In this document: positions 1 to 39,130 of the stretch, in pieces
How positions within the stretch are numbered: position 1 is the stretch's first letter
Layout of the letters: each line of letters begins with the position of its first letter
Source of the DNA: a virus
Taxonomy: Duplodnaviria > Heunggongvirae > Uroviricota > Caudoviricetes
Virus record (IMG/VR): IMGVR_UViG_2563366972_000008
Coordinates: 1 to 39,130 of that record
Length of the DNA stretch: 39,130 bases
Strand: one strand, 5' to 3'
Made by a program: the position numbers and the translations under genes
Notes under the pieces: generated by a model
What the model saw: the letters and a program-made list of their open reading frames with translations, nothing else
What the model was told of the DNA's origin: nothing
Database searches by the model: none

Positions 1-341
1 TGTCTGGTCGCCTCATCTTTTGAAGCAGACGCCGATGATGCCGATGACGCCGCCGAACTGGCGGACGATGCGGCAGCCGTTTTTGAGGATTCTGCGCTGG
101 TTTCCGACGCTTTCGCGTTCGTCTCGGATGTCTTCGCTGCGGAAGCAGACCTTGCTGCTGCGCTGGCCTGTTCAGTGGCTTCGCCAGCCTTCGTTGTGGC
201 TGTTGAAGCAGACGATGCGGCGCTTTCTGCCGATTTTCCGGCGGCGGTGGCACTGGCTGAGGCCTGCCCGGCACTTGTTGACGCGGCACTGGCAGACGAC
301 GCAGCCGCTGTTTTTGAGCCTGCCGCAGCCGAGGCGCTCTG
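1..341 (-). other. In-frame continuation of the tail-fiber reading frame downstream of a TGA stop; Ala/Ser/Thr-rich repeats, runs off the window edge
   Basis: Reverse-strand translation continues in the same frame after the stop at 342-344 with the same low-complexity Ala/Ser-rich composition and no further stop to position 1 (hand translation). Confidence 0.4.
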
Positions 342-1208
342 TCACGCTGCCGTTTCAGAAGACCTGGCGTTTGTCTCGGACGTTTTTGCCGCTTTCGCGG
401 AATTGTCTGCCGCCGTTGCCGAGGAAGCGGCACTACTGGCGCTCGAGGCTGCGCTCGTTTCTGATGATTTTGCCGCCTCTTTTGAAGCCGACGCATCCCT
501 GGCTGAGGTGGCAGCTTCTGACGCCTTCGTGGTCGCGGCGGATGCAGAAGTGGCTGCTGATTGTTGTGACGCTGCCGCATTCGTTTCTGACGTTTTCGCC
601 GCACCGGCACTGGTGGCCGCCGCGCTTTTTGAGGACTCTGCAGCGGCAGCACTTTTTAATGCTTCAGTGGCCTTTGTTGATGCCGTTCCTGCGCTGGAAG
701 ACGCTGACTGAGCCGACGAAGCGGCCTGTCCGGCTGACGTGCTGGCTGCACGTGCTGAATCTGCAGCATCAGTCGCATGGGTTGCCGCCTCACGGGCAGA
801 TGTGCTGGCATCACTGGCTGACTTCTTCGCGGCTGCCGTGTTCTGTGCCACCACGGACGCGTTACGCGCCACCTCTTCCACCATCAGTTCAAAACGGCGC
901 AGTGCCTCAGGACGGGCATCATCCTCCGTCATGGCACCGAGAAAATCATTCAGCGTACCGGGTCGGGAATCTTCATACACGGTGATGGTCCCGGCATGTG
1001 ACGGCGGGAATCCCTCCACCAACAGAATAACGCTGTACTGCCCGTACTCAACGTCCATGCTGTAACGCCCGGCTTCATCCGGATTTTCTGAGGCCAGCGT
1101 GTTCACCACCACCGTGGTGCTGTTACGTTTTGCTTTCAGCTGGATTGTGCAGTTCTGTACCGGTTTTCCTGTGCCGTCTTTCAGTACACCTGAAATCTTT
1201 ACTGCCAT
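342..1208 (-). CDS. stf: Side tail fiber protein (Stf-like) N-terminal portion, ended by an in-frame TGA
   Basis: Translation MAVKISGVLKDGTGKPVQNCTIQLKA... matches the conserved N-terminus of lambdoid side tail fibers as recalled, followed by Ala/Ser-rich repeats. ATG at 1208 preferred over the GTG at 1214 used by the ORF track. Confidence 0.7.
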   Translation of the reverse strand: MAVKISGVLKDGTGKPVQNCTIQLKAKRNSTTVVVNTLASENPDEAGRYSMDVEYGQYSVILLVEGFPPSHAGTITVYEDSRPGTLNDFLGAMTEDDARPEALRRFELMVEEVARNASVVAQNTAAAKKSASDASTSAREAATHATDAADSARAASTSAGQAASSAQSASSSAGTASTKATEALKSAAAAESSKSAAATSAGAAKTSETNAAASQQSAATSASAATTKASEAATSARDASASKEAAKSSETSAASSASSAASSATAADNSAKAAKTSETNARSSETAA

Positions 1209-1219
1209 ATTCACCCCAC

Positions 1220-1245
1220 AAAAAAGCCCGCCTGAACCGGCGGGC
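1220..1245 (-). terminator. Rho-independent terminator downstream of lom
   Basis: GC-rich inverted repeat GCCCGCC/GGCGGGC followed by a U-run on the minus-strand transcript. Confidence 0.5.
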
Positions 1246-1272
1246 TGTCATAACACTGTGTTACCTGGCTAA

Positions 1273-1872
1273 TCAGAATTTATAACCGACACCCACGATG
1301 AAACCGTCAGTGCGCCAGTCACCACTGCCGGAGCCTTCATAAGCAATATCAATGGCCACGGATTCGGTCGGGTTAAACTGCACGCCAGCCCCCCACGCCA
1401 GAGACGTGTTGCTGTGGCGACCGTCATCACTTCCGGTCAGCACATCGTGCTTTTTCCCCTTGTTGTCAGTTACGCGAAGATAATCCCCGGAGAAAGTCGA
1501 CACACGGCTGTAAGCTACACCCGCCATCGCATACGCGCTGAACCATTCATTCACGCGCACAGACGGCCCCGCCATTACGCTGAACCAGCGGTTACGAACG
1601 GAATCTTCATGCCAGCGGGTATCGCTGTAACGGGTCAGCTGGCGATTCTTGTCTCCTGCATAGCTGAATGACGTCACCAGCCCCAGTGTGTCCGTAAACT
1701 CATAACGGTATTTCACGTTAATCCCGTTCAGATCATCGCTGCCGGGGACGTTCGTCGAGGCATGAAGATACCCCGCGCTCAGCGTGGACTGATGTTCAGA
1801 CGCCCATGCAGGCGCACCGGATACGGCCAGACAAATGGCTGCGGACAAAATTGCTGCACAAACTTTACGCAT
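1273..1872 (-). CDS. lom: Lom/Ail-family outer membrane beta-barrel protein
   Basis: 199-aa ORF with signal peptide, alternating beta-strand pattern and C-terminal GYKF; sits after J as in lambda. Confidence 0.9.
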   Translation of the reverse strand: MRKVCAAILSAAICLAVSGAPAWASEHQSTLSAGYLHASTNVPGSDDLNGINVKYRYEFTDTLGLVTSFSYAGDKNRQLTRYSDTRWHEDSVRNRWFSVMAGPSVRVNEWFSAYAMAGVAYSRVSTFSGDYLRVTDNKGKKHDVLTGSDDGRHSNTSLAWGAGVQFNPTESVAIDIAYEGSGSGDWRTDGFIVGVGYKF

Positions 1873-1894
1873 AATTACCTCTCGCTTTTCTGCA

Positions 1895-1927
1895 ATAAAA
1901 AAGGCGTCATTCCTGACGCCCTTTATT
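1895..1927. terminator. Hairpin terminator between J and lom, probably bidirectional
   Basis: Inverted repeat GGCGTCA-ttcc-TGACGCC flanked by an A-run upstream and T-rich tract downstream. Confidence 0.5.
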
Positions 1928-1942
1928 GGGGTTATAAATATT

Positions 1943-4900
1943 TCAACGAATACTGATGCCGGAAGCGGCTTTTTTGGTCACAATCACCGTACAGTCGGTG
2001 ATATTGCCTGCCCCCTGATTGCCTTTCTGGAAAATCTTAAACTCCAGAGTGACGCTTCCCCTGCCACTCGGCATATCAATAACTGCACTGTAACTACCGG
2101 GAATGGCCCCTTTAGTTTCTCTGGATGCGATTAATACGCCGTTTTTGCGAACTTCAAAACCATAACCCGTGTATCGCGTGCCTCCTGGGTTATTTCCGCT
2201 CCCCGGATCGTCATACGCTATACCGTTAAAAATAATGGGCGGAATAATAATCTGGCGGTCAAAGTTATGATCATCGCTGATGGTGACTGTAACCGTACCG
2301 TTTGGTGTTTCCGTGTTACCCCACGTACCGACTTTTTTCGGGAAGGCTTTTGATACAGCTTTAACGAAATCTCCTCTGACCTGGGTCGCCTCCAGCATGC
2401 CCTTAATCGTACAGTTCTGGTTAATCGTGACATTGTTGAGCGTTCCTGAGTTCGCATTCACACTGCCACTGATATCCGCATTTTTCGCCGTCAGTCTCCC
2501 GTCTGATGTCAGGGAAAATGCCGGAGGATTACCGCCGCTGGTAATGGTGGGGGCCGTCAGGCGTTTCAGGAACACTTCATTCATGAATATCTGATCGCCC
2601 TGACCAACAAACATCGGCTTTGTGTTGCCATTCGCAGGATTAATCATCGCAATCCTGTCTGCTGCCAGCAGCACCTGACTCTGCATGCCGTCAGGGGTGT
2701 TCTCAATACCGGCACCGATACCCGCAATATAAAGGCGTCCGTCCTGCATCTGCTGCAGCTTCACTGCCCACATGCTGTTCAGGTTATTATTTGTATCAAC
2801 CTGAACCTTCTGTATCTGCTGGATCGCTGCACTCTGGTCTTCCAGTTTCTTATTGACGGTCTGTGTTATTTCATTGCTGACATCCGTTATGGACGTCCTG
2901 ATTTCAGTCAGGTCAGGCGCAAGCTGACCGTTATCAATCTGCGTCCACAGCTCCTGAGCCAGATGGGTTTTCCCTATCTCGCCTTTGAAAAAATCCAGAT
3001 AGCCTGATGCATCATCACTCGGCTGACCGACAGCCTCCACGAATGCCGATTTGCCAACGGTGTTCACACTGCGAACGTAAAAATAATAATCATGGCCCGG
3101 TTTGATATTGATACTGGCGGCTATCCAGTACAGTGCCGTACCAAGATAACGCGCGCTGGTTTCAACCTGCCTGATATCCGCAATCCGTTTTTCCGAGAAC
3201 CAGAACTCAAACTGTACCGTCGGGTCATAAACCGCAAGATGCGGCGTGGCGGTTATCTGAAAATAGCCCGGTGTCAGCTCAATCCGAGACGGCGCTGCCG
3301 GTGCGGCAATCCGGAACGATACCGATGCCGGATCGCCCTGCTGTCCCCACGCATTTACCGCCCGGACTGTCAGCCTGTAGTTCCCCAACGCCAGTTGTGT
3401 GAAGCGGTATGTGGTTTCCGTCGTCCGGGCCGTGCTGACCAGCCGCTCACTGCCGTCGTCCGCTGTTACGGTCAGACGGAGCAGGAAGCTCACGCCCTTC
3501 ACCACCTTCGGTGTGTCCCAGCGCGCCAGCACCTGATATTCCCCGCTGTCTGCGGTGACTTCGGCAGTCAGGTGCTGCACCGCTGGCGGCGTGACACCAT
3601 TCACCGTGCCGCTCTGGTCGCCGTCAAAGTGCGCCCCGTTATCCACGATGGCCTCTTTTTCCGGCACATGCTGCACGGCAGTGATGGCATACGTGCCGTC
3701 GTCGTTCTCACGGATACTCACACAGCGGAACAGGCGCTGGCGCAACGTCGGCAACTTCAGCCCCCACACGCTGTATTCAGCAACGCCGTCAGGAACACGG
3801 CTCACTTTCACCTTCACGCCGTCGGTGACGGACTGGACCTCCACGCTGACCGGATTACCACCTCCGTCAACCAGGCTTATCAGCGTGGTGCCGGAGGATG
3901 GCAGCGTGATTTCACGGTCGAGCGTCAGCGTCCGGGTCTGGCTGTTCACCGCCAGCACGCGCCCGCCGGTGCTGATACCCGCATAGTCATCATCGCAGAT
4001 TTCAATGACATCCCCCGGTACATGGCGAAGCCCTTCCGCACCCACGCTGAAGTCCACGGTCTGCGTTTCCAGCAGTTCCGTTTTAATCAGCCACAGCCCG
4101 GCGCGGTGCGCCTGCCCCCGACTGGTACAGCCAAAGGCATCCATCTTCGTGACGTTACGACCGTAACGGGCAATGGCCTGCGTGTCCTCCACAAGCTCTG
4201 TCGCCGTCTCCCAGCCGTTATCCGGGTCAATCCAGTTCACCTCAACGGCATTATGGCGGTCCTTCAGGGCGCTGAAGCTGTAGCGGAACGGCGCGCCATC
4301 ATCCGGCATCACCACATTACTGCGGTTATAGGTCCACACCTTATCCGACGGTCGGTCCTGCACAAACGTCAGCGTCTGCCCGTTCCATACCGGCATACAG
4401 CGCATCGCCGAGCAGAAATCACTGAGCACATCCCACGCCTTACGCTGTGTGGTCAGGTACGCATTACAGGTGATGCGCGGCTCCGTGCCGCCAAAGCCGT
4501 CCGGCACTGACTGGTCGCAATTCTGGCCGATGACATACAGCGCCCATTTATCCACATCCGCCGCACCAAGACGTTTCCCCATGCCGTAGCGCGGATGGGT
4601 CAGCATATCCCACAGACACCAGGCCATGTTGTTGCTGTATGCCGGTTTAAACGTTCCGTCCCAGATACCGCTGTATTGCCGCGTCTGCGGGTTATAGTTC
4701 GACGGCACCTGCAGAATACGCCCGCGCAGATGATAATTACGGCTCACCTGCTGGCTGCCGAACTGCTCCGAATCCACCTGTACGCCGACCAGTGCCGTGT
4801 TCGGGTAGCACTGTTTCACATCGATGATTTCGGTGTATGACGACCAGAGCGTTTTGTTCTGCAGCTGGTCTGTGGTGCTGTCCGGCGTCATCCTGCGCAT

Positions 4901-5440
4901 CCGTATACTGAACGGGCGCGGCGGCAGGTTACCCACCACCACCGAGGCCAGATACTGCGAGGTGGTTTTGCCCTTAATGGTGATGTCTTTTTCCGTCACC
5001 CAGCCACCATTACGCTGTATCTGAACCAGCAGGCGGACTTCCGACGGATTCCTGTCCCCCTTTGAGGTGGTTTCCACCAGTGCCTGCACGCCGAAGGTAA
5101 AACGCAGTCGGTCAATGTTTGCCGACGTGATGGTCCAGGTGATCGGCGTGTCGTATTTCACTTCCGTACCCAGCACCGTCTCGGAACCGGAGGATTCAAA
5201 CCCCTCCGGCGGAGTCTGCTCCTGCTCACCTGCCCGGAACACCACCGTGACGCCGGATATATTGGTATTCCCCTCACTGTCCAGCACCGGCGTACTGTTC
5301 AGCAGCACGCTTTTTAATCCATCCACCGGACCTTCAATCGGCCCTTCGCTGATGGCATCGATCACACTCAGCAGCTGCGTGGACTTCAGGTTGTCCTTCG
5401 CTTCGCGCGGGGTATGCCCCTTACTGCTGCCTTTACCCAT
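1943..5440 (-). CDS. J: Tail tip / host specificity protein J
   Basis: 1165-aa ORF in the J position between I and lom; size and context match the lambda central tail fiber. Confidence 0.9.
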
Positions 5441-5500
5441 TCGTCATGCTCCATAAACGATAAAACCGCCCGGAGGCGGTTTCACATAAAACATTTTGCA

Positions 5501-6172
5501 TCAGCGACCAATCACCACAACCTGACCACCGTCCCCTTCGTCTGCCGTGCTGATCTCCTGAGAAACCACCCGCGACCCCACACGCATTTCACCGTACAGA
5601 ACAGGCAAAACATTGCCCTGGGCAACCATGTTATCCAGTGAGGAGAAATAGGTGTTCTGTTTGCCGTTATCTGTACTGGCTGCCGTGGGCGTCCTGGCTT
5701 TCGGTGCCAGCATCTGCGCCACACCACCGAGCACCATACTGGCACCGAGAGAAAACAGGATGCCGGTCATACCACCGGCCCCAATGGCTGCCCCCCATGC
5801 TGCAAGGGTGGCTCCGGCAGTAAAGAATGATCCGGCAATGGCGGCAGCCCCCAGAACAATCTGGAATACGCCCCCTGACTTGGCCCCGGCGACTCTGGGA
5901 ACAATATGAATCACAGCGCCGTCAGGCAGAGTCTCATGTAACTGCGCCGTTAACCCGGACGTGCTGACGTCCCGCCCGGCAATCCGTACCTGATACCAGC
6001 CGTCGCTCAGTTTCTGACGAAACGCCGGGAGCTGTGTGGCCAGTGCGCGGATGGCTTCAGCCCCCGTTTTCACACGAAGGTCGATGCGGCGGCCAAATCG
6101 TTGCAAATCCCCGTAAAGGCAGATGCGTGCCATTCCCGGTGACGCCAGAGGGAGTGTGTGCGTCGCTGCCAT
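5501..6172 (-). CDS. I: Tail assembly protein I
   Basis: 223-aa ORF with Gly/Ala-rich hydrophobic C-terminal half, between K and J as in lambda. Confidence 0.8.
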   Translation of the reverse strand: MAATHTLPLASPGMARICLYGDLQRFGRRIDLRVKTGAEAIRALATQLPAFRQKLSDGWYQVRIAGRDVSTSGLTAQLHETLPDGAVIHIVPRVAGAKSGGVFQIVLGAAAIAGSFFTAGATLAAWGAAIGAGGMTGILFSLGASMVLGGVAQMLAPKARTPTAASTDNGKQNTYFSSLDNMVAQGNVLPVLYGEMRVGSRVVSQEISTADEGDGGQVVVIGR

Positions 6173-6822
6173 TTGTCGGTATACCTCTCTCGTTTGCTCA
6201 GTTGTTCAGGAATATGGTGCAGCAGCTCGCCGTCACCACAGTAAATGGCGGCATGATTCGGCACCGATGAACCAAAGCAGCACAGCAGCACATCGCCCGG
6301 TTGTGCTGATGACAACGCCACCTGATACAGCCCTGTGGCCTCCAGATTATCCAGATAGAGATTCTGACCGTGACGCCACCAGTCATCCTCGCGATGAAAA
6401 TCCGGCATCTCAATCCCCGCCAGATGGTAAGCATCCCGGAACAGCGTGTAACAGTCCGTCACCCCGTGCTCAAAGCGCCGCCCGGAAAGATGTGGCACAC
6501 AGCGGAACTTGTGAATCGCCCCCCGGCAAACCAGCCACCACGGCAAATCACTCTGCACCTGCAGCCGCCGGTCGGTCTCACTCAGCCAGGGCAGACCACC
6601 GGGGTGGCTGTGGACCAGCGCCACAATCTCTCCCTGCATTTCTGCACTCAGCCAGTCCTCCGGCGACATCCGGAAATACGCCTCCGGCTCACCGGATATA
6701 TTCACGCAGGGAAAATATCTTTCCCCCTCCGGTGTTCTCACCACGAAGCCACACGACTCCGCTGGCGCACATCGCCGGGCGTGCGCCAGAATCGCTGATT
6801 CTGTCTCTGTCATGGGATTCAC
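6070..6822 (-). CDS. K: Tail assembly protein K (NlpC/P60 and JAMM-like)
   Basis: Translation MTETESAILAHARRC...HSHPGG matches lambda K as recalled; true start probably the ATG giving MTETES. Confidence 0.8.
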   Translation of the reverse strand: MNPMTETESAILAHARRCAPAESCGFVVRTPEGERYFPCVNISGEPEAYFRMSPEDWLSAEMQGEIVALVHSHPGGLPWLSETDRRLQVQSDLPWWLVCRGAIHKFRCVPHLSGRRFEHGVTDCYTLFRDAYHLAGIEMPDFHREDDWWRHGQNLYLDNLEATGLYQVALSSAQPGDVLLCCFGSSVPNHAAIYCGDGELLHHIPEQLSKRERYTDKWQRRTHSLWRHREWHASAFTGICNDLAAASTFV

Positions 6823-7517
6823 TGCGAAAGTTTGTTAATGGAAAGGAAGCCGCCAAAGTTGCCGACGTTATTGCGAAACTTACAGCCACTCAGGCATTTG
6901 CTACATTTATCCTTCGTGATATCGGACGTTGGCTGGTCATATTCATCCGCGACAGCCGGGCCATCATAACCGCACTCATCGCCGCGGTAGATCCAGGTGC
7001 AGGTGTTGGCCAGCATGATGCGCCCCGGAAAAACAGCGCCATCCGTTTCCGTCGGTGTGGACAGCACAAAAGAGGCACTGACCGCGCTCAGTTCGCTGCA
7101 CTGTTCGATGCGCCAGCGGCTGATCACCTCCTGCTCCGGATCGGCGTCACTGTTTCCGTTGACGAAGTTCACCGCATCCAGAAAACGGGCGTAAACCTTA
7201 CGCCGGACCACCGTTCCGCCGACCAGACTCTGCAGATCTTCCGCCATCCCGGTGACCATGCCGTACAGATTAGAGACTTTCAGCGTTGGCCTTGCACTGG
7301 CTCCTTTGCCGTTCATCTCAAATCCGCTTCCATGAATGGGATAGGCCTGATACTGCCGCCCCTGCCAGGTGACTGGTTCACCTTTTTCGTTCTGCTCATT
7401 ACAGAAGAAATAACGATCTCCGCCGACCTCTGTCAGATCAATTTCCCAGAGCACGACCAGCGCGGATTGCTCCGTTTTAGTGCACTCATTGAGTGTTTCC
7501 TGCTGTATATCCTGCAT
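6819..7517 (-). CDS. L: Minor tail protein L
   Basis: 232-aa translation MQDIQQETLNECTKTEQSALVVLWEIDLTEVGG... is near-identical to lambda L as recalled. Confidence 0.9.
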   Translation of the reverse strand: MQDIQQETLNECTKTEQSALVVLWEIDLTEVGGDRYFFCNEQNEKGEPVTWQGRQYQAYPIHGSGFEMNGKGASARPTLKVSNLYGMVTGMAEDLQSLVGGTVVRRKVYARFLDAVNFVNGNSDADPEQEVISRWRIEQCSELSAVSASFVLSTPTETDGAVFPGRIMLANTCTWIYRGDECGYDGPAVADEYDQPTSDITKDKCSKCLSGCKFRNNVGNFGGFLSINKLSQ

Positions 7518-7873
7518 CAGTGAGTGACCTCTTCAAAGGTACAGTTAAAATCGGTATACATGGCATTATCCGAAATGCTCCACTCCCTGCAGACAACCCG
7601 GACAGTCCTGTTGTGTTTTGGCGGACGCCACAAAAAAGCACGAATCCCGGCATGACGGGATAAAAAACTGTCCAGCGCGGCACGGGAATATTCATCTGTG
7701 ACACGAAATACCGGTTTAAACGTTTTCAGATCCGCATTCAGACCACCAGCCCGTCGCTGTTCATATCCGTCACCAAACTTTACCGTAATAACTGATGGCT
7801 TTCGTGTCGTCTCCATCCCCTCACGGGGGATCCAGTTAAAAACTTCAGGCTCAGGCACTGTACAATCCTCCAT
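7517..7873 (-). CDS. M: Minor tail protein M
   Basis: Conserved FNWIPREGM...VKFGDGY resembles lambda M. Start uncertain: ATG 7873 fits the alignment, ATG 7816 has the better RBS. Confidence 0.7.
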   Translation of the reverse strand: MEDCTVPEPEVFNWIPREGMETTRKPSVITVKFGDGYEQRRAGGLNADLKTFKPVFRVTDEYSRAALDSFLSRHAGIRAFLWRPPKHNRTVRVVCREWSISDNAMYTDFNCTFEEVTH

Positions 7874-10800
7874 CCCGACGCGATGACTGCATAATTGACA
7901 CAACCCTGCTGTCGATCAGATCCACCAGTCCCCTGGCTGAGCGCGCATCTATCTCGCCATTGCTCCCTTGATTCTGAATGCTGATGTGATACACGGGAGA
8001 ATAAACAAATCCACCGCCACCATTCACATTTCCAATGGCCCTGACCCCAAGAGAGCCGTCCGCTGCCCGTGTCAGTGGCATGATTGCTTCAGGCCCGGCC
8101 TCGCCCATCAACCCGGCACCTTTCGCAAAAGCAAAATACGTCGGTGTATCCACAATAGTGTTACTGTAAGCACTCAGATTTGCCGATGTGTAAACACCAC
8201 CTTTTGCGTTTGCCACTGCCCCCGAAATCCATCCGCCGACCGTACCAAGCCACCCTCCGGCACCGGAGAGTGATTTCAGTCCGTTAACAATGGCTGCATT
8301 CATCAGAATTTTTGAAACTTCCCGGAGAACTGAACTCCCCCAGTTCCTCCAGTCCACAACATTCCCGGCCAGTGCATCGGAAATATTTGATACCAGCCCG
8401 TCCATCGTGGAAACGACAGCATCTGCCGCCTGTGAAGCATAATCGGTGGCACTGTCTGCCCAGTTGGTCAGTCCCTCCTGGAGTCCGGCATTCCAGTTAT
8501 TACGTAAAGCATCGGCCTTTGCATAATAATCCTGCTGATCGCTGAGACGCTCTTCCAGATATTTTTTATTCAGTTCTTTCTCCTGTTTCCACAGGGCTTC
8601 TTCAATTTCTCCGGCCTGATACTGTCTCAGCAGCTCGTTATTTTTCTGCTCAAACGCCTGCCGGATACTCCACATTTCCTGGAGTCGTTCACGCATCCGT
8701 GAGCCTTCACCATATCCCAGCAACTGCGCTTCGTCAGATGCCCGGGCACTGGCATTACTGTCCGCCAGACTGCTCTCATACGCAGCAAGCTGCTCACGAA
8801 TCTTTTTCTGGTCGATGAGTGCTGCATTCTGCAAAAGCGTTTTTTTCTGCGCTTCTGACAGGGTTGATAATTCGCCCTGACTGACCTGATATTTCATCTT
8901 AGCCAGTTCAGTATTCTGCCCTGCCAGTGCTATCTGCTCTTTCTGCTGTTTAATCAGCCGTTTATAAATATCTTCTGTTTTTTCCGCTTCGGTCTTTTTA
9001 TGCGCTTTGGGTTTATTTGCCTGGTTATTTCGCCATGCATCCAGTGAATTATTAATATAATTCAGTCTTGCTGTCTGATATGCCTCTCCCACAAAGCCGA
9101 GATCATCCGCAGCATAACCCAGGCGGGCACGCTCACGGGCTTCCCCCTTCAGGCGGGACAGAGCCAGTTCGCGCTCGCTGTTATTCAGTGCTGTCTGCTG
9201 TTTATCATCCAGGGTGGCCTGTGGCAGCCGTAATGGTACATTCACCAGCCCCTGACGCTGCTGAAGTAACTCATTACCAAGCCCGAGAAGGTGATTAAAC
9301 TCAGTGTACTGACCATTCATGATCAACAGGGACTGATACGCTTTATTTTGCTCCGCCGCCTGTTGACGAATCAACGCCACCCGTCGCTCCTCCAGCCCGG
9401 CAAGCACATCCTGAATGGATTGCGCTTTGCCCTGCATTTGAGTGAGGCGAGACTGTTCAACTGCCAGTTGATTTGTTGCTTCTGCAAGCCCTTCTGTGAC
9501 AGTTTTTACCGACGTCATGTGGTTAATCATAAAACCGTTATCGGTTGTCCAGCCCGGGTTTGCCAGCACATACTGATAGCCAGCAATTTTTTCCTGTAAG
9601 GATTTAATCTTACTTTTCTGCTCGTCAATTAACCTGTTTTGCTCATCAAGTGCCTGCCGCGTCTTTTCCTCATTATCTGACGCTTCAGGAAGCGACATTG
9701 CCGACGTTTTCTGGCGAATTTCGTCGATTGTTGCGGCATACTGGCGTGCAGATTCTCTGGCCTGCTCCTGATTCTGATACATCGTGTACCAGGCCGCGGC
9801 TCCCAGCATGACAAGCCCCGGCACACCCCCAACCAGCCCCAGTGCCCCACTTAACAAACGGCTCCCCACTGACGTGACAGTATTCAGCGTTGTCTGTGCT
9901 GCTGTTCTGGCCGCAATATTACGGGTAAGTGATGCCTGGGCAGCAGCCAGTTTCGCTTCTGCGGCTGCCTGCCTTTCTGTACCACGGGTAGCCACAACTG
10001 CCTGTTGCGCACGATAAACCGCCGCACGCGCCCTGGCTGTTGCTATCTGTGTCCCCCGGAGTTGCGCTTCCGCAAGAGCCACTTCGTTTCTGGCTGCAGT
10101 AATTAATCCGGCAGTTGCAGATCCAGCAGAAGACGCCATATTGCCAAAATATCGGGCTACCCCGACGGCAACCAGAGCACCGGCAGCGGTTGCCACGGTG
10201 TCAATATTGCCTGCAATACCATTCAGCACACCGGAGAGCGTCTTCGTCACTCCGCTTGCCTCGTTCGCACCACCAACCCAGGCCATAAAGGCGTTTTCAA
10301 CTTTGGTTGCAGAGGATGAAACCGTATCAGGCATTGCCGCATATTCATCACGTAATGCCCCAAGCTGACTAATCAGTGCAGGAACAACCTTATCGGTGGT
10401 CAGTTTTCCGTTATCCGCCATGGCCTTCAGATCCTTACGGGCAACACCCATTCCCGCAGCCAGCGCACGAATAACACGATCGCCGTTCTCATTCACCGAG
10501 TTAAACTCTTCACCGCGCAGCACTCCCTGCGCCAGTGCCTGACTGAACTGCGTGATCACCGAACTGGCTTCTGCTGTACTGGCACCGGATAAATTCAGGC
10601 CCGTGGAGATCGCCTCGGTGACTTTCAGTACTTCCTCAGAACTGTAACCATACTCCCGCATGGAAGCTGCAGAACGGGCAAAAAGGCGTGCGTTATCAGA
10701 AAACGCCGTCCCCGTTTTCTGGCTGATCGCCATTAATTCACGCTGTGATGCCTGAAAATCATCACTGGACTGTGAGGCCTGCTTCAGACGGGCATTTACT

Positions 10801-11084
10801 GAACTCCATTCATCCGCAAGAGATATAAGATGTCCAGTGGCAAAAGCACCGGCAAATGCGCCAGCCATGTTCAGTGCCGAAGATTTAGCTGTATTTATCT
10901 GATCCGTCACTTCTGCCAGTGCACGCCGCATTTCACGGGATGCAGCAGCGGACTGCCGGCCTCCGTTCTGCATGGTACGGTAGTAATCCTGCCCCATACG
11001 CGAAGCCCGGGAGATCTCTGACTGGAATGACCGGGAATTTGCCGAGATTTTAATAATCAGTTCACGTAATGTCGCCACACTCAT
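7851..11084 (-). CDS. H: Tail tape measure protein (H-like)
   Basis: 1077-aa ORF, Ala/Gln-rich and coiled-coil-like, between the G/T chaperone and M. Confidence 0.9.
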   Translation of the reverse strand: MSVATLRELIIKISANSRSFQSEISRASRMGQDYYRTMQNGGRQSAAASREMRRALAEVTDQINTAKSSALNMAGAFAGAFATGHLISLADEWSSVNARLKQASQSSDDFQASQRELMAISQKTGTAFSDNARLFARSAASMREYGYSSEEVLKVTEAISTGLNLSGASTAEASSVITQFSQALAQGVLRGEEFNSVNENGDRVIRALAAGMGVARKDLKAMADNGKLTTDKVVPALISQLGALRDEYAAMPDTVSSSATKVENAFMAWVGGANEASGVTKTLSGVLNGIAGNIDTVATAAGALVAVGVARYFGNMASSAGSATAGLITAARNEVALAEAQLRGTQIATARARAAVYRAQQAVVATRGTERQAAAEAKLAAAQASLTRNIAARTAAQTTLNTVTSVGSRLLSGALGLVGGVPGLVMLGAAAWYTMYQNQEQARESARQYAATIDEIRQKTSAMSLPEASDNEEKTRQALDEQNRLIDEQKSKIKSLQEKIAGYQYVLANPGWTTDNGFMINHMTSVKTVTEGLAEATNQLAVEQSRLTQMQGKAQSIQDVLAGLEERRVALIRQQAAEQNKAYQSLLIMNGQYTEFNHLLGLGNELLQQRQGLVNVPLRLPQATLDDKQQTALNNSERELALSRLKGEARERARLGYAADDLGFVGEAYQTARLNYINNSLDAWRNNQANKPKAHKKTEAEKTEDIYKRLIKQQKEQIALAGQNTELAKMKYQVSQGELSTLSEAQKKTLLQNAALIDQKKIREQLAAYESSLADSNASARASDEAQLLGYGEGSRMRERLQEMWSIRQAFEQKNNELLRQYQAGEIEEALWKQEKELNKKYLEERLSDQQDYYAKADALRNNWNAGLQEGLTNWADSATDYASQAADAVVSTMDGLVSNISDALAGNVVDWRNWGSSVLREVSKILMNAAIVNGLKSLSGAGGWLGTVGGWISGAVANAKGGVYTSANLSAYSNTIVDTPTYFAFAKGAGLMGEAGPEAIMPLTRAADGSLGVRAIGNVNGGGGFVYSPVYHISIQNQGSNGEIDARSARGLVDLIDSRVVSIMQSSRRDGGLYSA

Positions 11085-11123
11085 TCTCCGGACGAAAAAA
11101 ACCGCCGAAGCGGTTATGTTGAC

Positions 11124-11414
11124 TCACTGAGACACTATTAAAAGCGCGTTTTCCAGTCCGGCAAATGGATCTGAGACGCCTTCTGTCTGCTCTTGTTCCC
11201 ACTGAAGAAGCGCATCATTCAGTGGGACTTTGACACCCTGCGCACCGTAAACCGCAGAAACTATCTGGGCAGCCCGGATATCAGCCCGCTCGTCACCCAG
11301 CGGGCTGAACCTGTCAAATTCTGCCCACATCATGATTTCTGATGCGGACATTTCCCGGCGTAACTCTGACAATGTGCGCCCCATCCTGAGCGCCAGCATC
11401 ATCAGAAAACGCAT
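11124..11414 (-). CDS. T: Tail assembly chaperone T segment, expressed as a G-T fusion by -1 frameshift
   Basis: ORF in the -1 frame relative to G, directly downstream of a slippery A-run at the end of G. Confidence 0.6.
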   Translation of the reverse strand: MRFLMMLALRMGRTLSELRREMSASEIMMWAEFDRFSPLGDERADIRAAQIVSAVYGAQGVKVPLNDALLQWEQEQTEGVSDPFAGLENALLIVSQ

Positions 11415-11425
11415 CCCCGGAAGCG

Positions 11426-11812
11426 CTACTTTTTTTTAACCTCGCCGGCATCACTGATCAGTTCCAGAGACTGCCGAAGAAGCCGCGCATGCACCGGGCC
11501 ATACACGGCAATCACCCGTTCACGATCATCCTCTGAAAATACAGGTTGCAGTCCGGTATCACACAGAACATCAATGAACAGTTCAACATCTGCCTCCAGA
11601 TTTCGGCGGGCGCGCTCCGCAACGGATAACGGTGTCTCATCATCTTTTGCTTTAACGATCTCCTGCCAGCGCAACCAGGCTTCTGCAGAAGGTTCCCGTA
11701 ATACAACCGTTGCCCCTTCCCATTCAGGCACATCAACAGTTTTATGGCGAAACCCCGACATCGTTGCCAGTGCCAGATTGCGGATATTTTTAGTCATCAC
11801 ATCTATCCTCAT
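11426..11812 (-). CDS. G: Tail assembly chaperone G
   Basis: 128-aa acidic ORF between major tail protein and tape measure; ends ...GEVKKK with slippery site A_AAA_AAG. Confidence 0.7.
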   Translation of the reverse strand: MRIDVMTKNIRNLALATMSGFRHKTVDVPEWEGATVVLREPSAEAWLRWQEIVKAKDDETPLSVAERARRNLEADVELFIDVLCDTGLQPVFSEDDRERVIAVYGPVHARLLRQSLELISDAGEVKKK

Positions 11813-12516
11813 TAACTGACGGTAACAGTGCAGGAAGTGGAGGTCACCTTGTTAACAGGGCTTGCTGAGTCAGAAATCTCGCAGGTATACGCACCGGCAT
11901 CACCTGATGCTGCTGATGCCTTACTGAACGTTGCCGCCGTCTGTCCGGAAACAGGAGAACTACCTTTCTTCCAGACATAAGAATAAGGCGGCACACCACC
12001 GGCAGCCTCAACCACCATTTCGAGTTTCGCTCCGGCAGAAACCTGCAGCGTGCTGTTTAAATCGACTTTCACTTTCAGCGGCTCTGTCGTCAGCACAGGT
12101 TTACCTTTCAGACGCAGGGAAAACGTTGCAGCCACAACACCATTGGTTCCTGCAGACCAGGTATGCTGACGCACCTCTGCCATAAAGGTAAATCCGTTGC
12201 CTGACGGAAAAATAACTTTAAAGCCATACGTGGTGTCATTGTCATAGGCACTGCGCAACGCGTTCTGGGCAGCATTGAGATAAAAGTTGCCTGACATGGA
12301 AATCTCTGACGCGGCACCAAGGCCGTTAATATTTTCCTGCTCAACAGAACACAGCGTGGTGACATCAATATCCTGCTTTTGTCCTGCGGTAAACTGCACC
12401 TCTTTGATTGTACAGCTCAGGCCAAGATAGCTGGCAGAATCCAGGGTTTCTGCTGTTACCGGTGCAGACGAAATCATAATTTTCGTCAGTTGCGAACGCT
12501 CAAAATTAGAGGACAT
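11812..12516 (-). CDS. V: Major tail protein with C-terminal Ig-like domain (V-like)
   Basis: Position upstream of G; AGGAGA RBS before the ATG at 12516; C-terminal Ig-like region (GGVPPYSYVW...TCEISD). Confidence 0.8.
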   Translation of the reverse strand: MSSNFERSQLTKIMISSAPVTAETLDSASYLGLSCTIKEVQFTAGQKQDIDVTTLCSVEQENINGLGAASEISMSGNFYLNAAQNALRSAYDNDTTYGFKVIFPSGNGFTFMAEVRQHTWSAGTNGVVAATFSLRLKGKPVLTTEPLKVKVDLNSTLQVSAGAKLEMVVEAAGGVPPYSYVWKKGSSPVSGQTAATFSKASAASGDAGAYTCEISDSASPVNKVTSTSCTVTVS

Positions 12517-12575
12517 ACTCGTCTCCTGAAAATAAAAAACCCGCCAGCGGCGGGTGGATAAAATCATTAATGACC

Positions 12576-12920
12576 TCAGGCTATTACCTGGAATTCAAGC
12601 GTGGCTCTGCTCAGACGGGAGTCAGGATCATAACCCTGCGTTTTAGAAATAACGGAGGGTGCCAGTTTTCTTACCGCATCAAGCGCCTGCTCACGAATAT
12701 TATCTGCGTCATCAGGTACTGTCGCCCAGACATCGATCTGCACGGTAATTCTGGATTCAGCCTGACCATCAAGCACATCAGATGCCGTGTCAGACACCAC
12801 AGAAAACACCAGCCACGGCGGAGATACCGCAGGCTTTCCCTCCGTCAGCGGGACCACATAAGGATAAACCTGTCCTCCGGCCAGCTGAGACAGCAGGGAA
12901 TACAGTGTGGCTTCCCTCAT
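12576..12920 (-). CDS. Tail terminator / tail completion protein (U-like)
   Basis: 114-aa ORF directly upstream of the major tail gene in a coupled gene string. Confidence 0.65.
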   Translation of the reverse strand: MREATLYSLLSQLAGGQVYPYVVPLTEGKPAVSPPWLVFSVVSDTASDVLDGQAESRITVQIDVWATVPDDADNIREQALDAVRKLAPSVISKTQGYDPDSRLSRATLEFQVIA

Positions 12921-13366
12921 TTACTTAAGACCTCATCAATAGCCTGATTCATTCGCTGTATGGCAATCTGTGCTGCCAGTTCCTCTGTCGTATCGAAAGC
13001 CGGGCGAATGAACGGATGCGCGGGCATGTTTATCGTTCCCAGCTCCACAAAGCGCCAGTAAAACGCATTTCGGGGATCGCTGGCTTTCATGCTGTTATCA
13101 CTGTTTCCGGTTCGCAGGTTCCGTCCGCGAATGTGGACACCCGAGATAATTTCCCCCCGACGCTTTGAACGCTGAGTGAGAACAACCACATTTTTTTTCA
13201 GTTTCCCGGTTCGCTCCGGCGCACGTTCAACAACTGCATCCCGCATAACTTCAGCACCGGCACGGGTGGCATCGCGCAGTACCTTATTGTTTTCTGCCCT
13301 GCTGAGCGTCTCCAGATCCCGTGCAATATCCGCCAGACCTGAAAAATCAAGACTGAAATCCATCAC
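12917..13366 (-). CDS. Tail completion protein (Z-like, HK97 gp10-type)
   Basis: 149-aa ORF with ATGA-type overlap to neighbours in the head-tail joining block. Confidence 0.65.
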   Translation of the reverse strand: MMDFSLDFSGLADIARDLETLSRAENNKVLRDATRAGAEVMRDAVVERAPERTGKLKKNVVVLTQRSKRRGEIISGVHIRGRNLRTGNSDNSMKASDPRNAFYWRFVELGTINMPAHPFIRPAFDTTEELAAQIAIQRMNQAIDEVLSK

Positions 13367-13701
13367 ACATTCCCCTTCTGAGAACAGAGTATCTCAAGCC
13401 GGGTGGCGCGTGCATCCGGTATTGGTGGACCTTCTATACCCAGAATGGCCCCTTTAAATGCACCGGTCAGCACTTTCAGACGTGAAGTCGCTGTCACATC
13501 GCGCCGGAATCTCATCCAGACTCTGACCGTAGCCTGAGCGGTTTCTGCTCCACCTGAGATTCTCTCCCTCCCGCTGATACCCTTAACTTCTGCCCATACG
13601 GTTGCCCCCTCCGTCATTGTCTCCACCGGATGCCCTGACGGAGAACGGACGGTGGTGACATTCAGAATAGTTACGCGATCACGTAACCTGCCCGCCTGCA
13701 T
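13363..13701 (-). CDS. Head closure / head-tail adaptor protein
   Basis: 112-aa ORF between head-tail connector and tail completion genes. Confidence 0.65.
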   Translation of the reverse strand: MQAGRLRDRVTILNVTTVRSPSGHPVETMTEGATVWAEVKGISGRERISGGAETAQATVRVWMRFRRDVTATSRLKVLTGAFKGAILGIEGPPIPDARATRLEILCSQKGNV

Positions 13702-13709
13702 GGTTCCTC

Positions 13710-14027
13710 CTACAAAGGAATAAAACGATAAGGCTCCAGCAGAGAAGAAAAACCAAACGGGATTGGTGCCTTACTGACATCTGAGGAATTTTCCCGGTTT
13801 TCGTACCAGTGCCCGACCAGCAACATGAGCGCCAGCAAAACATCATCAGCTATAAGCACCCCTTCAGGATCACTCTCTGGCACCGTCTCCTCATAAAGCT
13901 TACGGTTGATAAAATTTTCTGCCTTACGGCAGGCAGCCCGGAAATACAGCATCAGTAACTCATCATCAGTTGCATCATCTGTATCAATACGGCACTGCGC
14001 CCTGAGTTTTTCCACTATTGCTGCCAT
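13710..14027 (-). CDS. Head-tail connector protein (gp6-like)
   Basis: ORF immediately downstream of the major capsid gene; start chosen at ATG 14027 with CAGGAG RBS. Confidence 0.65.
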   Translation of the reverse strand: MAAIVEKLRAQCRIDTDDATDDELLMLYFRAACRKAENFINRKLYEETVPESDPEGVLIADDVLLALMLLVGHWYENRENSSDVSKAPIPFGFSSLLEPYRFIPL

Positions 14028-14071
14028 CAGAAACTCCTGCCCGCAGCACTGTGCGGGCATAAAAAACTGCA

Positions 14072-15295
14072 TTACGCAGCGGCTTTCTGGCGGGTTGCAG
14101 CCCCAATTTTCATCAGCTTAATCGCCTGAGAATCCACCAGCATACCGCCGGTTCGCTTGGTGGTATAAAAGCCCACAAACGGTTTGTTGGTGTAAGGATC
14201 GCGCAGGATGCGGGTGCCGATGCGATCAACGATGGTATAGCCACGTTTGAAATTACCAAACGCAATGGCTTTTGCATCGGCGGCAATATCCGGCATCTGC
14301 TCATTTTCAACGATGCCATACCCTGCCAGAGAAGAAGGCTGACCCAGCTCAATACCCGGACGCCACAGATAATTTCCGTCGTTATCCTTCAGCAGACGAA
14401 TGGCAAACAGGCTGCTGTTGTTCATCATGAACTTCGCGCCGCTGCGGTGCGCCTTGCGCAGGGTGTAAATCAGTTTAATAATCGCATCGGCGGTCACGCC
14501 AGAAGCCGCACCGGAAGCAATGTGCTGAAGTTTGCCAAATGCACGGGTCTTGTCATCTTCATCAGTGGACTCATAAGCCAGAAAACCTTTTGGTTTTTTG
14601 CTGCCGTCGCCACTGGTAAAGGCAATTTCTTCCTGTTCGGCAAATTCCAGCGCCAGTTCACTGTTGATCCAGTCTTCCACATTGAAGAAAGCATCATCGA
14701 GCATTTTCTGGGTGGCCTGCGGGTTGCCGTAGATTTCCCCCATAAAGGGTTCAATCAGACCCAGTTTTGAGGTGGCGGTTTCAGGACGTGCATCCGTTTC
14801 CCCCACCCATCCGGACGTTGTGCCGCCCAGATTCACCAGTTTTTTATAATCCGAGCCACCGAGGGTGATCACAGTGGCTTCCTGGCGCATCACCACCTCA
14901 TCTTTCAGCAGCGTCAGAATGGTGCGATCCAGTTCTTCCGGAATGGCATAACCACCATCTTCATCATTGCCCACCTGCAGCGCCTTACGCTCAAGCTCAC
15001 GCAGACCGTCTTCACGCCCCTTGCGCATAAAACCGATAAACGCTTCTTTATGTTCACCGGCAACTTTATTTTGCGTGCCGCCTGCCGGACGTTTAACTTC
15101 AGCCAGCTCAGCCTCAAGATCGCTTTTCAGGTTCTCCAGCTCGCTGATTTGCCCGTTCAGGCTTTCCACCTGTTCGGCCAGCTTGCCTTTTTCCTGTTCG
15201 ATCGCGTCAATGCGCTTGTCGTTTTTTGCCTTAAAATCGTCAAACTTCTGCTGCAGCTCCTGCGCGACCTGCTCCACATCTTTAATGTCAGCCAT
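14072..15295 (-). CDS. Major capsid protein, HK97 family
   Basis: 407-aa ORF with N-terminal coiled-coil delta-like region, downstream of the prohead protease. Confidence 0.85.
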   Translation of the reverse strand: MADIKDVEQVAQELQQKFDDFKAKNDKRIDAIEQEKGKLAEQVESLNGQISELENLKSDLEAELAEVKRPAGGTQNKVAGEHKEAFIGFMRKGREDGLRELERKALQVGNDEDGGYAIPEELDRTILTLLKDEVVMRQEATVITLGGSDYKKLVNLGGTTSGWVGETDARPETATSKLGLIEPFMGEIYGNPQATQKMLDDAFFNVEDWINSELALEFAEQEEIAFTSGDGSKKPKGFLAYESTDEDDKTRAFGKLQHIASGAASGVTADAIIKLIYTLRKAHRSGAKFMMNNSSLFAIRLLKDNDGNYLWRPGIELGQPSSLAGYGIVENEQMPDIAADAKAIAFGNFKRGYTIVDRIGTRILRDPYTNKPFVGFYTTKRTGGMLVDSQAIKLMKIGAATRQKAAA

Positions 15296-15309
15296 TATTT
15301 TTCTCCTGG

Positions 15310-15960
15310 TTAAAATTTAAGATTTTTCAGTGCATTCAGTGCGGCATCCACATCCTCAGCATCACGCAGGGATAAAGCGCCATATCCCCCGGCCATGAAT
15401 GCTTTGGCCTGGGTTCGCGAGAGTCCAACATCGCGCAGGACCCGCTCAATAATTTTCTGATCAGGGATCTCCCCACGCGCCAGCGCATTTTTCACATCGC
15501 TGATACGTGCCTCATCATTGCAAGGAAACGTCACCAGACTGACCTCCCACAGGTCGATCTCTTTCAGCAGGAATACCCCTTTTTCACGGTCGTACTCCCA
15601 GTCTTTCAGGATGTAGCCAATAGAAAGGCCGGTTAAAGAACCGGCCTTCATATGGGCATGTGCACGTTTTGCCAGGGGATCATCATCAACGAGTAATCGC
15701 CCCCTGACATAAAGCCCGACATCATCTTCTTTCATTTCGGTGTACACACCGATGGGCTCATCCATACGGTGCTGCCAGAGCAACGCAGGCAGCGCCTTTT
15801 TTTCGCTCCATTTCTGGAGTGTTGTGGTAAAGGCACCGGGGACCACCACATCATCGTGGCTGTCCTTAACACCAAAAACAGAACCGTAACCTTCAAATTC
15901 CCCGGAATCACTGACGGATTTCAGGTTCAGCGGTATATCAAGACGCTGTTTTGTCTGCAT
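15310..15960 (-). CDS. Prohead protease, HK97 family
   Basis: ORF between portal and capsid; AGGAGAG RBS before the ATG at 15960. Confidence 0.8.
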   Translation of the reverse strand: MQTKQRLDIPLNLKSVSDSGEFEGYGSVFGVKDSHDDVVVPGAFTTTLQKWSEKKALPALLWQHRMDEPIGVYTEMKEDDVGLYVRGRLLVDDDPLAKRAHAHMKAGSLTGLSIGYILKDWEYDREKGVFLLKEIDLWEVSLVTFPCNDEARISDVKNALARGEIPDQKIIERVLRDVGLSRTQAKAFMAGGYGALSLRDAEDVDAALNALKNLKF

Positions 15961-17179
15961 CTCCACTCTCCTTTTTCTTACCGTTGTCATCGCCAGCAGA
16001 GGGACTGGTGGTCATGTTCATCGGTGTCAGATACACATCACCGCCCGGGCGAGGATTCATATCCTCCAGATCACGGCAGTCATTAGGGGAATAAATCCCC
16101 CAGTTGATCCCCGTGGCATACGCTTCAAAGCGGGATTTCATGTCGCCACGCAACAATGCTCCGGCATTAAATTTGGCGTAAAACTTCCCCTGCTTGCTCT
16201 CCCTGACCAGCCCTGTATTGATCCGCTGTTCAATACGGGTCAGATACGGCACAAGGGAATAGTTAATGAAACCAAGCCCCAGCTCTTCAATATTGTTGAA
16301 GGTGGCGCGATCGGTGTTCTGCACCATATGCAGCGGCACGCGGAACAGGCGACAGATTTCTTCCAGCTGAAACTTGCGGGTTTCCAGGAACTGGCTGTCC
16401 TCGGCATTCAGTGCCACCGTTTTCCAGTCCAGCCCCATTTCCAGAATCATCGGACGATGAGAGTTTCCCAGCCCGACATGCCGTTCCTCAAAGTCCTTTT
16501 TGATACGCGCATAAGCCTGATCAGAAAGTTGTTGATCCGTACGCAACACACCGGATGTCACAGCGCCGTTACCAAACAGCCTGGCGCCGTGCTCCTCAGT
16601 TGCCGCTGCCAGTGAAATGGCCTCACGCGCATATGCAATGGGATTCAGCCCGACCAGCCCGTCCAGCGTCAGAGTACGCACATGCCAGATTTCATCCTGG
16701 GTCAGCACATCCACGGAACCATCCGGAAACGTCACCTGATAAACCGGCTGCCACTGACAGTTCAGCTTCGGCTCCACACAACCCGGATCTATCGGAAGAA
16801 GCTCCACCACTTCTCCCAGCGCCTTCACCTTGTAAGCGTAAAAATTACCCCGCAGACACAGGCAGACGATAACCAGCTCCCAGAATTCCTGCGGTGTCAT
16901 GTAGCCATTGGGTTTTGCCGAAATCAGCTTATGCAGTCGTTCATCCACCGCCCGTGTTTTAAGGGTGCCGGTGATTTTGTAGAGGCTGCAGGGCAGCATA
17001 CCAACAGACTCCGCCAGCACTCTGACGCAGGAATACACCGCCGTCAGCCGCATGGCCCGCTGACTGCTGATCCGCTTTCCGGTATAGGTGTCGTATGACA
17101 ATCCCAGCTCTTCCGCAAGCATCCCGGGTGTTGTAACGGGAGTGTTATTTTTGCGTTGAAAAAGCCCCTGGAAAAACAT
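15938..17179 (-). CDS. Portal protein, HK97 family
   Basis: 413-aa ORF directly downstream of the large terminase. Confidence 0.85.
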   Translation of the reverse strand: MFFQGLFQRKNNTPVTTPGMLAEELGLSYDTYTGKRISSQRAMRLTAVYSCVRVLAESVGMLPCSLYKITGTLKTRAVDERLHKLISAKPNGYMTPQEFWELVIVCLCLRGNFYAYKVKALGEVVELLPIDPGCVEPKLNCQWQPVYQVTFPDGSVDVLTQDEIWHVRTLTLDGLVGLNPIAYAREAISLAAATEEHGARLFGNGAVTSGVLRTDQQLSDQAYARIKKDFEERHVGLGNSHRPMILEMGLDWKTVALNAEDSQFLETRKFQLEEICRLFRVPLHMVQNTDRATFNNIEELGLGFINYSLVPYLTRIEQRINTGLVRESKQGKFYAKFNAGALLRGDMKSRFEAYATGINWGIYSPNDCRDLEDMNPRPGGDVYLTPMNMTTSPSAGDDNGKKKESGDADKTAS

Positions 17180-17361
17180 TACTCACCTCCGGAGGCGACC
17201 CACTGACCGCGATCGAGATAACGCGCAACCAGCCACGACCAGCACAGGCACAGCGCCCCGGCAACAACAAAACCTGCCGGGGGATAAATCAGCCATGCGC
17301 CGTACGACAGCAAAAGCGCCCCCAGCACGCCCACCAGTGGTGTGAGAATTATCAGAAACAT
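17179..17361 (-). CDS. Small hydrophobic protein of unknown function
   Basis: 60-aa ORF with two hydrophobic stretches, tightly packed between TerL and portal. Confidence 0.35.
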
Positions 17362-17372
17362 AATGACCTCGG

Positions 17373-19130
17373 TTAAAGCGAGCGAATACCAACGCTGACC
17401 AGATGCTCAGACAGATCCGGCTCCGGTTCACCGCCATTGACCAGCATCCGGCTCATTGCTGTAAACATCGCAACAGGGCCGTCGATTTTGGCTTCCGGCG
17501 TGGATTTATTCGGGAAGATATTGTCGTTTTTGTCCGGTTTTACCGTAACGTTAGACATCATCCAGTTCATGACCGGATGATTGCTGTGGTGGAAACGTCC
17601 GGCATAAACCAGTGATTCCGTTTCCTTCATAGCCTCTGACAGATTGCGGACCGTCTGCGGAACTTCCACCAGCGGTATCCCTTCTTCAGCCAGCGCCAGA
17701 CTGAACTGCATTGCGCTCCACGGGTCAAATCCCAGTTCCCTGAGGTTTTCACCGCCAATCCATTCCAGTAAGTCACTTTTTATCTGAGCATGATCGATAA
17801 CATCACCATCCGTCAGGATGAGCTTCCCCATCTCTGCCCACTTCCGGTAAAGTTCTGCCTGCTGCCGTGAACACCGTTCCAGTCGCCCTTCCGGAAGCCA
17901 GAATTTAAAATCGGCATGAACATGCCCGTTATCCGTTCGCCAGAGTTTTGCCGCCGCACAGATATCAATCTTATGAGCAAGGTCGACGCCGACCCACATG
18001 GGATACGTTTTCAGCTCATGCTGTGGAGCGATGTATTCGCACTTCTCCCACTTAATCATGTCCATCCAGGCAGATTCGGCAGTGACCCACACATTCATGT
18101 GTTTGGTAAAAAAATTCACCCGCGCAGAAACCTGCTCCTTCGCCTTTTTCGCCAGACGACGCAGATCATCCCAGCGTTTACAGATGCCCAGGCCGGGATT
18201 CGCTTTCTGCCAGACCGTTTCATCAAACGGATCATCTCCCTCATCGAGGGTGTAAATAATCGCAAAGTAGGAGTCGTCTTTTACAGCGCCCTCCACATCG
18301 CTGTTATAGCCACGCAATACCTTGATGGCGTAATCACGCTGCTCGTAACAAATCCCTTCCTTGTTAAACCCTGCCGTGGTGATACCAAATAACAGGGACT
18401 GCAGGCGGGCACCGGTTGCCGTTTCCAGAACGTCCCACACGTCGCGGGTTTTATGTGCATGCAGCTCATCAATAATGGCGCAGTGGATGTTCAGACCATC
18501 CAGGTTGTTTGCATCCGAGGAAAGCGGTTCAAATTTTGATGCGCTCTGCTCCTGGTAAATCGCCAGCTTGTTGAAATCAAACAACCGCCCGAGTGTCGAC
18601 CGGGCTTTTCTGACCATATTTTTGGCGTCTTCAAACACAATTCTGGCCTGGTCACGCGTGGTGGCGGCTGAATACACCTCAGCACCGCCTTCACCATCTG
18701 CCCCCGTCATATACAGGCCGATACCCGATGACAGAGTTGATTTTGCGTTTTTACGGGCGACTTCGTTGTACGCCGTCCGGAACCGGCGCACCATCACCGG
18801 ACGTCCGCTGCCATCGCTGCGCATGACAACTTCCCCGGTCTCTTCATTCACCAGCGGAATGACAAAACCAAAAATATTAATGAGGATAAATACATGCCAG
18901 TCCATCAGTTCAATGGGCTGGCCTGCCAGCGCCCCTTTTACATGAGGCACAAATTTGTAGAAATTCAGGATGTGCTGCGCACGGGGTTCACTGAAATAAA
19001 TCCCCCGCTCTTCGCCGTACTTCAGATCATCAAGAAAACGCTGGCAGGCCAAGCGGACAAATTCGCCAGCAACAATTTCTCCTGCAACAACACGTTCGGC
19101 GTAGCGGATCCCGTCAGCCACTTTTGCCAT
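17373..19130 (-). CDS. Terminase large subunit
   Basis: 585-aa ORF following the small terminase subunit; ATPase and nuclease arrangement typical of TerL. Confidence 0.9.
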
Positions 19131-19612
19131 CAGTCTCTCGCTTTTAAAAGCTCCGCCAGCGGATCAACATCATCCGGTCCGGCGATATTTACTTTAGCCC
19201 GGCTTGCCGGTGACATACCAAACTCTGCAAGCATTGCCCGGATCCGCTTCCAGGCATCCGCTTTCATTGCCGCCGCGGGGTGCGCCTTAATCAGTACATC
19301 ACCGCTCTGCGTTTCCGTGCGGTAGGTATACCCCTCAACATCGAGTGTTTCGCAGTGATGCCGATATTCGGTGTAGGCTTCCACCAGCAACTCGAGCGCA
19401 CGCGCATCAAGCTGAGAAATGATCCCTTCCGCATTCAGCTCTTCCGCCATTCGCCTGAACCAGTACTTCCCCTGAGCCCCTAAATGCTGCGGAATTTTAG
19501 GAAGACCTTTTTCATCCTTTTTAGCGGTTTTTTTGTGGTCTTTAACGGGGCGCTTTGAGGGGTTGCCTCGAATCAAATGCAGGCGTGGCGGGGTTTTCGG
19601 AGGTCCTGACAT
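19130..19612 (-). CDS. Terminase small subunit (P27-like)
   Basis: 160-aa basic ORF directly upstream of and overlapping TerL, downstream of the HNH gene. Confidence 0.8.
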   Translation of the reverse strand: MSGPPKTPPRLHLIRGNPSKRPVKDHKKTAKKDEKGLPKIPQHLGAQGKYWFRRMAEELNAEGIISQLDARALELLVEAYTEYRHHCETLDVEGYTYRTETQSGDVLIKAHPAAAMKADAWKRIRAMLAEFGMSPASRAKVNIAGPDDVDPLAELLKARD

Positions 19613-19758
19613 AATCGGTCTTACCTATCAATCGTTTGTTCACATTTCCAAAAAAAAGTTTTCGAACCTGCGGCGATGTGAGGAAGGGTCAGGCGGCGGT
19701 ACTGAGCAGCCAGGGTTGCAGAGATTTGACCCGCCCCCCCTACAGATGGGAACTGTTA

Positions 19759-20109
19759 TCAATTGATGCGTTCGCGCGCTGTTTTTGCTTTATGACAGGG
19801 CCAGCACAGACTCTGCAGGTTACTGTCTGCATCCGTGCCACCATGAGCTTTCGGAATGATGTGGTCCACAGTTCTGGCTTCAACGGCTCTCCCATTGCGC
19901 AGGCAGTTCTGACACAGATGATTATCACGCTTCAGTATGCGCGCACGTATGGCATCCCATTTCGAGCCATAGCCACGCTGGTGGCGGCTCAGTCCGCGTT
20001 GATGCTGTACCCATCCTTCGCCACGATGTTTATCGCAGTAACCAGAACTGTCTGTGGTTGTACCTGCACATCCACGCTTACGGCAGGCGCGTGGGATTCG
20101 TGATGGCAT
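19759..20109 (-). CDS. HNH endonuclease, packaging-associated
   Basis: 116-aa ORF with Cys pairs and the H-N-H motif (DHIIPKAHGGTDADSNLQSLCWPCH), immediately upstream of the terminase genes. Confidence 0.8.
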   Translation of the reverse strand: MPSRIPRACRKRGCAGTTTDSSGYCDKHRGEGWVQHQRGLSRHQRGYGSKWDAIRARILKRDNHLCQNCLRNGRAVEARTVDHIIPKAHGGTDADSNLQSLCWPCHKAKTARERIN

Positions 20110-20151
20110 AAATACCTCATACCCTGCGAAATGTTTACCACGATAAAAAGG

Positions 20152-20619
20152 CTACTTAATGCACTGAGTGCGGATATATTCCTGCGCCCCTTCCAGTTGC
20201 ATCTGCATCGTCATCAATCGGTCTCTGAGGGTGAAATAATCCCGTTCAGCGGTGTCTGCCAGTCGGGGGATGGTTGCATTATCCACGCTGGTGGGTCCGG
20301 TGGCTTCACGCACGGCTGCGGAGCAACTGGCATTGACCCGCAGGCGCTTACGGCCAGCGGCAACATCAGCGCGCAGAGTTTCATTTTCAGCTTGCACATT
20401 GGCTAATTCTCTCGAGTACTTTGCATCGAGCGCAGCAACATCACGCTGACGCTGCTGCATGTCAGCGATGGTGGCGATCGCCAGCTTCAGCTCACTGACT
20501 TTTTTATCACGCTGTTCTTTGTAGGCGATGGCGTTATCACGGTAATGATTGACCGCCCACGACAGGCAGACGATGATGCAGATAACCAGAGCATAAATAA
20601 TCGCGGCGACTCTGCTCAC
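20152..20619 (-). CDS. Rz: Spanin inner-membrane subunit Rz
   Basis: Translation from GTG 20619 ([31 protein letters not shown]...) matches lambda Rz as recalled. Confidence 0.85.
20214..20399 (-). CDS. Rz1: Spanin outer-membrane lipoprotein Rz1, embedded in Rz in the +1 frame
   Basis: 61-aa ORF with lipobox (LAVSAC) and proline-rich [14 protein letters not shown], like lambda Rz1. Confidence 0.75.
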
Positions 20620-21149
20620 TGATCTATCCCCCAACAGGCTAATGCGCTTTCCTGGTCACGACGAATAACCTGTCCATAGCAGTTATTTGAACGTATGCGG
20701 CAATCGCGCCCACCATCTTTTATCCACCAGCGAATCGCCTCGCATGCGCCCTTACGATCACCGGCATTCAGCCGCTTATAAAACGTCGACGGAAAACACT
20801 TACCGGGGCCAATGTTATAGGGACAGAATGATGCGATACCGGCTTTCTGTGGCTCGGTCAGTGGAACTTTTATATTGCGCTCCACCCATGCCAGCGCCTT
20901 ATCACGCTCAATGGCATTAACCTGAGCGCATTTTTCCTTCGACAGTTTCATTCCTGGTACGACTGGCTTACCGTCCACCATCGTTGCTCCCCGACAGATG
21001 GTCCATATGCCGGAGCCATCGCGGTATGCAGTGGTGTGATTCCCCTCTTTTTCATCCAGAAACTGATCGAGAATGTCAGGGGCAGGAGCACTGGCGGCAA
21101 TCAGTGCCAGAACAGCGGCCGACAGGCTGTATCTGATTTTTACGTTCAT
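20616..21149 (-). CDS. R: SAR endolysin (phage-21 R-like lysozyme)
   Basis: N-terminal signal-anchor-release segment followed by the E-x8-D-x5-T catalytic triad ([16 protein letters not shown]). Confidence 0.9.
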
Positions 21150-21242
21150 GGATATTTATCAGGATGCTACCAATGAAAGATACTGGAAAGCCAACTGCAA
21201 AAAGCTAACAACCCGTAATCGAGTTATCAGAACTGTTAATTT

Positions 21243-21518
21243 TTATGGTATACCGCGCCTCTGAACAGGGCGCGTTTGTGGCAACAGCTCGTCCCCTTCA
21301 CATAACCCGGCAGCAACATCCAGGAAGACCTGTCTGATGCTCCTTCTGGCTGCTGCCTCATAAAACTCCAGCGCGGCACCTTCAACACGGTCCAGCGAGA
21401 TGTCCAGGTCAAAAATTTCACCGTCAAAGCGTTTTTTGTCCCGTAACGCTAAAGTTACCGTAACTTTATTCTCAAAATTGCGGATCCCTTTCACAATCAC
21501 TTCATAGTTTTGAGTCAT
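21243..21518 (-). CDS. Hypothetical protein between holin and endolysin
   Basis: 91-aa ORF whose ATG follows the holin stop by a few bases with a GGAGAG RBS in the holin 3' end; no hydrophobic segment. Confidence 0.5.
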   Translation of the reverse strand: MTQNYEVIVKGIRNFENKVTVTLALRDKKRFDGEIFDLDISLDRVEGAALEFYEAAARRSIRQVFLDVAAGLCEGDELLPQTRPVQRRGIP

Positions 21519-21522
21519 TGAA

Positions 21523-21738
21523 TTACTCTCCCCGTGCAGCCTTACGCTTGTCTTCTCTGATTTTGAAGTACAGATTTGTCAGATAAGTCAGGAAGCCCAG
21601 AACCAGACTCCCCAGTACACCAATCGCAGCCCACTGTGAAGGACTGACCTGATCAAGCCACTGTAAAAACCAGTAGCCAGCACTGCCTGCGGAGGTGCCG
21701 TAGGCAATGCCCGTTGAAATTTTGTCCATGGATTTCAT
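21523..21738 (-). CDS. S: Pinholin, S21-like class II holin with dual-start motif
   Basis: 71-aa translation [27 protein letters not shown]... matches phage-21 S as recalled; two TM segments. Confidence 0.9.
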
Positions 21739-21802
21739 AGCCTCACCTCCGCAAATAACGGATGGCGTAGTTTTACACTGAGAAATGAAAGGGATTTGAA
21801 AA

Positions 21803-21823
21803 GAAAAACCCGCAAAAGCGGGC
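21803..21823 (-). terminator. Rho-independent terminator between tRNA array and lysis cassette
   Basis: Hairpin GCCCGC-tttt-GCGGG followed by a U-run on the minus-strand transcript. Confidence 0.4.
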
Positions 21824-22030
21824 GAAACGATATATACAGAAAGGAAAGCACTCTATCCAACAAACCAACCACAGTTAATCGGAATAAAAGCAGAGTGCTT
21901 ATGAATGATCGCCTGCCCGAAGGTTAGTATTTCTGCACAGCAATTTTGCAAAAAAAGGCGATCATTCATAACTTAAACGTCTTTCAGTCACTCCGGGATT
22001 TCCCATCATCGCAGACTGAAAGACTCTAAC

Positions 22031-22105
<75 letters not shown>

Positions 22106-22108
22106 ATA

Positions 22109-22184
<76 letters not shown>

Positions 22185-22186
22185 AC

Positions 22187-22263
22187 TGGACCGCCACCGG
22201 GGACTCGAACCTCGCACACTCAACTTAAAGGGTTGACGCTCTTTCCTGATGAGCTAGTGGCGG
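22187..22263 (-). tRNA. tRNA-like gene with noncanonical anticodon loop CCUUUAA (possibly Lys-UUU; C at position 33)
   Basis: Acceptor CCGCCAC/GTGGCGG, T-arm with TTCGAGT loop and encoded CCA; anticodon loop lacks the usual U33 and the T-stem has one mismatch. Confidence 0.55.
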
Positions 22264-22264
22264 T

Positions 22265-22340
22265 TGGTGGCCCTTGCTGGATTTGAACCAGCGACCTGGC
22301 GATTATGAGTCGCTCGCTCTCACCACTGAGCTAAAGGGCC
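22265..22340 (-). tRNA. tRNA with CAU anticodon, ileX/ileZ-like (Ile2 or Met)
   Basis: Acceptor GGCCCTT/AAGGGCC, anticodon loop CUCAUAA, TTCAAAT T-loop, CCA; resembles the Ile2 tRNA carried by lambdoid phages downstream of Q. Confidence 0.8.
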
Positions 22341-22460
22341 GGGCGCAGGATAATAACGTTACGAAATCAATGTTGCAAGCATTCAAGAATCACCTGGTTA
22401 AAAATTACCCTTACTTCCTCCACCAGCGCATTCACCCTGTCTATCCGAGATAAGTGGCAC

Positions 22461-22487
22461 AAAAAAACCCGCTTGATGCGGGTTTAA
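22461..22487 (-). terminator. Rho-independent terminator; candidate late-operon tR-prime
   Basis: Hairpin ACCCGC-ttgat-GCGGGT preceded on the forward strand by A7, so the minus-strand transcript has hairpin plus U7. Confidence 0.45.
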
Positions 22488-22530
22488 GTTGTGTGGCGAA
22501 GCGACCACTCTTAACAGATTAAGATAGTTT

Positions 22531-22560
22531 TTGCGTACGCGTTAGTGATTTTTTCATAAT
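22531..22560 (+). promoter_or_regulatory. Putative sigma-70 promoter for the plus-strand three-gene cassette
   Basis: TTGCGT, 18-bp spacer, CATAAT, then the first cassette ORF. Confidence 0.4.
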
Positions 22561-22572
22561 TATCTGTATCCT

Positions 22573-23484
22573 GTGGCTATTTCTCTTGCGCAAAGGATGC
22601 TTTTGATGACGCAGCAACTCGAAAACATGCCAATAACAGAAATCGAAATTGCCTACGGTGGAGAGGCATACGCAGATAATCAGATCGACGCGAAAACATT
22701 AGGCGAAGCCTTAACCTCTCTTAGTGCCCTGATTGAACACGCCGAAAAAATAATTAATGGCGAAACAGCAGAGCCGAAAGTCAACATCAAGGCAACAAAA
22801 GAAGGTTCATTTACTTTGCTTGTTGCTGTGATGGGGAGCATAAAAACTATTAACGCCCTTGGCCTCGTTGCAGGTGGTGGAGTTGCCGCAGGTGGCGTAC
22901 TCGGGATAATCGAATGGCTCAAAGGGCGTAAAATCAGCTCCATTGTCGTCGATGAACAAAAAGATACAGCAGAAATCGAAGTGGATGGTGAGAAGGTTAA
23001 ATGCAGTAACGACATTCAAAAATTAATAACCAGTCCAATCATCCGAAAAGAACTGGATAAATTAATCTATAAACCCCTGCAGACTGAAAAACCATCCACG
23101 TTCTCAGTTTCACAGCAGAAGCATAAGGTAGTCAGGGTGACGCAAGCTGAAGCAGTAAGTTTTAAAACTGCAAAATCCACCTTTGTCGAGAAAACGCACG
23201 TAACGACACGCCAAGCTAATGTACATTTTGCTAATGTTCGATTCAAGCAAGGCAAAAGCTGGGATATCATCCTGCCAAATGGCGAAGAAGTTAGCGCATC
23301 TATGAAAGATGAGGCTTTTCTTGAACGGGTTGAACACAACCAAGCAGCATTCTGTAAGGGTGATCTTTTTGTTGTAGAACTGACAGAAACAACAAAAGAA
23401 ACAAATGGCGCGCTGTCTAAACCACGCTATAGTATTACTAAGGTTATACGCCACAGAGCGGCGGCAGATAGGAAACTACTTTAA
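22573..23484 (+). CDS. Hypothetical protein A of accessory cassette: hydrophobic Gly-rich segment plus beta-rich C-terminal domain
   Basis: 303-aa ORF from GTG 22573; likelier start ATG 22606 behind an AAGGA RBS. Segment LLVAVMGSIKTINALGLVAGGGVAAGGVLGIIEWL; AT-rich codon usage unlike flanking phage genes. Confidence 0.7.
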   Translation: MAISLAQRMLLMTQQLENMPITEIEIAYGGEAYADNQIDAKTLGEALTSLSALIEHAEKIINGETAEPKVNIKATKEGSFTLLVAVMGSIKTINALGLVAGGGVAAGGVLGIIEWLKGRKISSIVVDEQKDTAEIEVDGEKVKCSNDIQKLITSPIIRKELDKLIYKPLQTEKPSTFSVSQQKHKVVRVTQAEAVSFKTAKSTFVEKTHVTTRQANVHFANVRFKQGKSWDIILPNGEEVSASMKDEAFLERVEHNQAAFCKGDLFVVELTETTKETNGALSKPRYSITKVIRHRAAADRKLL

Positions 23485-23487
23485 ATC

Positions 23488-23733
23488 ATGTCAATCCTAA
23501 GCATTATGCTTTACATCACTGTATTCATGGCTGTCGCAGCGACGGTCAGATATGCTGTGCTTAGGTTCTTGGTTTGGGTAAAGCCGAATGCGTATATTGA
23601 ACTAACCTACACCGATCCTGAAGGCAGAACCGCTAAAAGGAAAGTCAGCGTTAGAAACGAAAATGACGCAGAAGAGTTGGCGCTACTGCTACGCGAACTC
23701 AAAACTCGCAACGAAGCAAGTGCAGGAAGGTGA
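23488..23733 (+). CDS. Hypothetical small membrane protein B of accessory cassette
   Basis: 81-aa ORF starting 4 bp after gene A stop; one N-terminal TM helix then a charged tail. Confidence 0.6.
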   Translation: MSILSIMLYITVFMAVAATVRYAVLRFLVWVKPNAYIELTYTDPEGRTAKRKVSVRNENDAEELALLLRELKTRNEASAGR

Positions 23734-24120
23734 ATGGCGAACACTAAATCCTACCTGGCAATGCAGGCATGGTTTACCACCCTTATCACTGCGGGATTGA
23801 ATTTCCTTTTTGACTGGCTTCCTCAATTAGCCTTCTTCAAATCATTGGCGCCTGGAGCTGCTGTCGGCTTATCTCATGTGGTAATTCTTCTTATCGCTTA
23901 CATAGGTTTGCCTACGCTTAATGATGTAAGAATGAAAAGGGAAATAAAAACGGCCAGAAAATTCATCACGAACTGCCTGGCCAACCCTAACCTAACACCA
24001 GACCAAATTGCGCACTACAACCAATGTCTTATCGATCTAGACAATAAGCTATTAAAAAACATAAATATTCGTATTGATGCTTTATCTGACGCCGAATCGA
24101 AAGCTCAAGCAGACGAGTAG
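23734..24120 (+). CDS. Hypothetical membrane protein C of accessory cassette
   Basis: 128-aa ORF; ATG immediately follows the gene B TGA (TGAATG) with GGAAGG RBS; two predicted TM helices then a soluble helical tail. Confidence 0.65.
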   Translation: MANTKSYLAMQAWFTTLITAGLNFLFDWLPQLAFFKSLAPGAAVGLSHVVILLIAYIGLPTLNDVRMKREIKTARKFITNCLANPNLTPDQIAHYNQCLIDLDNKLLKNINIRIDALSDAESKAQADE

Positions 24121-24133
24121 TAACAGTCATAAC

Positions 24134-24493
24134 TTATGATAGAATCAAGCATATACATCCATCAATAAAGCCTAATGCAGTTTGCAGCTCCTTTCTTATA
24201 GTTCCATCTGAGCACCTGCGTTTCTTCGCGATTGAGCGTAGAGAAACACCAATAACAAAGTGAGCTATGAGCAGCTCATATTCCTCTGGTTTATACTTTC
24301 GCAACCGAGCCACACAACCGTCTATCATGATGCCTTCATCATCATCACACTGGAGACGTGACTTTTTGCCATGTGGCAAAAGCCCCTTGAAGCCCGCTGC
24401 TATCGGTTGCCAATCGACACCGCTATTTTCTGCTGCAGCCCATGCCCCCCAGCGATCTAAAACCTCATACATATCACGCCCCATTACCATCAC
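24134..24493 (-). CDS. Q: Late-gene antitermination protein Q (Q82/QuuD-like)
   Basis: Translation ...LDRWGAWAA...IAAGFKGLL...RLQCDDDEGIMIDGCVARL...CSDGTIRKELQ... resembles the phage-82 Q family as recalled. Confidence 0.85.
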   Translation of the reverse strand: MMVMGRDMYEVLDRWGAWAAAENSGVDWQPIAAGFKGLLPHGKKSRLQCDDDEGIMIDGCVARLRKYKPEEYELLIAHFVIGVSLRSIAKKRRCSDGTIRKELQTALGFIDGCICLILS

Positions 24494-24845
24494 CTCTGAT
24501 TTCGCAAATCTTCACGCCCAGTCGCCCACCAGGAACGAGCTGACCGCGCACAATATTGATTTCATCAAACTGCTCGTCGTCTATGAGAAGCCCCGCATGC
24601 GTCAGTGCATCCAGTGGAGCTTTCAGAATATTGTCCAGGTCACGACGGCGCTTATCCGGTGGCTCTGCAATAATCTTTATCGCCAGCCTTCCGGACAGGT
24701 TTAATTTCAGTCGCTGCTGGCGAACAATAAGTGCCACATCCCGGCGATAACGCTCACCGGCTTTTGATACAAAATATGTACTGCCACGACGACGCCAGTA
24801 GGTGTTCACCGTCGGCGGGTAAGGCAAAACAAACTCTATACGCAT
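24474..24845 (-). CDS. rusA: Holliday junction resolvase RusA
   Basis: 123-aa translation with RusA hallmarks (PPTVNTYWRR..., DKRRRDLDNILKAPLDALTHAGLLIDD). Confidence 0.9.
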   Translation of the reverse strand: MRIEFVLPYPPTVNTYWRRRGSTYFVSKAGERYRRDVALIVRQQRLKLNLSGRLAIKIIAEPPDKRRRDLDNILKAPLDALTHAGLLIDDEQFDEINIVRGQLVPGGRLGVKICEIRGDGNGA

Positions 24846-24857
24846 CAGTAACCTCTT

Positions 24858-25907
24858 TTACCCGAGCACGCCGGTTGCAAAGGCGCGATCAAGAAAACGA
24901 AAAATTAAATCAATCTGGGAACCATGCTTTTCTTCGAACGCCAGCGGATCCACATGAAGCTCGTTGTGATGCTCCCGACACAGCGGTAGCGTGAAAATAT
25001 CGTGGGCCTTTGTTCCCATCCCTCCCTGACCGTGACCAATCAGGTGATGGGGATCGTCGGCTGGCTGACCACAACACGCACACGGCTGTGTCTTCACCCA
25101 GCGCGTATATTTCTCATTTACCCAACGGCGACGTTTAGGTCGCCTCATGAAAGATTCCGGAGACTCCGGATCAACGGCAATGCTGACCACCGCCTTTTCC
25201 TGTGCTGGGTTCTGTGGCTGGTGGGTGTGAAGCAACGGCGCAAGATTTTTTGTGCGCTGCTTCAGTATGCTGGTGGCGGTCTGCTCTCCCGGTACGATGT
25301 CGCTTTCGCGGTACAAGGAGCGGATTTTTTCCGCACGCAACCCCAGTGAACGACGTAATACAGCTTCCGGTAGCGCGTCCGCCACCTGATTGCGGACCGC
25401 CCACCAGGATAATTCAGCCAGAGATAATTCACGCTCCTGCGTACCGCTTATTGCGTGACCGATGACGTCAATCATCCATGCTGACAGGTTTTGATGAGCA
25501 AGTTGCTCGAGTGATTCGGATGTCTGGTCACGCAGCTGGTTGTCGCAGTGCCAGCACAACACCATTGCGCCGGTACCATAACGGTGAATGACGGTTTCAC
25601 TGTGGTGATAATCGCCGTGTGGCCACTGGCAGGATTTAACATGGCGCAGTAACCAGTCAGACAATGCGCCAGCGCCACCAGCAGCACGAATCACTCGTTC
25701 GTCGCTGAAAAACGGCAGTAATGATTTATCCTCCGCCAGCGGCTGGCGAACGGCAGGAACGACCCCGGACGGCAGATTACGCATGCTTTTCGGTTCCGGC
25801 TCCACCAGCACACGCCCCTGCATAAACAAAGGCATCGCATCAGGACCGGGCCTGAAAAGTACAATCCCCAGACGGTGAGCAATTTCAGGAGTCACTAATA
25901 CCCGCAC
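24858..25907 (-). CDS. DUF968 / YdfU-like protein with C-terminal HNH-like Cys/His cluster
   Basis: 349-aa ORF (same length as Qin YdfU) with PCACCGQPADDPHHLIGHG...CREHHNELH near the C-terminus; between hok and rusA. Confidence 0.75.
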   Translation of the reverse strand: MRVLVTPEIAHRLGIVLFRPGPDAMPLFMQGRVLVEPEPKSMRNLPSGVVPAVRQPLAEDKSLLPFFSDERVIRAAGGAGALSDWLLRHVKSCQWPHGDYHHSETVIHRYGTGAMVLCWHCDNQLRDQTSESLEQLAHQNLSAWMIDVIGHAISGTQERELSLAELSWWAVRNQVADALPEAVLRRSLGLRAEKIRSLYRESDIVPGEQTATSILKQRTKNLAPLLHTHQPQNPAQEKAVVSIAVDPESPESFMRRPKRRRWVNEKYTRWVKTQPCACCGQPADDPHHLIGHGQGGMGTKAHDIFTLPLCREHHNELHVDPLAFEEKHGSQIDLIFRFLDRAFATGVLG

Positions 25908-25908
25908 G

Positions 25909-26193
25909 TTACCTCCAGATGCGTTGCTGGAATGTGCGGGACGGACGCGGTGGGCGTTCGGAATAAGGGAGTCTGACGTAGATTATCCAGTGACGATAAT
26001 CGAGGGTGAGGGCTTTCCTAAACTCATACCCACGTCTGCGGTAGTTCTGAATCAGCCATTCGGCCTGTTCTTCAGTGCAGGGATCGTGCTGATACCAGTC
26101 ATATTTGAATGCGTGAGAACGCCGCCCGTGCCTGCTGGCAAAGACGGCTGAATTATCAGAATTGTTAATTTTTTTGTAATGCACCACTACCAT
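25909..26193 (-). CDS. Hypothetical protein
   Basis: 94-aa ORF upstream of the YdfU-like gene; no recognisable motif. Confidence 0.4.
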   Translation of the reverse strand: MVVVHYKKINNSDNSAVFASRHGRRSHAFKYDWYQHDPCTEEQAEWLIQNYRRRGYEFRKALTLDYRHWIIYVRLPYSERPPRPSRTFQQRIWR

Positions 26194-26253
26194 CCTCGTA
26201 ATGGTGCGACAGACGCCAGTTGTTCAGGCTGGCTTTAACTATAGCATTATAAT

Positions 26254-26448
26254 CTAGTCTTTCTTAATGCTGAAGTGACTGACCGAATCCGCATGCGATT
26301 CTTTGGTGATCAGAATAACATCGGGTGGCAATGGCATTACGATAAATTCACCATTCTCAAGAACTATTACTTCATAATTACCAGGTACAGAAAGCGCAGC
26401 AATTAATTCCTTATCGTTCATAACCAAAATCCCGTGAACTTTAAACAC
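26254..26448 (-). CDS. Hypothetical small protein
   Basis: 64-aa ORF with GTG start, SD-like AAGGGGAGG overlapping the start; weak support. Confidence 0.25.
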   Translation of the reverse strand: MFKVHGILVMNDKELIAALSVPGNYEVIVLENGEFIVMPLPPDVILITKESHADSVSHFSIKKD

Positions 26449-26732
26449 CTCCCCTTAAGGGGTCCATCCCTCTTCTCCCTGCGCGCTACTTAAGAGCCTC
26501 GATTCTAGCCGTGAAGACATACCAATCAACAGCAATAAGCCACCTGAATAACAGAATCAGCCAGCCACATCAGTACAACCAGATGCATCATGCTCACTGA
26601 AAATAAACAACAAAAAACCCGCCGAAGCGCTGAGGGGTCCCCATAAATCAGCGCTAAAGCGGGTTAAGTGCGGGTGCATTGAGGATACCTGACAACTTAA
26701 AGAGTGGCGGGAATTGCTCCCCGCCGCAGCTC

Positions 26733-26885
26733 TTAACGTTTTTCAACTTCGTAGGCTAAATACGCTGAAAGCTCTGTGTTTCCCTGCCTGATGTGCAGCT
26801 CGCATAGCGAACCGCGAACCATCCAGACAAATATCAGAATGGTGATGCAAACCACCACCAGACAAAACACATAGCTCCTTCGCAT
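26733..26885 (-). CDS. hok: Hok/Gef-family type I toxin
   Basis: 50-aa ORF (absent from the ORF track) found by hand translation: MRRSYVFCLVVVCITILIFVWMVRGSLCELHIRQGNTELSAYLAYEVEKR; one TM helix plus the conserved LCE motif; AGGGGG RBS. Confidence 0.75.
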   Translation of the reverse strand: MRRSYVFCLVVVCITILIFVWMVRGSLCELHIRQGNTELSAYLAYEVEKR

Positions 26886-26943
26886 TACAGCCCCCTGTTA
26901 GTTGATTTCTTACTGTTAAGAGGCTAATCTTTATGTGTCGCAT
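26743..26943 (-). CDS. mok: mok-like overlapping reading frame
   Basis: 66-aa ORF overlapping hok in another frame and starting about 60 nt upstream, as in hok/mok/sok loci. Confidence 0.45.
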   Translation of the reverse strand: MRHIKISLLTVRNQLTGGCNAKELCVLSGGGLHHHSDICLDGSRFAMRAAHQAGKHRAFSVFSLRS

Positions 26944-27176
26944 ACAGAATGCCTCAGATTAATGTTAAGCGTCTTGCCGGACGCGTAATGTTAACTGGGG
27001 CTTTTCTCTATCTGCCGTTGGTGTTCATGCCCGAGGCAGATAGCCTCAAGCACCCGCAGCAATTCTACTTAACTCTCCTTTTCCCGCAAACCGTTTTTAT
27101 CCCCAGCGGCAAATCGAATACACCACCAGCGCCACCGCCATCGCAATTCCTACCGTTGTGAATGCTTCAGGCCAAG

Positions 27177-27773
27177 TCATCGTAAAATATCCTCCGCGCT
27201 TATCAGTCCGTTCCGCTCCAGATAACTCATCGCCTTATCCGGTAATTTGCAGTCCGGCTTCGCTTTCCTCAATTGGCTAACCAGTTGTTTAATCAGCATT
27301 GTTAATTCCCGTACCTGAACGTCCCCTTTGGTATCCTCATTGGTGAGGATACCATCGTCTTTCCCCTGAAGCATGGCGGCGCAGCAGGCGTTCCATGAAA
27401 TTTCCTGAAGGGAACGACGAATCTGTGTGCTGCATATACTCCTCCCTGACTCCTGGCTGTTAAACCATGTTTCAAATTCCGGCACTACCGTCGCTGGCGG
27501 GGCGGTGTAAAGTGGAACAACTCGCCCTCCCCATTGCTTAACACTACTCTCCGCGAACACTAAATGCTCAGTCCGATAATACCCGGGGGCATCAATATCT
27601 TTTCTTTCGCTATCCCACATGTAAACCACCGGCTCTGCTTCCAGCGATGCCAGTGCGATACGAAACACATTAGTAAGCAGGCTGTTTGAAGATTGGTTAT
27701 CGTGCGCCGGATCGCTCAGGAAACCAGTGATGAATGATTTAATTTCCGCGTTTTCTCTGGTAATAGTGGTCAT
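27177..27773 (-). CDS. Hypothetical protein
   Basis: ORF taken from ATG 27773 (MTTITRENAEIKSF...), coupled to the stop of the upstream small gene. Confidence 0.5.
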   Translation of the reverse strand: MTTITRENAEIKSFITGFLSDPAHDNQSSNSLLTNVFRIALASLEAEPVVYMWDSERKDIDAPGYYRTEHLVFAESSVKQWGGRVVPLYTAPPATVVPEFETWFNSQESGRSICSTQIRRSLQEISWNACCAAMLQGKDDGILTNEDTKGDVQVRELTMLIKQLVSQLRKAKPDCKLPDKAMSYLERNGLISAEDILR

Positions 27774-27774
27774 A

Positions 27775-27993
27775 TCAGTTTTCCTTATACGGATTAATTT
27801 TATTGTGTAGTGTGTTGAACGGCGCCCATACCACGTCGTTATACAATTCAATAACTGGCTCAATTATTTTCCCGATAAACCAGACCAGTAATAGCGGGGA
27901 TATCGGTATCATCAACACGATAAACAGAATGAGAAACAGAAATTCTGTTGTTCTACTCTTTCGCGGATATTTTTTTCTAAATAATGTGACCAT
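27775..27993 (-). CDS. Hypothetical small membrane protein
   Basis: 72-aa ORF with a strongly hydrophobic central segment; stop abuts the next start. Confidence 0.45.
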   Translation of the reverse strand: MVTLFRKKYPRKSRTTEFLFLILFIVLMIPISPLLLVWFIGKIIEPVIELYNDVVWAPFNTLHNKINPYKEN

Positions 27994-28087
27994 TCATTAC
28001 CGCCCTTTCGGGCGGCCTCCTGATGATTTGAGGGTGAAGGAATCCCTCCGGTTAAGGATTAAATTTTATTTGCAACACTAAATTTAA

Positions 28088-28612
28088 TTATTCAGGCGAG
28101 CGAATCTGTTCCGCACAATGCAACAATGCTTCTGTCACTTCCTTAAGCGTTACGGTATCGGCATCATCCAGTCCTGCAACTTTTGCGTGCCTGACAAACG
28201 CCGCGCGAAGTTCGTCAAACGCCACCGCCCGTACATCAGCCAAGAAAGCATCTGTAGCCGGGGTTTGCGGCATACCTCCGTCTGTTGCGCAGATATACGC
28301 ATCAGATATTTCATCCTGCTCGCCATTAAACACATAGCAACTCTGTACGATAAATTTATTCAGCCGCGCATTCTCCGCCGCCAGCGTCATGCGTTCTTTC
28401 TCAAGTCGGAAAATTTCAGTCACGTATTTGGCGTTTTCACCACCCTTGATTAACTCGTTAATTCGTTTGCTTTTAATTTCCAGTTCATCCAGCAGTTCCA
28501 ACACAACCTGAGGTGTGGCTTTCATACGAAATGCCAGCAATTTTTGTGGTGTGGCTGCTATTTTTATTGCTTCTGCCGCCCCACGCAGTGCCTGATAGTC
28601 AATCTTGCTCAC
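28088..28612 (-). CDS. Ead/Ea22-like early protein
   Basis: 174-aa ORF (MSKIDYQALRGAAEA..., coiled-coil middle) resembling the Ead/Ea22-like family as recalled. Confidence 0.55.
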   Translation of the reverse strand: MSKIDYQALRGAAEAIKIAATPQKLLAFRMKATPQVVLELLDELEIKSKRINELIKGGENAKYVTEIFRLEKERMTLAAENARLNKFIVQSCYVFNGEQDEISDAYICATDGGMPQTPATDAFLADVRAVAFDELRAAFVRHAKVAGLDDADTVTLKEVTEALLHCAEQIRSPE

Positions 28613-28865
28613 TGGTTGTCTCCTTTTTCCATGTTTTCAGACTTTCACCACAGAACGGACAAAATGAAACCCGCACTGGTGATTTAGAAAATTCACCGGA
28701 ACGCAACATCACCAAATCAGGGCCGCGAGTTAAATTCTCATTCCAGATTTTGTATATCAGCAGACCTTTTCGCATCGTGTATTCAGCATCATGCTCAAGG
28801 GACTTTGCCAGTGCTGCACATGGTTCTATCTTGTTGCCCTTAACCTGGCATTTTGATTCACTCAC
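28599..28865 (-). CDS. Hypothetical zinc-ribbon protein
   Basis: 88-aa ORF with CPFCGE motif; GTG start behind an AGGAGGTG RBS. Confidence 0.5.
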   Translation of the reverse strand: MSESKCQVKGNKIEPCAALAKSLEHDAEYTMRKGLLIYKIWNENLTRGPDLVMLRSGEFSKSPVRVSFCPFCGESLKTWKKETTSEQD

Positions 28866-29257
28866 CGCACCACCTCCTGAAAATTACCCTGATAAAACGC
28901 CAGTACGCGCTGCATAGCTTCGCTCTTCCGGCACTCGCTACAGATTATGTTCTGACGCCTGTCGTAGCGGCGTATTTCTCCGTCTGGTAACTTTCGAATC
29001 AGTGTCAGGTCGGTTCTTTTCTCCGGTGTCTTACGCCATACGCGATACGCCTGCTCTGATGCAAAAACACCGTATTTACCGGACATGTATAAATCGCCAC
29101 AAGCCAGCACATCCACAAGGCAGCGTCGAACCGAATGCCAGCCTGCTCCCGTCGCTCTCTCCAGCTGTGACATCGTCATGCGTCCATTTTTGCGTACCAA
29201 TCCGATAATTCGTGCCTTCAGCTCTTCCCGCTGTTCGAGAGAAAAAGGTTTCGCCAT
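28862..29257 (-). CDS. Hypothetical protein
   Basis: ORF from ATG 29257 behind an AGGAGG RBS, immediately downstream of the P-like gene. Confidence 0.55.
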   Translation of the reverse strand: MAKPFSLEQREELKARIIGLVRKNGRMTMSQLERATGAGWHSVRRCLVDVLACGDLYMSGKYGVFASEQAYRVWRKTPEKRTDLTLIRKLPDGEIRRYDRRQNIICSECRKSEAMQRVLAFYQGNFQEVVR

Positions 29258-29287
29258 AAATCCTCCTGAAAAAATCACCTTCACAAT

Positions 29288-29953
29288 TCATACAAAACCA
29301 GCCGCTTTCCGGCGTTCATACTCCTGTTTCAGCAACTCAATTGGTGTTGGCCCCGACGGGCGTTTTGGTGCTGCCAGTTGCCGCCGTACGGGCGGAACGC
29401 TGAAGCCGTCACCAACATGCTTTGCCCATTTCGTCAGTTGCCGTTCTGCAAGCCGTTTTAACTCCCCTTCGGTCATCTGGCGCTCAATCCCCTTTGAACG
29501 CATCTCGAGGCAAATGTGATACAGCACAGGCTGAGGCCACGGATATTTATCGCTTCCGTCGTATCGCCAAGACTCATTGCGCCAGCGTCGGTACTCCTCC
29601 ATCACAGCATCCACCGTCAGACCGAATGGATTGGCCCCGCTTTCCGAAATCAGCGCCACAAACTCAGCCAGGTCCGGAGGCCATGTTTCACCTGCCCTGC
29701 AACGGTCCATGCACTGGCGGCAGACCTGCCGGATTTGCTGCTCAGTCATCGCGCCAATCTGTGCAATCCAGAGCTTCGAAGGTGCGGCCCCGTTCTTCTG
29801 GGTCCAGCGGTTCGAATAAACCTCCCCCATGAGTTCCCACAGCTTCCAGGCAGTTTCCGTCGTTGATAAATCCGTTTTCACGCTCCCACCGCTCACGTGC
29901 TGCCCGAATTTCCTGAACTGCCCGTGATGCGGTGCCACCTGGTGCTGCTGCAT
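29288..29953 (-). CDS. Replication protein P-like (helicase loader)
   Basis: C-terminal half resembles lambda P as recalled; position downstream of the O-like gene. True start probably internal. Confidence 0.65.
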
Positions 29954-30782
29954 GGTTTACCCCCTTGCTGACTGGTTTAGCCTGCGCCCTGACGTGATTT
30001 ACGTGACGGGCGAATTTCTGCTCCCACTGAACCTGCGTGAAAACTTTACCCTCCGCTGCCCAGTAGTCCCGGAAGGCGGCAAGTTCAGCTGGTGTAAATT
30101 CCGGCTCCGGCAGAGCCACTCCCCACAGAGCCGCCCGTCGTCGAAAATCCGGCGACGGATGCCAGCCATCGGTCATCGGAAATTTCCCGATGGGTTCGCT
30201 CAGGCCTTCCAGGTAATCAGGTTCCGCTGTTTGCAACGGCACGCCATTTGCCTCACTGGTCGGAGCACTCTCGCGCACGCGCGCGTTATGTGTGGGGTTT
30301 AATTCTTTATCTGTATCTTTATCTGTCGTGACTCGTCGTGACATGTCGTGACATATGCGTGACTCGTCGCGCCCCCCCTCATTCTGTTTTCGTAATTTTT
30401 CCCTCTCGCGCTGCGCTCTCTTGCGCTCTGCCGGGGATTTCGCGGTTTGTGAAACGTTGCCATTGTCCTCTTTCAGTACCTGGCGTTTTTCCCATCCACT
30501 GATCAAATCTCCATCAAGTACCCGCCCCTGCATTGCCTGTAAAATTGAATCAATTACTTCTTCCGTCACATCAAGCGCACTTGCTAAATCTTCCGCCGTG
30601 ACATCAATGTGACCACGTAGTGACACGCCGTGACATGTCGTGACATTTCGTGACGCGCTCACCAGAAGGTGGATATACACAGCCATCACTGTTGCGATTG
30701 GCTGTCCTGACACCCTGGAAATTGTTCGCCACTTAGGATCGTTTGGCATGTCATGCCATAATCTGAGCCAGGCGTTAGCCAT
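29742..30782 (-). CDS. Replication initiator / replisome organiser (O-like) containing origin iterons
   Basis: ORF from ATG 30782 behind a GAGGTGAG RBS; two clusters of 10-bp-phased GTCGTGAC repeats lie inside the coding sequence, as oriLambda lies inside O. Confidence 0.7.
30326..30364. repeat. Iteron cluster 1: four phased GTCGTGAC(AT/TC) repeats next to an AT-rich CTTTATCTGT duplication
   Basis: gtcgtgac at 30326, 30336, 30346 and gcgtgac at 30357; ctttatctgt repeated twice just upstream. Confidence 0.7.
30609..30654. repeat. Iteron cluster 2: five phased (C)GTGACA repeats
   Basis: gtgac at 30609, 30620, 30630, 30640 and 30650 with about 10-bp spacing. Confidence 0.65.
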
Positions 30783-30852
30783 ACTCACCTCTTCTGATAC
30801 CGAATCTTTTACTCACGAATTGCCGGAAGCGATCCGGTATGAATATTGTCAG

Positions 30853-31278
30853 TCAATGCACAACCACAATATTTCCCGCCGGGCCACCACGATTCATCTG
30901 GTTGAAACCAGCGATCGCCACTGCGACAAAATCATCAGCGTCTCTCACCAGTCGTTCCCGCGTCTCCACCAGCTCCCGAAAATAGGCTGAACTGTGGCTG
31001 CGCATTCGGGCCACCAGCAGAGGTGGCATTGCTTTTTCGATCGCTGGTAACAACGCCTGAATTTTTTTAACCGCATCAGGGGTGTCTTTATCCAGCCAAC
31101 GGAAAATTTTCTGGGTATTACGAGCCAGCGCTTCCGGATGGCTGTCGTCATATAGCTCCGGGAACGTCATACCCAGCTCAAAATAAGCCCGGGTTATTTC
31201 AGCTGCCGGAACTTTTTCACCGTCCGGATGCGCCCAGGCATTCATCGCCATACGGATGTGTTCATGCTTGATTTTCAT
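30853..31278 (-). CDS. CII-position regulatory protein (YdaT-like, putative)
   Basis: 141-aa ORF immediately downstream of and overlapping the cro-like gene, upstream of the replication genes. Confidence 0.5.
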   Translation of the reverse strand: MKIKHEHIRMAMNAWAHPDGEKVPAAEITRAYFELGMTFPELYDDSHPEALARNTQKIFRWLDKDTPDAVKKIQALLPAIEKAMPPLLVARMRSHSSAYFRELVETRERLVRDADDFVAVAIAGFNQMNRGGPAGNIVVVH

Positions 31279-31537
31279 GAATCAACTCCGGTGTATTTGG
31301 TGTGTTAGCCTTATCTCCAGCAGGCAACCCGTCAGTTGGATTCGGGTATAAATCTGGTCGCAATTCATGAGGAGTAACCCCAGTTGCAATATAAATTTGA
31401 CGAACCCGTTCCCCCGTCGGAACTCGACCATTGTATTCATTTGCCCATTTGTGTATTTGAGATGGCCAAGCCCCTATTGCACGCCCTAGCGGACGAATAC
31501 CACCAGCAATCTTTATTGCTTTGTCCAATGCTGTCAT
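31262..31537 (-). CDS. Cro-like HTH regulator (YdaS/Cro family)
   Basis: 91-aa ORF divergent from the repressor gene, with HTH-like segment and GGAGG RBS. Confidence 0.7.
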   Translation of the reverse strand: MTALDKAIKIAGGIRPLGRAIGAWPSQIHKWANEYNGRVPTGERVRQIYIATGVTPHELRPDLYPNPTDGLPAGDKANTPNTPELIHENQA

Positions 31538-31562
31538 ACAACCTCCAGTTCAACTAACCACA

Positions 31563-31634
31563 ACAATTGTTCACTTAAAACGAACATAAGTCAACACCTC
31601 GAGGAATTGTTAGTGTTCACTGAACGGTTATAAT
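31563..31634. promoter_or_regulatory. Immunity switch: two related operator-like sites overlapping divergent promoters
   Basis: Site A ACAATTGTTCACTTAAAACGAACA and site B GGAATTGTTAGTGTTCACTGAACGG share AATTGTT...GTTCAC; plus-strand TTGTTA-16-TATAAT ends 6 bp before the repressor ATG; minus-strand TTGACT -35 element. Confidence 0.5.
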
Positions 31635-31640
31635 TGCTAA

Positions 31641-32030
31641 ATGGACATGAGAAAAAAGCAATACGACACCCCGCTAGCAGAAAGGTTAGATGCGATCTCT
31701 CAACAGCATCATTTAAGTGGTTCAGATTTAGCGCGTATCGCTGGTGTAGGTCGTTCATCAGTCAACGCATGGAAAAAAAGAGGAACAATCAGTAAAGATT
31801 CCGCAGCCAAAATTGCAGAAGCCACAAACGTTTCCCTTTCTTGGCTACTGACAGGGAAAGAAGAGACAAATAGAGAAGCGCTTGATGATGACGAGAAGGC
31901 CCTGCTTGATGTTTACAGAAACCTGCCACCCGTAGAACGTAGAAATATGCTGGCAGCTTTTCAAATGCGACTTCAAAAACTGACCGAATTTTACTCAGAA
32001 TACGTCGACCCAATAACACGACAAAAATAA
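31641..32030 (+). CDS. HTH_XRE repressor (DicA/CI-like)
   Basis: 129-aa ORF with HTH (LSGSDLARIAGVGRSSVNAWKK), divergent from cro-like gene, heading the ydfABC-dicB-like operon. Confidence 0.75.
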   Translation: MDMRKKQYDTPLAERLDAISQQHHLSGSDLARIAGVGRSSVNAWKKRGTISKDSAAKIAEATNVSLSWLLTGKEETNREALDDDEKALLDVYRNLPPVERRNMLAAFQMRLQKLTEFYSEYVDPITRQK

Positions 32031-32198
32031 TTCTTTATTTTACAGAATCATACCGCCGCAAGGCGGTTTTTTTTACCTTTTACGTATTCATTATGTTGAC
32101 TTTTGTTCACCTAGAGAGAACAATGTATTCCATCAAAGCACAACGGTGCGACAGGTCTTAGTTCCGCTACCCCGGCGTTAAGGGGAAATGAGGTCAAC

Positions 32199-32354
32199 AT
32201 GGATACTATCGATCTTGGCAACAACGAATCTCTGGTATACAGCGTGTTTCCCAACCAGGACGGCACATTCACCGCGATGACGTATACCAAAAGCAAAACG
32301 TTTAAAACCGAATCTGGCGCGCGTCGCTGGCTGGAAAGAAATTCAGGTGAGTGA
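32199..32354 (+). CDS. ydfA: YdfA-like small protein
   Basis: 51-aa ORF with GAGG RBS, found by hand translation; same length and operon position as Qin ydfA. Confidence 0.55.
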   Translation: MDTIDLGNNESLVYSVFPNQDGTFTAMTYTKSKTFKTESGARRWLERNSGE

Positions 32355-32355
32355 T

Positions 32356-32484
32356 ATGGATTTCGACACAATCATGAAAAAGGCTTACGAAGAATACTTC
32401 GAAAACCTCGCCGAAGGCGAAGAAACTCTCAGCTTCAGCGAATTTAAACAGGCGCTTTCCAGCTCGGCAAAATCTAACGGCTGA
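32356..32484 (+). CDS. ydfB: YdfB-like small protein
   Basis: 42-aa ORF starting 1 bp after the ydfA stop, GGTGAG RBS; same length and position as Qin ydfB. Confidence 0.5.
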   Translation: MDFDTIMKKAYEEYFENLAEGEETLSFSEFKQALSSSAKSNG

Positions 32485-32513
32485 TAAGCGAAGCAGCACC
32501 GCGAGGAATCAGT

Positions 32514-32732
32514 ATGCAGAAACGAGAACCCGTCATCATCGCGCCAGACTATACCGATGATGAACTTTATGAGTGGATGCGCCAGAAAATTAATGCAGCG
32601 CAGGATCTGAAATGGGCCAATGAAGCCAGGGCTAAGCAGGCTGAAAATCTGTCCGCTCTGGAGCAGGATATCACCAGGCTGGAAAAAGCAGCGGCATTAA
32701 GCATTGCCAGAATGATTACATACCCGCGTTAA
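32514..32732 (+). CDS. ydfC: YdfC-like protein
   Basis: 72-aa ORF with GAGGAA RBS; same length and position as Qin ydfC. Confidence 0.6.
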   Translation: MQKREPVIIAPDYTDDELYEWMRQKINAAQDLKWANEARAKQAENLSALEQDITRLEKAAALSIARMITYPR

Positions 32733-32867
32733 TAGCTAACCAACGAAGCTAAGGTTGGTAATTAAGGAGTTCTCCACGGGTGAGGTGGAGTGCGTGCGCC
32801 GGACACGGGTGAGCATCCGGTACGTTCTTTAAAAATCTGGATAGTCCCAACTTATTTAAACGGTTAA

Positions 32868-33299
32868 TTATCTTGAGTTCATCCAGAACTTATTATTGCA
32901 AGCGGGGCAAAAAGTACGAAAATGAGCATCAAAGCGCATTATTTCCATTGGCTGAAGTACAGATATTACCTTTTTTCCAAAACATTGTGGGCAAAGATGC
33001 ACAGTTATCTCAGTATCGCCTATAAATTGCTTCTTGGAATATACAAGGGTTCCAGAATCAAGCTTGTTAAGCTTGTAACCTTCCGCCTGTCGCTGAAAAT
33101 CTTCTGTCTCTGCAATTTTTGCTTTGAGATGCATTATCTCTTCATCACGAAAGCGGATCGCATCGCAAAGAGAGAAGCATTCCGCCTGAAGCGTGATTAG
33201 TTTGTTCTGAAGTTCAATAGTTGCGGCTTTAACTTCTGCATCCGTTTTTGCGTCATTAATAACCTTAGCGAGACCAGCTGTCTCCTTTATCGCAGCCAT
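32868..33299 (-). CDS. Hypothetical coiled-coil / C-terminal zinc-ribbon protein, reverse-oriented in the early-left operon
   Basis: 143 aa from ATG 33299 (MAAIKETAGLAKVINDAKTDAEV...); CPQC...CPAC pairs near the C-terminus; AT-rich; opposite strand to all neighbours. Confidence 0.55.
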   Translation of the reverse strand: MAAIKETAGLAKVINDAKTDAEVKAATIELQNKLITLQAECFSLCDAIRFRDEEIMHLKAKIAETEDFQRQAEGYKLNKLDSGTLVYSKKQFIGDTEITVHLCPQCFGKKVISVLQPMEIMRFDAHFRTFCPACNNKFWMNSR

Positions 33300-33629
33300 A
33301 GCCGCTGACAGTTCTGCTATCACGTTGAGTACTCTTCTCGTTGTTGGGGATATCCGGATTATACAAATTTCTTGTTGTTGGGGAATAACAGGAACCACCT
33401 CGCCTGACGTGGTTAAAAGCAGGCACACAACGCGAAAGCGTACGGCGAGGTAGCTGGTTTATAGATAGCCTGTCGTTAAATTTTCGTCGACCGTGCGCTT
33501 CCGGTTGTGGCACTCCGCGAAATGGCGCGGCGGTAAGTATGGCGGGGTTATTCCTTCCCCGTTGAGGACACCAGGTTGTCAGGTTGACCATACGCTTAAG
33601 TGACAACCCCGCTGCAACAACCCATGTTG

Positions 33630-33686
33630 ATTACCTTTTGGCGGGTATCCGTTTTTTGTTTTCCCTTGTGATACCCGCCCTTTTTA
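33630..33686 (+). ncRNA. dicF: DicF-like sRNA 3' module with intrinsic terminator
   Basis: Perfect 10-bp inverted repeat GGCGGGTATC (33640-33649) / GATACCCGCC (33670-33679) then CTTTTT, about 180 bp upstream of dicB; downstream tract AAAGTGAATTTTGTGATG recalled from the Qin dicF-dicB spacer. 5' end not determinable. Confidence 0.4.
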
Positions 33687-33868
33687 AAGTGAATTTTGTG
33701 ATGCGGTGAATGCGGCTCAGCGCACGCGGAACAGTTAAAAAGGCCAGTTGACTTCCGTATTGGTTCTTATGGGTGGGTTCTCTGTATCCGGCGTTAATTG
33801 TTAACTGGTTAACGTCACCTGGAGGCACCAGGCACCGCATCACAAAATTCATTGTTGAGGACGCGATA

Positions 33869-34057
33869 ATGGAAAAGTTATCATGCAATGCCAGTACGTC
33901 TGAACTTCGTTTCGAAATTGGCGTTATCACTGGAGACAAAACATTTATTGAAGACGCCATTAAGCAGAGAAAACTCGAGCATGACCTGTTAAATGAAGTA
34001 TGCATTCCTTCAATGCTGGCTCGTCTTGACCTGCTGCAAAAAGGATATAAACAATGA
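33869..34057 (+). CDS. dicB: Cell division inhibitor DicB
   Basis: 62-aa translation MEKLSCNASTSELRFEIGVITGDKTFIEDAIKQRKLEHDLLNEVCIPSMLARLDLLQKGYKQ resembles K-12 DicB as recalled; GAGGA RBS. Confidence 0.75.
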   Translation: MEKLSCNASTSELRFEIGVITGDKTFIEDAIKQRKLEHDLLNEVCIPSMLARLDLLQKGYKQ

Positions 34058-34245
34058 ATACAACATTTGCACTCGTTCTGACAGTTTATCTTGTTTCCGG
34101 CGAATCTCTTGAGCTGGTGACTGGCTTATACGGTTCAATGAAAGAATGCATGGCTGCCGCAGCAGAACAAAAAATTCCCGGTAACTGTTATCCGGTAGAT
34201 AAAGCTACTCACACTAATAATAACGAAATACCGGCAGGACTTTAA
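34054..34245 (+). CDS. ydfD: YdfD-like small membrane/lysis protein
   Basis: 63-aa ORF overlapping the dicB stop (ATGA); N-terminal hydrophobic helix; same length and position as Qin ydfD. Confidence 0.6.
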   Translation: MNTTFALVLTVYLVSGESLELVTGLYGSMKECMAAAAEQKIPGNCYPVDKATHTNNNEIPAGL

Positions 34246-34338
34246 AACAGCACCGTAATTAATATCCGGTTTTATTTTTATATGCCAGCAATGGCAGGGA
34301 TTTGTTCACCCTTAAATCTGTAATGAGGTTAAAACAAA

Positions 34339-36810
34339 ATGAGTAAAGTCTTTATTTGCGCCGCCATTCCGGACGAACAGGCAATAAAGGAAGAAGGTGC
34401 AGTCGCTGTAGCCACTGCCATTGAAGCCGGTGACGAACGCCGCGCCCGTGCCAAATTTACCTGGCAATTCCTGGAGCAATATCCGGCTGCTCAGGACTGC
34501 GCTTATAAATTTCTTGTCTGCGAGGATAAACCCGGCATGCCCCGCCCTGCTATCGACTCATGGGATACCGAATATATGCAGGAAAACCGCTGGGATGAAG
34601 AGTCAGCCTCTTTTGTCCCGGTCGAACCAGAATCCGATCCGATGAACGTCAATTTTGACAAGCTGTCCCCTGAAGTGCAGAACGCAGTCCTGGTTAAGTT
34701 CGGTACATGCGAAAACATCACCGTTGATATGGTGATTAGCGCACAGGAGTTACTGCAGGAAGACGTGGCGACATTCGACGGGCATATCGTTGAAGCACTG
34801 ATGAAAACACCAGAAATTAACGCTATGTATCCGGAACGCAAACTGTTCGCTATCGGATGGGTTAAACATAAATGTAAGCCTGGCGCAAAATGGCCGGACA
34901 TTCAGGCCGAATTACGTAACTGGAAAAAACGGCAGGACGCAGAGCGCAAAGAGACTGGAAAATACACGTCTGTTATTGATCTTGCCCGCGCCAAAGCCAA
35001 CCGACAGCACACTGAAAACCCGGCGGGAAAAATCCCCCCTGCCACTGCTGCCATTCGTCGTGAATACAAGCAGACATGGAAAACACTGGATGAAGAACTG
35101 GCCTACGCTCTCTGGCCTGGTGATATTGATGCCGGAAACATTGACGGCAGCATCCATCGCTGGGCAAAAAATGAAGTTATCGACAAGGATCGCGAAGACT
35201 GGAAGCGCATCTCCGCATCAATGCGCAAACAGCCTGATGCGCTTCGCTACAGCCGTCAGACGATTTTTGGTCTCGTTCGCGAACGTCCGATCGACATTCA
35301 CAAAGACCCTGTGGCACTGAACAAATACATTACTGAATACCTGACTACAAAGGGCGTGTTTGAAGATGAAGGAACAAATCAGAGCGCAACTGATACTCTC
35401 TCGTCGCCAGTACCAGAAACTGATGCAGTGGAAACGGCAATTCCGGACAACGAAAAAACCGAATGCAAAGTGGAAGTCGAACCATCTGTAGAGCGTGAGG
35501 GGCCGTTCTACTTCCTCTTCACCGACAAGGATGGCGAAAAATACGGTCGCGCAAACAAACTTTCTGGTCTGGATAAGGCGCTGGCTGCCGGGGCTACTGA
35601 AATCACGAAAGAAGAATATTTCTCCCGCAAAAACGGTACATACTCAGGTTCACAACAAAATACTGGTGCATCTGACACGACCGCACAACCAGAGCCGGTA
35701 AAAGTTACCGCTGAAGAAGTAAACAAAATTATGCAGGCAGCCAATATCAGCCAGCCTGACGCCGATGAACTGCTTGCAGTATCACGTGGTGAATTTGTTG
35801 CAGGGATTAGCGATCCGAATGATCCGAAATGGGTGAAGGGGATTGAAACCCGCGATTCTGTGAACCAGAACCAGCAAGAAACGGAACAGAACGACCAGAA
35901 AGCGGAACAAAACAGCCCAAATACGCAACAAAACGAGCCAGAAACGAAACAACCTGAACCAGTAGTGCAACAGGAACCGGAAAAGATCTGCACCGCCTGC
36001 GGTCAGAGCGGTGGCGGCAACTGCCCTGATTGTGGTGCGGTGATGGGTGACGCAACATACCAGGAAATATTCGATGGAGAGAATCAGCCTGAAGTTCAGG
36101 AAAATGATCCGGAGGAAATGGAAGGCACTGCGCATCAGCACAAGGAGAACACTGGCGGCAATCAGCATCATGCCAGCGATAGTGAAACTGGCGAGGCGTC
36201 AGATCCCTTAATTAAGGTGAACGGTCATCATAATCTCACATCCTCCAGCAGAGCGGGAATTCATCTGATGATCGACCTTGAAACCATGGGAAAAAATCCC
36301 GATGCCCCGATTATCTCAATAGGCGCAATATTTTTCGATCCGCAAACCGGAGATATGGGACCGGAATTTAGTAAGACTATCGATCTGGAAACTGCTGGCG
36401 GAGTCATTGATCGGGACACCATTAAATGGTGGCTTAAGCAATCACGCGAAGCGCAATCTGCCATTATGACCGATGAAATCCCGTTAGATGATGCACTGTT
36501 ACAATTGCGGGAATTTATCGACGAAAACTCCGGTGAATTTTTTGTTCAGGTCTGGGGAAATGGAGCCAACTTCGACAACACGATTTTGCGCCGTTCATAC
36601 GAACGGCAGGGGATCCCCTGCCCGTGGCGCTACTGCAACGATCGCGATATACGCACAATCGTTGAGCTGGGGAAAGCCATAGACTTCGATGCCAGAACTG
36701 CTATCCCATTCGAAGGTGAGCGCCATAATGCACTTGATGACGCTCGTTACCAGGCAAAATACGTTTCAGCTATCTGGCAAAAACTGATCCCGAGTCAGGC
36801 TGATTTTTAA
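34339..36810 (+). CDS. Large early protein with C-terminal DnaQ-like (DEDDh) 3'-5' exonuclease domain; full-length YdfE-like
   Basis: 823-aa ORF; C-terminal motifs MIDLETMG, WGNGANFD and HNALDDARY; acidic Q/E-rich linker with a CTAC...CPDC zinc-ribbon-like motif. Confidence 0.8.
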   Translation: MSKVFICAAIPDEQAIKEEGAVAVATAIEAGDERRARAKFTWQFLEQYPAAQDCAYKFLVCEDKPGMPRPAIDSWDTEYMQENRWDEESASFVPVEPESDPMNVNFDKLSPEVQNAVLVKFGTCENITVDMVISAQELLQEDVATFDGHIVEALMKTPEINAMYPERKLFAIGWVKHKCKPGAKWPDIQAELRNWKKRQDAERKETGKYTSVIDLARAKANRQHTENPAGKIPPATAAIRREYKQTWKTLDEELAYALWPGDIDAGNIDGSIHRWAKNEVIDKDREDWKRISASMRKQPDALRYSRQTIFGLVRERPIDIHKDPVALNKYITEYLTTKGVFEDEGTNQSATDTLSSPVPETDAVETAIPDNEKTECKVEVEPSVEREGPFYFLFTDKDGEKYGRANKLSGLDKALAAGATEITKEEYFSRKNGTYSGSQQNTGASDTTAQPEPVKVTAEEVNKIMQAANISQPDADELLAVSRGEFVAGISDPNDPKWVKGIETRDSVNQNQQETEQNDQKAEQNSPNTQQNEPETKQPEPVVQQEPEKICTACGQSGGGNCPDCGAVMGDATYQEIFDGENQPEVQENDPEEMEGTAHQHKENTGGNQHHASDSETGEASDPLIKVNGHHNLTSSSRAGIHLMIDLETMGKNPDAPIISIGAIFFDPQTGDMGPEFSKTIDLETAGGVIDRDTIKWWLKQSREAQSAIMTDEIPLDDALLQLREFIDENSGEFFVQVWGNGANFDNTILRRSYERQGIPCPWRYCNDRDIRTIVELGKAIDFDARTAIPFEGERHNALDDARYQAKYVSAIWQKLIPSQADF

Positions 36811-36868
36811 TGTTCAACCCTAATTGCCGCTAACCGTATATAGTTAGCGGCGGTTATGAGATATAGCT

Positions 36869-37072
36869 ATGAGCAGCTTATTTTTAACCGAAGATGAATT
36901 GCTAATATTAACGGGCTGCAAATATGCAAGCCACCAGCGAAAATGGTTAATGGAAAACGGGCTTCCGTTCTATACCAATCGTAGTGGCAAACCGATTGTC
37001 AGCCGGGATCTATTTACCTGCAATAAAACTTTACCACCACGCGAGGTAGAGCCGAATTTTGGTGCGATCTGA
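36869..37072 (+). CDS. xis: Excisionase (Xis)
   Basis: 67-aa ORF immediately upstream of and overlapping the integrase start. Confidence 0.7.
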   Translation: MSSLFLTEDELLILTGCKYASHQRKWLMENGLPFYTNRSGKPIVSRDLFTCNKTLPPREVEPNFGAI

Positions 37073-38097
37073 TGGGAAGACGAAGGAAAAATCCTGAACA
37101 CGAAAAATTACCTCCAAATGTATACCCAAATAAATATAGTTATGTATGGAAACCAACATCCAGAGAATCTGTCACACTAACCGCCATCAAGGATGGTTTA
37201 GCTGCTTTATGGAAAAAGTATGAGGAAACTGTAAATAATCGCGATCGTGCAATGACATTCGGTCGCTTGTGGGAAAAATTCCTCGCCAGCGCCTATTACA
37301 GTGACCTTAGTCCAAGAACACAAAAAGATTATCTGCAACATCAAAAAAAGTTGCTTGCCGTATTCGGTAAGGTACCAGCGGATTCCATAAAACCAGAACA
37401 CATCCGTCGATACATGGACAAAAGAGGGGAGCAGAGTAAAACGCAAGCCAACCATGAAAAAAGCAGTATGTCCCGTGTTTACAGTTGGGGGTATGAGCGA
37501 GGGTACGTGAAGGCTAACCCATGTGCAGGTGTAAGTAAATTCAAGGCCAAAAACCGCGAACGATATGTAACCGACAAAGAATACCAGGCAGTATTAAGCG
37601 TTGCACCTCTTCCTGTTTTTATCGCAATGGAAATTGCCTATCTGTGTGCAGCGAGGGTTTCCGATGTGTTATCGCTGAAATGGGAACAGATTGGAAACGA
37701 CGGGATATTCATCCAGCAAGGGAAAACCGGAAAAAAACAGATAAAAGCATGGAGTCCACGATTACAGGCAGCGATCGAAAAAGCAAAACAGTTACCAAAA
37801 TCTGCCTATGTGATCAGCAATCAATACGGCAACCGATATATGTACAAAGGCTTTAACGAAATGTGGGTAGAAGCAAGAAATCGTGCTGGAAAAATTTCAG
37901 GTATTTTAACCGACTTCACCTTTCATGATCTGAAGGCGAAAGGAATTTCAGACTATGAAGGAAGCAGCCGGGATAAGCAACTTTTCTCTGGTCACAAAAC
38001 CGAAGGGCAAGTGCTAATCTATGACAGGAAGGTTAAAATTTCACCAACACTTAATGTCCCGTTACCTGAAAATATTCCAAGAAAATATTCCAAGTAA
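37072..38097 (+). CDS. int: Tyrosine integrase
   Basis: 341-aa ORF with tyrosine-recombinase C-terminal catalytic region, 52 bp from a tRNA gene. Confidence 0.9.
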   Translation: MGRRRKNPEHEKLPPNVYPNKYSYVWKPTSRESVTLTAIKDGLAALWKKYEETVNNRDRAMTFGRLWEKFLASAYYSDLSPRTQKDYLQHQKKLLAVFGKVPADSIKPEHIRRYMDKRGEQSKTQANHEKSSMSRVYSWGYERGYVKANPCAGVSKFKAKNRERYVTDKEYQAVLSVAPLPVFIAMEIAYLCAARVSDVLSLKWEQIGNDGIFIQQGKTGKKQIKAWSPRLQAAIEKAKQLPKSAYVISNQYGNRYMYKGFNEMWVEARNRAGKISGILTDFTFHDLKAKGISDYEGSSRDKQLFSGHKTEGQVLIYDRKVKISPTLNVPLPENIPRKYSK

Positions 38098-38149
38098 TTC
38101 CAAGTGTGATTTTTGTCACTGACTTAATGATGTGTAAGTGATTGAATTT

Positions 38150-38239
38150 TGGCGGAGAGAGGGGGATTTGAACCCCCGGTGGAGTTGCCCCCACTCCGGT
38201 TTTCGAGACCGGTCCGTTCAGCCGCTCCGGCATCTCTCC
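38150..38239 (-). tRNA. serU: tRNA-Ser (anticodon CGA), serU-like; probable attachment site
   Basis: 90-nt cloverleaf with long variable arm, anticodon loop CUCGAAA, acceptor GGAGAGA/TCTCTCC, encoded CCA. Confidence 0.85.
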
Positions 38240-38332
38240 GTTCAGATGGTTGCCATGATGCCAGGAAATTTGGCATTTTAACAGTCCCTGTCCGTGCAAT
38301 TTTGTTCAAGTGACGAGTTTGCGAGCAAAACG

Positions 38333-39130
38333 ATGATTAAGTGGCCCTGGAAAGTACAAGAATCAGCACATCAAACTGCCCTTCCCTGGCAGGAAGCACT
38401 ATCGATCCCCCTTTTAACGTGTCTGACGGAACAGGAACAAAGCAAATTAGTCACTCTTGCCGAACGTTTTTTACAGCAAAAGCGGCTTGTTCCTTTACAG
38501 GGCTTTGAACTGGATTCATTAAGAAGCTGCCGGATAGCACTTCTATTTTGCCTACCCGTTCTGGAGTTAGGACTGGAATGGCTGGATGGTTTTCATGAAG
38601 TCTTAATTTATCCTGCGCCATTTGTGGTCGATGATGAATGGGAAGACGATATCGGTCTGGTGCATAACCAACGTATTGTTCAGTCAGGTCAGAGCTGGCA
38701 GCAAGGGCCTATCGTTTTGAACTGGTTGGATATACAAGATTCTTTTGATGCTTCTGGTTTTAACCTGATTATTCATGAAGTCGCTCATAAGCTGGACACC
38801 CGTAACGGCGATCGCGCCAGCGGAGTTCCCTTTATTCCGTTGCGTGAGGTTGCTGGCTGGGAACACGATCTTCATGCTGCAATGAACAACATTCAGGAAG
38901 AAATCGAATTGGTTGGCGAGAATGCGGCGAGCATTGATGCTTATGCTGCCAGTGATCCTGCTGAATGTTTTGCCGTACTTTCTGAATATTTCTTTAGCGC
39001 CCCAGAACTTTTTGCTCCTCGTTTCCCTTCATTGTGGCAACGTTTCTGCCAATTTTATCAACAAGATCCTTTGCAGAGACTGCATCGCACTAATGATACA
39101 GACTCGTTTTCGGCGACGAATGTTCATTAA
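38333..39130 (+). CDS. mtfA: MtfA (Mlc titration factor A, zinc peptidase)
   Basis: Translation from ATG 38333 ([23 protein letters not shown]..., HEVAHKLD zinc motif) matches E. coli MtfA as recalled; host gene flanking the prophage. Confidence 0.85.

Follow-up and report, generated by a model that had tools for sequence, protein, structure and literature searches.

At the left end of a prophage stretch, the lambda-type side tail fibre gene stf stops at an in-frame TGA, and the same reading frame runs on beyond it. Does this stop reflect a genuine mutation, an error in the sequence, a codon that is read through, or the natural end of a short protein? In the window (the whole 39,130-nt stretch of DNA analysed here), we find the first of these probable, namely a recent, lineage-private nonsense mutation of GGA (Gly289) to TGA in the stf gene of a lambdoid prophage that sits at serU/mtfA in E. 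coli and otherwise looks intact. The initial annotation had offered a choice between a nonsense mutation, giving a fibre-less prophage of the lambda PaPa kind, and a sequencing error; that choice is supported by the one-base origin of the TGA from GGA. The parts of the gene are as follows.

342..1208, minus strand: truncated stf frame, 288 aa plus stop (ORF list, translation, Pfam, PHROG and nucleotide identity).
807..1208, minus strand: N-terminal tail-attachment (collar) domain, residues 1-134, kept in the truncated product (PF08400).
345..806, minus strand: Ala/Ser/Thr-rich shaft before the stop, residues 135-288 (composition).
342..344 (read 344..342), minus strand: premature TGA at stf codon 289 (base comparison and codon census).
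3..341, minus strand: untranslated stf remnant, codons 290-402, cut by the window edge (open frame, identity to homologues).

The stop claimed at 342-344 is seen in both the minus-strand ORF and its translation. The frame can start at ATG 1208, which is the start preferred by most annotators of stf homologues, or at an alternative GTG at 1214 (ORF 342..1214, minus strand). The product of the minus-strand ORF begins MAVKISGVLKDG, and its start as translated from the window is MAVKISGVLKDGTGKPV; the remaining two minus-strand frames contain many stops across the N-terminal part of the gene. Residues 1-134 match PF08400 (phage_tail_N) over the entire profile (1-134 of 134, E=1.4e-72, 242 bits against a cut-off of 26.6), and PHROG tail fibre families also match the product. 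The 1,214 nt of stf in the window show 97.6-98.3% nucleotide identity to annotated stfR or side tail fibre genes, and the genes so annotated come from isolated phages and from E. coli genomes by the thousand. Residues 135-402 are composed of 38% Ala, 27% Ser and 12% Thr. The initial annotation described this region as repeats, which holds for its low complexity and degenerate periodicity, but true tandem arrays are limited to three weak, short ones detected by Tandem Repeats Finder. The gene is a lambda-type side tail fibre Stf by descent, yet a disrupted member, because its frame ends at codon 289 where relatives encode 806-1,176 aa. The window edge cuts stf, and the rest of the gene (~2.5 kb) and tfa lie beyond window position 1.

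Three features lie immediately upstream.

1217..1246, minus strand: intrinsic-terminator-like hairpin with a T-run, between lom and stf (terminator scan).
1273..1872, minus strand: lom (Ail/Lom outer-membrane protein), intact, the upstream neighbour of stf (PF06316 at full length, E=1e-122).
1943..5440, minus strand: J (central tail fibre / host specificity), intact, 1,165 aa (3,498 nt, the annotated gpJ length in relatives).

The gene order J-lom-stf, all on the minus strand, is shared with annotated relatives and with lambda. The hairpin has an 8-bp stem with 7 G-C pairs, followed by TTTTTT, and ends just before the ribosome-binding region of stf. Its position directly after lom suggests that lom may be expressible alone from the prophage, and that stf would rely on antiterminated late transcription.

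Elsewhere in the window we note the following features.

7851..11084: tape-measure ORF, intact, 1,077 aa.
22031-22340, minus strand: four phage-borne tRNA genes (Gly-TCC, Thr-TGT, Lys-TTT and one with a CAT anticodon).
22573-23484, plus strand: 303-aa ORF on the strand opposite to its neighbours, adjoining the tRNA cluster.
37072..38097, plus strand: tyrosine integrase.
38150..38239, minus strand: tRNA-Ser(CGA).
38294..39130: host gene mtfA (Peptidase_M90), cut by the window edge.

In length, the head and tail ORFs of the window agree with their annotated counterparts. The integrase, tRNA-Ser(CGA) and mtfA at the right prophage end (37072-39130) indicate that the prophage is integrated at the tRNA gene serU, beside mtfA. 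The tRNA cluster has the Q/DUF968 region on one side and the lysis genes on the other; its CAT-anticodon member is called Met here and Ile in the UMNK88 annotation, and its tRNA-Gly(TCC) reads GGA, the codon lost at stf 289, which we regard as coincidence. For the adjoining 303-aa ORF, Pfam gives no match, NCBIfam gives NF053583 ('LAPAL motif-containing putative phage structural protein', E=1e-66) and PHROG gives phrog_3243, a family of unknown function.

The base responsible for the stop is window position 344, which is A on the plus strand where relatives have C, corresponding to GGA->TGA (G->T) on the coding strand. The base after the TGA is C, giving a UGA-C context. Base-by-base comparison with the three closest relatives (E. 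coli 13E0767 and phages Kati and PhiR34_1) gives GGA (Gly289) in all three, and the UMNK88 stf also has Gly at residue 289. In a census of sequences with identical flanks and any codon allowed at position 289 (n=97), we see GGA in 95, GAA in 2 and a stop in none. The initial annotation placed a glutamate codon at this position in related fibres; this is correct for lambda orf-401, where the aligned codon is GAA (Glu), and for the two GAA sequences of the census, but the near relatives have Gly. Of the codons found there, only GGA is one step from TGA. As GAA->TGA takes two changes, codon comparison identifies Gly rather than Glu as the ancestral residue in the lineage of the window. Alignment to intact stf genes, the check that had been proposed, returned this same one-base change, in homologues that reach ~1,132 aa and are then followed by tfa.

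Beyond the TGA, the frame continues for 113 more codons without a stop, to the window edge, with a like Ala/Ser/Thr-rich composition and with no ATG, GTG or TTG restart codon in those 113 codons. Window positions 1-343 are identical at 343/343 nt to the three intact homologues (13E0767, Kati and PhiR34_1). Among 54 distinct relatives, the variable sites after the stop are distributed over codon positions 1/2/3 as 3/9/31, and the differences comprise 215 synonymous against 45 non-synonymous changes, with an upstream pattern that is alike. Taken together, the full identity and the third-position-biased polymorphism show that the open frame is not a matter of chance, and they agree with the original description of tail-fibre-like low-complexity sequence running on to the window edge. 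By these measures the stretch after the TGA reads as normal stf coding sequence in which decay has not begun, and for this reason the stop should be either a very recent mutation or an artefact.

How widespread is the stop? The 1,272 E. coli genome records and the 6 phage records that match a 61-mer centred on the TGA all lack its exact sequence, and every best match in either set carries one mismatch. Contigs from viruses, species-representative genomes and metagenomes all lack the exact 34-mer with TGA, while the GGA version, used as a control, was found in 91 stretches of viral-contig DNA. No stop occurs at codon 289 among 93 viral contigs, and there is no record of the truncated 288-aa product in any assembly. 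For 50 related copies with both ends in the fetched locus, 47 encode 806-1,176 aa and none ends at 288 aa; the three truncated or internally deleted copies among these complete viral-contig sequences have their lesions at other sites. Relatives from Stx phages have only the first 356 nt in common with stf, and are uninformative for codon 289. The TGA is private to the window sequence among the collections searched. Intact homologues natively ending at this position, which the initial annotation named as the observation that would count against a lesion, were not found in any of the 1,272 E. coli, 6 phage or 93 viral-contig sequences.

A private and undecayed stop is also what would be seen after a sequencing, assembly or polishing error, in which case position 344 is truly C (GGA) and the organism has an unbroken stf. 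We consider this rather unlikely. More than 1,300 near-identical sequences lack the TGA, and the 343 nt identical to intact genes show no decay downstream. In addition, stf is a multi-copy gene, found at a median of 2 places per genome and at up to 14, which makes its assembly error-prone, and the window begins inside stf, at what could be a contig break. Changes of C->A / G->T are a known class of oxidative-damage artefact. Against an error, the change is a substitution and not an indel, and substitution errors in a consensus are probably uncommon. No other large phage ORF of the window is broken, which argues that there is no general quality problem. Real stf-null alleles are frequent in nature, and are common among the relatives themselves (ev099, mEp332, UMNK88 and 3/50 viral-contig copies), which counts for a real mutation.

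The immediate surroundings of the stop also bear on this choice. Three substitutions in stf are private to the window: nt 803 G->A (G268D), nt 816 G->A (synonymous) and nt 865 G->T (the nonsense change), all within 63 nt and all altering a G. The lineage therefore has other private substitutions within the same 110 nt, so the privacy of the TGA alone is not suspicious, and with two of them within 63 nt of the stop it is plausible that the lineage is simply unsampled. They fall in or near a locally divergent patch upstream of the stop (stf nt 751-850, window 359-458, minus strand) that has at least 3 differences per 50 nt relative to each of the 54 relatives, counted in 50-nt bins; no complete E. 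coli genome comes closer than 3 mismatches to a 61-mer taken from it. Intragenic gene conversion was considered as a source of the patch and rejected, as there is no paralogous match or donor within stf. We continue to favour a real nonsense mutation.

A third reading accepts the UGA as real and holds that it is leaky or recoded in a programmed way, by near-cognate tRNA-Trp or tRNA-Cys, by a suppressor tRNA or as selenocysteine, so that some or all Stf is full-length; we regard this as very improbable. The stop is UGA followed by C, the context that Poole and colleagues in 1995 are said to have found to be the weakest terminator in E. coli, and the frame downstream is fully intact. None of the 97 flank-identical homologues has a stop, Cys or Trp codon at codon 289, and hence nothing about the stop appears conserved or programmed. 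A UCA-anticodon tRNA is absent from the five tRNAs of the window (Gly-TCC, Thr-TGT, Lys-TTT, Met-CAT and Ser-CGA), no RNA hairpin stands out after the stop (86 nt from the stop, z=+1.59; 192 of 200 shuffles fold as well or better), and no recoding or SECIS family has an Rfam match in the window. Selenocysteine insertion and programmed read-through are ruled out by the unconserved stop and by the lack of hairpin, Rfam match and suppressor tRNA in the window. Near-cognate tRNAs are documented to read through UGA at a low level in E. coli, where the products were detected with the reduced-function RF2 of K-12 and were undetectable with the RF2-B variant (PMC5373646). A fibre trimer needs three full-length chains, so read-through at the level of a few percent would be expected to yield very few fibres. 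It is also highly doubtful that a real but slightly leaky UGA-C stop places Trp or Cys at codon 289 and gives some full-length Stf and mixed virions. If it did, one lysogen would release mostly fibre-less virions and a few with fibres, a form of translational bet-hedging between slow-adsorbing phage (suited to biofilm or gut) and fast-adsorbing phage (planktonic).

Finally, the notion of a native C-terminus, with the prophage naturally encoding a short, collar-only Stf-N and the distal fibre encoded separately, can be set aside with near certainty: short N-terminal Stf-like families do exist in PHROG (phrog_6129, 277 positions, and phrog_3279, 396 positions), but these are most simply seen as collected broken genes such as lambda orf-401, and the short protein is ruled out by a post-stop sequence that continues intact 1,132-aa genes base for base, by the lack of any in-frame ATG, GTG or TTG from which a second protein could start in the next 113 codons, and by the relatives, none of which ends here (the three short copies of 50 being lesions elsewhere).

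The shaft region also carries two long plus-strand ORFs antisense to stf, which raises the separate matter of whether either is a gene.

20..985, plus strand: spurious antisense ORF, 321 aa (stops in 50/54 relatives, substitution pattern).
175..711, plus strand: spurious antisense ORF, 178 aa (composition, by synonymous-codon permutation).

Both had been called spurious from the outset, and neither is a gene. The accompanying statement that every frame is open was too broad: stop counts in window 1..810 are 1, 0 and 22 for the plus frames and 7, 1 and 1 for the minus frames, so that four of the six are nearly open, but one plus frame (22 stops) and one minus frame (7) are closed. ORF 175..711 is open in 54/54 relatives, and 69% of synonymous-codon permutations equal or exceed its run. 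Its openness follows from composition alone, because stops in this frame need Tyr, His or Gln codons in stf, which are mostly absent from the shaft; a conserved overlapping gene is ruled out, since synonymous-codon permutation reproduces the open run. TCA codons are abundant in stf. The frame relation of this ORF to stf is that of the annotated orf206b of lambda.

The region of ORF 20..985 has a 326-codon open run, against a permutation mean of 110, and 0/2,000 synonymous permutations reach it. The run is this long because stf almost never places an NCT, NTT or NTC codon before a codon starting with A: there is 1 such junction in stf codons 75-396, against 8.5 expected. No such depletion is seen in the other genes of the window (188 observed vs 203 expected), and relatives have 1-5 of these junctions in the stf shaft. 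Amplification of codon pairs within degenerate repeats is a possible cause of the depletion. As a gene, 20..985 is ruled out: the frame is broken in 50/54 relatives and shows no coding-type constraint, with 61 synonymous vs 1,133 non-synonymous differences.

Similar antisense ORFs over the 5' part of stf have entered the databases, as a 'hypothetical protein' in ev099 (locus 3443-4866) and phi458 (locus 3443-4741), and as orf206b in lambda (J02459, 20147-20767); in ev099 and phi458 the sense N-terminal portion of stf is unannotated. These are the same compositional ORFs as those in the window, and the two found here should not be annotated. There are also weak Rfam matches to the Salmonella sRNA isrG at window 1-208 and 392-628 (plus strand), antisense to the stf shaft. 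At 22.7 and 22.5 bits (E about 0.001) they fall far short of the gathering score of 100, and a shared tail-fibre-like character of the sequences is their probable source.

What would the nonsense mutation mean for the phage? Judging from lambda, late transcription should pass through J-lom-stf, and translation from ATG 1208 would end at UGA codon 289. The fragment released would have 288 aa, comprising the N-terminal collar domain and 154 residues of Ala/Ser-rich shaft, and would lack the distal three quarters of the fibre with its Gp34-like trimerisation domain, Collar domain, fibre repeats and receptor-binding tip. Indeed, PF08400 is the only Pfam match in the truncated product, while the full-length protein adds distal Gp34_trimer, Collar and Phage_fiber. 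The collar of Ur-lambda, a dodecamer at the gpV/gpM junction, is built from Stf residues 1-94, and four trimeric fibres bind OmpC and make adsorption 10-30x faster with plaque counts unchanged, so the fibres are dispensable (PMC12617516). In lambda PaPa, the frameshifted stf keeps the N-terminal domain, fibres are absent, and Stf was undetected in virions by mass spectrometry (PMC10721106). If the case of lambda PaPa is a guide, the 288-aa fragment is probably not assembled onto virions, and particles without side fibres would adsorb more slowly and still infect via J. Virions of this kind, fibre-less and infecting via J, are what we would expect from the prophage: as in a stf-null phage of the lambda PaPa type, the window combines a stf lesion with full-length J, L, K, I, tape-measure and head ORFs. 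Mutants null for stf arise quickly and are favoured in structured media, and stf mutations were found in 19/21 large-plaque variants (PMC2762979).

The appropriate annotation for this copy of stf is a pseudogene, or an entry marked for checking at read level, rather than a "tail fibre protein" of 288 aa. Provided that the mutation is real, it adds a further natural case of lambdoid side tail fibres being dispensable and often lost, and this bears on attempts to predict prophage host range or adsorption from sequence.

A lesion of this sort is of an ordinary, already known kind, and broken stf genes recur in the family. Lambda PaPa (orf-401 / orf-314) resembles the window in gene family, in the J-lom-stf position, in having its lesion in the shaft and in retaining a collar-bearing N-terminal fragment, with J and the tail genes otherwise intact; it is fibre-less but viable, which for the window is only expected. 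Its lesion is a 1-nt frameshift after ~390 residues, whereas the window has a TGA substitution at codon 289. The two genes share 86.8% nucleotide identity over the first 915 nt only, their shaft and distal parts differ, and lambda has Glu at the affected position where the lineage of the window has Gly.

Phage ev099 (LR597635) has an stf of the same allele family, 94% identical in amino acids along 1,132 residues, and, like the window, carries a single-base nonsense change to TGA with in-frame homology beyond it. In this isolated phage, however, the change is CGA->TGA at codon 723, a C->T transition, against a G->T transversion at codon 289 in the window; the ev099 stop lies at locus 5673-5675, and the gene is annotated as two adjacent tail fibre CDSs. 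The laboratory phage mEp332 has a disrupted copy of the same stf family, but here through a 1-nt deletion at stf nt 550 that leaves a 226-aa fragment. Most similar to the window is the prophage of E. coli UMNK88 (98% over 20 kb), whose stf is frameshifted and not interrupted by a nonsense codon; the best match of the window to a complete E. coli genome is 98%, and none is identical. In the UMNK88 prophage, stf and the tape-measure gene are both annotated as frameshifted (locus 4244-7208 and 13715-16946). The intact genes of the StfR type, 13E0767 stfR and those of Kati and PhiR34_1, share the N-terminal domain, the shaft and the gene neighbourhood with the window, but have GGA at codon 289 and encode 1,132 aa with tfa directly after, where the window copy stops.

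Follow-up and report, generated by a model that had tools for sequence, protein, structure and literature searches.

The locus studied here raises the question of how the second of two small open reading frames lying between the tail tube gene and the tape measure gene of an HK97-like phage is expressed: as a gene of its own, or as the C-terminal part of a fusion reached from the first frame by ribosomal frameshifting. Among long-tailed phages, G-T frameshifting is a widely conserved trait, and in the functional model derived from lambda, G binds the tape measure protein and T binds the tube protein, G and G-T being made in a ratio of 30:1 (PMC5009743). In this study we analysed a stretch of 39,130 nt (IMG/VR record IMGVR_UViG_2563366972_000008), hereafter called the window, which resembles most of a ~39-kb HK97-like prophage and has phages phi467 and Evi (38.6-40 kb) as near relatives. 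On its minus strand, at about 1900-19600, it carries the genes for portal, protease, major capsid, head-tail connector, tube, G/T, tape measure and distal tail. The gene order, the -1 offset of the two frames, an in-phase slippery heptamer and the persistence of the layout in relatives for which joined products are annotated together support a programmed -1 frameshift making G-T. We therefore hold it very likely that the locus uses a programmed -1 ribosomal frameshift of the lambda G/G-T type, in a gene pair of the HK97 gp13/gp14 family; according to PMC5009743 and PMC10885494, this class of tail-chaperone frameshift was described by Xu, Hendrix & Duda (2004).

Table 1. Features of the tail-chaperone locus; positions are those of the window.
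Feature	Position	Strand	Remarks
Major tail (tube) protein gene, C-terminal Ig-like domain	11812..12516	-	phrog_158 (E 1e-109); Pfam Ig_2/Ig_3, weak Phage_TTP_11
Gene G, tail assembly chaperone, 123 aa, ending ...GEVKKK-TAG	11426..11797	-	PF06222 Phage_TAC_1 (E 1.1e-57); phrog_344
T segment, -1 frame, 101 codons + TGA	11124..11429	-	PF06223 Phage_tail_T (E 3.8e-19); base 11429 would be read twice
Tape measure protein gene, 1077 aa	7851..11084	-	Phage_HK97_TLTM (E 6e-91), TMP_3, Tape_meas_lam_C; phrog_339
TAA stop of the -1 (T) frame	11436..11438	-	Abuts the 5' side of the heptamer; upstream limit of productive shifting; translation ...CRRG*KKVALPG
A8 run	11430..11437	-	Includes the A's of the heptamer
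Slippery heptamer A_AAA_AAG	11429..11435	-	X_XXY_YYZ phase with G; sole 7 nt open in both frames
TAG stop of G	11426..11428	-	Abuts the 3' side of the heptamer
ATG taken by gene callers as start of a stand-alone T (96 aa)	11412..11414	-	11 nt after the TAG
GC-rich hairpin (GCGCUC...GGGCGC)	~11373-11393	-	Lies over the LALRMGRT codons of T
Terminator-like hairpin	11100-11115	-	AACCGCTTCGGCGGTT+TTTTT; T-run to ~11090; inside the 39-nt gap between T stop and tape-measure start
Terminator-like hairpin	12539-12555	-	ACCCGCCGCTGGCGGGT+TTTTT; just upstream of the probable tube-gene start

The genes follow each other in the order tube, G, T and tape measure, all on the minus strand, with two small open reading frames between the tube and the tape measure genes (Table 1). 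The Pfam scores of both frames lie well above the gathering cut-offs, with 193.7 bits for G (cut-off 25) and 69.3 bits for T (cut-off 25.9), as found for members of the HK97 gp13/gp14 family; HK97 gp13 and the C-terminal part of gp14 match the same two models, PF06222 and PF06223. G itself corresponds to RefSeq WP_000164663, named 'phage tail assembly chaperone', and is 63% identical to the gp13 homologue of HK97/HK446. A join of 11797..11429 with 11429..11124 gives a predicted G-T fusion of 123 + 101 = 224 aa. This agrees with phrog_14766, a profile of 224 positions that is matched by G over positions 1-121 and by the T segment over positions 123-220; since the profile spans both parts, it represents a family of already-joined G-T proteins.

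Gene starts were assigned from ribosome-binding signals and database calls. That of G is most likely the ATG at 11797 and not the ATG at 11812 of the maximal open reading frame, because GAGGA lies 8 nt upstream of the former, RefSeq calls it and the Pfam match begins there; the ATG at 11812 overlaps the TAA of the tube gene in a TAATG arrangement and has no Shine-Dalgarno (SD) sequence. The tube gene starts at 12516 as in RefSeq (705 nt), with GGAGA at a spacing of 5. On the tape measure gene two starts compete on the minus strand, an ATG at 11084 with GGAGA at spacing 0 and a GTG at 11078 with the same GGAGA at spacing 6. The orthologous tape-measure gene of E. coli UMNK88 is flagged as 'frameshifted' (pseudogene), whereas it is intact in the window. 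Two intrinsic-terminator-like hairpins with T-runs lie in this region. The putative terminators annotated in HK97 and HK446, which follow the tube gene and precede the tape-measure gene, occupy similar though not the same positions; both hairpins are presumably read through in antiterminated late transcription.

At the 3' end of G the minus strand reads ...GCC GGC GAG GTT AAA AAA AAG TAG CGC TTC CGG GGA TGC..., in which the G-frame codons are GTT (11440-11438), AAA (11437-11435), AAA (11434-11432), AAG (11431-11429) and TAG (11428-11426). The TAA of the -1 frame is made up of the T that ends GTT and the two A's that open the run. With TAA directly 5' of the heptamer in the -1 frame and TAG directly 3' of it in the 0 frame, both frames are open together over exactly 7 nt, and A_AAA_AAG fills the whole of this stretch in the X_XXY_YYZ phase. 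T lies at -1 relative to G and is open across the G 3' end, which is the layout of the conserved tail-chaperone frameshift. From this point the -1 frame reads *KKVALPGMRFLMMLALRM..., up to the TGA at 11126-11124; translated from further upstream of the T open reading frame it reads ...CRRG*KKVALPGMRFLMM..., and the predicted junction peptide of G-T is ...DAGEVKKKVALPGMR. A first-pass annotation had proposed that G ends in GTT AAA AAA AAG TAG, that A_AAA_AAG is its slippery heptamer and that the -1 peptide continues into a T frame at 11124-11414; the minus-strand letters agree with the first statement, the heptamer is in the correct phase at 11435-11429, and the coordinates, codons and peptide are all correct.

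The heptamer by itself is not rare. AAAAAAG occurs 15 times on both strands of the window, where 9.0 +/- 2.9 would be expected, and 15 or more copies were obtained in 3 of 100 shuffles; this excess is not significant and rarity was dropped as evidence, so that the argument rests on placement. The open frames of the window hold seven other in-phase copies of AAAAAAG, whose -1 frames close within 8-47 codons, and canonical in-phase X_XXY_YYZ motifs of any kind occupy 96 of 22,219 positions (0.43%). From the junction heptamer, the -1 frame runs for 101 codons through a Pfam domain. The placement thus exceeds chance, as the single place that permits a shift between the two Pfam-identified chaperone domains holds a canonical heptamer, and one that is the most shift-prone of those tested in E. 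coli (PMC5009743).

The same architecture is found in distant relatives. A comparison set of ten reference phage loci and three near-identical copies was fetched, and in all of them T is at -1 and an A_AAG-type motif lies near the end of G, with G identity falling to 29-33%. The motif itself varies: it is AGA AAA AAG TAG in the Stx-converting phage Stx2a_WGPS2, CGG GAA AAG in HK446 and HK97, GTG GAA AAG in Cronobacter ENT39118, GCG GGA AAG (that is G_GGA_AAG, the heptamer of lambda) in LMessi, GCA AAG TAA in Klebsiella phage ST13-OXA48phi12.4, and A_AAA_AAG in the Burkholderia phages Bcep176, phi1026b and KS9, whose G proteins are the 29-33% identical ones. A two-piece joined CDS is annotated in HK97 ('translated due to a -1 frameshift'), HK446, Bcep176 ('lambda T equivalent') and KS9. 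Moreover, an AAG-stop arrangement as at the present locus recurs in three other lineages, represented by Stx phage WGPS2, Klebsiella phage ST13-OXA48phi12.4 and one further relative (L089).

A wider sample gave the same picture. Eighty viral contigs were recovered with a T alignment, and T at -1 with an A_AAG-type motif is present in 78 of them. Their junctions read A8G followed by TAG (58 contigs), the HK97-type motif (16), A9 followed by TAG, hence A_AAA_AAA (2), GCA AAG TAG (2) and A7G (2), the last being the two exceptions. Among the 874 E. coli genomes that carry the junction, its 80 nt are identical, with A8G exact, in 670; A7G is found in 13 and A9G in none. The A-run keeps a stable length, and the idea that it serves as a general phase-variation switch was rejected on the latter counts. 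In the A7G allele (contigs L015 and L062, and the 13 E. coli genomes, e.g. NZ_CP122832.1 at 2977388-2977466) G would run on for 46 extra codons and T would be at +1. Ten of the 12 matches listed for this allele are pig isolates, nine of these being ETEC-numbered strains, a distribution that either a homopolymer sequencing error or clonal inheritance could produce.

The length of the A-run invites another reading, in which RNA polymerase stutters on A8 (template T8) and adds one A, after which standard translation would give the same G-T protein. One extra A would indeed fuse G to T in frame, with an identical ...EVKKKVALPG... junction, so that mass spectrometry cannot separate ribosomal from transcriptional slippage. 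Runs of 9 A or T make bacterial RNA polymerase slip efficiently, and the run here, at 8 A's, is one base below the length reported as efficient and short of the conserved run of at least 9 A/T that marks such cases (PMC5009743). Two relatives with 93-95% T identity (L056 and L061) do have A9 then TAG, around position 1200; their run has the length at which polymerase slippage is efficient, and their A_AAA_AAA is still slippery. On the other hand, the same architecture exists with A6 (Stx phage WGPS2, phi1026b) and with no run at all in LMessi (GGGAAAG), in the Klebsiella phage (GCAAAG) and in HK97 (GGAAAAG), from which it follows that the conserved feature is the A_AAG ribosomal slip site and not a long homopolymer. 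We thus consider transcriptional slippage very unlikely as the explanation of the locus, and at most an add-on to ribosomal shifting in this lineage. As the slip site of this prophage lineage has become an A8 run enclosed by stops of both frames, G-T might be made by both routes at once, a ribosomal -1 shift and a polymerase stutter on A8, and the A7 alleles could then be real and still make some G-T by slippage; we hold this highly unlikely. If it were true, the G:G-T ratio would be tunable by homopolymer length, and the rare A7 alleles (13/874 genomes and 2/80 viral contigs) would be neither dead prophages nor sequencing errors.

Programmed ribosomal frameshifting as proposed here can be compared with three known systems. 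The closest is the gp13/gp14 pair of HK97 (NP_037708 / NP_037707), with HK446, HK544 and mEp234: these have the same Phage_TAC_1 and Phage_tail_T domains, about 63% identical in both parts, and in HK97 the pair likewise lies between the tube and the tape-measure genes, T is at -1 and a 224-aa fusion is annotated. The slip sites differ, as HK97 uses CGG GAA AAG (GGGAAAAG) five codons before the G stop, whereas here A_AAA_AAG is followed directly by TAG, and the dual-open stretch is 49 nt in HK97 versus 7 nt here. HK97 also has the moron gp15 between T and the tape-measure gene, which is absent from the present locus. Within the Stx-converting / PPompW-type prophages (e.g. Stx2a_WGPS2 gp50/gp49) A_AAA_AAG is again followed by TAG with T at -1, at about 67% identity, and the two frames are likewise annotated as separate genes; the differences are a run of A6 instead of A8, a dual-open stretch of 22 nt, and ATT where the ATG at 11414 stands here.

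With lambda the locus shares the mechanism, the gene position, a -1 shift at a heptamer ending in A_AAG, the T domain PF06223 and the lack of a detected conserved stimulatory structure. The G proteins are another matter: lambda G matches only Phage_TAC_2 (PF06894) and the present G only Phage_TAC_1, and BLASTP detected no pairwise similarity between them (E=4.9). Membership of the lambda gpG family was rejected for G on these grounds, which leaves lambda gpG as a functional analogue; between the T parts of the two phages the pairwise similarity is not significant. Furthermore, lambda shifts at G_GGA_AAG, six codons ahead of its G stop, and the heptamer of the present locus is of the dnaX type. 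The first-pass annotation had stated that the site reproduces the lambda G/G-T frameshift, and this holds for the mechanism, the gene position and the T family, but not for G, which belongs to the HK97 gp13 family, nor for the heptamer. Since G is homologous to HK97 gp13 and only T shares a Pfam family with lambda, the locus is best described as the HK97 version of a lambda-type mechanism.

The third system is E. coli dnaX (gamma/tau), which has the same heptamer A_AAA_AAG. Its frameshift relies on an SD-like element ~10 nt upstream and a stem-loop 5-6 nt downstream of the heptamer. Here the only SD-like element is a GAGG, 4 nt upstream of the heptamer, and it was rejected as an upstream stimulator as it is not conserved, being absent from the close relatives L073 and L005. 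Downstream, folding an alignment of 12 relatives revealed no conserved structure (-0.93 kcal/mol, covariation term 0), although single-sequence folds reached z=-1.5 over 141 nt and z=-2.5 over 70 nt. The main recurring hairpin begins at least 21 nt downstream of the heptamer, over the codons of the conserved T motif LALRMGRT, and with the weak alignment fold and the missing covariation this led us to reject it as a conserved stimulator. The GC-rich hairpin listed in Table 1 recurs in enterobacterial relatives and loosely in lambda, but not in the Burkholderia phages, and it shows no covariation; codon choice seems to have produced it incidentally, and it does not look like an RNA element with a function of its own. 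A scan of 11200-11650 against Rfam at E<=10 returned only chance matches far below gathering scores. The cassette is therefore not a stimulated one of the dnaX kind, and in the absence of a conserved RNA structure and of a correctly spaced upstream SD it is a lambda-style, heptamer-only site. Low-level shifting on the heptamer alone fits the lambda pattern (PMC5009743). With the dnaX stimulators lacking, a low efficiency is to be expected, not one of about 50%.

It has also to be considered whether T is an independent gene, translated from the ATG at 11414 or at 11402 by ribosomes that start de novo or reinitiate after terminating at the G stop, in which case the heptamer would be incidental. 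An ATG does lie just past the TAG, and RefSeq and several phage records annotate a T of 96 or 92 aa. The mere presence of this ATG, used by RefSeq, is no refutation of the frameshift, because its only SD-like element is a GGGG directly against it (spacing 0, where the SD spacings of the neighbouring genes are 3-8 nt), and because the matching codon in close relatives may be ATG, GTG, ATA or ATT. KS9 has no Met in the N-terminal motif of T, at the place in question. The ATG at 11402 encodes the conserved Met of the FLM motif and is preceded by a weak GGGGA at a spacing of 11; as a minor start, it might in principle give rise to a certain amount of independent or re-initiated T. Furthermore, all 9 aligned T-frame sequences share the linker Pro that precedes the ATG. 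In a codon-position test for coding in the -1 frame, made on the six codons of the linker, the three positions showed 3, 3 and 4 variable sites. The -1 offset and the slip motif persist to ~30% G identity, and independent genes would need neither; the curated records of HK97, HK446, Bcep176 and KS9 contain a joined product, and the T of lambda is known only as part of gpGT (PMC5009743). An independent T is, in our opinion, extremely unlikely, and the ATG at 11414 is probably just an internal Met codon of G-T.

Coming back to programmed ribosomal frameshifting, we infer the following course of events from the arrangement of the site. Most ribosomes would make G (123 aa) and terminate at the TAG, and a minority would slip back by one base on A_AAA_AAG, the tRNA-Lys re-pairing from AAA-AAG to AAA-AAA. 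Alternatively, with the TAG already in the A site, a peptidyl-tRNA-Lys in the P site could move back from AAG to AAA, giving the same product. In the 'shifty stop' literature, a stop codon flanking a slip site is described as enhancing shifting. A_AAA_AAG is decoded by the single tRNA-Lys of E. coli (PMC5009743). After the slip, translation would continue as GTA GCG CTT CCG GGG ATG..., yielding the 224-aa G-T protein (...GEVKKK-VALPGMRFLMM...), and a low, fixed shift frequency would set the G:G-T ratio. By analogy with lambda, G would have the tape measure protein as its binding partner; the latter would be coated by G together with the G portion of G-T, the T domain would recruit the major tail protein, and neither G nor G-T would end up in the virion.

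The distribution of the locus and its treatment in databases show where such an assignment is of use. A region of 901 nt around it is 97-99% identical to phages phi467 and Evi and to a set of vB_Eco prophage-derived records, and among 5,426 complete E. coli genomes 903 have it, each time in the chromosome. The inspected records of this phage group list G and T as separate genes, T being named 'phage tail assembly protein T' or DUF4035 and occurring in versions of 96 and 92 aa with different starts. An exact-sequence look-up of the 224-aa fusion in a collection of 15 billion proteins gave no match. A tblastn search with the fusion returned 226 phage records, and among the matches listed all but one of those that include both parts align in two pieces. 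The separate G and T records and the absence of the exact fusion reflect annotation practice rather than biology.

The junction is thus a textbook feature of a very common prophage, one that stands without a join annotation in the inspected records of its lineage. What is known of tail assembly or of recoding is not extended by it. Its main value is for annotation, and the module is carried by about one in six complete E. coli genomes. The locus is also a natural and clean case of a frameshift signal in minimal form, in which a stop codon of one or the other frame abuts each end of the heptamer, and its real second product is most likely the 224-aa G-T fusion, where the inspected records show separate genes with inconsistent starts for T.

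Follow-up and report, generated by a model that had tools for sequence, protein, structure and literature searches.

Cytoplasmic antiholins such as LydB of phage P1 and RIII of phage T4 are encoded beside holins, and in phage 21 the MKSM dual start of the S21 holin gene yields an antiholin form. T4 Srd and phiKZ Dip are phage proteins that bind RNase E and offer precedents for a phage product that retunes this enzyme. In the Qin prophage of E. coli K-12 the gene order is essD (holin), ydfR and rrrQ (lysozyme). A two-hybrid screen yielded residues 1–72 of K-12 YdfR on three occasions, the full-length protein was positive in this assay with just one of several Rne constructs, Rne 1–597, and Rne 1–598 co-eluted with Strep-YdfR (PMC13232886). 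The host protein RapZ binds the same N-terminal, catalytic half of RNase E as K-12 YdfR does (PMC13232886). A DNase-resistant nucleic acid co-purified with K-12 YdfR, and overproduction of the protein was not toxic and changed few transcripts (PMC13232886). An earlier envelope screen, as cited in that paper, had flagged ydfR, and in a plasmid-library screen ydfR was among the genes that raised the streptomycin MIC threefold (PMC12924614).

The 91-codon open reading frame considered here belongs to an Escherichia lambdoid prophage and is encoded on the minus strand of a window of 39,130 nucleotides (the whole stretch of DNA that was analysed; IMG/VR record IMGVR_UViG_2563366972_000008). It is a real protein-coding gene of the YdfR/DUF1327 family. 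Its product shares with K-12 YdfR the DUF1327 domain, the slot between a class II holin and a lysozyme and the same predicted core architecture. K-12 YdfR differs in having another C-terminal tail class (...AEKLSEKVESYLQHQYSFKIENPANKHERPHHKYL), a 4-nt overlap with the lysozyme start instead of a spacer, and no frameshift. The 104-aa proteins of mEp460 (gp55), PhiR47_1, Perceval and the near-identical prophage of E. coli MIN10 (WP_000193273.1) are 94–95% identical to the window protein over the first 86 residues. Their genes have an identical holin junction and, once the window frameshift is allowed for, the same 55-nt spacer, with one C of a C4 run missing in the window only. Gp05 of Stx2-converting phage 86 (268 aa) and related forms of 176–287 aa share the N-terminal DUF1327 core and the post-holin position with the window protein, but continue for a further 70–190 residues and are followed by an opposite-strand gene, both of which are absent here. 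With antiholins of the LydB/RIII type the protein has in common that it is a small soluble neighbour of a holin, as a lysis regulator might be; no sequence or fold relation to DUF1327 was detected, however, DUF1327 also occurs away from holins, and a lysis phenotype is unreported.

The family, its name and its cassette position are already known in Pfam, RefSeq and the K-12 annotation, and holin-ydfR-endolysin is a common, already annotated variant of phage-21-type cassettes. The interruption is therefore ordinary and its discovery matters little. What value remains lies in the function of a family that about 78% of complete E. coli genomes carry, that would be expressed together with the lysis genes and that one recent study links to RNase E (PMC13232886). 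Two handles on that function are a 71–76-aa core as the conserved unit and a convergent partner gene in distant phages.

The lysis cassette and the late operon

The features of the locus are as follows.

24134..24493, minus strand: Q
22031..22340, minus strand: four tRNA genes between the Q region and the holin
21523..21738, minus strand: phage-21-type class II holin (pinholin), 71 aa, dual start MKSM (Phage_holin_2_1, E 1.4e-35)
21526..21531, minus strand: Shine-Dalgarno-like GGAGAG within the holin 3′ end, 7 nt before the ydfR ATG
21523–21525, minus strand: holin stop codon TAA (read from sequence)
21516–21518, minus strand: ydfR start codon ATG (read from sequence)
21243..21518, minus strand: ydfR-like gene (DUF1327), 91-aa frameshifted allele (ORF list; Pfam PF07041, E 1.9e-37)
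21268..21270: site of the 1-nt deletion, GGG on the plus strand (CCC on the coding strand), four bases in relatives
21243–21245, minus strand: ydfR stop codon of the 91-aa allele (read from sequence)
21205..21242, minus strand: out-of-frame relic of the ancestral 3′ end, codons 92–104 plus TAG at 21205–21207 (DNA alignment)
21150..21204, minus strand: intergenic spacer of 55 nt upstream of the endolysin ATG
21149, minus strand: endolysin start codon ATG (read from sequence)
20616..21149, minus strand: endolysin of the phage lysozyme family, 177 aa, with a hydrophobic N-terminal SAR-like segment (Phage_lysozyme, E 1.7e-24)
20152..20634, minus strand: Rz spanin, 160 aa (Pfam Phage_lysis, E 8.5e-47)
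20214..20399, minus strand: Rz1, 61 aa, embedded in Rz (Pfam Rz1, E 4.5e-18)

The order of the late operon, all on the minus strand, is Q, four tRNA genes, holin, ydfR, endolysin, Rz/Rz1, HNH endonuclease and small terminase subunit. The ydfR gene thus lies within the Q-dependent late operon, directly after an S21-type holin, which is the usual slot of the family. Read directly, the coding strand of the holin/ydfR junction is GGAGAG-TAA-TTCA-ATG, so that the ATG stands 4 nt past the holin stop, exactly as the initial annotation had described it. This junction, GAGAGTAATTCAATG, is unchanged across a four-sequence alignment of the window, PhiR47_1, mEp460 and Perceval. The gene is also extra to the lysis set, as had been said, with holin, endolysin, Rz and Rz1 all separately present by Pfam. 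The roughly 90 bp of non-coding DNA reported ahead of the endolysin need a correction. The gap between the ydfR stop and the endolysin ATG does measure 93 nt, but 38 of these bases (21205–21242) belong to the end of the ancestral reading frame, stop codon included, which leaves 55 nt of true intergenic spacer.

The view that phage-21-type cassettes normally run without interruption does not hold, as K-12 has the same gene order and, of 5426 complete E. coli genomes, 4248 carry DNA resembling the ORF, at up to eight places per genome. The order holin-ydfR-lysozyme is found in mEp460, PhiR47_1, Perceval and the MIN10 prophage as well. Among the fetched viral loci, the slot lies between a class II holin and a lysozyme wherever both flanking genes can be aligned, and the ydfR ATG stands 4 nt past the holin stop in every fetched related locus with an alignable holin end. 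In a scan of the genome collection with a narrower alignment, matches were confined to Escherichia and Shigella and two contigs of metagenome-assembled genomes (MAGs). The protein is a known cassette component to the extent that it is routinely annotated as the occupant of this slot; its function there is unproven.

Several other features of the region were seen. The tRNA set at 22031–22340 comprises Gly-TCC, Thr-TGT, Lys-TTT and one tRNA with a CAT anticodon, which is called Met by ARAGORN and tRNA-Ile by RefSeq in the near-identical MIN10 prophage. An Rfam search of 20000–24600 returned nothing beyond these four tRNAs. The stretch from Q to the tRNA genes also holds an insertion of three ORFs (303, 81 and 128 aa; 22573–24120, plus strand) that run opposite to the late operon. 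In PADLOC the product of the 303-aa ORF hits PDC-S42, a candidate defence model (E 3.3e-53); Pfam has no match for any of the three, and the block looks like a defence-type moron. Folding of the RNA of the spacer between ydfR and the endolysin gene gave a z-score of -1.6, which is not significant. A terminator-like hairpin at 21230–21205 was dismissed as weak, with four GC pairs only, and falls within the ancestral ORF.

A conserved core and a private frameshift

The initial annotation recognised no motif in the protein. It is nonetheless a clear member of Pfam DUF1327 (PF07041), with 127.8 bits against a cut-off of 25 (E 1.9e-37) and residues 1–78 matching positions 1–78 of the 93-position profile. 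It also matches five PHROG families, to which no function is assigned there, with E values down to 4.7e-46, and phage records and RefSeq genomes list its homologues as "YdfR family protein" or "DUF1327 domain-containing protein". Identity to K-12 YdfR (103 aa) is 73% over 83 aa, rising to 58 of 72 positions (81%) for K-12 residues 1–72. The Pfam score, a reading frame that is intact in all 84 fetched related loci and a core dN/dS of about 0.36 together place the ORF beyond chance, and its homology and anatomy are established. No NCBIfam model matches the 91-aa ORF, and PADLOC-DB 2.0 gave no match at E values up to 0.01 for either this ORF or the 268-aa form. Lysis families of Pfam, PHROG or NCBIfam were likewise not hit by the 91-aa ORF, and a sequence-profile search of the PDB with it found nothing under E 0.2. 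A transmembrane segment is absent, in agreement with the first description; the highest Kyte-Doolittle mean over 19 residues is 0.75.

In Escherichia members the conserved core covers approximately residues 1–76 and is followed by a variable tail. The family is small, with only 81 matches found when a profile was run against 1.84 billion representative proteins. The most distant of these are stand-alone proteins of 71–76 aa that stop at the end of the core, and one is a tandem duplication. Across an alignment spanning 24–89% identity, Y5, Y53, E54 and A57 are the sole invariant residues over the whole range of the family and L7 and G47 are nearly so; all six are present in the window protein, as are the 18 columns invariant among Escherichia-type members. 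An AF2 model based on an alignment that includes distant members reached a mean pLDDT of 80.7, and replaced an earlier model from an Escherichia-only alignment that had a pLDDT of 56. It places strands at 5–14, 18–27 and 34–43 and a helix at 50–77, so that the core is predicted to be a three-stranded antiparallel sheet packed on one long helix. Blocks within the core have mean pLDDT values of 79–94, and the 10-residue blocks from residue 71 to the end fall to 64, 52 and 48, in line with a variable and probably disordered tail after about residue 77. Foldseek, which had been proposed as a means of identification, returned nothing under E 0.01 from PDB and BFVD, and no functional claim made here rests on fold searches. 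A double-stranded-RNA-binding domain was considered owing to the RNA co-purification and discarded, as the combination of an alpha-beta-beta-beta-alpha order, a basic face and structural similarity was not found. The core is acidic throughout the family, with a pI of 4.6–5.3.

The median core dN/dS is 0.36 (37 distinct Escherichia-type core alleles, 165 allele pairs) and that between the window and the Qin (K-12) type allele is 0.26, values that indicate moderate purifying selection. On alignment and model taken together, the core thus appears as the functional and conserved unit of the family. The tails are of at least three unrelated kinds in Escherichia (proteins of 103, 104 and 114/116 aa), and many truncated or frameshifted singletons occur in the protein collection. 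Long family members of 176–287 aa continue each of the short tail classes (L004 1661–2467, L096, L100, P0165, P0174), and for this reason it looks as if the 103–116-aa Escherichia forms arose from two-domain ancestors by separate truncations. For the C-terminal extensions of the long forms, Pfam gave nothing and the PDB nothing meaningful; the best PDB hit was a KEOPS Pcc1 chain at E 0.005.

The length of 91 aa was given correctly, but it is not the normal length of the family. Among the 84 related loci from phage and viral-contig collections, 69 have an ORF of 104 aa, 10 one of 114 aa and 5 one of 268 aa; the window alone of the 85 loci has the 91-aa form. A DNA alignment with PhiR47_1, mEp460 and Perceval traces the difference to the one C that is absent from the C4 run. 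Residues 1–84 remain colinear with the 104-aa form, and the frame shifts past codon 84, where the last 20 residues are replaced by seven out-of-frame ones (VQRRGIP). The product consequently ends in ...TRPVQRRGIP instead of the ...TRPCSEARYTIKINSSDNSITGC of its relatives, whereas the 69 loci of the 104-aa class run on to the ancestral stop, yielding ...RYTIKINSSDNSITGC. Loss of the ORF through frame changes in close relatives had been envisaged; the opposite was found, with the frame change sitting in the window. No full-length tail of a common class (103, 104 or 114/116 aa) is present, that of the 104-aa class being cut after residue 84. A tail does not define the family, as core-only members exist, and according to the model the frameshift hits the variable, disordered tail only and leaves the core intact. 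An inverted repeat, CGCGCC-N9-GGCGCG, spans the deletion site in the 3′ part of the ORF (21254–21274) and was unflagged by the terminator scan.

A gap-free match to the 81-nt stretch around the deletion was found in none of 370 complete E. coli genomes, these being the complete genomes that match the stretch over at least 80% of its length, and the best match was 98.8% over 82 nt. The exact 91-aa protein is nevertheless on record elsewhere as WP_001585811.1, so the deletion is taken as a real, rare allele. A sequencing error was judged unlikely since the identical protein stands under four accessions, on three contigs.

Accessory function and its alternatives

Outside Escherichia-type cassettes the DUF1327 domain is found in other company. 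Distant core-only members lie between gpM and gpL (L086, L105), between gpL and gpK (L087–L090) and between the tape-measure gene and gpM (L085), and others follow Rz (L093) or precede holins (L091). S21-type holins are encoded in 438 phage records and DUF1327 homologues in only 101, so that the gene is not present wherever the cassette is, and the 91-aa protein has neither the membrane association of the canonical phage-21 lysis set nor homology to it. Based on these gene orders, we conclude that the domain is probably not tied to lysis and would be an accessory, position-independent passenger of late operons. The suggestion that the gene could be cargo is compatible with this evidence.

The reading preferred as a whole is that the gene encodes a late-made, soluble and acidic accessory protein, not a lysis component, whose core binds the catalytic half of RNase E, with a change in how RNA is processed or degraded when infection ends. 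Its probability is put at about 45%, slightly below even. Late expression alongside the lysis proteins would follow from the position of ydfR 4 nt past the holin stop with its own Shine-Dalgarno sequence. The product may then act, in the manner of a moron, on a cytoplasmic target of the host outside the lysis machinery. The most likely target would be the catalytic N-terminal half of RNase E, given that K-12 YdfR binds through residues 1–72 and that this region is 81% identical in the window protein; binding could in turn affect the processing or decay of RNA late in infection. Truncation of the tail probably leaves the predicted RNase E activity intact. Target and effect are derived from the study of one homologue, in which the interaction was seen under overproduction only, and a physiological role is unproven even for K-12 YdfR. 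The acidic core argues against direct binding of RNA. The allele, being frameshifted and rare, could be on its way to decay, and the constant adjacency to the S21-type holin in Escherichia could reflect a role linked to lysis.

That adjacency speaks for a regulator of lysis timing, which had been raised from the outset and is not favoured here. Such a soluble cytoplasmic factor, made in a fixed ratio with the holin, would bind the cytoplasmic tail of the holin or the unreleased SAR endolysin and delay or sharpen triggering, much like the cytoplasmic antiholins. Besides the 4-nt distance from the holin stop in every alignable Escherichia locus, the 4-nt overlap of the K-12 ydfR stop with the lysozyme start fits this idea, as it packs the three genes tightly, and so does the flagging of ydfR in the K-12 envelope-integrity screen (as cited in PMC13232886), although deleting ydfR could have disturbed the envelope through polarity on the lysozyme gene that follows it. 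A regulator of this kind would not be expected among tail genes, remote from any holin, where the distant homologues lie, nor to be missing from about three quarters of the phage records that have an S21-type holin, and the holin of the window comes with a dual-start antiholin motif (MKSM) already. Where YdfR alleles agree at 93% or more, the neighbouring holins range from 76 to 100% identity, and in one locus (L080) the endolysin is of another type, so the junctions behave as recombination points and not as co-evolving interfaces. Overproduction in K-12 moreover gave no growth or lysis phenotype (PMC13232886), and a function in lysis timing is accordingly held to be improbable. A decaying remnant with no present function, in which the frameshift marks the gene as dispensable in the prophage, is equally hard to favour. 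The private nature of the deletion, found in one of 85 loci and shared by 0 of 370 matching complete E. coli genomes, speaks for such decay, the protein collection is rich in truncated and frameshifted members, and even the normal short Escherichia forms resemble truncations of the 176–287-aa proteins. The deletion is, however, limited to the variable disordered tail, core-only proteins of 71–76 aa are normal in distant relatives and residues 1–72 of K-12 YdfR suffice for RNase E binding (PMC13232886). Start codon, Shine-Dalgarno sequence and core are all intact, and the allele persists under four accessions on three contigs.

A further possibility, doubtful as it stands, is that the window gene is the orphaned half of a mobile two-gene cassette, the core of which works with a convergent partner, for example as its inhibitor or regulator, and that this copy has lost the partner. 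The idea stems from the distant DUF1327 genes of metagenomic lambda-like phage contigs (L085–L093, L103–L106), where an opposite-strand gene follows 11–49 nt downstream in all nine contexts examined and a GC-rich inverted repeat occupies the gap in five of the nine. The same partner families recur with DUF1327 in different genome slots, phrog_25324 (99–101 aa) in four and phrog_18578 (182–186 aa) in two, which suggests that the pair may move as a unit. An opposite-strand ORF also comes right after ydfR in Stx2 phage 86 (gp06), in Perceval (79 aa) and in the 114-aa class (80 aa). The partners, which further include phrog_10490 and a 70-aa ORF, fall into six or more families with no BLASTP similarity to one another, so that no single one is conserved; they gave no match in Pfam or in PADLOC, where six of the families were searched. 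The class with the 55-nt spacer, the commonest in Escherichia, and K-12 are without a partner, yet their core is still under purifying selection, and the site downstream of DUF1327 may simply be a hot spot for moron insertion. The two ideas can be combined: the DUF1327 core might be the constant half of a mobile cassette (the gene, usually a GC-rich hairpin, and a convergent partner) that moves among the late-operon slots of lambda-like phages, with the partner-less copies between holin and endolysin in Escherichia retuning host RNase E at the end of infection. This composite is quite unlikely to be right in full. If true, phages would be the source of an RNase E effector encoded by a very common y-gene family of E. 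coli, and its partner system would have gone unrecognised.

Variation downstream of ydfR

The spacer between ydfR and the endolysin gene measures 55 nt in most relatives and 343, 370 or 452 nt where an opposite-strand ORF has been inserted; in other phages it is thus a point of recombination or insertion. The enlarged spacers (343–452 nt), seen in some Escherichia phages, hold an ORF of 79, 80 or 104 aa on the opposite strand. It lies at 2050–2419 of the Perceval locus (L003), after the 114-aa ydfR in L067 and L095, and as gp06 at 2477–2791 of the Stx2 phage 86 locus (L004). These ORFs belong to phrog_21218, phrog_2411 and phrog_1853, families with no function assigned. In one further locus (L080, IMG/VR 2923323785_000003) a 104-aa ydfR and the usual 55-nt spacer precede an endolysin with no more than 36% identity to that of the window, which shows a mosaic joint in the spacer.

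The two MAG contigs recovered in the genome-collection scan encode Escherichia-type YdfR. One is labelled "Veillonella parvula" (L098) and carries the 103-aa Qin (K-12) type; the other is labelled "Bacillota bacterium" (L100) and carries a long form of 206 aa. Both are probably E. coli prophage DNA that was mis-binned into the MAGs.

Follow-up and report, generated by a model that had tools for sequence, protein, structure and literature searches.

In phage λ, with its PR′–qut–tR′ unit and 6S RNA, and in the equivalent unit of Stx phages, a short leader RNA is terminated and read-through requires Q that has been loaded at the promoter. λ Q is of a different family (PF03589) from the Q discussed below, and its promoter abuts the Q gene. 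The late promoter region of λ and Stx phages attracts accessory genes, for example stx and bor. Known morons, stx among them, are found beyond the terminator on the sense strand and depend on Q for expression, whereas the accessory cassette described here lies upstream of the probable late promoter, is antisense and would be Q-independent.

We analyzed the window, the whole 39,130-nucleotide stretch of IMG/VR record IMGVR_UViG_2563366972_000008 (Caudoviricetes), using as reference the late unit of phage 21 (record OL657228; Yin, Kaelber and Ebright, 2019). Both encode a Q of Pfam family PF06530. Comparison with phage 21, which an earlier sequence-only reading had suggested, revealed the same order of elements as in the annotated phage 21 unit: a QBE or candidate QBE in the −35 to −10 interval, then the start site with a conserved element containing TAAG, and a terminator ~50 nt further on, with tRNAs, an S21-type holin and a SAR-type lysozyme downstream. 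By contrast, the −35 of phage 21 starts 7 bp past the Q stop, whereas 1.6 kb intervenes in the window; the QBE of Q21 consists of two 8-bp subsites in direct repetition, whereas the candidate element in the window is a palindrome; and the window has no TTGACA-like −35, the two promoter regions being without sequence homology.

The DLP12 prophage of E. coli K-12 is also like the window, with a Q of the small clade (quuD), antisense nmpC, the block described below and then essD-rrrD-rzpD. Its block is 82% identical to that of the window over 78 bp and is followed by S21-type lysis genes. Unlike the window, DLP12 is a defective prophage without tRNAs at this site, and its accessory gene, the porin gene nmpC, comes with a long upstream region and terminators of its own and is not a defence candidate. 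Control of the DLP12 lysis operon by a Q-type protein is cited in a review of this prophage (PMC7918800).

The window, a λ-like prophage, very probably has an ordinary Q-dependent late switch, split in two by an accessory cassette. Q lies ~1.6 kb from the probable late promoter and terminator because a three-gene cassette on the opposite strand sits between them.

Q and the convergent cassette

The gene order is DUF968, RusA, Q, cassette, tRNAs, holin, lysozyme and Rz, with Q as the last nin/early-right gene. The principal features are as follows.

24134–24493, minus strand: late antiterminator Q (Pfam PF06530; stop TAA 24136–24134)
24121–24133: 13-bp gap between the convergent stops of Q and gene C, without a terminator (from the sequence)
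23734–24120, plus strand: cassette gene C, 128 aa (phrog_26468, unknown function; stop TAG 24118–24120)
23488–23733, plus strand: cassette gene B, 81 aa (phrog_27630; N-terminal hydrophobic segment by eye)
22606–23484, plus strand: cassette gene A, 292 aa from ATG (PDC-S42, NF053583, phrog_3243; RefSeq start)
22031–22340, minus strand: four tRNA genes, Ile2-CAT, Lys, Thr and Gly (ARAGORN, Rfam, RefSeq)
21808–21823, minus strand: predicted second intrinsic terminator, in the interval between tRNAs and holin (terminator scan)
21523–21738: S21-type holin gene (Pfam PF04971)

Q matched PF06530 with 153.1 bits (cut-off 26; E = 3.8e-45; 111 of 118 model positions) and phrog_79, 'anti-termination protein Q-like' (4.2e-47). 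The open reading frame begins at GTG 24493, and the start in RefSeq relatives is ATG 24484, which gives a protein of 116 aa. This protein is 50% identical to K-12 QuuD, matched the Q21 structures 6P18 and 6JNX weakly by phmmer (E = 0.002, residues 12–90) and is about 40 aa shorter than Q21 (116–119 aa versus 162 aa). Judged by these matches, Q is a small protein like QuuD that belongs to the Q21/Q933W family (PF06530) and not to the Q82 type to which comparison had been suggested, which makes phage 21 the right comparator.

Coordinates, terminator scan and folding agreed with the earlier description of Q and gene C as convergent, separated by 13 bp and without an intervening terminator. The scan returned no site at this junction, and 24080–24180 folded no better than shuffled sequence on either strand (z = +1.3 and +1.2). 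Because the junction has no terminator, early transcripts that pass Q would be expected to run antisense through the cassette. A search inside Q for a paQ-like motif (TTGYN6TTGY), as in CII-type antisense promoters, gave no match.

A candidate late promoter block beyond the cassette

Comparison of related loci supports placing the late promoter past the cassette, within a conserved block of ~95 bp and just ahead of the hairpin at 22485→22461. The sequence-only reading had left the promoter either inside or beyond the cassette; linkage of the block to Q and the phage-21-like layout favor the latter, and 24000–24133, where the promoter was also to be sought, contained nothing both conserved and promoter-like. 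In minus-strand order the block (22553→22459) comprises an A-rich tract, a 17-mer, a −10 hexamer, a start, a leader and a terminator, as listed here.

22529–22545, minus strand: invariant 17-mer CTAACGCGTACGCAAAA, with palindrome GCGTACGC; candidate Q-binding element
22526→22521, minus strand: overlapping alternative −10, TATCTT (block-variant counts)
22521→22516, minus strand: proposed late promoter −10, TAATCT, in which TAnnnT is invariant
22505–22514, minus strand: TTAAGAGTGG, which spans the proposed start and is better conserved among all Q clades than the rest of the block
22509, minus strand: proposed start of the late transcript, at the second-last A of TTAAGAGTGG (by homology with DLP12)
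22493–22508, minus strand: predicted 5′ leader hairpin (GUGGU, 6-nt loop, GCCAC; MFE and centroid structures concur)
22485→22461, minus strand: predicted intrinsic terminator, the tR′ equivalent (scan and fold; 8-bp stem, 5-nt loop, U-run)

IMG/VR loci were chosen by an exact pattern; the comparison covered 96 loci with Q and block and 87 unique block variants. That the 17-mer and TTAAGAGTGG do not vary among the pattern-selected loci is therefore true by construction, and the 5′ arm of the leader hairpin was likewise fixed by the search pattern. The loci that are independent of the pattern are L006–L010, DLP12, L133 and L134. Among the homology-selected relatives L006–L010, the 17-mer was identical despite diverging flanks, and TTAAGAGTGG was conserved in these five as well as in DLP12, Stx2_95 and mEp390. 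The 17-mer varies among Q clades, whereas TGTTAAGAGTGG is constant: the 17-mer is replaced by GCGGTCCGC in clades with 57% and 55% Q identity and, in DLP12, whose Q is 50% identical, by an equivalent with a ACGTACGT core. Positioned at −36 to −20 relative to the proposed start, in the place of the phage 21 QBE, the 17-mer is a candidate Q-binding element that may be specific to the Q type. Its invariance could also be due, partly or wholly, to the −35 of the cassette promoter described below.

The TAnnnT motif at 22521→22516 was present in all 87 unique block variants, and the alternative hexamer in 78. Elsewhere the −10 hexamer reads TATGCT in DLP12 and TACTCT in mEp390, both of which keep it, and CAGTAT in Stx2_95. 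A Cappable-seq start at U00096.2 position 576452 corresponds to the homologous A in DLP12, 7 nt past TATGCT (PMC4782308 supplement); this anchor is a weak start (relative read score 1.7) in a defective prophage. A neighboring strong start with TATTAT at −12 to −7 served to check how coordinates shift between genome versions. We also considered TATCTT (22526→22521) as the −10, with a start near 22514 and TTAAGAGT as a phage-21-like pause element at +2 to +8. This assignment was disfavored by the variant counts (78/87 versus 87/87), by DLP12 and Stx2_95 and by the K-12 start, all of which point to the hexamer 5 bp downstream. Since the invariant −10 places the start within TTAAGAGTGG, there is no clear downstream pause element, unlike in phage 21; by analogy with TAAGCTG of phage 21, TTAAGAGTGG itself is a possible sigma-dependent pause element.

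The proposed late promoter has no recognizable −35, the hexamer at −35 to −30 being TAACGC, and the A-rich tract may belong to this promoter, as an UP element, instead of to the cassette promoter. A generic promoter scan of 21400–25000 called neither proposed promoter, and the four sites that it did call were at chance level.

The predicted terminator has the sequence AAACCCGC-ATCAA-GCGGGTTT followed by a T-run and forms 8 pairs, 5 of them G-C. It was the single strong minus-strand site that the terminator scan found between Q and the tRNAs, as the sequence-only reading had claimed for a hairpin at 22461–22487, with the correction that the stem starts at 22485 and not at 22487. Three weak sites inside the cassette (5–6 pairs, 3 G-C, no U-run) are at chance level, as the region gave 7 sites in total compared to 4.6 ± 2.0 in shuffled sequences. 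Leader and hairpin together (22509→22455) folded with −20.3 kcal/mol (z = −3.6), a value equaled in 1 of 200 shuffles. Among the block variants, 78 of 87 had a hairpin and T-run within ~100 nt, and the hairpin sequences were non-homologous. In the window, the hairpin would terminate a leader RNA of ~47 nt. An Rfam search of 21700–24600 at permissive thresholds returned the tRNAs and noise alone, with no known RNA family for the leader. RefSeq annotates a spurious 36-aa 'antiterminator' CDS on the leader.

The tRNAs, which begin at 22340, 3′ of the terminator, open the late/lysis module; the tRNA that ARAGORN calls Met-CAT is tRNA-Ile in the RefSeq annotation.

Linkage of the block to Q

Between Q and the block, 94 of the 96 loci had a gap of 623–2892 bp that contained a convergent cassette. 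In the window, the 17-mer lies 1588 bp past the Q stop, and the stretch from Q to the late unit that contains the cassette measures 1.56 kb. In Stx2_95, which has a Q of a sister clade (57% identity), the block starts ~20 bp past the Q stop. All relatives of Q with 73–92% identity had the block, followed by unrelated downstream genes (toxin genes, a DNA methylase, a class I holin). By contrast, in phages with the same tRNA/holin module and a different Q, homology ends at ~22378–22407 and the block is absent. By this pattern of homology, the block segregates with Q and not with the downstream tRNA/lysis module.

In 37 complete E. coli genomes, Q, cassette and block recur together with ≥99% identity and every reading frame intact, and the block family was found in 3358 of 5426 complete E. 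coli genomes. The split layout also occurs in inducible or isolated phages, including SfII, mEp460 and Stx1- and Stx2-converting phages. Thus, the view that the cassette parts Q from its late promoter and terminator is supported, the block accompanying every relative of this Q regardless of the cassette and downstream module present, and lying directly 3′ of Q in Stx2_95. A one-off insertion is not what we found, however, because the split is the normal state of this Q clade, DLP12 with nmpC included. With the probable late promoter often 0.6–2.9 kb away, the assumption that it adjoins the Q gene needs correction. The block family includes the Stx1- and Stx2-converting phages, in which Q-dependent transcription controls toxin release.

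Two close relatives without a cassette were considered as empty sites and rejected. In TUM9757, a deletion between 8-bp GATGCTTT repeats (22596–22603 and 24076–24083) has left behind the 5′ end of gene A and the 3′ end of gene C. Combat2C1 (L006) is also best read as a deletion: it keeps the window-type TGATTTTTTCATAA, and its junction lies at a TTATGA repeat (24132→24127 and 22559→22554), with 6 bp exact and 7 of 8 matching when flanks are included. Judged by these junctions, both are best taken as secondary deletions of the window's own cassette.

A probable split late switch and its alternatives

In the switch that we propose, polymerase that starts at the block promoter without Q would stop at the hairpin at 22485→22461. 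With Q bound at the 17-mer and loaded on polymerase, transcription would continue past the two terminators and reach the late genes; the late unit is followed by the tRNAs, the second terminator and then lysis genes of the S21 type. In the lysogen, a sigma-70 promoter that diverges from the late promoter probably drives the cassette, whose transcripts would run antisense into Q, no terminator being present after gene C.

The textbook layout, in which Q stands beside its late promoter, would instead put the promoter immediately downstream of Q as in λ, overlapping the 3′ ends of Q and gene C, and would make the block something else. A consensus scan does find a site there (TTGATG-18-TATCAT, minus strand, 24165→24136, 9 of 12 matches), but it lies within the Q coding sequence, and the region has 4 promoter-like sites compared to 4.9 expected. 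Homology among relatives ends at or just past the Q stop, where cassette-specific sequence follows, so that no Q-linked element is conserved at this position. The next 1.6 kb have no terminator, and a transcript from such a promoter would cross three genes in antisense over 1.6 kb. We consider this arrangement extremely unlikely. It is also highly unlikely that the prophage is defective, the cassette having uncoupled Q from the late genes and the arrangement being in decay. DLP12, which shares the layout, is indeed cryptic and has an nmpC interrupted by IS5. Against decay stand the 37 genomes with intact reading frames, the presence of the split in 94 of 96 loci, phages such as SfII and mEp460 among the carriers, and the intact reading frames for holin, endolysin, Rz, HNH and terminase downstream in the window. 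Q, moreover, acts in trans on DNA, so its distance from the Q gene need not matter.

More substantial, though improbable, is the proposal that the block is a promoter/operator of the cassette plus a terminator that shields the tRNA/lysis module, with Q acting elsewhere and the late transcript starting elsewhere. A promoter on the cassette strand suits the block well, the late-strand promoter is without a −35, and a promoter-like sequence (TTGCAA-17-TATTAT, 22378→22350) lies upstream of the tRNAs. That sequence, however, is part of a tRNA module common to phages with other Q types, and the block with its late-strand features is also found where the cassette is absent (Stx2_95 and Combat2C1). 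DLP12 keeps the block although its cassette gene is 364 bp away with an upstream region of its own, and the late-strand start has been mapped there. The invariance of TAnnnT on the late strand and a layout like the phage 21 late unit also argue for the split late switch.

An accessory hotspot between Q and the block

The gaps between Q and block contained 35 DNA clusters among the 96 loci, and essentially all large open reading frames in them were on the strand opposite Q. PADLOC matches among 66 gap proteins were mostly to the candidate families PDC-M53A/B, PDC-S42 and HEC-04, together with methyltransferases, and Pfam matches included RelA_SpoT, AAA_15/21 and NA37. Some cassettes pair a C5 methylase with an AAA ATPase; others pair RelA_SpoT with NA37. 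As these gene contents indicate, the gap between Q and promoter is a recombination hotspot for unrelated accessory cassettes, essentially all pointing against Q. Our literature searches aimed at a hotspot between Q and the late promoter returned no paper describing one, which is not proof of novelty. The hotspot of PMC9122126 (2022) is likewise a fixed site between conserved phage genes with many unrelated small cassettes, and its content is enriched in known or candidate anti-phage systems, as the hotspot described here contains candidate families. It belongs to another phage group and another position, however, and, unlike it, the hotspot in the window parts a regulator from its DNA target and has a shared orientation and apparently one half-promoter. 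With at least 35 types of cassette, many of unknown function, this site could be mined for anti-phage systems as P2/P4 hotspots were.

Some other cassette types differ from that of the window at their junction with Q. By loose criteria, hairpins were present there on the late strand in 17 of 35 types and on the cassette strand in 20 of 35. As about half of the other types have such a hairpin, antisense read-through into Q would not be a general property, and the missing junction terminator is specific to some cassette types, including that of the window.

The cassette and its candidate promoter

Gene A matched PADLOC PDC-S42 (E = 3.3e-53; model positions 4–294 of 302) and NCBIfam NF053583, 'LAPAL motif-containing putative phage structural protein' (225 bits; cut-off 60). 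Its frame is open from GTG 22573 and RefSeq starts it at ATG 22606; GTG 22573 is disfavored because it is too near the predicted transcript start. Gene B is not annotated in most RefSeq relatives, but an 81-aa homolog occupies the equivalent position in locus L152. Gene C has two hydrophobic segments (by eye) and gave no match to Pfam, PADLOC or NCBIfam; its homologs in loci L057, L084 and L152 preserve the three-gene order. In every context examined, gene A precedes homologs of B (81 aa) and C (126–129 aa), and the order holds even for a 47%-identical copy of gene A in an unrelated phage locus. As far as gene context goes, PDC-S42 as a single-gene system does not describe this constant company, and A-B-C together form a candidate anti-phage defence module.

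One further element lies at the edge of the cassette.

22531–22560, plus strand: candidate cassette promoter (−35 TTGCGT 22531–22536, 18-bp spacer, −10 CATAAT 22555–22560)

Its −35 sits within the 17-mer, and its predicted start is near 22567. A TAnnnT hexamer stands exactly 17 bp from TTGCGT in 25 of the 35 non-homologous cassette types, and in 31 when 1 bp either way is allowed. Cassette types diverge completely right after the −10 hexamer of this promoter, and the first cassette gene usually begins 45–60 bp from the 17-mer. Most cassette types therefore appear, by their sequences, to use a promoter with its −35 inside the 17-mer. Among the K-12 minus-strand starts listed in the Cappable-seq table for DLP12, where nmpC is far from the block, none matches the cassette promoter.

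If the cassette promoter overlaps the Q-binding site, a prophage would have a simple route to silence its own defence genes in lytic growth. A stronger version, which we put forward tentatively and think unlikely, is that in QuuD-like lambdoid phages the gap is a dedicated docking site for accessory and defence cassettes, with a shared promoter −35 in the Q-binding palindrome, so that Q, accumulating after induction, is loaded on polymerase at the late promoter and also occludes the cassette promoter. If so, Q would silence the prophage's own defence or abortive-infection genes as the late program starts, and convergent transcription would make Q and cassette interfere with each other. Q would then switch in two directions, between genes that protect the lysogen and genes for lytic growth.

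A probable late promoter region beyond the cassette

The late direction of the phage is the minus strand, on which Q, the late antiterminator gene, is followed by the plus-strand genes of the cassette, a hairpin, four tRNAs, and the holin gene.

Gene order around Q (window coordinates)
24858-25907, minus: DUF968 protein (ORF/family scan)
24474-24845, minus: RusA (ORF/family scan)
24134-24493, minus: Q (Pfam PF06530, 153 bits)
23734-24120, plus: cassette gene C (ORF)
23488-23733, plus: cassette gene B (ORF)
22573 or 22606 to 23484, plus: cassette gene A (ORF)
22485->22461, minus: hairpin with U-run, 3' of the cassette region in the late direction (terminator scan)
22340-22031, minus: four tRNAs (tRNA scan)
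21523-21738, minus: S21-type holin (ORF/family scan), with YdfR/DUF1327 protein, lysozyme, Rz/Rz1, HNH protein, and terminase 3' of it in the late direction

Relatives of the window Q were gathered by protein similarity. In Stx1_499, Stx2a_1447, mEp460_4F5, and SfII (Q 92%, 87%, 86%, and 73% identical, respectively), a distinct set of opposite-strand genes lies directly 3' of Q, and a region with homology to window 22553->22459, here called the block, lies just past these genes. In the aligned blocks, CTAACGCGTACGCAAAA and TTAAGAGTGG are both invariant and are separated by 14 semi-variable nt; a conserved leader follows, and then a hairpin, which varies in stem and loop from locus to locus, with its T-run. 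Downstream genes differ among these relatives (toxin genes, a DNA methylase, or a class I holin), and thus the block travels with Q rather than with the late module. Phages with the same tRNA/holin module but a different, longer Q lack the block; their homology to the window ends at ~22378-22407, and their tRNAs begin within ~200 bp of Q.

An exact-pattern scan of IMG/VR for the block found 120 loci, 96 of which also contain Q. The gap from Q stop to block was 623-2892 bp in 94 of these 96, the two exceptions being E. coli chromosomes. Members of the block family are present in 3358 of the 5426 complete E. coli genomes. In the sister clade of Stx2_95 (Q 57% identical), the block begins ~20 bp past the Q stop, the textbook arrangement. 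Linkage of the block to Q across relatives supports the proposal of the sequence-only reading that the cassette separates Q from its late promoter and terminator. That reading placed the promoter inside or beyond the cassette; the comparisons support a position beyond it and not inside, with the putative late promoter, candidate Q-binding site, and terminator at 22553->22461. The functions assigned here to the block, Q, and the cassette are inferred from such comparisons.

Architecture of the block

PF06530 belongs to the Q21/Q933W family according to Yin, Kaelber and Ebright, and the right comparator is therefore phage 21, not phage 82. The window Q matches the solved Q21 chains directly but weakly (E = 0.002, residues 12-90), is ~40 residues shorter than Q21, and is 50% identical to QuuD of DLP12, a cryptic prophage of E. 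coli K-12.

Late promoter unit of phage 21 (annotated record, locus coordinates)
1632: Q stop
1639-1644: -35, TTGACA
1647-1662: Q-binding element (QBE), two 8-bp direct repeats
1662-1667: -10
1674: start
1675-1681: pause element, TAAGCTG
1723: terminator end, then tRNAs and S21

The window block resembles this unit in the order and size of its elements. A 17-mer at 22529-22545 (-36..-20) corresponds in position to the Q21 and lambda QBEs and is our candidate QBE. Its core is GCGTACGC in the window clade, GCGGTCCGC in Stx2_95 and mEp390 (Q 57% and 55% identical), and ACGTACGT in DLP12 (Q 50% identical); TGTTAAGAGTGG and the leader are constant across all four. In contrast to the direct repeat of Q21, all three cores are palindromes, and we therefore infer the role of the 17-mer from its position and clade-linked variation.

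A TAnnnT hexamer occupies variable positions 8-13 in 87 of 87 unique block variants (TAATCT, 22521->22516, in the window) and positions 3-8 in 78 of 87 (TATCTT). The hexamer at the TAATCT position is retained in DLP12 (TATGCT) and mEp390 (TACTCT), and its Stx2_95 counterpart, CAGTAT, keeps the key A and T; the hexamer at the TATCTT position is missing in DLP12. The putative late promoter of the window block has no -35-like hexamer, and an A-rich tract at -46..-38 could be an UP element. We take the offset from U00096.2 to U00096.3 to be 777 bp, based partly on the old essD coordinate; with this offset, a strong neighbouring start (576081) falls exactly 7 nt past a TATTAT hexamer. The plus-strand starts in the published MG1655 Cappable-seq table (PMC4782308) include U00096.2 576452, which then becomes the A of TTAAG-A-GTGG in DLP12, 7 nt past TATGCT. 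Homology predicts a window start at 22509, with a second option at 22514; we give both because the DLP12 prophage is defective and its signal at this start is weak.

A start at 22509 gives a leader of ~47 nt with a 5-bp hairpin and then the terminator (-20.3 kcal/mol, z = -3.6). Among the variants, 78 of 87 have a hairpin and T-run within ~100 nt of TTAAGAGTGG (chance density in the terminator scan's shuffles, ~0.06 per 100 nt per strand). Most of these end 47-64 nt downstream of the first base of the motif, and several of the hairpin sequences are mutually unrelated. Between tRNA-Gly and the holin gene is a second intrinsic terminator (21823->21808, minus strand; GCCCGC-TTTT-GCGGGT plus T-run), and late transcripts must thus pass two terminators. 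In RefSeq relatives, a 36-residue "antiterminator" CDS (WP_086259018.1; window 22398-22508, minus strand) is annotated over the proposed late leader. It has a GTG start within the leader, extends through the first terminator hairpin, and matches nothing in NCBIfam; the ORF is probably spurious and covers a regulatory RNA region.

The gap between Q and the block is a cassette hotspot

The 96 gap sequences formed 35 DNA clusters, and nearly all of their large ORFs are opposite in strand to Q. Family scans of 66 representative gap proteins identified PADLOC candidates (PDC-M53A/B, PDC-S42, HEC-04), type II and C5 methyltransferases with AAA_15/AAA_21 ATPases, RelA_SpoT with NA37, a metallo-beta-lactamase fold, and DUF4325. 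A ~366-residue homologue of NA37, a nucleoid-associated protein, recurrently paired with a RelA_SpoT-domain protein or other partners in several cassette types (L100, L034, L120, L091). DLP12 has the same split layout with the porin gene nmpC in the gap, and so the arrangement has a long-known example; our literature search found no paper treating the Q/late-promoter gap as a hotspot. These comparisons suggest a widespread variant of the known Q switch, with a known K-12 example, that doubles as a cassette hotspot. As a protein working in trans on DNA, Q should be able to operate the switch across this distance. The Cappable-seq table also contains a strong DLP12 start (U00096.2 576081, score 90, TATTAT -10; locus position 4359, plus strand; PMC4782308). 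It lies just outside the nmpC start codon, is directed towards the late block and essD, and is a possible Q-independent source of lysis-gene transcripts.

In the window, A-B-C is a conserved module of ~290, 81, and ~127 residues. Gene A has conflicting database names, matching both PDC-S42 (E = 3.3e-53), a PADLOC single-gene candidate, and NCBIfam NF053583, 'LAPAL motif-containing putative phage structural protein'; a gene at an antisense accessory hotspot is less likely to have a virion role. In family scans, B and C matched only PHROGs of unknown function, and both look membrane-embedded. The same order recurs in diverged copies at this hotspot (L057, L084), and a copy with 47% identity sits beside lysis genes in an unrelated phage context (L152, 3989-5479), indicating that the unit is three genes, not one. 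Q, cassette, and block occur at ≥99% identity in 37 complete E. coli genomes.

Two relatives lack the cassette. In TUM9757 (L004, 2720-2820), it was lost between 8-bp GATGCTTT direct repeats (window 22596-22603 and 24076-24083), so that the 5' end of A is now fused to the 3' end of C, with 108 bp separating Q from the block. In Combat2C1 (Q 99% identical), Q and block join at a TTATGA repeat (window 24127-24132 and 22554-22559) with window-type flanking sequence retained; ADP-ribosyltransferase and subtilase-B toxin genes lie downstream of its block and would be controlled by Q. Both cassette-free states are best read as deletions, and an occupied gap looks ancestral within the window Q clade. 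Calling the cassette "inserted" is apt relative to the canonical phage 21/Stx2_95 layout but not within the clade.

Predicted convergent transcription and a candidate cassette promoter

The sequence-only reading was accurate about the junction of Q and gene C: 13 bp separate the stop codons (24136-24134 and 24118-24120), and scanning and folding detected no terminator there. The single strong minus-strand hairpin before the tRNAs is at 22485->22461. Folding of 24080-24180 was no better than for shuffled sequence on both strands (z = +1.3, +1.2), and minus-strand terminator-like sites inside the cassette were weak and at chance level. Without a junction terminator on either strand, cassette transcripts should run antisense into Q, and early transcripts that continue past Q should cross C, B, and A in antisense and arrive at the block. 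About half of the cassette types other than that of the window have a junction hairpin, and antisense read-through is therefore not a general feature. The last gene ends ≤48 bp from the Q stop in 29 of 35 cassette types. A search within Q for a CII-type antisense promoter motif found none.

Read on the cassette strand, the 17-mer includes the hexamer TTGCGT. A TAnnnT hexamer, in many cases near TATAAT, lies exactly 17 bp downstream in 25 of 35 unrelated cassette types (31 of 35 within ±1 bp), and past this hexamer the types diverge completely. Typically, 45-60 bp lie between the 17-mer and the start of the first gene, leaving no room for an independent promoter.

Candidate cassette promoter of the window (plus strand; comparison of cassette types)
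22531-22536: -35, TTGCGT
18-bp spacer
22555-22560: -10, CATAAT
~22567: predicted start

This start favours ATG 22606, which is the RefSeq start of gene A and has AAGGA 5' of it, over GTG 22573. A shared promoter of this kind would explain the uniform orientation of cassettes. Its -35 would sit inside the candidate Q-binding site, so that the hotspot promoter possibly overlaps the Q site; the predicted cassette and late starts are divergent and ~58 bp apart.

A promoter-like site (TTGCAA-17-TATTAT, 9/12; 22350-22378, minus strand) lies just 5' of the first tRNA, within the tRNA module common to phages with other Q types, and tRNA expression from it may be Q-independent. The tRNA at 22265-22340, called Met (CAT) by ARAGORN and tRNA-Ile in RefSeq relatives, is presumably of the lysidine-modified Ile2 type.

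Follow-up and report, generated by a model that had tools for sequence, protein, structure and literature searches.

A mobile three-gene cassette of Escherichia coli prophages is related to the mycobacteriophage MichelleMyBell gp29/gp30 system and probably serves in anti-phage defence

Three tightly coupled genes lie between Q and the tRNA genes

The window analyzed here is a whole stretch of 39,130 nucleotides (IMG/VR record IMGVR_UViG_2563366972_000008) and is that of an E. coli lambda-like prophage. As announced in a preliminary description of this DNA, it contains three co-oriented and tightly coupled open reading frames on the plus strand (22573/22606-23484, 23488-23733, and 23734-24120), here called genes A, B, and C. 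Gene B starts 3 nt past the stop codon of A, and the TGA of B is directly abutted by the ATG of C. The cassette is flanked by Q on one side and by four tRNA genes, then the holin, lysozyme, and Rz genes, on the other; coordinates and strands bear out this location and an orientation opposite to that of the late operon. The features are the following:

22031..22340, minus strand: four prophage tRNA genes (Ile2/Met-CAT, Lys, Thr, and Gly), between the cassette and the lysis genes and outside the cassette
22465..22559, minus strand: backbone element found directly after Q in cassette-free relatives; putative Q-dependent late promoter/terminator unit
22531..22560, plus strand: candidate sigma-70 promoter TTGCGT-18-CATAAT, as read from the sequence
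22554..22559, no strand: left copy of a 6-bp junction repeat, TCATAA (TTATGA on the minus strand); overlap of the two BLAST segments against prophage L045
22560..24126, plus strand: cassette insert of 1567 bp, missing from the related prophage L045 (Q 95% identical)
22606..23484, plus strand: gene A, 292 aa; gp29-like, PDC-S42 and 'LAPAL' families
23488..23733, plus strand: gene B, 81 aa; a single TM helix near the N terminus, Pro33 invariant, short beta/helix tail on the cytoplasmic side
23734..24120, plus strand: gene C, 128 aa; a weaker helix, a clear TM helix, and a C-terminal amphipathic helical tail
24127..24132, no strand: right copy of the 6-bp junction repeat, 1 nt off the Q stop codon
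24134..24493, minus strand: antiterminator gene Q (PGAP: antiterminator Q family protein), convergent with gene C

The stop codons of gene C and Q are separated by 13 bp. A class II holin gene of the prophage itself is located at 21523-21738, separate from the cassette, and a hok/sok module is present nearby.

Gene A had been described as encoding 303 aa, which corresponds to a GTG start at 22573, where a Shine-Dalgarno sequence is absent. The most likely start is the ATG at 22606, giving a protein of 292 aa: it is preceded 8 nt upstream by an AAGGA Shine-Dalgarno sequence, it is the start retained in PGAP, and all homologues begin there. Gene B is absent from the PGAP/RefSeq annotation. When compared with carriers that are about 84-89% identical at the nucleotide level, the dN/dS ratio of each of the three genes was between 0.04 and 0.08 (0.06-0.08 for B and 0.04-0.07 for C). 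These results indicate that A, B, and C are real genes, all under strong purifying selection.

The cassette is an insertion in the prophage backbone

The comparison with related prophages, suggested in the preliminary description, was made with L045 (NZ_CP082077), which is cassette-free. In L045, the Q stop codon is contiguous with an 82-bp downstream element, while in the window the insert separates the two; over these 82 bp, the backbone element is 91% identical to the sequence that directly follows Q in L045. The lower GC content noticed earlier was confirmed, since the insert has 43.3% GC against 51.0% for the whole window; this places it in the lowest 1% of windows of the same size, and the cassette is the lowest-GC stretch of the window. 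The 6-bp repeat found at the two junctions is not kept in more diverged carriers. Its reading as a target-site duplication is therefore unsupported, and it may instead correspond to microhomology.

The backbone element ends with a strong intrinsic terminator at 22485-22465, and its core block is invariant in five carriers. Since no convincing pair of sigma-70 hexamers for a late promoter was found on the minus strand of the conserved 82-bp element, we consider this element as a putative pR'/tR' only. On the plus strand, the cassette had been credited with a promoter of its own. The corresponding hexamers, TTGCGT (22531-22536) and CATAAT (22555-22560) with a spacer of 18, match 8 of the 12 consensus positions, with only three of six for the -35. 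The candidate -35 lies within the prophage backbone and the candidate -10 across the insertion junction, so that what was called an own promoter is rather a weak hybrid site. A consensus scan for sigma-70 promoters, in which sites were no more numerous than in shuffled sequence, did not return this pair, as it falls below the threshold. Among five carriers, the -35 sits in an invariant block and the -10 reads CATAAT, CATGAT, TATGAT, or TAAAGT, with A2 and T6 kept. We propose that the cassette would be transcribed in the lysogen from this weak left-junction promoter, antisense to the late and read-through transcription of the prophage.

Protein A belongs to the PDC-S42 family and is related to gp29 of MichelleMyBell

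The preliminary description recognized no known defence family in the three proteins. This does not apply to A, which matched the PADLOC model PDC-S42 (PDLC05015) with an E-value of 3.3e-53, over residues 22-299 in the numbering of the 303-aa GTG form and positions 4-294 of 302 of the profile. The same model matched 91 of the 91 sampled members of the A family. Protein A is also a member of NCBIfam NF053583 (LAPAL_fam; 225.3 bits for a cutoff of 60), and the position of the LAPAL motif is occupied by LGEAL in A and by LAPAL in distant members. PDC-S42, NF053583, and phrog_3243 are in fact three names of the same family, A being a strong match to all three models. This family comprises 2917 clusters at 50% identity, nearly all of about 290-320 aa. 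According to PADLOC, PDC-S42 is defined as a single-gene candidate and owes its nomination to the presence of members inside BREX, DISARM, or type I RM loci; no S42 entry was found in the accessible portion of the supplement text of the PADLOC 'embedding' preprint. A literature search on PDC-S42, the LAPAL motif, and the protein and family accessions returned nothing, and no experiment was found on the cassette or on any PDC-S42 member outside mycobacteriophages.

Other searches were less informative. Pfam returned sub-threshold noise only for A, B, and C. The match of A to the effector-associated membrane domain EACC1 (PF19953; E=0.018, 15.5 bits for a cutoff of 23.6) does not make it a member, and none of the 91 family members matched this domain at E<=0.01. 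A weak and uninformative N-terminal match to DUF7946 was seen in 28 of the 91 relatives, and no mention of DUF7946 was found in the literature. The sequence-profile search of the PDB with A gave no match. The structure search in BFVD gave uncharacterized phage proteins, one of them from a Cluster N mycobacteriophage.

The gp29/gp30 defence of MichelleMyBell is said to have been described in Cluster N mycobacteriophages by Dedrick et al. in 2017. It is present in DefenseFinder as the system MMB_gp29_gp30. With the 91-sequence family profile, hhalign aligned A to gp29 with a probability of 99.1% and an E-value of 1.1e-18 over 272 columns, spanning residues 9-298 of the 310 of gp29; RexA, used as a negative control, gave 0.1%. 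The identity between A and gp29 is only about 20-22%, pairwise BLASTP gave E=5e-7, and gp29 itself matches the PDC-S42 model (E=1.6e-16). Moreover, the A homologue of a Vibrio PM2-like prophage was independently labelled 'MMB_gp29_gp30__gp29' by its depositors. Judged by these alignments, A is a full-length homologue of gp29. According to PMC6426606, gp29/gp30 is an abortive-infection-type prophage defence which allows adsorption and DNA injection and acts afterwards, and according to PMC11856565, gp29 is toxic, gp30 is a membrane protein, and the mechanism is unknown. In these descriptions, the lysogen gains protection from heterotypic phages when the system is expressed from the prophage.

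Of the three proteins, B and C alone clearly belong to the membrane

All three proteins had been predicted to be membrane proteins. This holds for B and C and not for A, which has a single marginal hydrophobic segment, rich in Gly and Ala (residues ~82-104), that is less hydrophobic in many relatives according to the hydropathy profile. A also has an N-terminal and a middle alpha/beta domain (ferredoxin-like) and a C-terminal OB-like beta-barrel (residues ~195-284). The only residues invariant or nearly so in the family are L32, G67, G86, R147, P157, W219, D235, F238, and V280, none of which is of the catalytic type; A may thus be non-enzymatic.

Protein B possesses one clear N-terminal TM helix, as described before. 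In C, where two TM helices had been proposed, one is clear (~41-59, preceded by an invariant Pro40) and the other is a weaker hydrophobic helix (~8-30), as seen by hydropathy. Family alignments of 18 carriers each were used for both proteins. B corresponds to phrog_27630 (E=8e-57) and C to phrog_26468 (E=2.5e-88). No Pfam or PADLOC match was found for B, and no similarity of C to Pfam, PADLOC, RexB, or gp30 entries; the statement that no known family is recognizable stands for these two proteins, including with respect to gp30, RexB, and holins. The partner of gp29, gp30, is a protein of 67 aa with two TM helices, and its gene overlaps the end of gp29. It was rejected as a homologue of B and C (hhalign probabilities of 0.2% with the B profile and 0.6% with the C profile). 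Since B and C have no similarity to gp30, their partnership with A may work differently from that of gp29 and gp30.

Two small inner-membrane proteins together with an OB-like-barrel protein could form a superinfection-exclusion complex, in which B and C would constitute the membrane part and a tethered A would bind incoming DNA through its OB-like domain, so that genome entry is blocked at the inner membrane, as with P22 SieA, T4 Imm, or Charlie gp32. The lysogen-cargo positions of the cassette, including that directly behind cI, would suit such a complex. We nevertheless regard it as unlikely: A carries no more than a marginal hydrophobic segment, which its relatives do not conserve as a TM helix, many A homologues come without any membrane partner, and the only characterized homologous system, gp29/gp30, is described in PMC6426606 as acting after adsorption and DNA injection.

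The cassette is sporadic and found in unrelated mobile elements

The cassette is present in 37 of 5426 complete E. coli genomes, and in 37 of the 276 genomes that have this Q family. The A-B-C triad was found in every gammaproteobacterial carrier examined with enough downstream sequence, and its order is retained down to 23% identity in A; two conserved small membrane proteins accompany A in Enterobacterales, Pasteurellaceae, Orbaceae, and Vibrio. The cassette is carried by prophages of the lambdoid, Mu-like, and PM2-like types and by one small plasmid. The convergent arrangement with Q was also seen in carriers whose Q is 82-90% and 42-44% identical, and the cassette occurs in the nin region as well. 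In Pasteurellaceae prophages, it lies directly downstream of cI and co-oriented with it, which is the position of rexAB. In a Mu-like prophage, it directly precedes the holin and transglycosylase genes, in the PM2-like prophage of Vibrio it adjoins the integrase, and it was also found on a MobA plasmid contig. A P. aeruginosa island carries a homologue beside a BrxR-type regulator. A profile search with the 91-sequence A alignment gave mostly close relatives again. The more distant A homologues often stand alone, and B and C may therefore be accessory. One such stand-alone homologue lies inside a Mu-like head-gene cluster, between the Mu G-like and protease genes; in Mu-like Pseudomonas phages, anti-CRISPR genes occupy this G-to-protease gap. 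Altogether, these results show a sporadic, low-GC cassette located in unrelated mobile elements, in slots that typically house cargo expressed by lysogens.

These contexts bear on a role in the lytic cycle of the carrier itself, either as a lysis-timing or holin-modulating module, as had been proposed, or as a structural or assembly factor. Such a role would fit the location between Q and the holin in the window and directly before the holin and transglycosylase genes in Mu-like prophages, that of the homologue of Lactobacillus phage A2 after the endolysin, and that of gp29 in MichelleMyBell, after lysin, holin, and gp28. It would also fit C, whose size and topology recall a class II holin, the stand-alone homologue among Mu-like head genes, and the NCBIfam name of NF053583, 'LAPAL motif-containing putative phage structural protein'. 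However, in the window the cassette is transcribed opposite to the late operon, most prophages of the same Q family lack it, and slots near lysis genes are also usual sites of accessory genes. It is found away from lysis and virion genes, behind cI, in the nin region, on plasmids, and in the P. aeruginosa island, and it is common to tailed phages and to a PM2-like virus whose virions are unrelated. No holin, spanin, or structural family was matched by A, B, or C. A role in the carrier's own cycle is therefore very improbable. Occurrences of the cassette remote from lysis genes weaken the lysis-timing proposal, and the genomic contexts do not support the label of putative phage structural protein.

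A toxin-antitoxin-like addiction or stress module would stabilize the mobile element, A being the toxin neutralized by B and C, and would have no direct anti-phage role here. The tight coupling of the three genes, the presence of the cassette on plasmids as well as prophages, the hok/sok module of the same prophage, and the toxicity of gp29 reported in PMC11856565 are in line with this. In contrast, the homologous gp29/gp30 system does defend against phages, and A genes often stand alone, as would not be expected if they encoded an unneutralized toxin. Such a module seems quite unlikely as the explanation, although it overlaps the defence reading preferred below because many toxin-antitoxin modules also act as abortive-infection systems.

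Possible function of the cassette

We consider it probable that the segment 22560-24126 is a mobile accessory cassette of lambdoid prophages providing abortive-infection-type defence against phages, as a three-gene gammaproteobacterial variant of gp29/gp30. The homology of A to gp29, its membership in PDC-S42, the movement between unrelated elements, and the position behind cI favor the reading as membrane-acting exclusion or abortive-infection cargo, which the preliminary description had guessed. In the mechanism that we propose, A would be a non-enzymatic sensor and toxic component whose C-terminal OB-like barrel may recognize a product of the infecting phage. B and C would replace gp30 and either restrain A or place it at the inner membrane. 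Once activated, the complex would compromise the membrane or otherwise stop growth, and the infecting phage would fail after DNA entry.

A broader and doubtful extension is that gp29/PDC-S42 would be a widespread non-enzymatic sensor-effector with interchangeable partners (none, gp30, or B and C), the E. coli triad depolarizing the membrane in a way analogous to RexAB while unrelated to it, with self-immunity by antisense transcription. This self-immunity would come from the conserved placement of the cassette, which converges on Q and diverges from the late-promoter element: once the prophage is induced, transcription by read-through and under Q control would cross the cassette in the antisense direction and thereby silence it.

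The sequence comparisons thus point to a previously unrecognized relative of MichelleMyBell gp29/gp30, which most likely protects the lysogen against other phages. This links two defence resources, as the PADLOC candidate PDC-S42 corresponds to the gp29 component of a working mycobacteriophage defence. It also brings out a three-gene form that had been missed, made of A and two conserved small membrane proteins that current annotation partly misses, and corrects a misleading family name through the contexts seen. For a family of about 2900 clusters at 50% identity, the version of E. coli lambdoid prophages offers a tractable model for the trigger and the killing mechanism.

Comparison with known systems

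The PDC-S42 model consists of a single gene, whereas here and in related Gammaproteobacteria, A is accompanied by two apparently obligate partners that the model does not include. C resembles class II holins in being a small protein encoded near lysis genes, with a pair of hydrophobic helices followed by a charged tail at the C terminus. A holin or antiholin identity of B and C was rejected: no holin family of Pfam, PHROGs, or NCBIfam was matched, the lysis genes are encoded on the other strand, and the prophage possesses a separate holin. Unlike holins and antiholins, the cassette is also found away from lysis genes.

In logic and position, the cassette is like lambda RexA/RexB, with a cytoplasmic protein of ~280-340 aa and small membrane protein(s) expressed by the prophage, and the RexAB-like Sbash gp30/31 and CarolAnn gp43/44 follow the same logic. 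Homology to RexAB was not retained (hhalign probabilities of 0.1% for A and RexA and 2.5% for C and RexB), and DUF4747, the RexA domain, was matched by none of the 91 A-family members.

Compared with MichelleMyBell gp29/gp30, the cassette has two partners (B with one TM helix, C with one or two and a helical tail) instead of the single gp30, its host is Gram-negative, and it lies in the opposite orientation between Q and the late region. The small membrane proteins occupy the same position as gp30, which makes the layout analogous without showing homology. The two systems otherwise share a large protein of similar size (310 aa for gp29 and 292 for A), one or more coupled genes for small membrane proteins directly after it, and a temperate-phage location close to the lysis genes, in a slot whose accessory content varies.

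The cassette and its genes

We examined the three plus-strand genes of the cassette (A, B and C; block 22560-24126) within their prophage. Most of a lambdoid prophage lies within the window on the minus strand, in the order integrase, early region, hok/sok, DUF968, RusA, Q (the antiterminator gene), four tRNAs, holin, lysozyme, Rz/Rz1, terminase, and head and tail genes. The relevant features are as follows:

22031-22340, minus strand, four prophage tRNA genes
22478-22559, minus strand, 82-bp element that comes directly after Q in cassette-free relatives, with a strong intrinsic terminator at its end (22485-22465)
22606-23484, plus strand, A
23488-23733, plus strand, B
23734-24120, plus strand, C
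24134-24493, minus strand, Q, converging with C (stop codons 13 bp apart)
26733-26885, minus strand, hok-family toxin ORF in the nin-like region
within 26733-27055, minus strand, sok antisense RNA (Rfam RF01794, 93.7 bits) in the same region, the span being shared with the hok ORF

As the preliminary description had it, three tightly coupled ORFs lie between Q and the tRNAs. B starts 3 nt past the stop codon of A, and the TGA of B abuts the ATG of C. The block is low in GC (43.3% versus 51.0% overall), the lowest in the window and within the bottom 1% for stretches of its size. The start proposed for A, GTG 22573 (303 aa), was displaced: the most likely one is ATG 22606 (292 aa), which has an AAGGA Shine-Dalgarno sequence 8 nt upstream, is used by PGAP and is the point from which all homologues align, whereas the GTG has none of these supports. 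A, B and C are real genes forming one unit. Compared with carriers approximately 84-89% identical in nucleotide sequence, each showed a dN/dS of 0.04-0.08, and at every locus examined whose A homologue was close or moderately distant and whose downstream sequence was long enough, B-sized (79-90 aa) and C-sized (124-139 aa) ORFs directly followed A, tightly coupled, down to 23% identity in A. Despite this conservation and purifying selection, B (81 aa) is unannotated in the RefSeq/PGAP record NZ_CP135706, and several gene calls on other contigs also missed it.

Three membrane proteins had been predicted. This is convincing for B, whose family combines a TM helix at the N terminus with an invariant Pro and a short beta/helix tail. 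It is also convincing for C, in whose family a hydrophobic N-terminal helix is followed by an invariant Pro, then by a clear TM helix, and lastly by a helical tail that is amphipathic. A has only a single Gly/Ala-rich hydrophobic stretch (residues ~82-104; Kyte-Doolittle peak 1.97; crude insertion energy ~+1.8 kcal/mol), a peak kept across the family but often weaker (~+5 kcal/mol in gp29, the large protein of the prophage defence pair gp29/gp30 of mycobacteriophage MichelleMyBell).

Insertion site and transcription

A prophage of strain MS20657 (NZ_CP082077) has a 95%-identical Q and lacks the cassette. When the sequences downstream of Q were aligned, the Q stop codon and the 82-bp element were contiguous in MS20657 and split by 22560-24126 in the window, with a 6-bp TCATAA at both junctions. 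On this alignment, the cassette is an insertion into the prophage backbone, to which the 82-bp element therefore belongs. Four more diverged carriers do not keep the junction repeat, which is therefore probably microhomology. Comparison of the Q-to-holin interval with this relative agreed with its being an accessory-cargo slot: in MS20657 it holds (1991-3277 of locus L045) a scabin-related ADP-ribosyltransferase and a subtilase-family AB5 binding subunit (ArtAB-like toxin), making the slot a cargo hotspot for this Q type.

The 82-bp element has a perfectly conserved core, with an 8-bp palindrome GCGTACGC and a GTGG...CCAC hairpin ahead of the terminator. Clear sigma-70 hexamers were sought on its minus strand and none was convincing, so we infer, rather than read directly, that it is most plausibly a Q-dependent late promoter/terminator unit; the element may serve this Q family as Q-utilisation site and late promoter. 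The terminator is crossed by a 36-aa 'antiterminator' CDS called by PGAP (WP_086259018.1, 22398-22508, minus strand), which is probably spurious or a remnant; the 145 bp flanking it (22341-22485) are conserved in ~970 E. coli genomes, Stx2 phages included. Just upstream of the tRNA genes lies a promoter-like site with a good match (TTGCAA-17-TATTAT, 22350-22378, minus strand), and the first tRNA is Met(CAT) according to ARAGORN and Ile (ileX/ileZ-type lysidine tRNA) according to PGAP.

The cassette had also been credited with its own sigma-70-like promoter, TTGCGT (22531-22536)-18-CATAAT (22555-22560). The sequence is there, but it matches 8 of 12 consensus positions, was not returned by a consensus promoter scan (whose sites were no more numerous than in shuffled sequence), and has its -35 within the backbone element and its -10 straddling the junction. 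In the four diverged carriers the -35 block is invariant and the -10 position varies (CATGAT, TATGAT, TAAAGT), with A2 and T6 kept. No plus-strand terminator was found after C (24118-24136), and therefore a cassette transcript would run antisense into Q, RusA and DUF968. Rightward and early transcription of the prophage reads antisense across the entire cassette. Such opposed transcription could produce reciprocal silencing between the lysogenic and lytic states.

A belongs to the gp29 family

A gave no significant match in Pfam and has no sequence relatives in the PDB. Strong matches came from the PADLOC candidate family PDC-S42 (E=3e-53), from NCBIfam NF053583 (225 bits for a cutoff of 60), which is named 'LAPAL motif-containing putative phage structural protein', and from phrog_3243. 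An exhaustive profile search gave 2917 50%-identity clusters, nearly all of ~290-320 aa, and all 91 members sampled fell in PDC-S42; PDC systems are candidates only, put forward because some of their members lie inside BREX, DISARM or type I RM loci. When aligned to the profile of these 91 sequences, gp29 (310 aa) gave an hhalign probability of 99.1% (E=1.1e-18, 272 columns), while the lambda exclusion protein RexA, used as a control, gave 0.1%. By pairwise BLASTP A matched gp29 with E=5e-7, and gp29 itself matched the PDC-S42 model (E=1.6e-16). The view that none of the three proteins came from a known defence family was thus wrong for A. For B and C, no similarity to gp30, RexB, or Pfam or PADLOC families was detectable.

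AlphaFold2 models of A (pLDDT 77 for the full length, 88.6 for residues 1-190) showed two alpha/beta domains, the first with a low-confidence Gly-rich segment, and a C-terminal beta-barrel. Within the family, invariance or near-invariance is limited to L32, G67, G86, R147, P157, W219, D235, F238 and V280, a pattern that speaks for a protein that binds or oligomerises rather than for an enzyme.

Distribution of the cassette

The cassette was sporadic: 37 of the 5426 complete E. coli genomes have it, and so do 37 of 276 genomes with this Q family. Its arrangement, convergent with Q and ahead of the lysis genes, is seen again where Q is 82-90% identical, and also where Q is 42-44% and A 37% identical, which makes the arrangement old and stable. 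Another E. coli variant (A 52% identical; 4 of 5426 genomes) is found between hok and DUF968 in the nin region and runs in the direction of the early operon.

Contexts of the triad (A-B-C) and of A homologues (content; carrier; position)
Triad; lambdoid prophages; two different positions
Triad; Pasteurellaceae lambdoid prophages; immediately after the repressor gene cI, in the same orientation
Triad; Mu-like prophages of Orbaceae; before holin
Triad; Serratia island
Triad; small MobA plasmid contig
A homologue with 83-aa and 161-aa ORFs; Vibrio phage PQ189332, 4004-5608 of locus L051; PM2-like (Vinavirales) temperate element, adjoining the integrase
A alone; P. aeruginosa island; beside a BrxR-type WYL regulator and SNF2 helicase
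A alone; ~30 Pseudomonas megaplasmids
A alone; Lactobacillus phage A2; between endolysin and integrase
A alone; Paraburkholderia, Melainabacteria
A alone; Halomonas CP032147, 7001-7945 of locus L047; Mu-like prophage, between Mu G-like (Phage_tail_S) and Mu protease genes

The position behind cI is that of rexAB in lambda. Behind the cI-A-B-C unit, the Pasteurellaceae prophages carry further genes that are likely defence cargo, for an Abi_alpha family protein and for an RNase_T-family exonuclease (9654-10541 in prophage L043; ~7700-8744 in L042 and L043). The Vibrio homologue was labelled 'MMB_gp29_gp30__gp29' by its depositors, the label that the gp29 comparisons put to the test; its small ORFs are only marginally B-like, and its PM2-like setting means that the cassette crosses viral realms. 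More distant A homologues stand alone. In a 357-aa metagenomic protein (P0028), part of A (95% identical) is fused to a QueH-type domain (PF02677). As related prophages encode QueH elsewhere, the fusion is probably a chimera created by assembly or gene calling.

The neighbouring lysis genes and the NCBIfam name might suggest that the cassette serves lysis or assembly of the phage that carries it. That name is probably explained by the Halomonas placement; the G-like-to-protease gap of Pseudomonas Mu-like phages is a site of anti-CRISPR genes. The occurrence in mobile elements that are not related to one another, some of them viruses with unrelated virions, speaks for accessory cargo benefiting the lysogen and against a role in structure or lysis, which we consider very unlikely.

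Comparison with known systems

A secondary description (PMC6426606) presents gp29/gp30 as a prophage defence of the abortive-infection type that lets adsorption and DNA injection go ahead; another (PMC11856565) describes gp29 as toxic, gp30 as a membrane protein and the mechanism as unknown. We favour, with some reservation, the reading of the cassette as a three-gene gammaproteobacterial variant of this defence, probably acting by abortive infection. A would be its gp29-like sensor/toxic component and B and C the membrane partners of A. What the analysis demonstrates is the homology, the conservation, the mobility and the positions; expression in the lysogen, a trigger, a role for the OB-like barrel and membrane damage are all putative. 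Exclusion by blocking entry would also suit two membrane proteins, and is unlikely beside gp29/gp30, which is described as letting DNA in. A toxin-antitoxin-like stabilisation module, which the toxicity of gp29 would fit, is quite unlikely as a separate explanation and overlaps the defence reading.

Like A followed by B and C, gp29 is a large protein followed by a small membrane protein, gp30 (67 aa, two TM helices), which overlaps its end; they differ in that B and C have no detectable similarity to gp30. With this kind of system known and the A family already a listed defence candidate, the cassette is not categorically new and is less surprising than the preliminary description supposed. 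What is new is that PDC-S42 and 'LAPAL' are recognised as the gp29 family, that A has two obligate-looking partners, B (unannotated) and C, and that the carrier is an E. coli lambdoid prophage, with the insertion placed precisely between Q and a putative late regulatory element. The cassette offers a useful and tractable way into the mechanism of a large family.

Follow-up and report, generated by a model that had tools for sequence, protein, structure and literature searches.

The window analysed here, 39,130 nt of a lambdoid E. coli (pro)phage, carries on its minus strand at positions 27089–26612 a complete hok/mok/sok type I toxin–antitoxin locus. The canonical parts are all present: the mok reading frame, the tac/fbi fold-back, the hairpin formed by ucb and the mok Shine-Dalgarno (SD) sequence, the putatively protective 3′ stem-loop, an intrinsic terminator and the Sok gene. 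An earlier reading of this DNA (the sequence-only reading) had proposed a hok/mok-type locus at this place, and profile searches and folding agree with it (Pfam HOK_GEF, E = 9.6e-20; Rfam RF01794, E = 5.4e-20; fold z = −10.2). No second hok copy was found within the window.

On the minus strand, genes for a DnaT-like replication protein (30788–29742) and replication protein P (29953–29288) are followed by those for DUF977, Ead/Ea22-like and DUF4014 proteins and a 228-aa protein of unknown function (27863–27177), then by hok/sok and a 94-aa ORF of unknown function (26193–25909), and finally by DUF968/YdfU, RusA, antiterminator Q (24493–24134) and tRNAs. This gene order places hok/sok in the nin (delayed-early) region, between P and Q and in the same direction as its neighbours, in keeping with the early-region position proposed before.

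The hok toxin gene and the mok frame

The hok gene (26885–26733, minus strand) encodes the 50-aa peptide MRRSYVFCLVVVCITILIFVWMVRGSLCELHIRQGNTELSAYLAYEVEKR, and the Hok/Gef-like ORF previously claimed at these positions is thus real. The peptide scores 70.4 bits against Pfam PF01848 (gathering score 22), covering positions 3–42 of the 42 in the profile. It is 100% identical to the RefSeq protein WP_001585819.1, "Hok/Gef family protein", of E. coli ETEC4085, a strain in which the whole locus is 99.6% identical to the window. An exact-sequence look-up placed the same peptide, under the same name, on 532 public contigs, and its 90% identity cluster extends over four genera (Escherichia, Salmonella, Citrobacter and Enterobacter). 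The label "unannotated" given to the locus earlier would hold for this record only, the identical CDS having a RefSeq annotation.

Among named toxins the closest are the pnd/srnB-type Hok of IncF/IncI plasmids (WP_001331364.1; 61% identity) and chromosomal HokA (49%), and the motif FVWMVRxSLC…QGNT…LAYEV is common to all three; the R1 Hok is 45% identical, and HokW and HokD 35%. The best NCBIfam model is HokA (NF007290, an equivalog), at 70 bits. Because this lies under the curated cut-off of 89, orthology to HokA was rejected. The NCBIfam Hok subfamily model (NF007279) is likewise matched below its cut-off (62.4 bits against 73), and the toxin is a Hok family member of a clade other than the one on which that model was trained. 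In the comparison with HokA–E suggested by the sequence-only reading, similarity to the Hok family is strong, and the toxin is not an orthologue of HokA–E, its scores being below both the HokA and the Hok-subfamily cut-offs. The SD-like sequence AGGGGG, noted before as a ribosome-binding site, lies at 26896–26891 (minus strand), 5 nt ahead of the hok ATG; at the same position the Salmonella and Citrobacter relatives have AGGAGG.

The longer, mok-like ORF that had been noted in another frame is also present. It occupies 26943–26743 (minus strand), comprises 66 codons, overlaps hok out of frame and starts 58 nt upstream of it, an offset common to the window and to the P1-like, Pantoea and IncF pnd-type loci; in the R1-type locus the offset is 57 nt. 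Its own SD, GAGG, is found at 26955–26952 (minus strand), 8 nt upstream of the mok ATG. The mok product matched no family in Pfam or NCBIfam, as expected for a coupling ORF, since it is the translation of mok and not its product that matters (PMC9841398). By analogy, hok translation in the window is probably coupled to that of mok. Between the two start codons lies a dcb-like box, AGCCUC (26925–26920, minus strand), in a stretch, UAGCCUCUUA, that is conserved in seven of eight loci. Once the mRNA is activated, this box could form base pairs with the mok SD. It overlaps the −10 box of the Sok promoter, an overlap of dcb and Sok −10 that has been described for R1 (PMC9841398).

Promoters, Sok and folding of the mRNA

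The hok/mok mRNA promoter (27089–27062, minus strand) consists of a −35 box TTGCGG (27089–27084), a 16-nt spacer and a −10 box TAGAAT (27067–27062), with the +1 at G27055. The −35 box is weak, with three of six consensus matches. In nine hok loci the −10 box (TAGAAT, TACAAT, TAAAAT or TATGAT) stands 6 nt ahead of a conserved 5′ G. The predicted full-length hok/mok mRNA accordingly measures ~444 nt (27055–26612, minus strand), its 5′ end taken from the first position of RF01794 together with tac and its 3′ end from the terminator.

The Rfam search recommended by the sequence-only reading returned family RF01794 ("sok") at 27055–26883, with 93.7 bits (gathering score 59) and an alignment to the whole model, positions 1–157. 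The match is on the minus strand, that is, in hok sense; model positions 1–12 are the tac element GGGUGCUUGAGG and the final three are the hok AUG. Since the match thus spans tac to the hok AUG on the sense strand, the model describes the hok leader holding the Sok target; Sok itself is read from the opposite strand, as the reverse complement of a stretch inside this leader.

A Sok-like RNA had been expected on the plus strand around 26890–26990, and a candidate is found there. The Sok promoter (26902–26930, plus strand) has a −35 box TTGATT (26902–26907), a 17-nt spacer and a −10 box TAATCT (26925–26930), and thus stands at the mok start region, the place at which the sequence-only reading had required an antisense promoter; a terminator hairpin follows. 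The predicted Sok RNA (~26937–27006, plus strand; ~70 nt) corresponds to the sokW misc_RNA of phage 933W. It would begin with a ~10–20-nt single-stranded 5′ tail, the complement of the SD and start codon of mok, followed by a long hairpin and finally a U-run (fold z = −4.97). Its 3′ 53 nt are identical to SokW and its 5′ ~18 nt are different. All seven loci compared have TTG, a 17–18-nt spacer and TAnnnT at this site, between flanks that have diverged.

Both promoters were assigned by this comparative conservation and not by a consensus scan. The scan for promoters and terminators called none of the hok promoter, the Sok promoter and the real terminator; it placed one terminator inside the hok CDS and one promoter downstream of the locus, at 26529–26502. 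It misses the two promoters because the hok −35 and the Sok −10 (TAATCT) each match the consensus at only three of six positions.

Within the leader, tac forms the 5′ end of the mRNA (27055–27044, minus strand) and has three partners: fbi in the minimum free energy (MFE) fold of the full-length RNA, positions 27036–27020 in the nascent RNA, where a metastable hairpin results, and ucb in the isolated leader. The ucb element, an anti-SD box AAGCCCC (27003–26997, minus strand) with GCCCC invariant in eight loci, has two partners, the mok SD when the full-length RNA is folded (MFE) and tac when the 60-nt leader is folded by itself. Three of the four bases of the mok SD are paired with ucb in the full-length fold, and GAGGC is kept across loci at this site.

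Downstream of hok, the region was described earlier as hairpin-rich, with a terminator-like element near 26614–26645. The hairpin-rich character and the terminator are real, and the boundaries need partial correction: the intrinsic terminator (26665–26612, minus strand) is a hairpin at 26665–26616 followed by U6 at 26617–26612, with a local fold of −29.9 kcal/mol. Its loop contains a palindromic insert of ~31 nt relative to the Salmonella and hokD-type loci. Upstream of it lies fbi, the fold-back inhibitory element, CCUCAAUGCACCC (26684–26672, minus strand), whose duplex with tac comprises 12 bp and one bulge, has −21.5 kcal/mol and is part of the MFE fold. Between the hok stop codon and fbi there is a stem-loop, GGCGGGGAGCAAUUCCCGCC (26725–26706, minus strand), which we predict to be the protective 3′ end of the processed, active mRNA; disruption of its homologue in R1 abolishes toxicity (PMC9841398).

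The 444-nt mRNA folds with an MFE of −190.6 kcal/mol compared with −135.5 ± 5.4 kcal/mol for shuffled sequences (z = −10.24), and none of 100 shuffles was as stable. Folding of both ends, a check that had been proposed, recovered the expected pairing: in the full-length MFE the molecule is locked, with tac and fbi closed, the GCCCC of ucb on the mok SD and the hok AUG fully buried (probability unpaired 0.01), the hok SD-like AGGGGG being partly paired. The nascent first 48 nt give the expected metastable tac hairpin, and the isolated 60-nt leader has the tac/ucb stem as its MFE.

Plain MFE folding of 3′-trimmed RNAs from the window did not predict the open conformer. As a control we used the R1-type locus L009, whose Hok is identical to the R1 Hok. 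The full-length MFE of this control also contains tac/fbi, and its trimmed MFE likewise lacks the open form. Because a proven R1-type locus fails in the same way, the trimmed MFE is uninformative for the window, and a constrained-fold energy comparison replaced it: forcing tac/ucb in the trimmed RNA changed the energy by +1.9 kcal/mol in the window and by +3.2 kcal/mol in the R1-type control.

The structure was further assessed on an alignment of eight loci (A1), comprising the window, hokD-type, hokW, an IncY/P1-like plasmid, a Pantoea plasmid, hokA, an IncF pnd-type and the R1-type locus; the hokA tac (GAGA) and the pnd-type Hok (LCGL) were identified by hand. The regulatory helices of the window are paired in 88.4% of cells as against 38–48% when the partners are slid, a measure that favours the tested structure, which was derived from one member of A1, the window itself. 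Pairs changed on both sides number 15, compared with 4–7 in the slid controls, and the covariation score was reached by none of 500 shuffles. Compensatory changes occur in tac/fbi helices 1 and 2 (U·A to C·G in the IncF and R1-type loci, G·C to A·U in hokA), and three pairs are changed on both sides in helix 6, the 3′ stem-loop. Across eight diverged loci, these changes support the predicted mRNA structure.

Relationship to known loci and mosaic structure

A hok/sok locus such as this one is of an already known kind, and nothing about it is new in kind. Annotation of hok/mok/sok in lambdoid phages goes back to 933W (AF125520), and a preprint of 2025–26 lists 44,248 Hok homologues, including those of 3852 prophages and 2501 phages, with hok enriched in prophages and its function there said to remain to be studied (10.1101/2025.08.07.668861). 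Its sole mildly unusual aspect is the mosaic of lineages from which it is assembled and the possible bearing of that mosaic on Sok specificity.

The leader side resembles hokW/mokW/sokW of 933W, which BLAST aligns to window positions 26917–27180 at 91% identity. This locus and the hokD(relF)-type loci of E. coli prophages share with the window a mok ATG at +113, an fbi ~48 nt past the stop codon, identical tac and fbi sequences and carriage by lambdoid phages. In contrast, the HokW toxin has only the 35% identity given above (CDS DNA ~45–47%), mokW and hokW share a frame (offset 57) and mok in the window is out of frame with hok (offset 58), and the Sok 5′ tail and −35 box differ. In addition, hokW lies outside the nin region of 933W and the window locus inside it.

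The toxin side resembles loci of Salmonella enterica, Citrobacter braakii and Enterobacter sp. (chromosomal or prophage), whose toxins are 80–96% identical to that of the window. These loci share with the window the upstream promoter block and, at 92–98% DNA identity, the Sok promoter, mok, hok, the 3′ stem-loop, fbi and the first terminator arm. They differ in having a short, hokA-like leader (80–86% identical to hokA, 64–71% to the window), so that the hok ATG falls at +149 in Salmonella and +154 in Citrobacter compared with +171 in the window, a Sok hairpin 21 nt shorter and a terminator without the ~31-nt insert.

Along the locus the change from one lineage to the other is sharp. From −60 to +104, a segment containing the promoter, tac, the leader hairpin, ucb and the Sok hairpin with its terminator, the window agrees with hokW of 933W at nearly every position. 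Between +125 and about +400 its identity is 96–98% with the Salmonella locus and 92% with the Citrobacter locus, both of the same toxin clade. Neither parent matches the ~20 nt in between (+105 to +124), which span the mok SD as far as codon 4; these nucleotides coincide with the Sok 5′ tail and encode this recognition tail together with its target. The junctions adjoin boxes conserved in both lineages, GAGGC and UAGCCUCUUA, and all pairings survive the mosaic because the two lineages have tac, ucb and fbi in common. The recombinant locus, including its leader, is found in E. coli chromosomes at 98–99% identity, and at most ~39 records are at least 95% identical to it.

A tblastn search of 50,697 deposited phage records did not find this toxin allele, the best match being 48% identical; the usual phage Hok is of the HokW type, and megablast against phages matched the leader only.

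The mosaic could be read as a natural recombinant in which a toxin cassette of the Salmonella/Citrobacter clade was placed behind a hokW-type leader and Sok hairpin. If the Sok tail sets antitoxin specificity, lambdoid phages could shuffle hok modules into new "immunity types", and these would escape the Sok RNAs of co-resident prophages, analogous to immunity-region mosaicism. We regard this reading as doubtful.

Plasmid R1 hok/sok (parB) is the experimental prototype. Its elements follow the same order as in the window (tac, ucb, mok SD, mok, dcb/Sok promoter, hok, stem-loop, fbi), the R1-type locus and the window behave alike in silico as full-length, nascent and trimmed RNAs, and both toxins belong to PF01848. 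The two differ in that the R1 toxin is less than half identical, its DNA beyond short conserved boxes is too diverged for BLAST, it resides on a plasmid and not a phage, and of these two function is proven for R1 only; the predicted mRNA of the window also contrasts with that of R1 in its ~444 nt and its end at a strong terminator past fbi. The pnd-type and HokA loci, closer to the window in their toxins, have leaders only 44–54% identical to it.

Predicted mechanism and alternative explanations

Sequence and computation demonstrate both ORFs, both promoters and the pairing elements, as well as the conservation of these parts from locus to locus. They make it very probable that this lambdoid E. 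coli (pro)phage carries, within its nin region, a type I hok/mok/sok module that is intact, its function being assigned by homology to plasmid R1. This copy of hok/sok is apparently functional.

The mechanism can be predicted by homology to the R1 model (PMC9841398). A weak promoter (−10 TAGAAT) would give rise to a stable mRNA of ~444 nt, which would be neither translated nor bound by Sok because of the tac/fbi lock, the cover of ucb over the mok SD and the buried hok start. Slow exonucleolytic trimming from the 3′ end would then proceed as far as the stem-loop at 26725–26706, taking away both terminator and fbi, upon which tac would switch to ucb and free the mok SD. As long as the element is present, the unstable Sok would pair with the mok start region and RNase III would cleave the duplex. 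Once Sok synthesis stopped, because the element was lost or an infecting phage shut off transcription, mok would be translated and hok with it by coupling, and the 50-aa Hok would depolarise the inner membrane and kill the cell. The likely role is prophage addiction and/or exclusion of the abortive-infection type. A point against this reading is that trimming in the window would have to remove ~90 nt, including the strong terminator hairpin of −29.9 kcal/mol. In R1 the 3′ trimming is shorter, at ~37 nt.

The locus might instead be a decayed relic, like several chromosomal loci of K-12, that is recognisable and unable to express its toxin or kill. Two of its promoter hexamers are weak, its recombinant origin could have mismatched the regulatory parts, and the ~31-nt insert in the terminator loop might hinder 3′ processing. 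Many chromosomal hok loci are, moreover, reportedly inactive (Pedersen and Gerdes 1999). Against decay, both ORFs are open, both SDs are present, and the 12-bp tac/fbi duplex and ucb are kept; the occurrence of the exact peptide on 532 contigs and the cluster across four genera argue for selection; and the mosaic junctions fall in blocks conserved in both parents, with the pairings preserved. Representative chromosomal and prophage Hoks have furthermore been found toxic whatever their location (10.1101/2025.08.07.668861). Decay is on balance distinctly improbable.

We consider it still less probable, and indeed very unlikely, that a working hok/sok supplies Hok mainly to the lytic programme, through pR read-through at induction and a depolarisation that aids holin triggering or host shut-off. 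The locus is co-directional with the delayed-early nin genes between P and Q, and since the consensus scan detected no terminator between the upstream gene and hok, antiterminated pR transcripts would run through it. A simple lytic gene would, however, need none of the dedicated promoter, the tac/fbi lock and the antisense gene that are found here, and homologous modules occur in quite other settings (933W outside nin, IncF and IncY plasmids, chromosomal hokA). The small size of the ORFs, and nothing else, would fit a chance assembly of small ORFs and hairpins in an intergenic region, and the probability of such an origin is vanishingly small given the Pfam and Rfam E-values (9.6e-20 and 5.4e-20), the fold z-score of −10.2 and the 99.6% identical loci annotated in E. 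coli.

As an intact type I module, the locus would give this phage a host-killing addiction or exclusion system that standard ORF size cut-offs have missed, with a bearing on prophage stability and possibly on the exclusion of other phages. The mok ORF and the Sok RNA gene, neither of which RefSeq annotates, are now placed to the base. For cloning, fragments of this region without the Sok promoter may be toxic.

Leader and terminator of the hok mRNA

The Rfam family RF01794, titled "sok antitoxin", matches the window at 26883–27055 on the minus strand, which is the hok-sense strand, and the match covers the entire hok leader from tac, the 5′ translational activator element, to the hok AUG. A hit to this family thus identifies the hok leader; taken as the antisense RNA Sok itself, it would be on the wrong strand and of the wrong extent. 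At the other end of the transcript, the terminator (window 26616–26665, minus strand) carries a palindromic insert of ∼31 nt in its loop, TAGCGCTGATTTATGGGGACCCCTCAGCGCT, whereas in the Salmonella and hokD-type loci the same terminator is a simple CCCGC-TTCG-GCGGG hairpin.

Genes flanking the hok locus

A hydrophobic ORF of 27 aa, MTWPEAFTTVGIAMAVALVVYSICRWG, lies upstream of the hok promoter (window 27097–27180, minus strand) and possibly encodes a small membrane protein. Its counterpart is kept in the Shiga-toxin phage 933W (MTWPEAFANVGTVMAVVLVVYSICRWR), and it carries no annotation in the RefSeq record of ETEC4085, an E. coli genome encoding the identical toxin. The start of this ORF overlaps the stop of the preceding 228-aa ORF (ATGA), and its 3′ end lies a short way upstream of the hok −35 box.

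Directly 3′ of the hok terminator, on the minus strand, are two small ORFs, of 64 aa (window 26254–26448) and 94 aa (window 25909–26193), neither of which has a match in Pfam. ETEC4085, unlike the window, has genes for DUF1367, DUF1364 and DUF1133 downstream of its hok locus, and this difference in neighbours shows that the nin region has a mosaic junction where the hok block sits.

Further along the minus strand, a cluster of four tRNA genes is located downstream of Q (window 22034–22340), a place where tRNAs are often found in lambdoid and Stx phages. A fifth tRNA gene close to the end of the window (38153–38239, minus strand) could be the integration site.

Database records of related loci

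The IncFII plasmid L009 (NZ_CP128973.1, positions 501–659), our positive control for folding, is an example of the inconsistent annotation of hok genes: the RefSeq CDS for its R1-type Hok is truncated, spanning 102 nt (33 codons; 558–659), and the full 52-aa Hok ORF is intact at 501–656.

Among phage-database records, the hok leader and the block upstream of it (window 26951–27200) are matched best by PP818812.1, at 97.2%. This record is named "Actinobacillus phage vB_Apl-pPE4", yet its sequence is E. coli lambdoid-like, so the host may be mislabelled or the record contaminated.

Follow-up and report, generated by a model that had tools for sequence, protein, structure and literature searches.

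Two arrays of short iterons inside an initiator gene: a candidate replication origin of a lambdoid prophage

What do two clusters of helically phased repeats do inside a phage replication gene, and why are there two of them? The question is raised by a 39,130-nucleotide stretch of a Caudoviricetes genome (IMG/VR record IMGVR_UViG_2563366972_000008, positions 1 to 39,130), hereafter called the window. An earlier note, made from its sequence, had seen four and five repeats in a gene called O-like, and had proposed that they form an origin comparable to oriLambda, with either two initiator-binding arrays or a duplicated origin. The reading that we favour, with a probability of roughly three in four, is that a lambdoid prophage starts its replication here, at an origin located within its own initiator gene, one array and an AT-rich tract forming the core of this origin and the other array being auxiliary.

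The repeats and the gene that holds them

The iteron core is GTGAC on the plus strand, which reads GTCAC, usually GTCACG, on the gene strand. Ten copies on the same strand, 10-11 bp apart, are grouped into two arrays within 361 bp, accompanied by two isolated elements:

About 30327-30363, minus strand: array 1 (linker array), four GTCACG cores, encoding linker residues about 140-153.
30368-30374, minus strand: decayed fifth unit of array 1, on its promoter-proximal side, reading GGGCGCG where most close relatives have TGTCACG.
30565-30569, plus strand: single inverted core, gene-downstream of array 2, with codons DVT.
About 30597-30654, minus strand: array 2 (upstream array), six GTCAC(G) cores oriented like those of array 1.

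On the plus strand, GTGAC starts at 30328, 30338, 30348 and 30359 in array 1 (spacing 10, 10 and 11), and at 30598, 30609, 30620, 30630, 30640 and 30650 in array 2, where the spacing in the gene sense is 10, 10, 10, 11 and 11 bp. The arrays are separated by 239 bp; array 2 is the gene-upstream one, and lies about 130 nt into the initiator gene, in the path of early transcription. The 8-mer GTCGTGAC is found exactly on the plus strand at 30325, 30335, 30345 and 30637, and with one mismatch at 30595, 30617, 30627 and 30647. The conserved element is shorter than this 8-mer, being GTGAC / GTCAC(G). The inverted core is kept, at about nt 186, in most loci of the clade that has GTCACG as its core (GTCACG clade).

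Elsewhere in the window the core word occurs about 1.0 time per kb, against 10 copies in these 361 bp, and no further group of at least three copies was found in the 39 kb. Over 300 dinucleotide-preserving shuffles, the core word reached a maximum of 5 per 361-bp span, and the maximum for any 5-mer was 7 over 100 such shuffles. A chance origin of the repeats is excluded. Word counts and shuffles therefore uphold the two phased clusters of the earlier note and extend them slightly: its count of four was correct for array 1, and its count of five has to be raised to six for array 2, the copies of which run from 30595, outside the range first given.

Array 1 is followed, in the gene sense, by two further elements:

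30297-30327, no strand assigned: AT-rich putative DNA unwinding element, with two 11-nt repeats TCTTTATCTGT in 30304-30326, 12 bp apart.
30266-30296, no strand assigned: GC-rich element flanking the AT-rich tract, with the alternating palindrome CGCGCACGCGCGCG at 30272-30285.

The AT-rich duplication next to array 1, already remarked upon in the earlier note, was recovered as two copies of TCTTTATCTGT, at 30304-30314 and 30316-30326. The tract encodes DKDTDKE. In nearest-neighbour calculations, 30297-30327 was the least stable 30-bp duplex in 29200-31700, promoters included (dG of -32.7 against a mean of -43.4); over the whole 39 kb it is among the most unstable 0.16%. Read in the gene sense, array 1 comes first, then the AT-rich 12-bp repeats, and last the GC-rich element with CGCGCACGCGCGCG. 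The GC-rich element is common to initiators with other N-domains (Rac-SA53 ydaU, TL-2011b), and may be a boundary or clamp of the unwinding element.

All these elements lie within the first of the coding regions listed below:

29742-30782, minus strand: replication initiator ("replisome organizer") gene, with the ATG at 30782 as start and a product of 346 aa.
29979-30182, minus strand: region coding for the DnaT-like ssDNA-binding domain (aa 203-270; Pfam PF17948, E 2e-18).
29288-29749, minus strand: lambda-P-like helicase loader gene (PF06992, Phage_lambda_P, E 6e-16, 59 bits against a cutoff of 26).

The initiator reading frame is open up to a GTG at 30788 (29742-30788), and homologues begin at the ATG at 30782, with MANAW. 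It matches PHROG 1408/3729, "replication initiation protein", and weakly PHROG 4880; relatives are named "phage replisome organizer" or "DnaT-like ssDNA-binding domain-containing protein" at NCBI. Three parts can be distinguished in the protein: a helical, winged-helix-like domain at the N-terminus, a linker that is disordered, and the DnaT-like ssDNA-binding domain. A Foldseek comparison of the model of this last domain with 4ou6 (E. coli DnaT 84-153 with ssDNA) gave 59% identity, a TM of 0.89 and an E of 9e-6, the range for 4ou6/6aeq being 58-60% identity and TM 0.86-0.94. The initiator is not a full DnaT: the full-length profile NCBIfam NF002770 scored 97.8 bits against a cutoff of 201, over profile positions 81-167 only, and the N-terminal two thirds are unrelated. 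Pfam scans were run at E up to 0.01 for the whole protein and up to 10 for the N-domain alone. The N-terminal 135 residues matched no Pfam family even at E up to 10, with only a sub-threshold HTH_Crp_2. No match to Phage_rep_O was obtained in these scans, where PF17948 and the sub-threshold HTH_Crp_2 were the only hits, and we rejected homology to lambda O; an SPP1 gp38-type initiator (PF09681, Phage_rep_org_N) was likewise rejected, its profile not being matched. What can be kept of the term "O-like gene" is therefore the role of replisome organiser, and not homology to lambda O, the N-domain having no Pfam family.

An AF2 model, with pLDDT above 80 for the helices, was used to place the arrays on the protein. 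The predicted elements, in residues, are as follows:

2-14, 16-25 and 29-45: helices.
46-62: loop, with confidence below 50 at 52-58, encoded by array 2.
63-70 and 74-84: helices.
88-95: hairpin.
97-111: low-confidence segment, pLDDT below 50.
117-135: basic helix.
138-192: almost entirely low-confidence, encoded by array 1 and the AT-rich tract.
About 200-270: DnaT-like domain.

Since both arrays fall in segments modelled as loop or disordered, the protein could tolerate a sequence dictated by the DNA.

The start of the loader gene overlaps the initiator stop by 8 nt (ATGACTGA; PGAP gene model of the closest E. coli genome). The loader also corresponds to PHROG 109, "P-like helicase loader", and is called "replication protein P" in the PGAP model. 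Upstream of the initiator are found a YdaT-like gene and a YdaS/Cro-like gene, together with a divergent CI-like repressor gene. The region is the early right operon of a lambdoid prophage. No DnaA boxes, IHF cores or clustering of GATC were detected in 29600-30900, which contains a single GATC; the absence of DnaA boxes and IHF cores is neutral for a lambda-type origin. A consensus scan revealed no internal promoter in the arrays.

Constraint on the cores and exchange of the N-terminal module

Repeats placed inside a coding sequence may be the by-product of a repeated peptide motif, or of composition, and have no function at the DNA level; a repeated peptide was the outcome that the earlier note had named as fatal to its own proposal. 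Conservation of the peptides NVT..RGH..DVT and ESR..CH..SR..VT in the GTCACG clade would agree with it. However, with a period of 10-11 nt successive units fall in different reading frames and specify different residues, the cores being translated in all three frames as SR, VT and CH/GH. Variable sites were counted in an alignment of 50 close relatives, all unique, made up of IMG/VR loci L012-L091 together with Evi and 606R7. The iteron cores had 2 out of 50, the spacers between them 18 out of 43, the remaining module 119 out of 377, and other third codon positions 77 out of 125 (62%). The difference is significant by Fisher's test both for cores against spacers (p = 8e-6) and for cores against other third positions (p = 1e-13). 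Seventeen of the 50 core sites are themselves third codon positions, and a single one of these varies. The 4-5 nt spacers drift (ACGA, ATGA, CATAT, ACGT, CATCT, ACAA), GTCACG being fixed. A change of core furthermore alters the peptide in a frame-specific manner, for instance from VT/GH/SR to AT/GN/QR, and as to composition, the shuffles never came near the observed count. Three frames, conserved third positions and frame-specific peptide changes led us to rule out the peptide-repeat explanation, the probability of a by-product being minute. The repeats are constrained as DNA, not as peptide. As the array 2 peptide is highly conserved within the GTCACG clade, some selection at the protein level may act on array 2 in that clade.

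Copy numbers were scored in 79 close loci (array 2 + array 1). The commonest arrangement was 6+5 (57 loci), followed by 6+4 (15 loci, the sub-lineage of the window), 4+5 and 6+6 (3 loci each), and 5+3 (1 locus). These differences consist of whole 10- or 21-nt units: in Evi and its close relatives, 21 nt of array 2, that is two units, are missing compared to the window. The window itself has 6+4 copies because the unit of array 1 farthest from the AT-rich tract has decayed.

Mosaicism of the gene gave an indication of the protein that would read the cores. Megablast alignments split the gene at 30304-30324, which is the junction between its N- and C-modules and coincides with the AT-rich tract. 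The C-half is 94% identical in Rac-SA53 ydaU and 84% identical in TL-2011b, both of which have unrelated N-domains, and no GTCAC arrays were found in either of these two genes. The N-half is 85-86% identical to that of phages Evi, Tritos and others, the C-halves of which are unrelated. The arrays travel with the N-terminal module, not with the C-half. The partner encoded downstream also varies among the array-bearing relatives, being a P-like loader, a DnaB-type helicase or a primase-helicase, and the N-domain is the only part of the protein consistently associated with the arrays. Because the arrays lie in or next to the DNA encoding the N-domain, their co-inheritance is partly a matter of linkage, and it supports, rather than proves, the N-domain as the binder.

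The two arrays in distant relatives

In Pseudomonas phages Marin and phita81A and Aeromonas phage pAEv1818, whose N-domains are 57-64% identical to that of the window, GTCACG arrays are present at the same two positions of the gene; they comprise 4+4 and 4+3 copies, and an AT- or purine-rich tract comes after each of them. In Ralstonia phage Hennie (37% identity) and its relatives, the word at both positions is GCAACG. We analysed a distant set made of 80 IMG/VR loci ranked by similarity to Hennie, of which 76 are unique. Depending on the clade, the commonest 6-mer in the first 620 nt was GCAACG, GTGACG, GAAACG, GTCACG, GAACGC, AACGCC, GTAACG or GTCCCA, and in each clade this word is rare elsewhere in the locus. 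Phased words were then detected independently in zone A (nt 90-320) and in zone B (nt 320-560, the linker). An array of at least three copies was present in zone B in 73 of the 76 unique loci, and 38 of the 76 had arrays in both zones. Only one locus was scored with the upstream array alone. Two clusters, which had first been called unusual, are thus a recurrent feature of the family. That about half of the relatives have no array 2 suggests that this array is auxiliary, and not required for the basic mechanism.

A shared core was scored in 37 of the 38 two-zone loci, a few of which have loose, low-copy words in zone A; arrays with at least four copies agree cleanly in core between the zones, and the sole discordant locus, L104, also has the shared GTGACG in zone B. 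With GTGACG as the core, the arrays reach up to about 11+7 copies in IMG/VR. From one clade to another the core changes identically in both arrays, and the peptides encoded in the three frames are these:

Core GTCACG: VT / GH / SR.
Core GCAACG: AT / GN / QR.
Core GTGACG: VT / GD / CD.
Core GAAACG: ET / GN / KR.

Clades whose array 2 counts 10-11 units have a protein loop lengthened to match, and the short-loop members ctOK67 and Mwe-JY25 have no array 2. The gaps between the two arrays are mostly 209, 219, 229 or 239 bp, with a mean resultant length of 0.52, a value obtained on related sequences and with some stray core matches. This 10-bp lattice is suggestive, being compatible with a fixed helical relation between the arrays and with looping.

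Duplex stability was used to ask whether each array is an origin of its own. On the gene-downstream side of array 2, the window has the duplex that ranks third in instability among the 30-bp duplexes of the region (30532-30562), as would be expected if the origin were duplicated and each array were independent, with its own unwinding region. However, this AT-rich patch is not kept in relatives from GC-rich hosts. When 28 two-array loci were compared, the least stable window of the first 800 nt was found at most 65 nt downstream of array 1 in all 28 and adjoined array 2 in none, the best window next to array 2 ranking in the top 6% (median). In addition, many relatives have array 1 only, against the one locus with the upstream array only. 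On the basis of duplex stability we rejected the duplicated origin, which we hold to be very unlikely. The comparison points to a single unwinding element, beside array 1, and of the two options offered in the earlier note it is the pair of initiator-binding arrays that fits, only array 1 having a predicted unwinding element.

A different binder was also considered. Activators of the CII type recognise direct repeats spaced by 10 bp within coding sequence, and a 10-bp period is seen in the direct repeats of CII-activated promoters and of pac/cos sites. The arrays, which have the same period, could then be sites for a YdaT/CII-like regulator, all the more so as the window, Marin and pAEv1818 each have a YdaT-like gene immediately upstream, or for a terminase small subunit at a packaging site. 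Across the 80 distant loci, however, nearly all of which have arrays, a YdaT-like neighbour was detected in 5 (by phmmer, the sensitivity of which is limited). Moreover, arrays of 4 to about 11 copies at the linker, with an AT-rich tract behind them, have the architecture of an origin and not of a two-repeat activator site, no promoter-like site is present in the arrays, and the arrays follow the initiator N-domain through mosaic exchanges. Binding by another protein is accordingly most improbable.

Returning to an origin with a core and an auxiliary array, we infer from sequence which protein binds, that the origin fires, and what array 2 does. The N-terminal helix-turn-helix-type domain of the initiator would bind the cores on one face of the DNA and build a nucleoprotein array. 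The AT-rich tract beside array 1 would then melt, aided by transcription from the early promoter, and the C-terminal DnaT-like domain, together with the P-like loader, would bring the host DnaB helicase to the opened DNA. The DnaT-like domain might keep the melted strand bound, or provide the link to helicase loading. Array 2 would be an auxiliary binding array for the same initiator, without an unwinding element of its own. Its probable role is to increase the local occupancy by initiator, to form a loop with array 1, or to be a barrier that gives replication a direction.

Alternatively, it may be that array 1 is the origin and that array 2 stands outside the origin assembly, as a regulatory roadblock bound by the initiator. 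Such a roadblock would autoregulate transcription of the initiator and loader genes, or would be a fork barrier, imposing unidirectionality or a theta-to-sigma switch. An array with no unwinding element adjacent to it, placed some 130 nt into the gene where early transcription passes, and missing from about half of the relatives, is what one would expect of a modulating element. There is a parallel in SPP1, for which it has been proposed that the initiator gp38, bound at the second array in oriR, stalls forks (PMC6316719), and a passage of PMC5737612 describes theta replication from oriL as unidirectional. Conversely, the 10-bp lattice of the gaps hints at a helical relation to array 1 that a pure roadblock would not need, a weak argument given that the sequences are related. 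The sequence does not separate a roadblock from an auxiliary assembly array; the two are mutually compatible and the roadblock is equally open, although as an account of the locus we find it rather doubtful.

A more integrated arrangement can also be envisaged, and we put it forward as a tentative possibility. The origin would be truly bipartite, with array 2 set in a tolerant loop of the DNA-binding domain, about 22 helical turns away from array 1, and co-evolving with it. Both arrays would jointly build a looped higher-order complex, or a directional barrier to forks or transcription. The variable core G-N-N-A-C-G (GTCACG, GTGACG, GCAACG, GAAACG, GTAACG) would then be a natural specificity code, which would keep co-resident prophage replicons orthogonal.

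Comparison with known origins

Lambda iterons are about 19 bp long, have an internal dyad symmetry, and are spaced roughly two helical turns apart. The repeats described here differ in having 6-bp cores, variable spacers of 4-5 nt and a period of 10-11 bp, and symmetric iterons of the lambda type, of about 19 bp, were not found. Two other differences from oriLambda are the protein, which is no homologue of lambda O and has a DnaT-like C-domain, and the second array, about 240 bp upstream in the part of the gene coding for the DNA-binding domain. Other features are common to oriLambda of lambda and the Stx phages and to the origin proposed here. Both occupy a central place in the initiator gene, where a linker joins the N-domain that binds DNA to the C-domain that makes the connection with the loader; iterons are followed by an AT-rich tract in the gene sense (PMC7466680), and a P-family loader gene comes next. 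The lambda repeats have also been described as being about 20 bp (PMC8022706), and their number varies, with 4 in lambda and 6 in Stx phages (PMC7466680). A variable number of iterons, a lesser importance of the distal ones, and exchange of the N-domain together with the iterons as a module are further common points. The proposal that the repeats are the iterons of an oriLambda-like origin in an initiator gene is thus strongly supported, by the constraint on the DNA, the AT-rich tract and the P-like loader gene that follows. We conclude that this origin probably works like oriLambda, yet outside the lambda O family.

The SPP1 initiator gp38 binds direct repeats in its own gene, next to a DNA unwinding element (DUE), and it also binds a second array elsewhere (PMC6316719). 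SPP1 (oriL in gene 38, and oriR) resembles the present locus in having repeats and a DUE in the initiator gene, and a second array of the same repeats. However, about 13 kb separate the two SPP1 sites and the second has an AT-rich DUE of its own, whereas here the distance is 239 bp, one gene contains both arrays, and the second array is without DUE. The 39-kb window contains no distant cluster of cores, and PF09681 is not matched. In gene 18 of the P22-like Salmonella phage L, six imprecise 11-bp repeats were proposed as the origin, from sequence analysis only (PMC8022706). These repeats too are short, recur about once per helical turn and lie within the coding sequence of the initiator, but their sequence is TGTCCAACGGA, a single array was described, and the partner is a DnaB-type helicase, not a P-type loader.

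Replicons with two separated arrays of the same initiator-binding repeat are known. This is the case of satellite phage P4, with ori and crr, where crr is needed in cis, and of iteron plasmids such as P1, with incC and incA, where the second iteron array (incA) controls initiation negatively, by looping or handcuffing. The two-array layout is shared with the locus studied here, but the initiators of P4 and P1 belong to other families, the iterons are longer (P1), and the arrays are outside the initiator gene or flank it. For the initiator family of the window, we found in the searchable literature no report of binding, autonomous replication or a mapped initiation site, and no description of its origin or of the two-array layout; coverage of this literature is incomplete, so that an earlier description is possible.

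Most origins of temperate phages are unannotated, and here a simple sequence rule places the predicted origin of a whole family at a defined position. The family is widespread, being present in many prophages of E. coli and Shigella, including O157, and in phages of Pseudomonas, Aeromonas, Chromobacterium, Bordetella and Ralstonia. Its members would make up a natural series of initiator/iteron pairs, with one or two bases of the 6-bp core changed from pair to pair; such a series could help to trace the evolution of origin specificity, to predict the compatibility of prophage replicons, and to build orthogonal replicons. It would also be a case in which DNA-binding sites dictate the amino-acid sequence of loops in the very protein proposed to bind them. 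Finally, conservation of the second array poses a testable question, which is how auxiliary initiator arrays act.

In TL-2011b, the N-domain of which is unrelated, we observed a 28-nt repeat at two sites 209 nt apart in the initiator gene. The bipartite layout may thus be more general.

A mosaic junction at the AT-rich repeats

The minus-strand replication initiator gene is a mosaic, whose junction between N-terminal and C-terminal modules, at window positions 30304-30324, coincides exactly with the AT-rich repeat tract. On one side of it, the N-terminal module is shared with phages Evi and Tritos, and on the other the C-terminal module is shared with the ydaU gene of Rac-SA53 and with TL-2011b. 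Repeats resembling GATAAAGATACAGAT were found at the same position in initiators of different hosts having unrelated N-domains. The tract may also serve as a recombination joint.

The initiator gene of Escherichia phage TL-2011b, whose N-domain is unrelated to that of the window initiator, was found to contain the following repeat:

L003 2840-2867 and 3049-3076: 28-nt repeat, two copies

The copies are 89% identical, lie 209 nt apart and contain GTAACGC/GCGTTAC, one being placed in the part coding for the N-domain, and the other in the linker, ahead of an AT-rich tract. The TL-2011b initiator is a second family with a two-site layout.

Further iteron-like elements in the initiator gene

Three further elements were recorded in the window initiator gene:

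30368-30374: decayed unit of array 1 (the four GTCACG iteron cores in the linker coding part), furthest from the AT tract
30565-30569: lone inverted copy of the iteron core, gene-downstream of array 2 (six cores)
30744-30758: palindrome TGGCATGTCATGCCA near the 5′ end of the gene, within codons LWHDMP

The distal unit of array 1 is hypervariable in the sub-lineage of the window (GGGCGCG, GGCCACG, GGGCATG, GGTCATG and GCGCGCG), while the remaining units are intact. Such decay agrees with data on lambda and Stx phages, in which the distal iterons are less important (PMC7466680).

Most loci of the GTCACG clade (clades are named by their core word) possess an inverted core copy at the position equivalent to 30565-30569; in the GCAACG and GTGACG clades, one inverted copy is found directly at the end of array 2. 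As for the palindrome, its centre, ATGTCATG, is one base off an iteron plus spacer (ATGTCACG), and it could for this reason be an additional, operator-like initiator site, but it could equally be the mere reflection of a conserved peptide.

The DnaT-like domain and neighbouring genes

The C-terminal domain of the initiator, encoded by 29979-30182, shares 59-60% identity with the ssDNA-binding domain of the host primosomal protein DnaT (4ou6, 6aeq), which suggests that the phage acquired it from the host primosome. Two features concern the neighbouring genes:

29742-29749: overlap of the P-like loader start and initiator stop codons, ATGACTGA
30853-31537: genes that take the places of cII and cro, from families annotated "YdaT toxin" and "YdaS toxin"

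The overlap suggests that initiator and loader are translationally coupled; a longer, mechanically listed ORF (221 aa, 29288-29953) is probably not the real loader gene. From their context, the genes of the "toxin" families seem to be normal regulators from the early region of a lambdoid prophage.

Partial and frameshifted copies of the initiator gene

Many NCBI homologues of the initiator protein are "partial" and lie on short contigs. Two loci were considered along with these homologues:

L172 1982-3021
L010

The copy in the closest complete E. coli genome is annotated as a frameshifted pseudogene, and in phage 204576 a frameshift ahead of array 1 leaves the iterons intact. Together, partial records and frameshifts suggest that the initiator region is prone to assembly breaks or sequencing errors, or else is often inactivated in resident prophages.

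Follow-up and report, generated by a model that had tools for sequence, protein, structure and literature searches.

The immunity region of prophage CP-933P of Escherichia coli O157:H7 has been studied by Jurenas et al. (2021; PMC8630535) and Prolic-Kalinsek et al. (2023; PMC9986795). For its repressor gene paaR2, 5' RACE placed the transcription start at the A of the ATG codon and protein sequencing gave MQKKE as the N-terminus, so the repressor mRNA is leaderless (PMC8630535). The strongest promoter of racR likewise yields a leaderless transcript (PMC9638921). CP-933P YdaT activates the P_RE933P promoter and binds the sequence TTGATT-N6-AATCAA (PMC8630535, PMC9986795). Repression by DicA, which has no cleavage site, is lifted by an antirepressor (PMC10448788).

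The DNA analysed in this work (the window, 39,130 bp) is a complete lambdoid prophage of E. coli that extends from tail genes through to an integrase adjoining a tRNA. Tail, head, terminase, and lysis genes lie on its minus strand, and the window also carries four tRNAs, a sok RNA, and an 823-aa ORF of exonuclease size. A gap of 103 bp (31538-31640) separates the ATG of a YdaS/Cro-like gene (31537, minus strand) from the ATG of a repressor gene (31641, plus strand), exactly as given in the first-pass annotation of this DNA, which had called the interval a compact immunity switch; Pfam bears this out in identifying a CI-type repressor (Phage_CI_repr, 48 bits) on one side and a Cro-like gene (YdaS, 39 bits) on the other. 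We regard it as probable, with good confidence, that this interval is the rightward operator region (the O_R analogue) of the lambdoid prophage, with the full switch logic that we infer below. A scan of the whole window against Rfam gave no match in or near the switch.

The repressor gene (31641-32030, plus strand) encodes a protein of 129 aa (MDMRKK...) with an HTH domain and a two-helix C-terminal domain. The Pfam assignment is to PF07022 (Phage_CI_repr/HTH_3, the 186 CI-type HTH), well over the gathering cutoff of 22 bits, and a profile of the repressor family matches 186 CI (2fjr) with E=2.9e-6; PDB sequence searches returned generic HTH domains only, the best of them being 186 CI. Its AlphaFold2 model (pLDDT 81) consists of a five-helix HTH and two C-terminal helices only, and the top PDB fold match of the model is full-length SinR (1b0n). 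The S24/peptidase domain is thus absent from the repressor, with no peptidase match in Pfam and nothing but the two C-terminal helices in the model, and a repressor of the lambda CI/LexA type (HTH plus self-cleaving S24 domain with an Ala-Gly site) is ruled out. The YdaS-family Cro-like gene (31262-31537, minus strand; 91 aa; Pfam cutoff 30 bits) has a canonical Shine-Dalgarno GGAGG four bases before its ATG (31542-31546, minus strand; string GGAGGTTGTATG, read from the sequence), in contrast with the repressor gene. It is followed by a YdaT-family gene, the CII analogue (30853-31278, minus strand; Pfam YdaT_toxin, 42 bits), and beyond ydaT lies a gene for a replication protein with a DnaT domain (Pfam). 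On the other side of the repressor gene, an intrinsic terminator (about 32052-32075, plus strand; ACCGCCGCAAGGCGGT followed by a T-run) is kept in relatives, and the first gene of the putative P_L operon encodes a DUF1391/YdfA homologue (32199-32354, plus strand; Pfam DUF1391, 94 bits). A close relative has a dicB gene downstream.

Three promoter-like units can be placed around the repressor gene. The P_R-like promoter found by consensus scan (31566-31594, minus strand) consists of a -35 TTGACT (31594-31589), a 17-bp spacer, and a -10 AACAAT (31571-31566), the latter with just four of the six consensus positions; it reads into the cro-like gene, with a predicted start at about 31559 and hence a leader of 22 nt. 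The minus-strand TTGACT had already been proposed as the -35 of the cro-side promoter, and it is both present and invariant in the eight loci compared below, among which neither the -35 (plus-strand GTCAACA) nor the -10 (ATTGTT) varies. The P_RM-like promoter (31607-31634, plus strand; consensus scan) has the sequence TTGTTA-16-TATAAT, matching 10 of 12 consensus positions. The third unit, P_L-like (32096-32124, plus strand; TTGACT-17-AACAAT), repeats the hexamers and the spacing of P_R and leads into the DUF1391 gene. About 82 bp separate the predicted start of P_R (about 31559) from that of P_RM (31641), and 12 bp separate their -35 hexamers. Promoter-like matches as such are not enriched in the region (3 versus 2.0 +/- 1.6 in shuffled sequences), so the case for the switch rests on other evidence. 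The predicted fold of the P_L leader RNA is not more stable than that of shuffled sequence.

The P_RM-like -10 ends 6 nt before the repressor ATG (TATAAT-tgctaa-ATG), and the predicted transcription start is the A of the ATG at 31641. From this plus-strand promoter the first-pass annotation had deduced a leaderless mRNA like that of lambda cI; the promoter is there as described, and at the level of sequence the deduction holds, being favoured by the -10 spacing, by the missing Shine-Dalgarno, and by the parallels with lambda and CP-933P. We compared the -10/ATG spacing in 24 loci (the window, four E. coli variants, 18 relatives of other genera, and CP-933P paaR2, whose 5' end was rebuilt from the published primers before CP-933P was located and the proteins were compared). 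In all 24, the distance from the end of the best -10-like hexamer to the repressor ATG is 6-8 nt (6 nt in 19 loci, 7 nt in four, 8 nt in one), and none of the 24 has a Shine-Dalgarno sequence downstream of the -10. As a background, 2.7% of all ATGs in the window have a -10-like hexamer at 6-7 nt. Lambda cI shows TAGATT-6-ATG (TAGATT-taacgt-ATG), and the paaR2 sequence shows GATAAT-6-ATG (GATAAT-taccac-ATG). In three relatives (L025-L027) the protein starts two codons later (MKKK...) and the -10 has shifted together with the ATG, which is expected if the AUG must occupy the 5' end of the transcript. A leaderless repressor mRNA from P_RM is therefore the best supported reading of these sequences, and it is well supported.

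It is improbable that the repressor mRNA carries a leader instead, either a short one before the second ATG (31647) or a long one from another main promoter, for example a YdaT-dependent P_RE-like promoter. Some near-identical relatives are annotated by PGAP with 127-aa products that begin at the third codon (L001 and L033), more distant homologues start at a methionine aligned with M3, and a YdaT box upstream means that a long-leader transcript probably exists under some conditions. On the other hand, for L032 and L034 PGAP itself chooses the first ATG (129 aa), no Shine-Dalgarno precedes either ATG, ATGGA(C/T)ATG is invariant in the eight loci, the -10 tracks the first ATG at 6-8 nt in every one of the 24 loci, and the analogues that have been tested by experiment, paaR2 and racR, are leaderless (PMC8630535, PMC9638921). 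Given the 6-nt distance between TATAAT and the ATG, the transcript is expected to begin with the A of the AUG and so to lack a leader; the probable repressor start is therefore the first ATG (31641) rather than the third codon. The PGAP products suggest that the start codon is annotated inconsistently in RefSeq, at 129 versus 127 aa among relatives. For the leaderless reading, the comparison adds support that such repressor mRNAs are a regular design of the Rac-, Qin-, and CP-933P-type prophage switches.

The YdaT box TTGATTTTCATGAATCAA (31268-31285) lies where ydaS stops and ydaT starts and is the only match to TTGATT-N6-AATCAA in the window. It is identical to the CP-933P box, and the homology with that prophage stops some 5 bp to the right of it. 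The box probably controls a P_RE-like promoter directed toward the repressor gene. Neither this box nor the second operator copy at P_L (32096-32124) had been noticed in the first-pass annotation.

The dyad TGTTC-N9-GAACA has exactly two matches in the 39,130 bp (31568-31586 and 32104-32122), both flanking the repressor gene; the number expected by chance is 0.05, and none of 100 shuffled sequences gave two. The first, O1 (TGTTCACTTAAAACGAACA, 31568-31586), fills the P_R spacer and overlaps the P_R -10, its centre being 64 bp upstream of the repressor ATG. The second, O_L (TGTTCACCTAGAGAGAACA, 32104-32122, plus strand), is enclosed by the P_L-like promoter past the repressor terminator, and this promoter-plus-dyad unit is 536 bp from O1. 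A further candidate operator next to P_RM (TGTTCACTGAACGGTTATA, 31614-31632) lies in the P_RM spacer and overlaps its -10, with its centre 18 bp upstream of the ATG. It matches 10 of the 14 dyad consensus positions, a score that no more than 20 of the window's roughly 39,100 19-mers reach or exceed, and it is unequal in its two halves: the left half (7/7) lies within GTGTTCACTG (31613-31622), while the right half (3/7) overlaps the -10. We concluded that the predicted operator is the 19-bp dyad TGTTCAC-N5-NNGAACA and not the short palindromes proposed earlier. We found no previous description of this dyad as a binding-site sequence.

Relatives were gathered through the repressor protein and through matches to E. 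coli genomes, and eight loci of the same repressor class (five E. coli variants, Lelliottia, Klebsiella aerogenes, and Salmonella; repressors 76-100% identical) were aligned for footprinting. Invariant in all eight are ATTGTTCAC, GAACA, GTCAACA (the P_R -35), the TTG of the P_RM -35, GTGTTCACTG, GGTTATAATTGC, and ATGGA(C/T)ATGAGAAAAAA. In the P_RM-like promoter, therefore, GGTTATAATTGC is invariant and TTG alone is kept of the -35; in O1 it is the central bases that vary, both half-sites being fixed. Besides the dyad centre, the variable positions are 31548-31562 and the 12-15 bp between the -35 elements, including a palindrome centred on CTCGAG. All four genera have the dyad centres at the same distances upstream of the ATG, 64 and 18 bp, and the P_L unit is as conserved as the O_R region. 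Three adjacent operators of the O_R1-3 kind were not found, the conserved positions being those at 64 and 18 bp only: about 42-43 bp upstream of the ATG the four genera have no conserved O_R2-like site (scores 7-9 of 14), so a lambda-style activation of P_RM by the repressor is not supported.

Three other elements of the region were considered. A third site at 31547-31565 (AGTTCAACTAACCACAACA, 9/14, 21 bp from O1) is found in the same place in Lelliottia and K. aerogenes and is a weak candidate only, being absent in Salmonella and eroded in other E. coli. The XhoI-containing palindrome CAACACCTCGAGGAATTG (31592-31609) is ruled out as an O_R2-like or Cro site since it is not conserved. The long imperfect inverted repeat 31548-31568/31605-31625 follows from the promoter and operator elements within it, and relatives do not keep it as a whole.

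Relatives whose repressors are 57-74% identical carry other words at the same O_R positions with the geometry kept (TGTTAGC...CTAACA, TGTTGAC...TCAAC, and TTGAGCC...GGCTCAA), and in two of them (L027 and L028) the dyad on the P_L side has changed to match the O_R dyad of its own locus. The HTH of the Cro-like protein switches class together with the operator (GGIRPLGRAIGAWPSQIHKW versus GNQRRLALALNMRPSSLNKW). The N-terminal region of the repressor also shifts with the operator class, more subtly than the Cro-like HTH, and only one or two residues of its recognition helix distinguish the TTCAC from the TTAGC operator class.

The last observation bears on whether both proteins use the same sites. 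If the TGTTCAC elements were bound by one regulator only (for example, the P_RM-proximal half-site by YdaS/Cro only) or served a host factor, the operators would not be common to the two proteins. Such an arrangement would suit the sharp difference of the Cro-like HTH between operator classes, compared with the barely altered recognition helix of the repressor, and also the P_RM-proximal site, which is without a good second half. We consider it unlikely: the same dyad is present at P_L, where a repressor site is expected, the N-terminal region of the repressor varies with the operator class as well, and the footprints of PaaR2 and YdaS in CP-933P fall on the same region, each of the two proteins repressing P_R, P_RM, and P_L. 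Operators shared by the repressor and the Cro-like protein remain our preferred reading, and within it the P_RM-proximal site, given its poor right half, may bind one of the two proteins only, or may be bound only cooperatively.

That the operators are two direct-repeat sites of the form AATTGTT...GTTCAC together with the palindromes AACAATTGTT and GTTCACTGAAC, as was first proposed, is very unlikely: all of these strings are present (AATTGTT at 31565 and 31605, TGTTCAC at 31568 and 31614, AACAATTGTT at 31562-31571, GTTCACTGAAC at 31615-31625) and the TGTTCAC(T/G)... pair is a direct repeat 46 bp apart, but the proposed sites are composites in which AATTGTT is the P_R -10 at 31565 and holds the P_RM -35 TTGTTA at 31605, a promoter element and not an operator since ATTGTT and TTG persist in relatives that carry other operator words. 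In addition, the Lelliottia, Klebsiella, and Salmonella relatives of the same repressor class have kept neither the outer bases of AACAATTGTT nor the TGAAC arm of GTTCACTGAAC, and the GAACA half at 31582-31586 and the O_L copy are left unexplained. The outer bases of AACAATTGTT are lost in two E. coli variants (EC12 and O157) as well as in the three other genera, and the TGAAC arm of GTTCACTGAAC is conserved within E. coli only; because of this poor conservation the two palindromes are probably incidental. What stands of the earlier proposal is its TGTTCAC part, which alone tracks repressor specificity.

From the sequence elements, their conservation and co-variation, and the family assignments, all of them observed directly, we infer the following binding, start sites, and regulatory logic around the dyad TGTTCAC-N5-NNGAACA. 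The repressor and the YdaS-family Cro-like protein would both recognise this dyad. Repressor bound at O1 and O_L would block the two strong early promoters: at O1 it would shut out RNA polymerase, so that ydaS, ydaT, and the replication genes stay off, and at O_L it would silence the early-left operon of the ydfA/dicB type. The weaker P_RM-proximal site would serve negative autoregulation at high repressor levels and the shut-off of repressor synthesis by the Cro-like protein. YdaT acting at the box at the ydaS/ydaT junction probably provides a CII-like second route to repressor synthesis. Since the repressor has no peptidase domain, self-cleavage dependent on RecA is unlikely and induction would probably need an antirepressor, as with DicA, whose architecture is the same. 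It may be speculated that repression of P_R relieves promoter competition and in this way replaces the missing activation of the O_R2 type. Taken jointly, these elements allow a wider and tentative reading, which we think possible but doubtful: that the family of short, non-cleavable prophage repressors with a Phage_CI_repr HTH and a SinR-like tail of two helices is obligatorily translated from leaderless mRNA and works a minimal switch (one dyad and one half-site at O_R, one dyad at O_L), in which cooperativity comes from looping between O_R and O_L. The start codon would then be held on the transcription start by selection, with two codons (MD) added here and not a leader, and looping over about 540 bp would proceed via the C-terminal helices, without an activating site of the O_R2 type.

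Among 5,426 complete E. coli genomes, 82 carry the immunity module (88-99.8% identity), and many of these are O157:H7 strains; a search of a phage collection gave no sequenced phage with this immunity region. The operator word and promoter layout given here are those of this one immunity type of E. coli.

Compared with lambda O_R, the locus has the same divergent repressor and cro genes (gap of 100 bp in lambda, 103 bp here), a -10 that ends 6 nt before the repressor ATG in both, operators at nearly the same distances from that ATG (O_R1 and O_R3 at 66 and 19 bp in lambda, 64 and 18 bp here), an operator copy at the leftward promoter past the repressor gene, and the same Shine-Dalgarno string GGAGGTTGTATG before cro. 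It differs from lambda in having no conserved O_R2-like middle site and a 19-bp dyad of different sequence, one operator at P_L instead of three, a 129-aa repressor with a helical C-terminal domain and without the RecA-cleavable S24 domain, and an unrelated protein, YdaT, in the role of CII.

With CP-933P the prophage shares the gene order, a YdaT that is 86% identical, the YdaT box, and P_L -35 and -10 hexamers that are the same as those of P_R; the gap is 97 bp there, also with the -10 at 6 nt before the ATG, and the leaderless repressor mRNA has been demonstrated by experiment in that prophage. The CP-933P operators, however, are GTTTAGTAA-type repeats, and here the repressor gene is not followed by the paaA2-parE2 toxin-antitoxin genes. 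The repressor is not a member of the PaaR2 family (BLASTP E=10), and the Cro-like protein has no detectable sequence similarity to CP-933P YdaS. As the homology ends just past the YdaT box and the repressor and Cro-like protein are unlike PaaR2 and YdaS, the immunity region is, judged by its sequence, a heteroimmune mosaic partner of the CP-933P region.

In the Qin prophage of E. coli K-12, DicA is a distant homologue of the repressor over both domains (25% identity over 110 aa, E=3e-6), a relation short of orthology, and this homology over the HTH and C-terminal domain, with an operon of the ydfA/dicB type downstream, is what places the repressor in the DicA family. The stretch from terminator through promoter and leader to ydfA is homologous in Qin. 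DicC, in contrast, is not similar to the Cro-like protein here, and by eye no clear -10 hexamer stands 6-7 nt ahead of the dicA ATG. It had been suggested that the sites be compared with the DicA/DicC and RacR operators. The Qin dyads TGTTAGTCATAACTAACA and TGTTAGTCATGGCTAATCT agree in the outer TGTT...AACA bases, but their inner bases are TTAG rather than TTCAC and their half-sites are one base closer; the RacR operators, (T/A)TAGGC-N3-GCCTA(T/A), agree in neither word nor spacing. The Cro-like protein is 30% identical to Rac YdaS (E=5e-6), and a YdaT gene follows in the same way. RacR, on the other hand, resembles the repressor only over 28 HTH residues and its operator word is absent from the gap, so membership in the RacR family is ruled out. 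The locus opens no new question: it is an ordinary switch of a well-understood type, its class of mechanism being familiar from lambda onwards and studied experimentally in related prophages. What is new in it is its heteroimmune specificity.

The RefSeq/PGAP annotation of the repressor is split among near-identical E. coli genomes (the related loci L001 and L032-L034), where the protein is given either as 129 aa, starting at the first ATG (31641), or as 127 aa, starting at the third codon (31647). The spacing between the -10 element and the ATG is conserved and favours 31641 over 31647 as the repressor start.

A weak additional dyad-like site, AGTTCAACTAACCACAACA (31547-31565), is found within the cro leader, 21 bp from the centre of the full operator dyad O1, and agrees with the operator consensus at 9 of the 14 scored positions. 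Its position is unchanged in Lelliottia and K. aerogenes; among the relatives compared, it is absent in Salmonella and eroded in other E. coli variants. In the Salmonella locus L023 (1891-2060) the dyad within the P_L-like promoter is TATTCGCCAATGACAAATA, which differs from that locus's own O_R dyad, TGTTAGC...CTAACA. The disagreement points to a recombination junction lying somewhere from O_R to P_L in L023, or to a mismatched hybrid module.

Elsewhere in the prophage, an Rfam match to the sok antitoxin RNA (26883-27055, minus strand; 93.7 bits) implies a putative hok/sok-type module. A cluster of four tRNA genes (22034-22340, minus strand) lies upstream of the late region, and an additional tRNA (38153-38239, minus strand), which adjoins the integrase ORF (37072-38097), is the probable attachment site.

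The leader that follows the P_L-like promoter and precedes the DUF1391 gene (32131-32198) is kept in all relatives and is also conserved 5' of ydfA in K-12 Qin. It contains two small hairpins, GCAC-AACG-GTGC and CCCC-GGCGTTAA-GGGG; its fold stability is not above that of shuffled sequence and Rfam gives no match to it. Qin carries ACAC...GTGT in place of GCAC...GTGC, possibly a compensatory change. Homology to prophage CP-933P stops approximately 5 bp to the right of the box for the CII analogue YdaT, and this junction, near 31290, is the immunity module's left mosaic boundary. The YdaT box itself, TTGATTTTCATGAATCAA (31268-31285), overlaps both the end of ydaS, at its stop codon, and the start of ydaT, and is the same sequence as the footprinted O_M of CP-933P.
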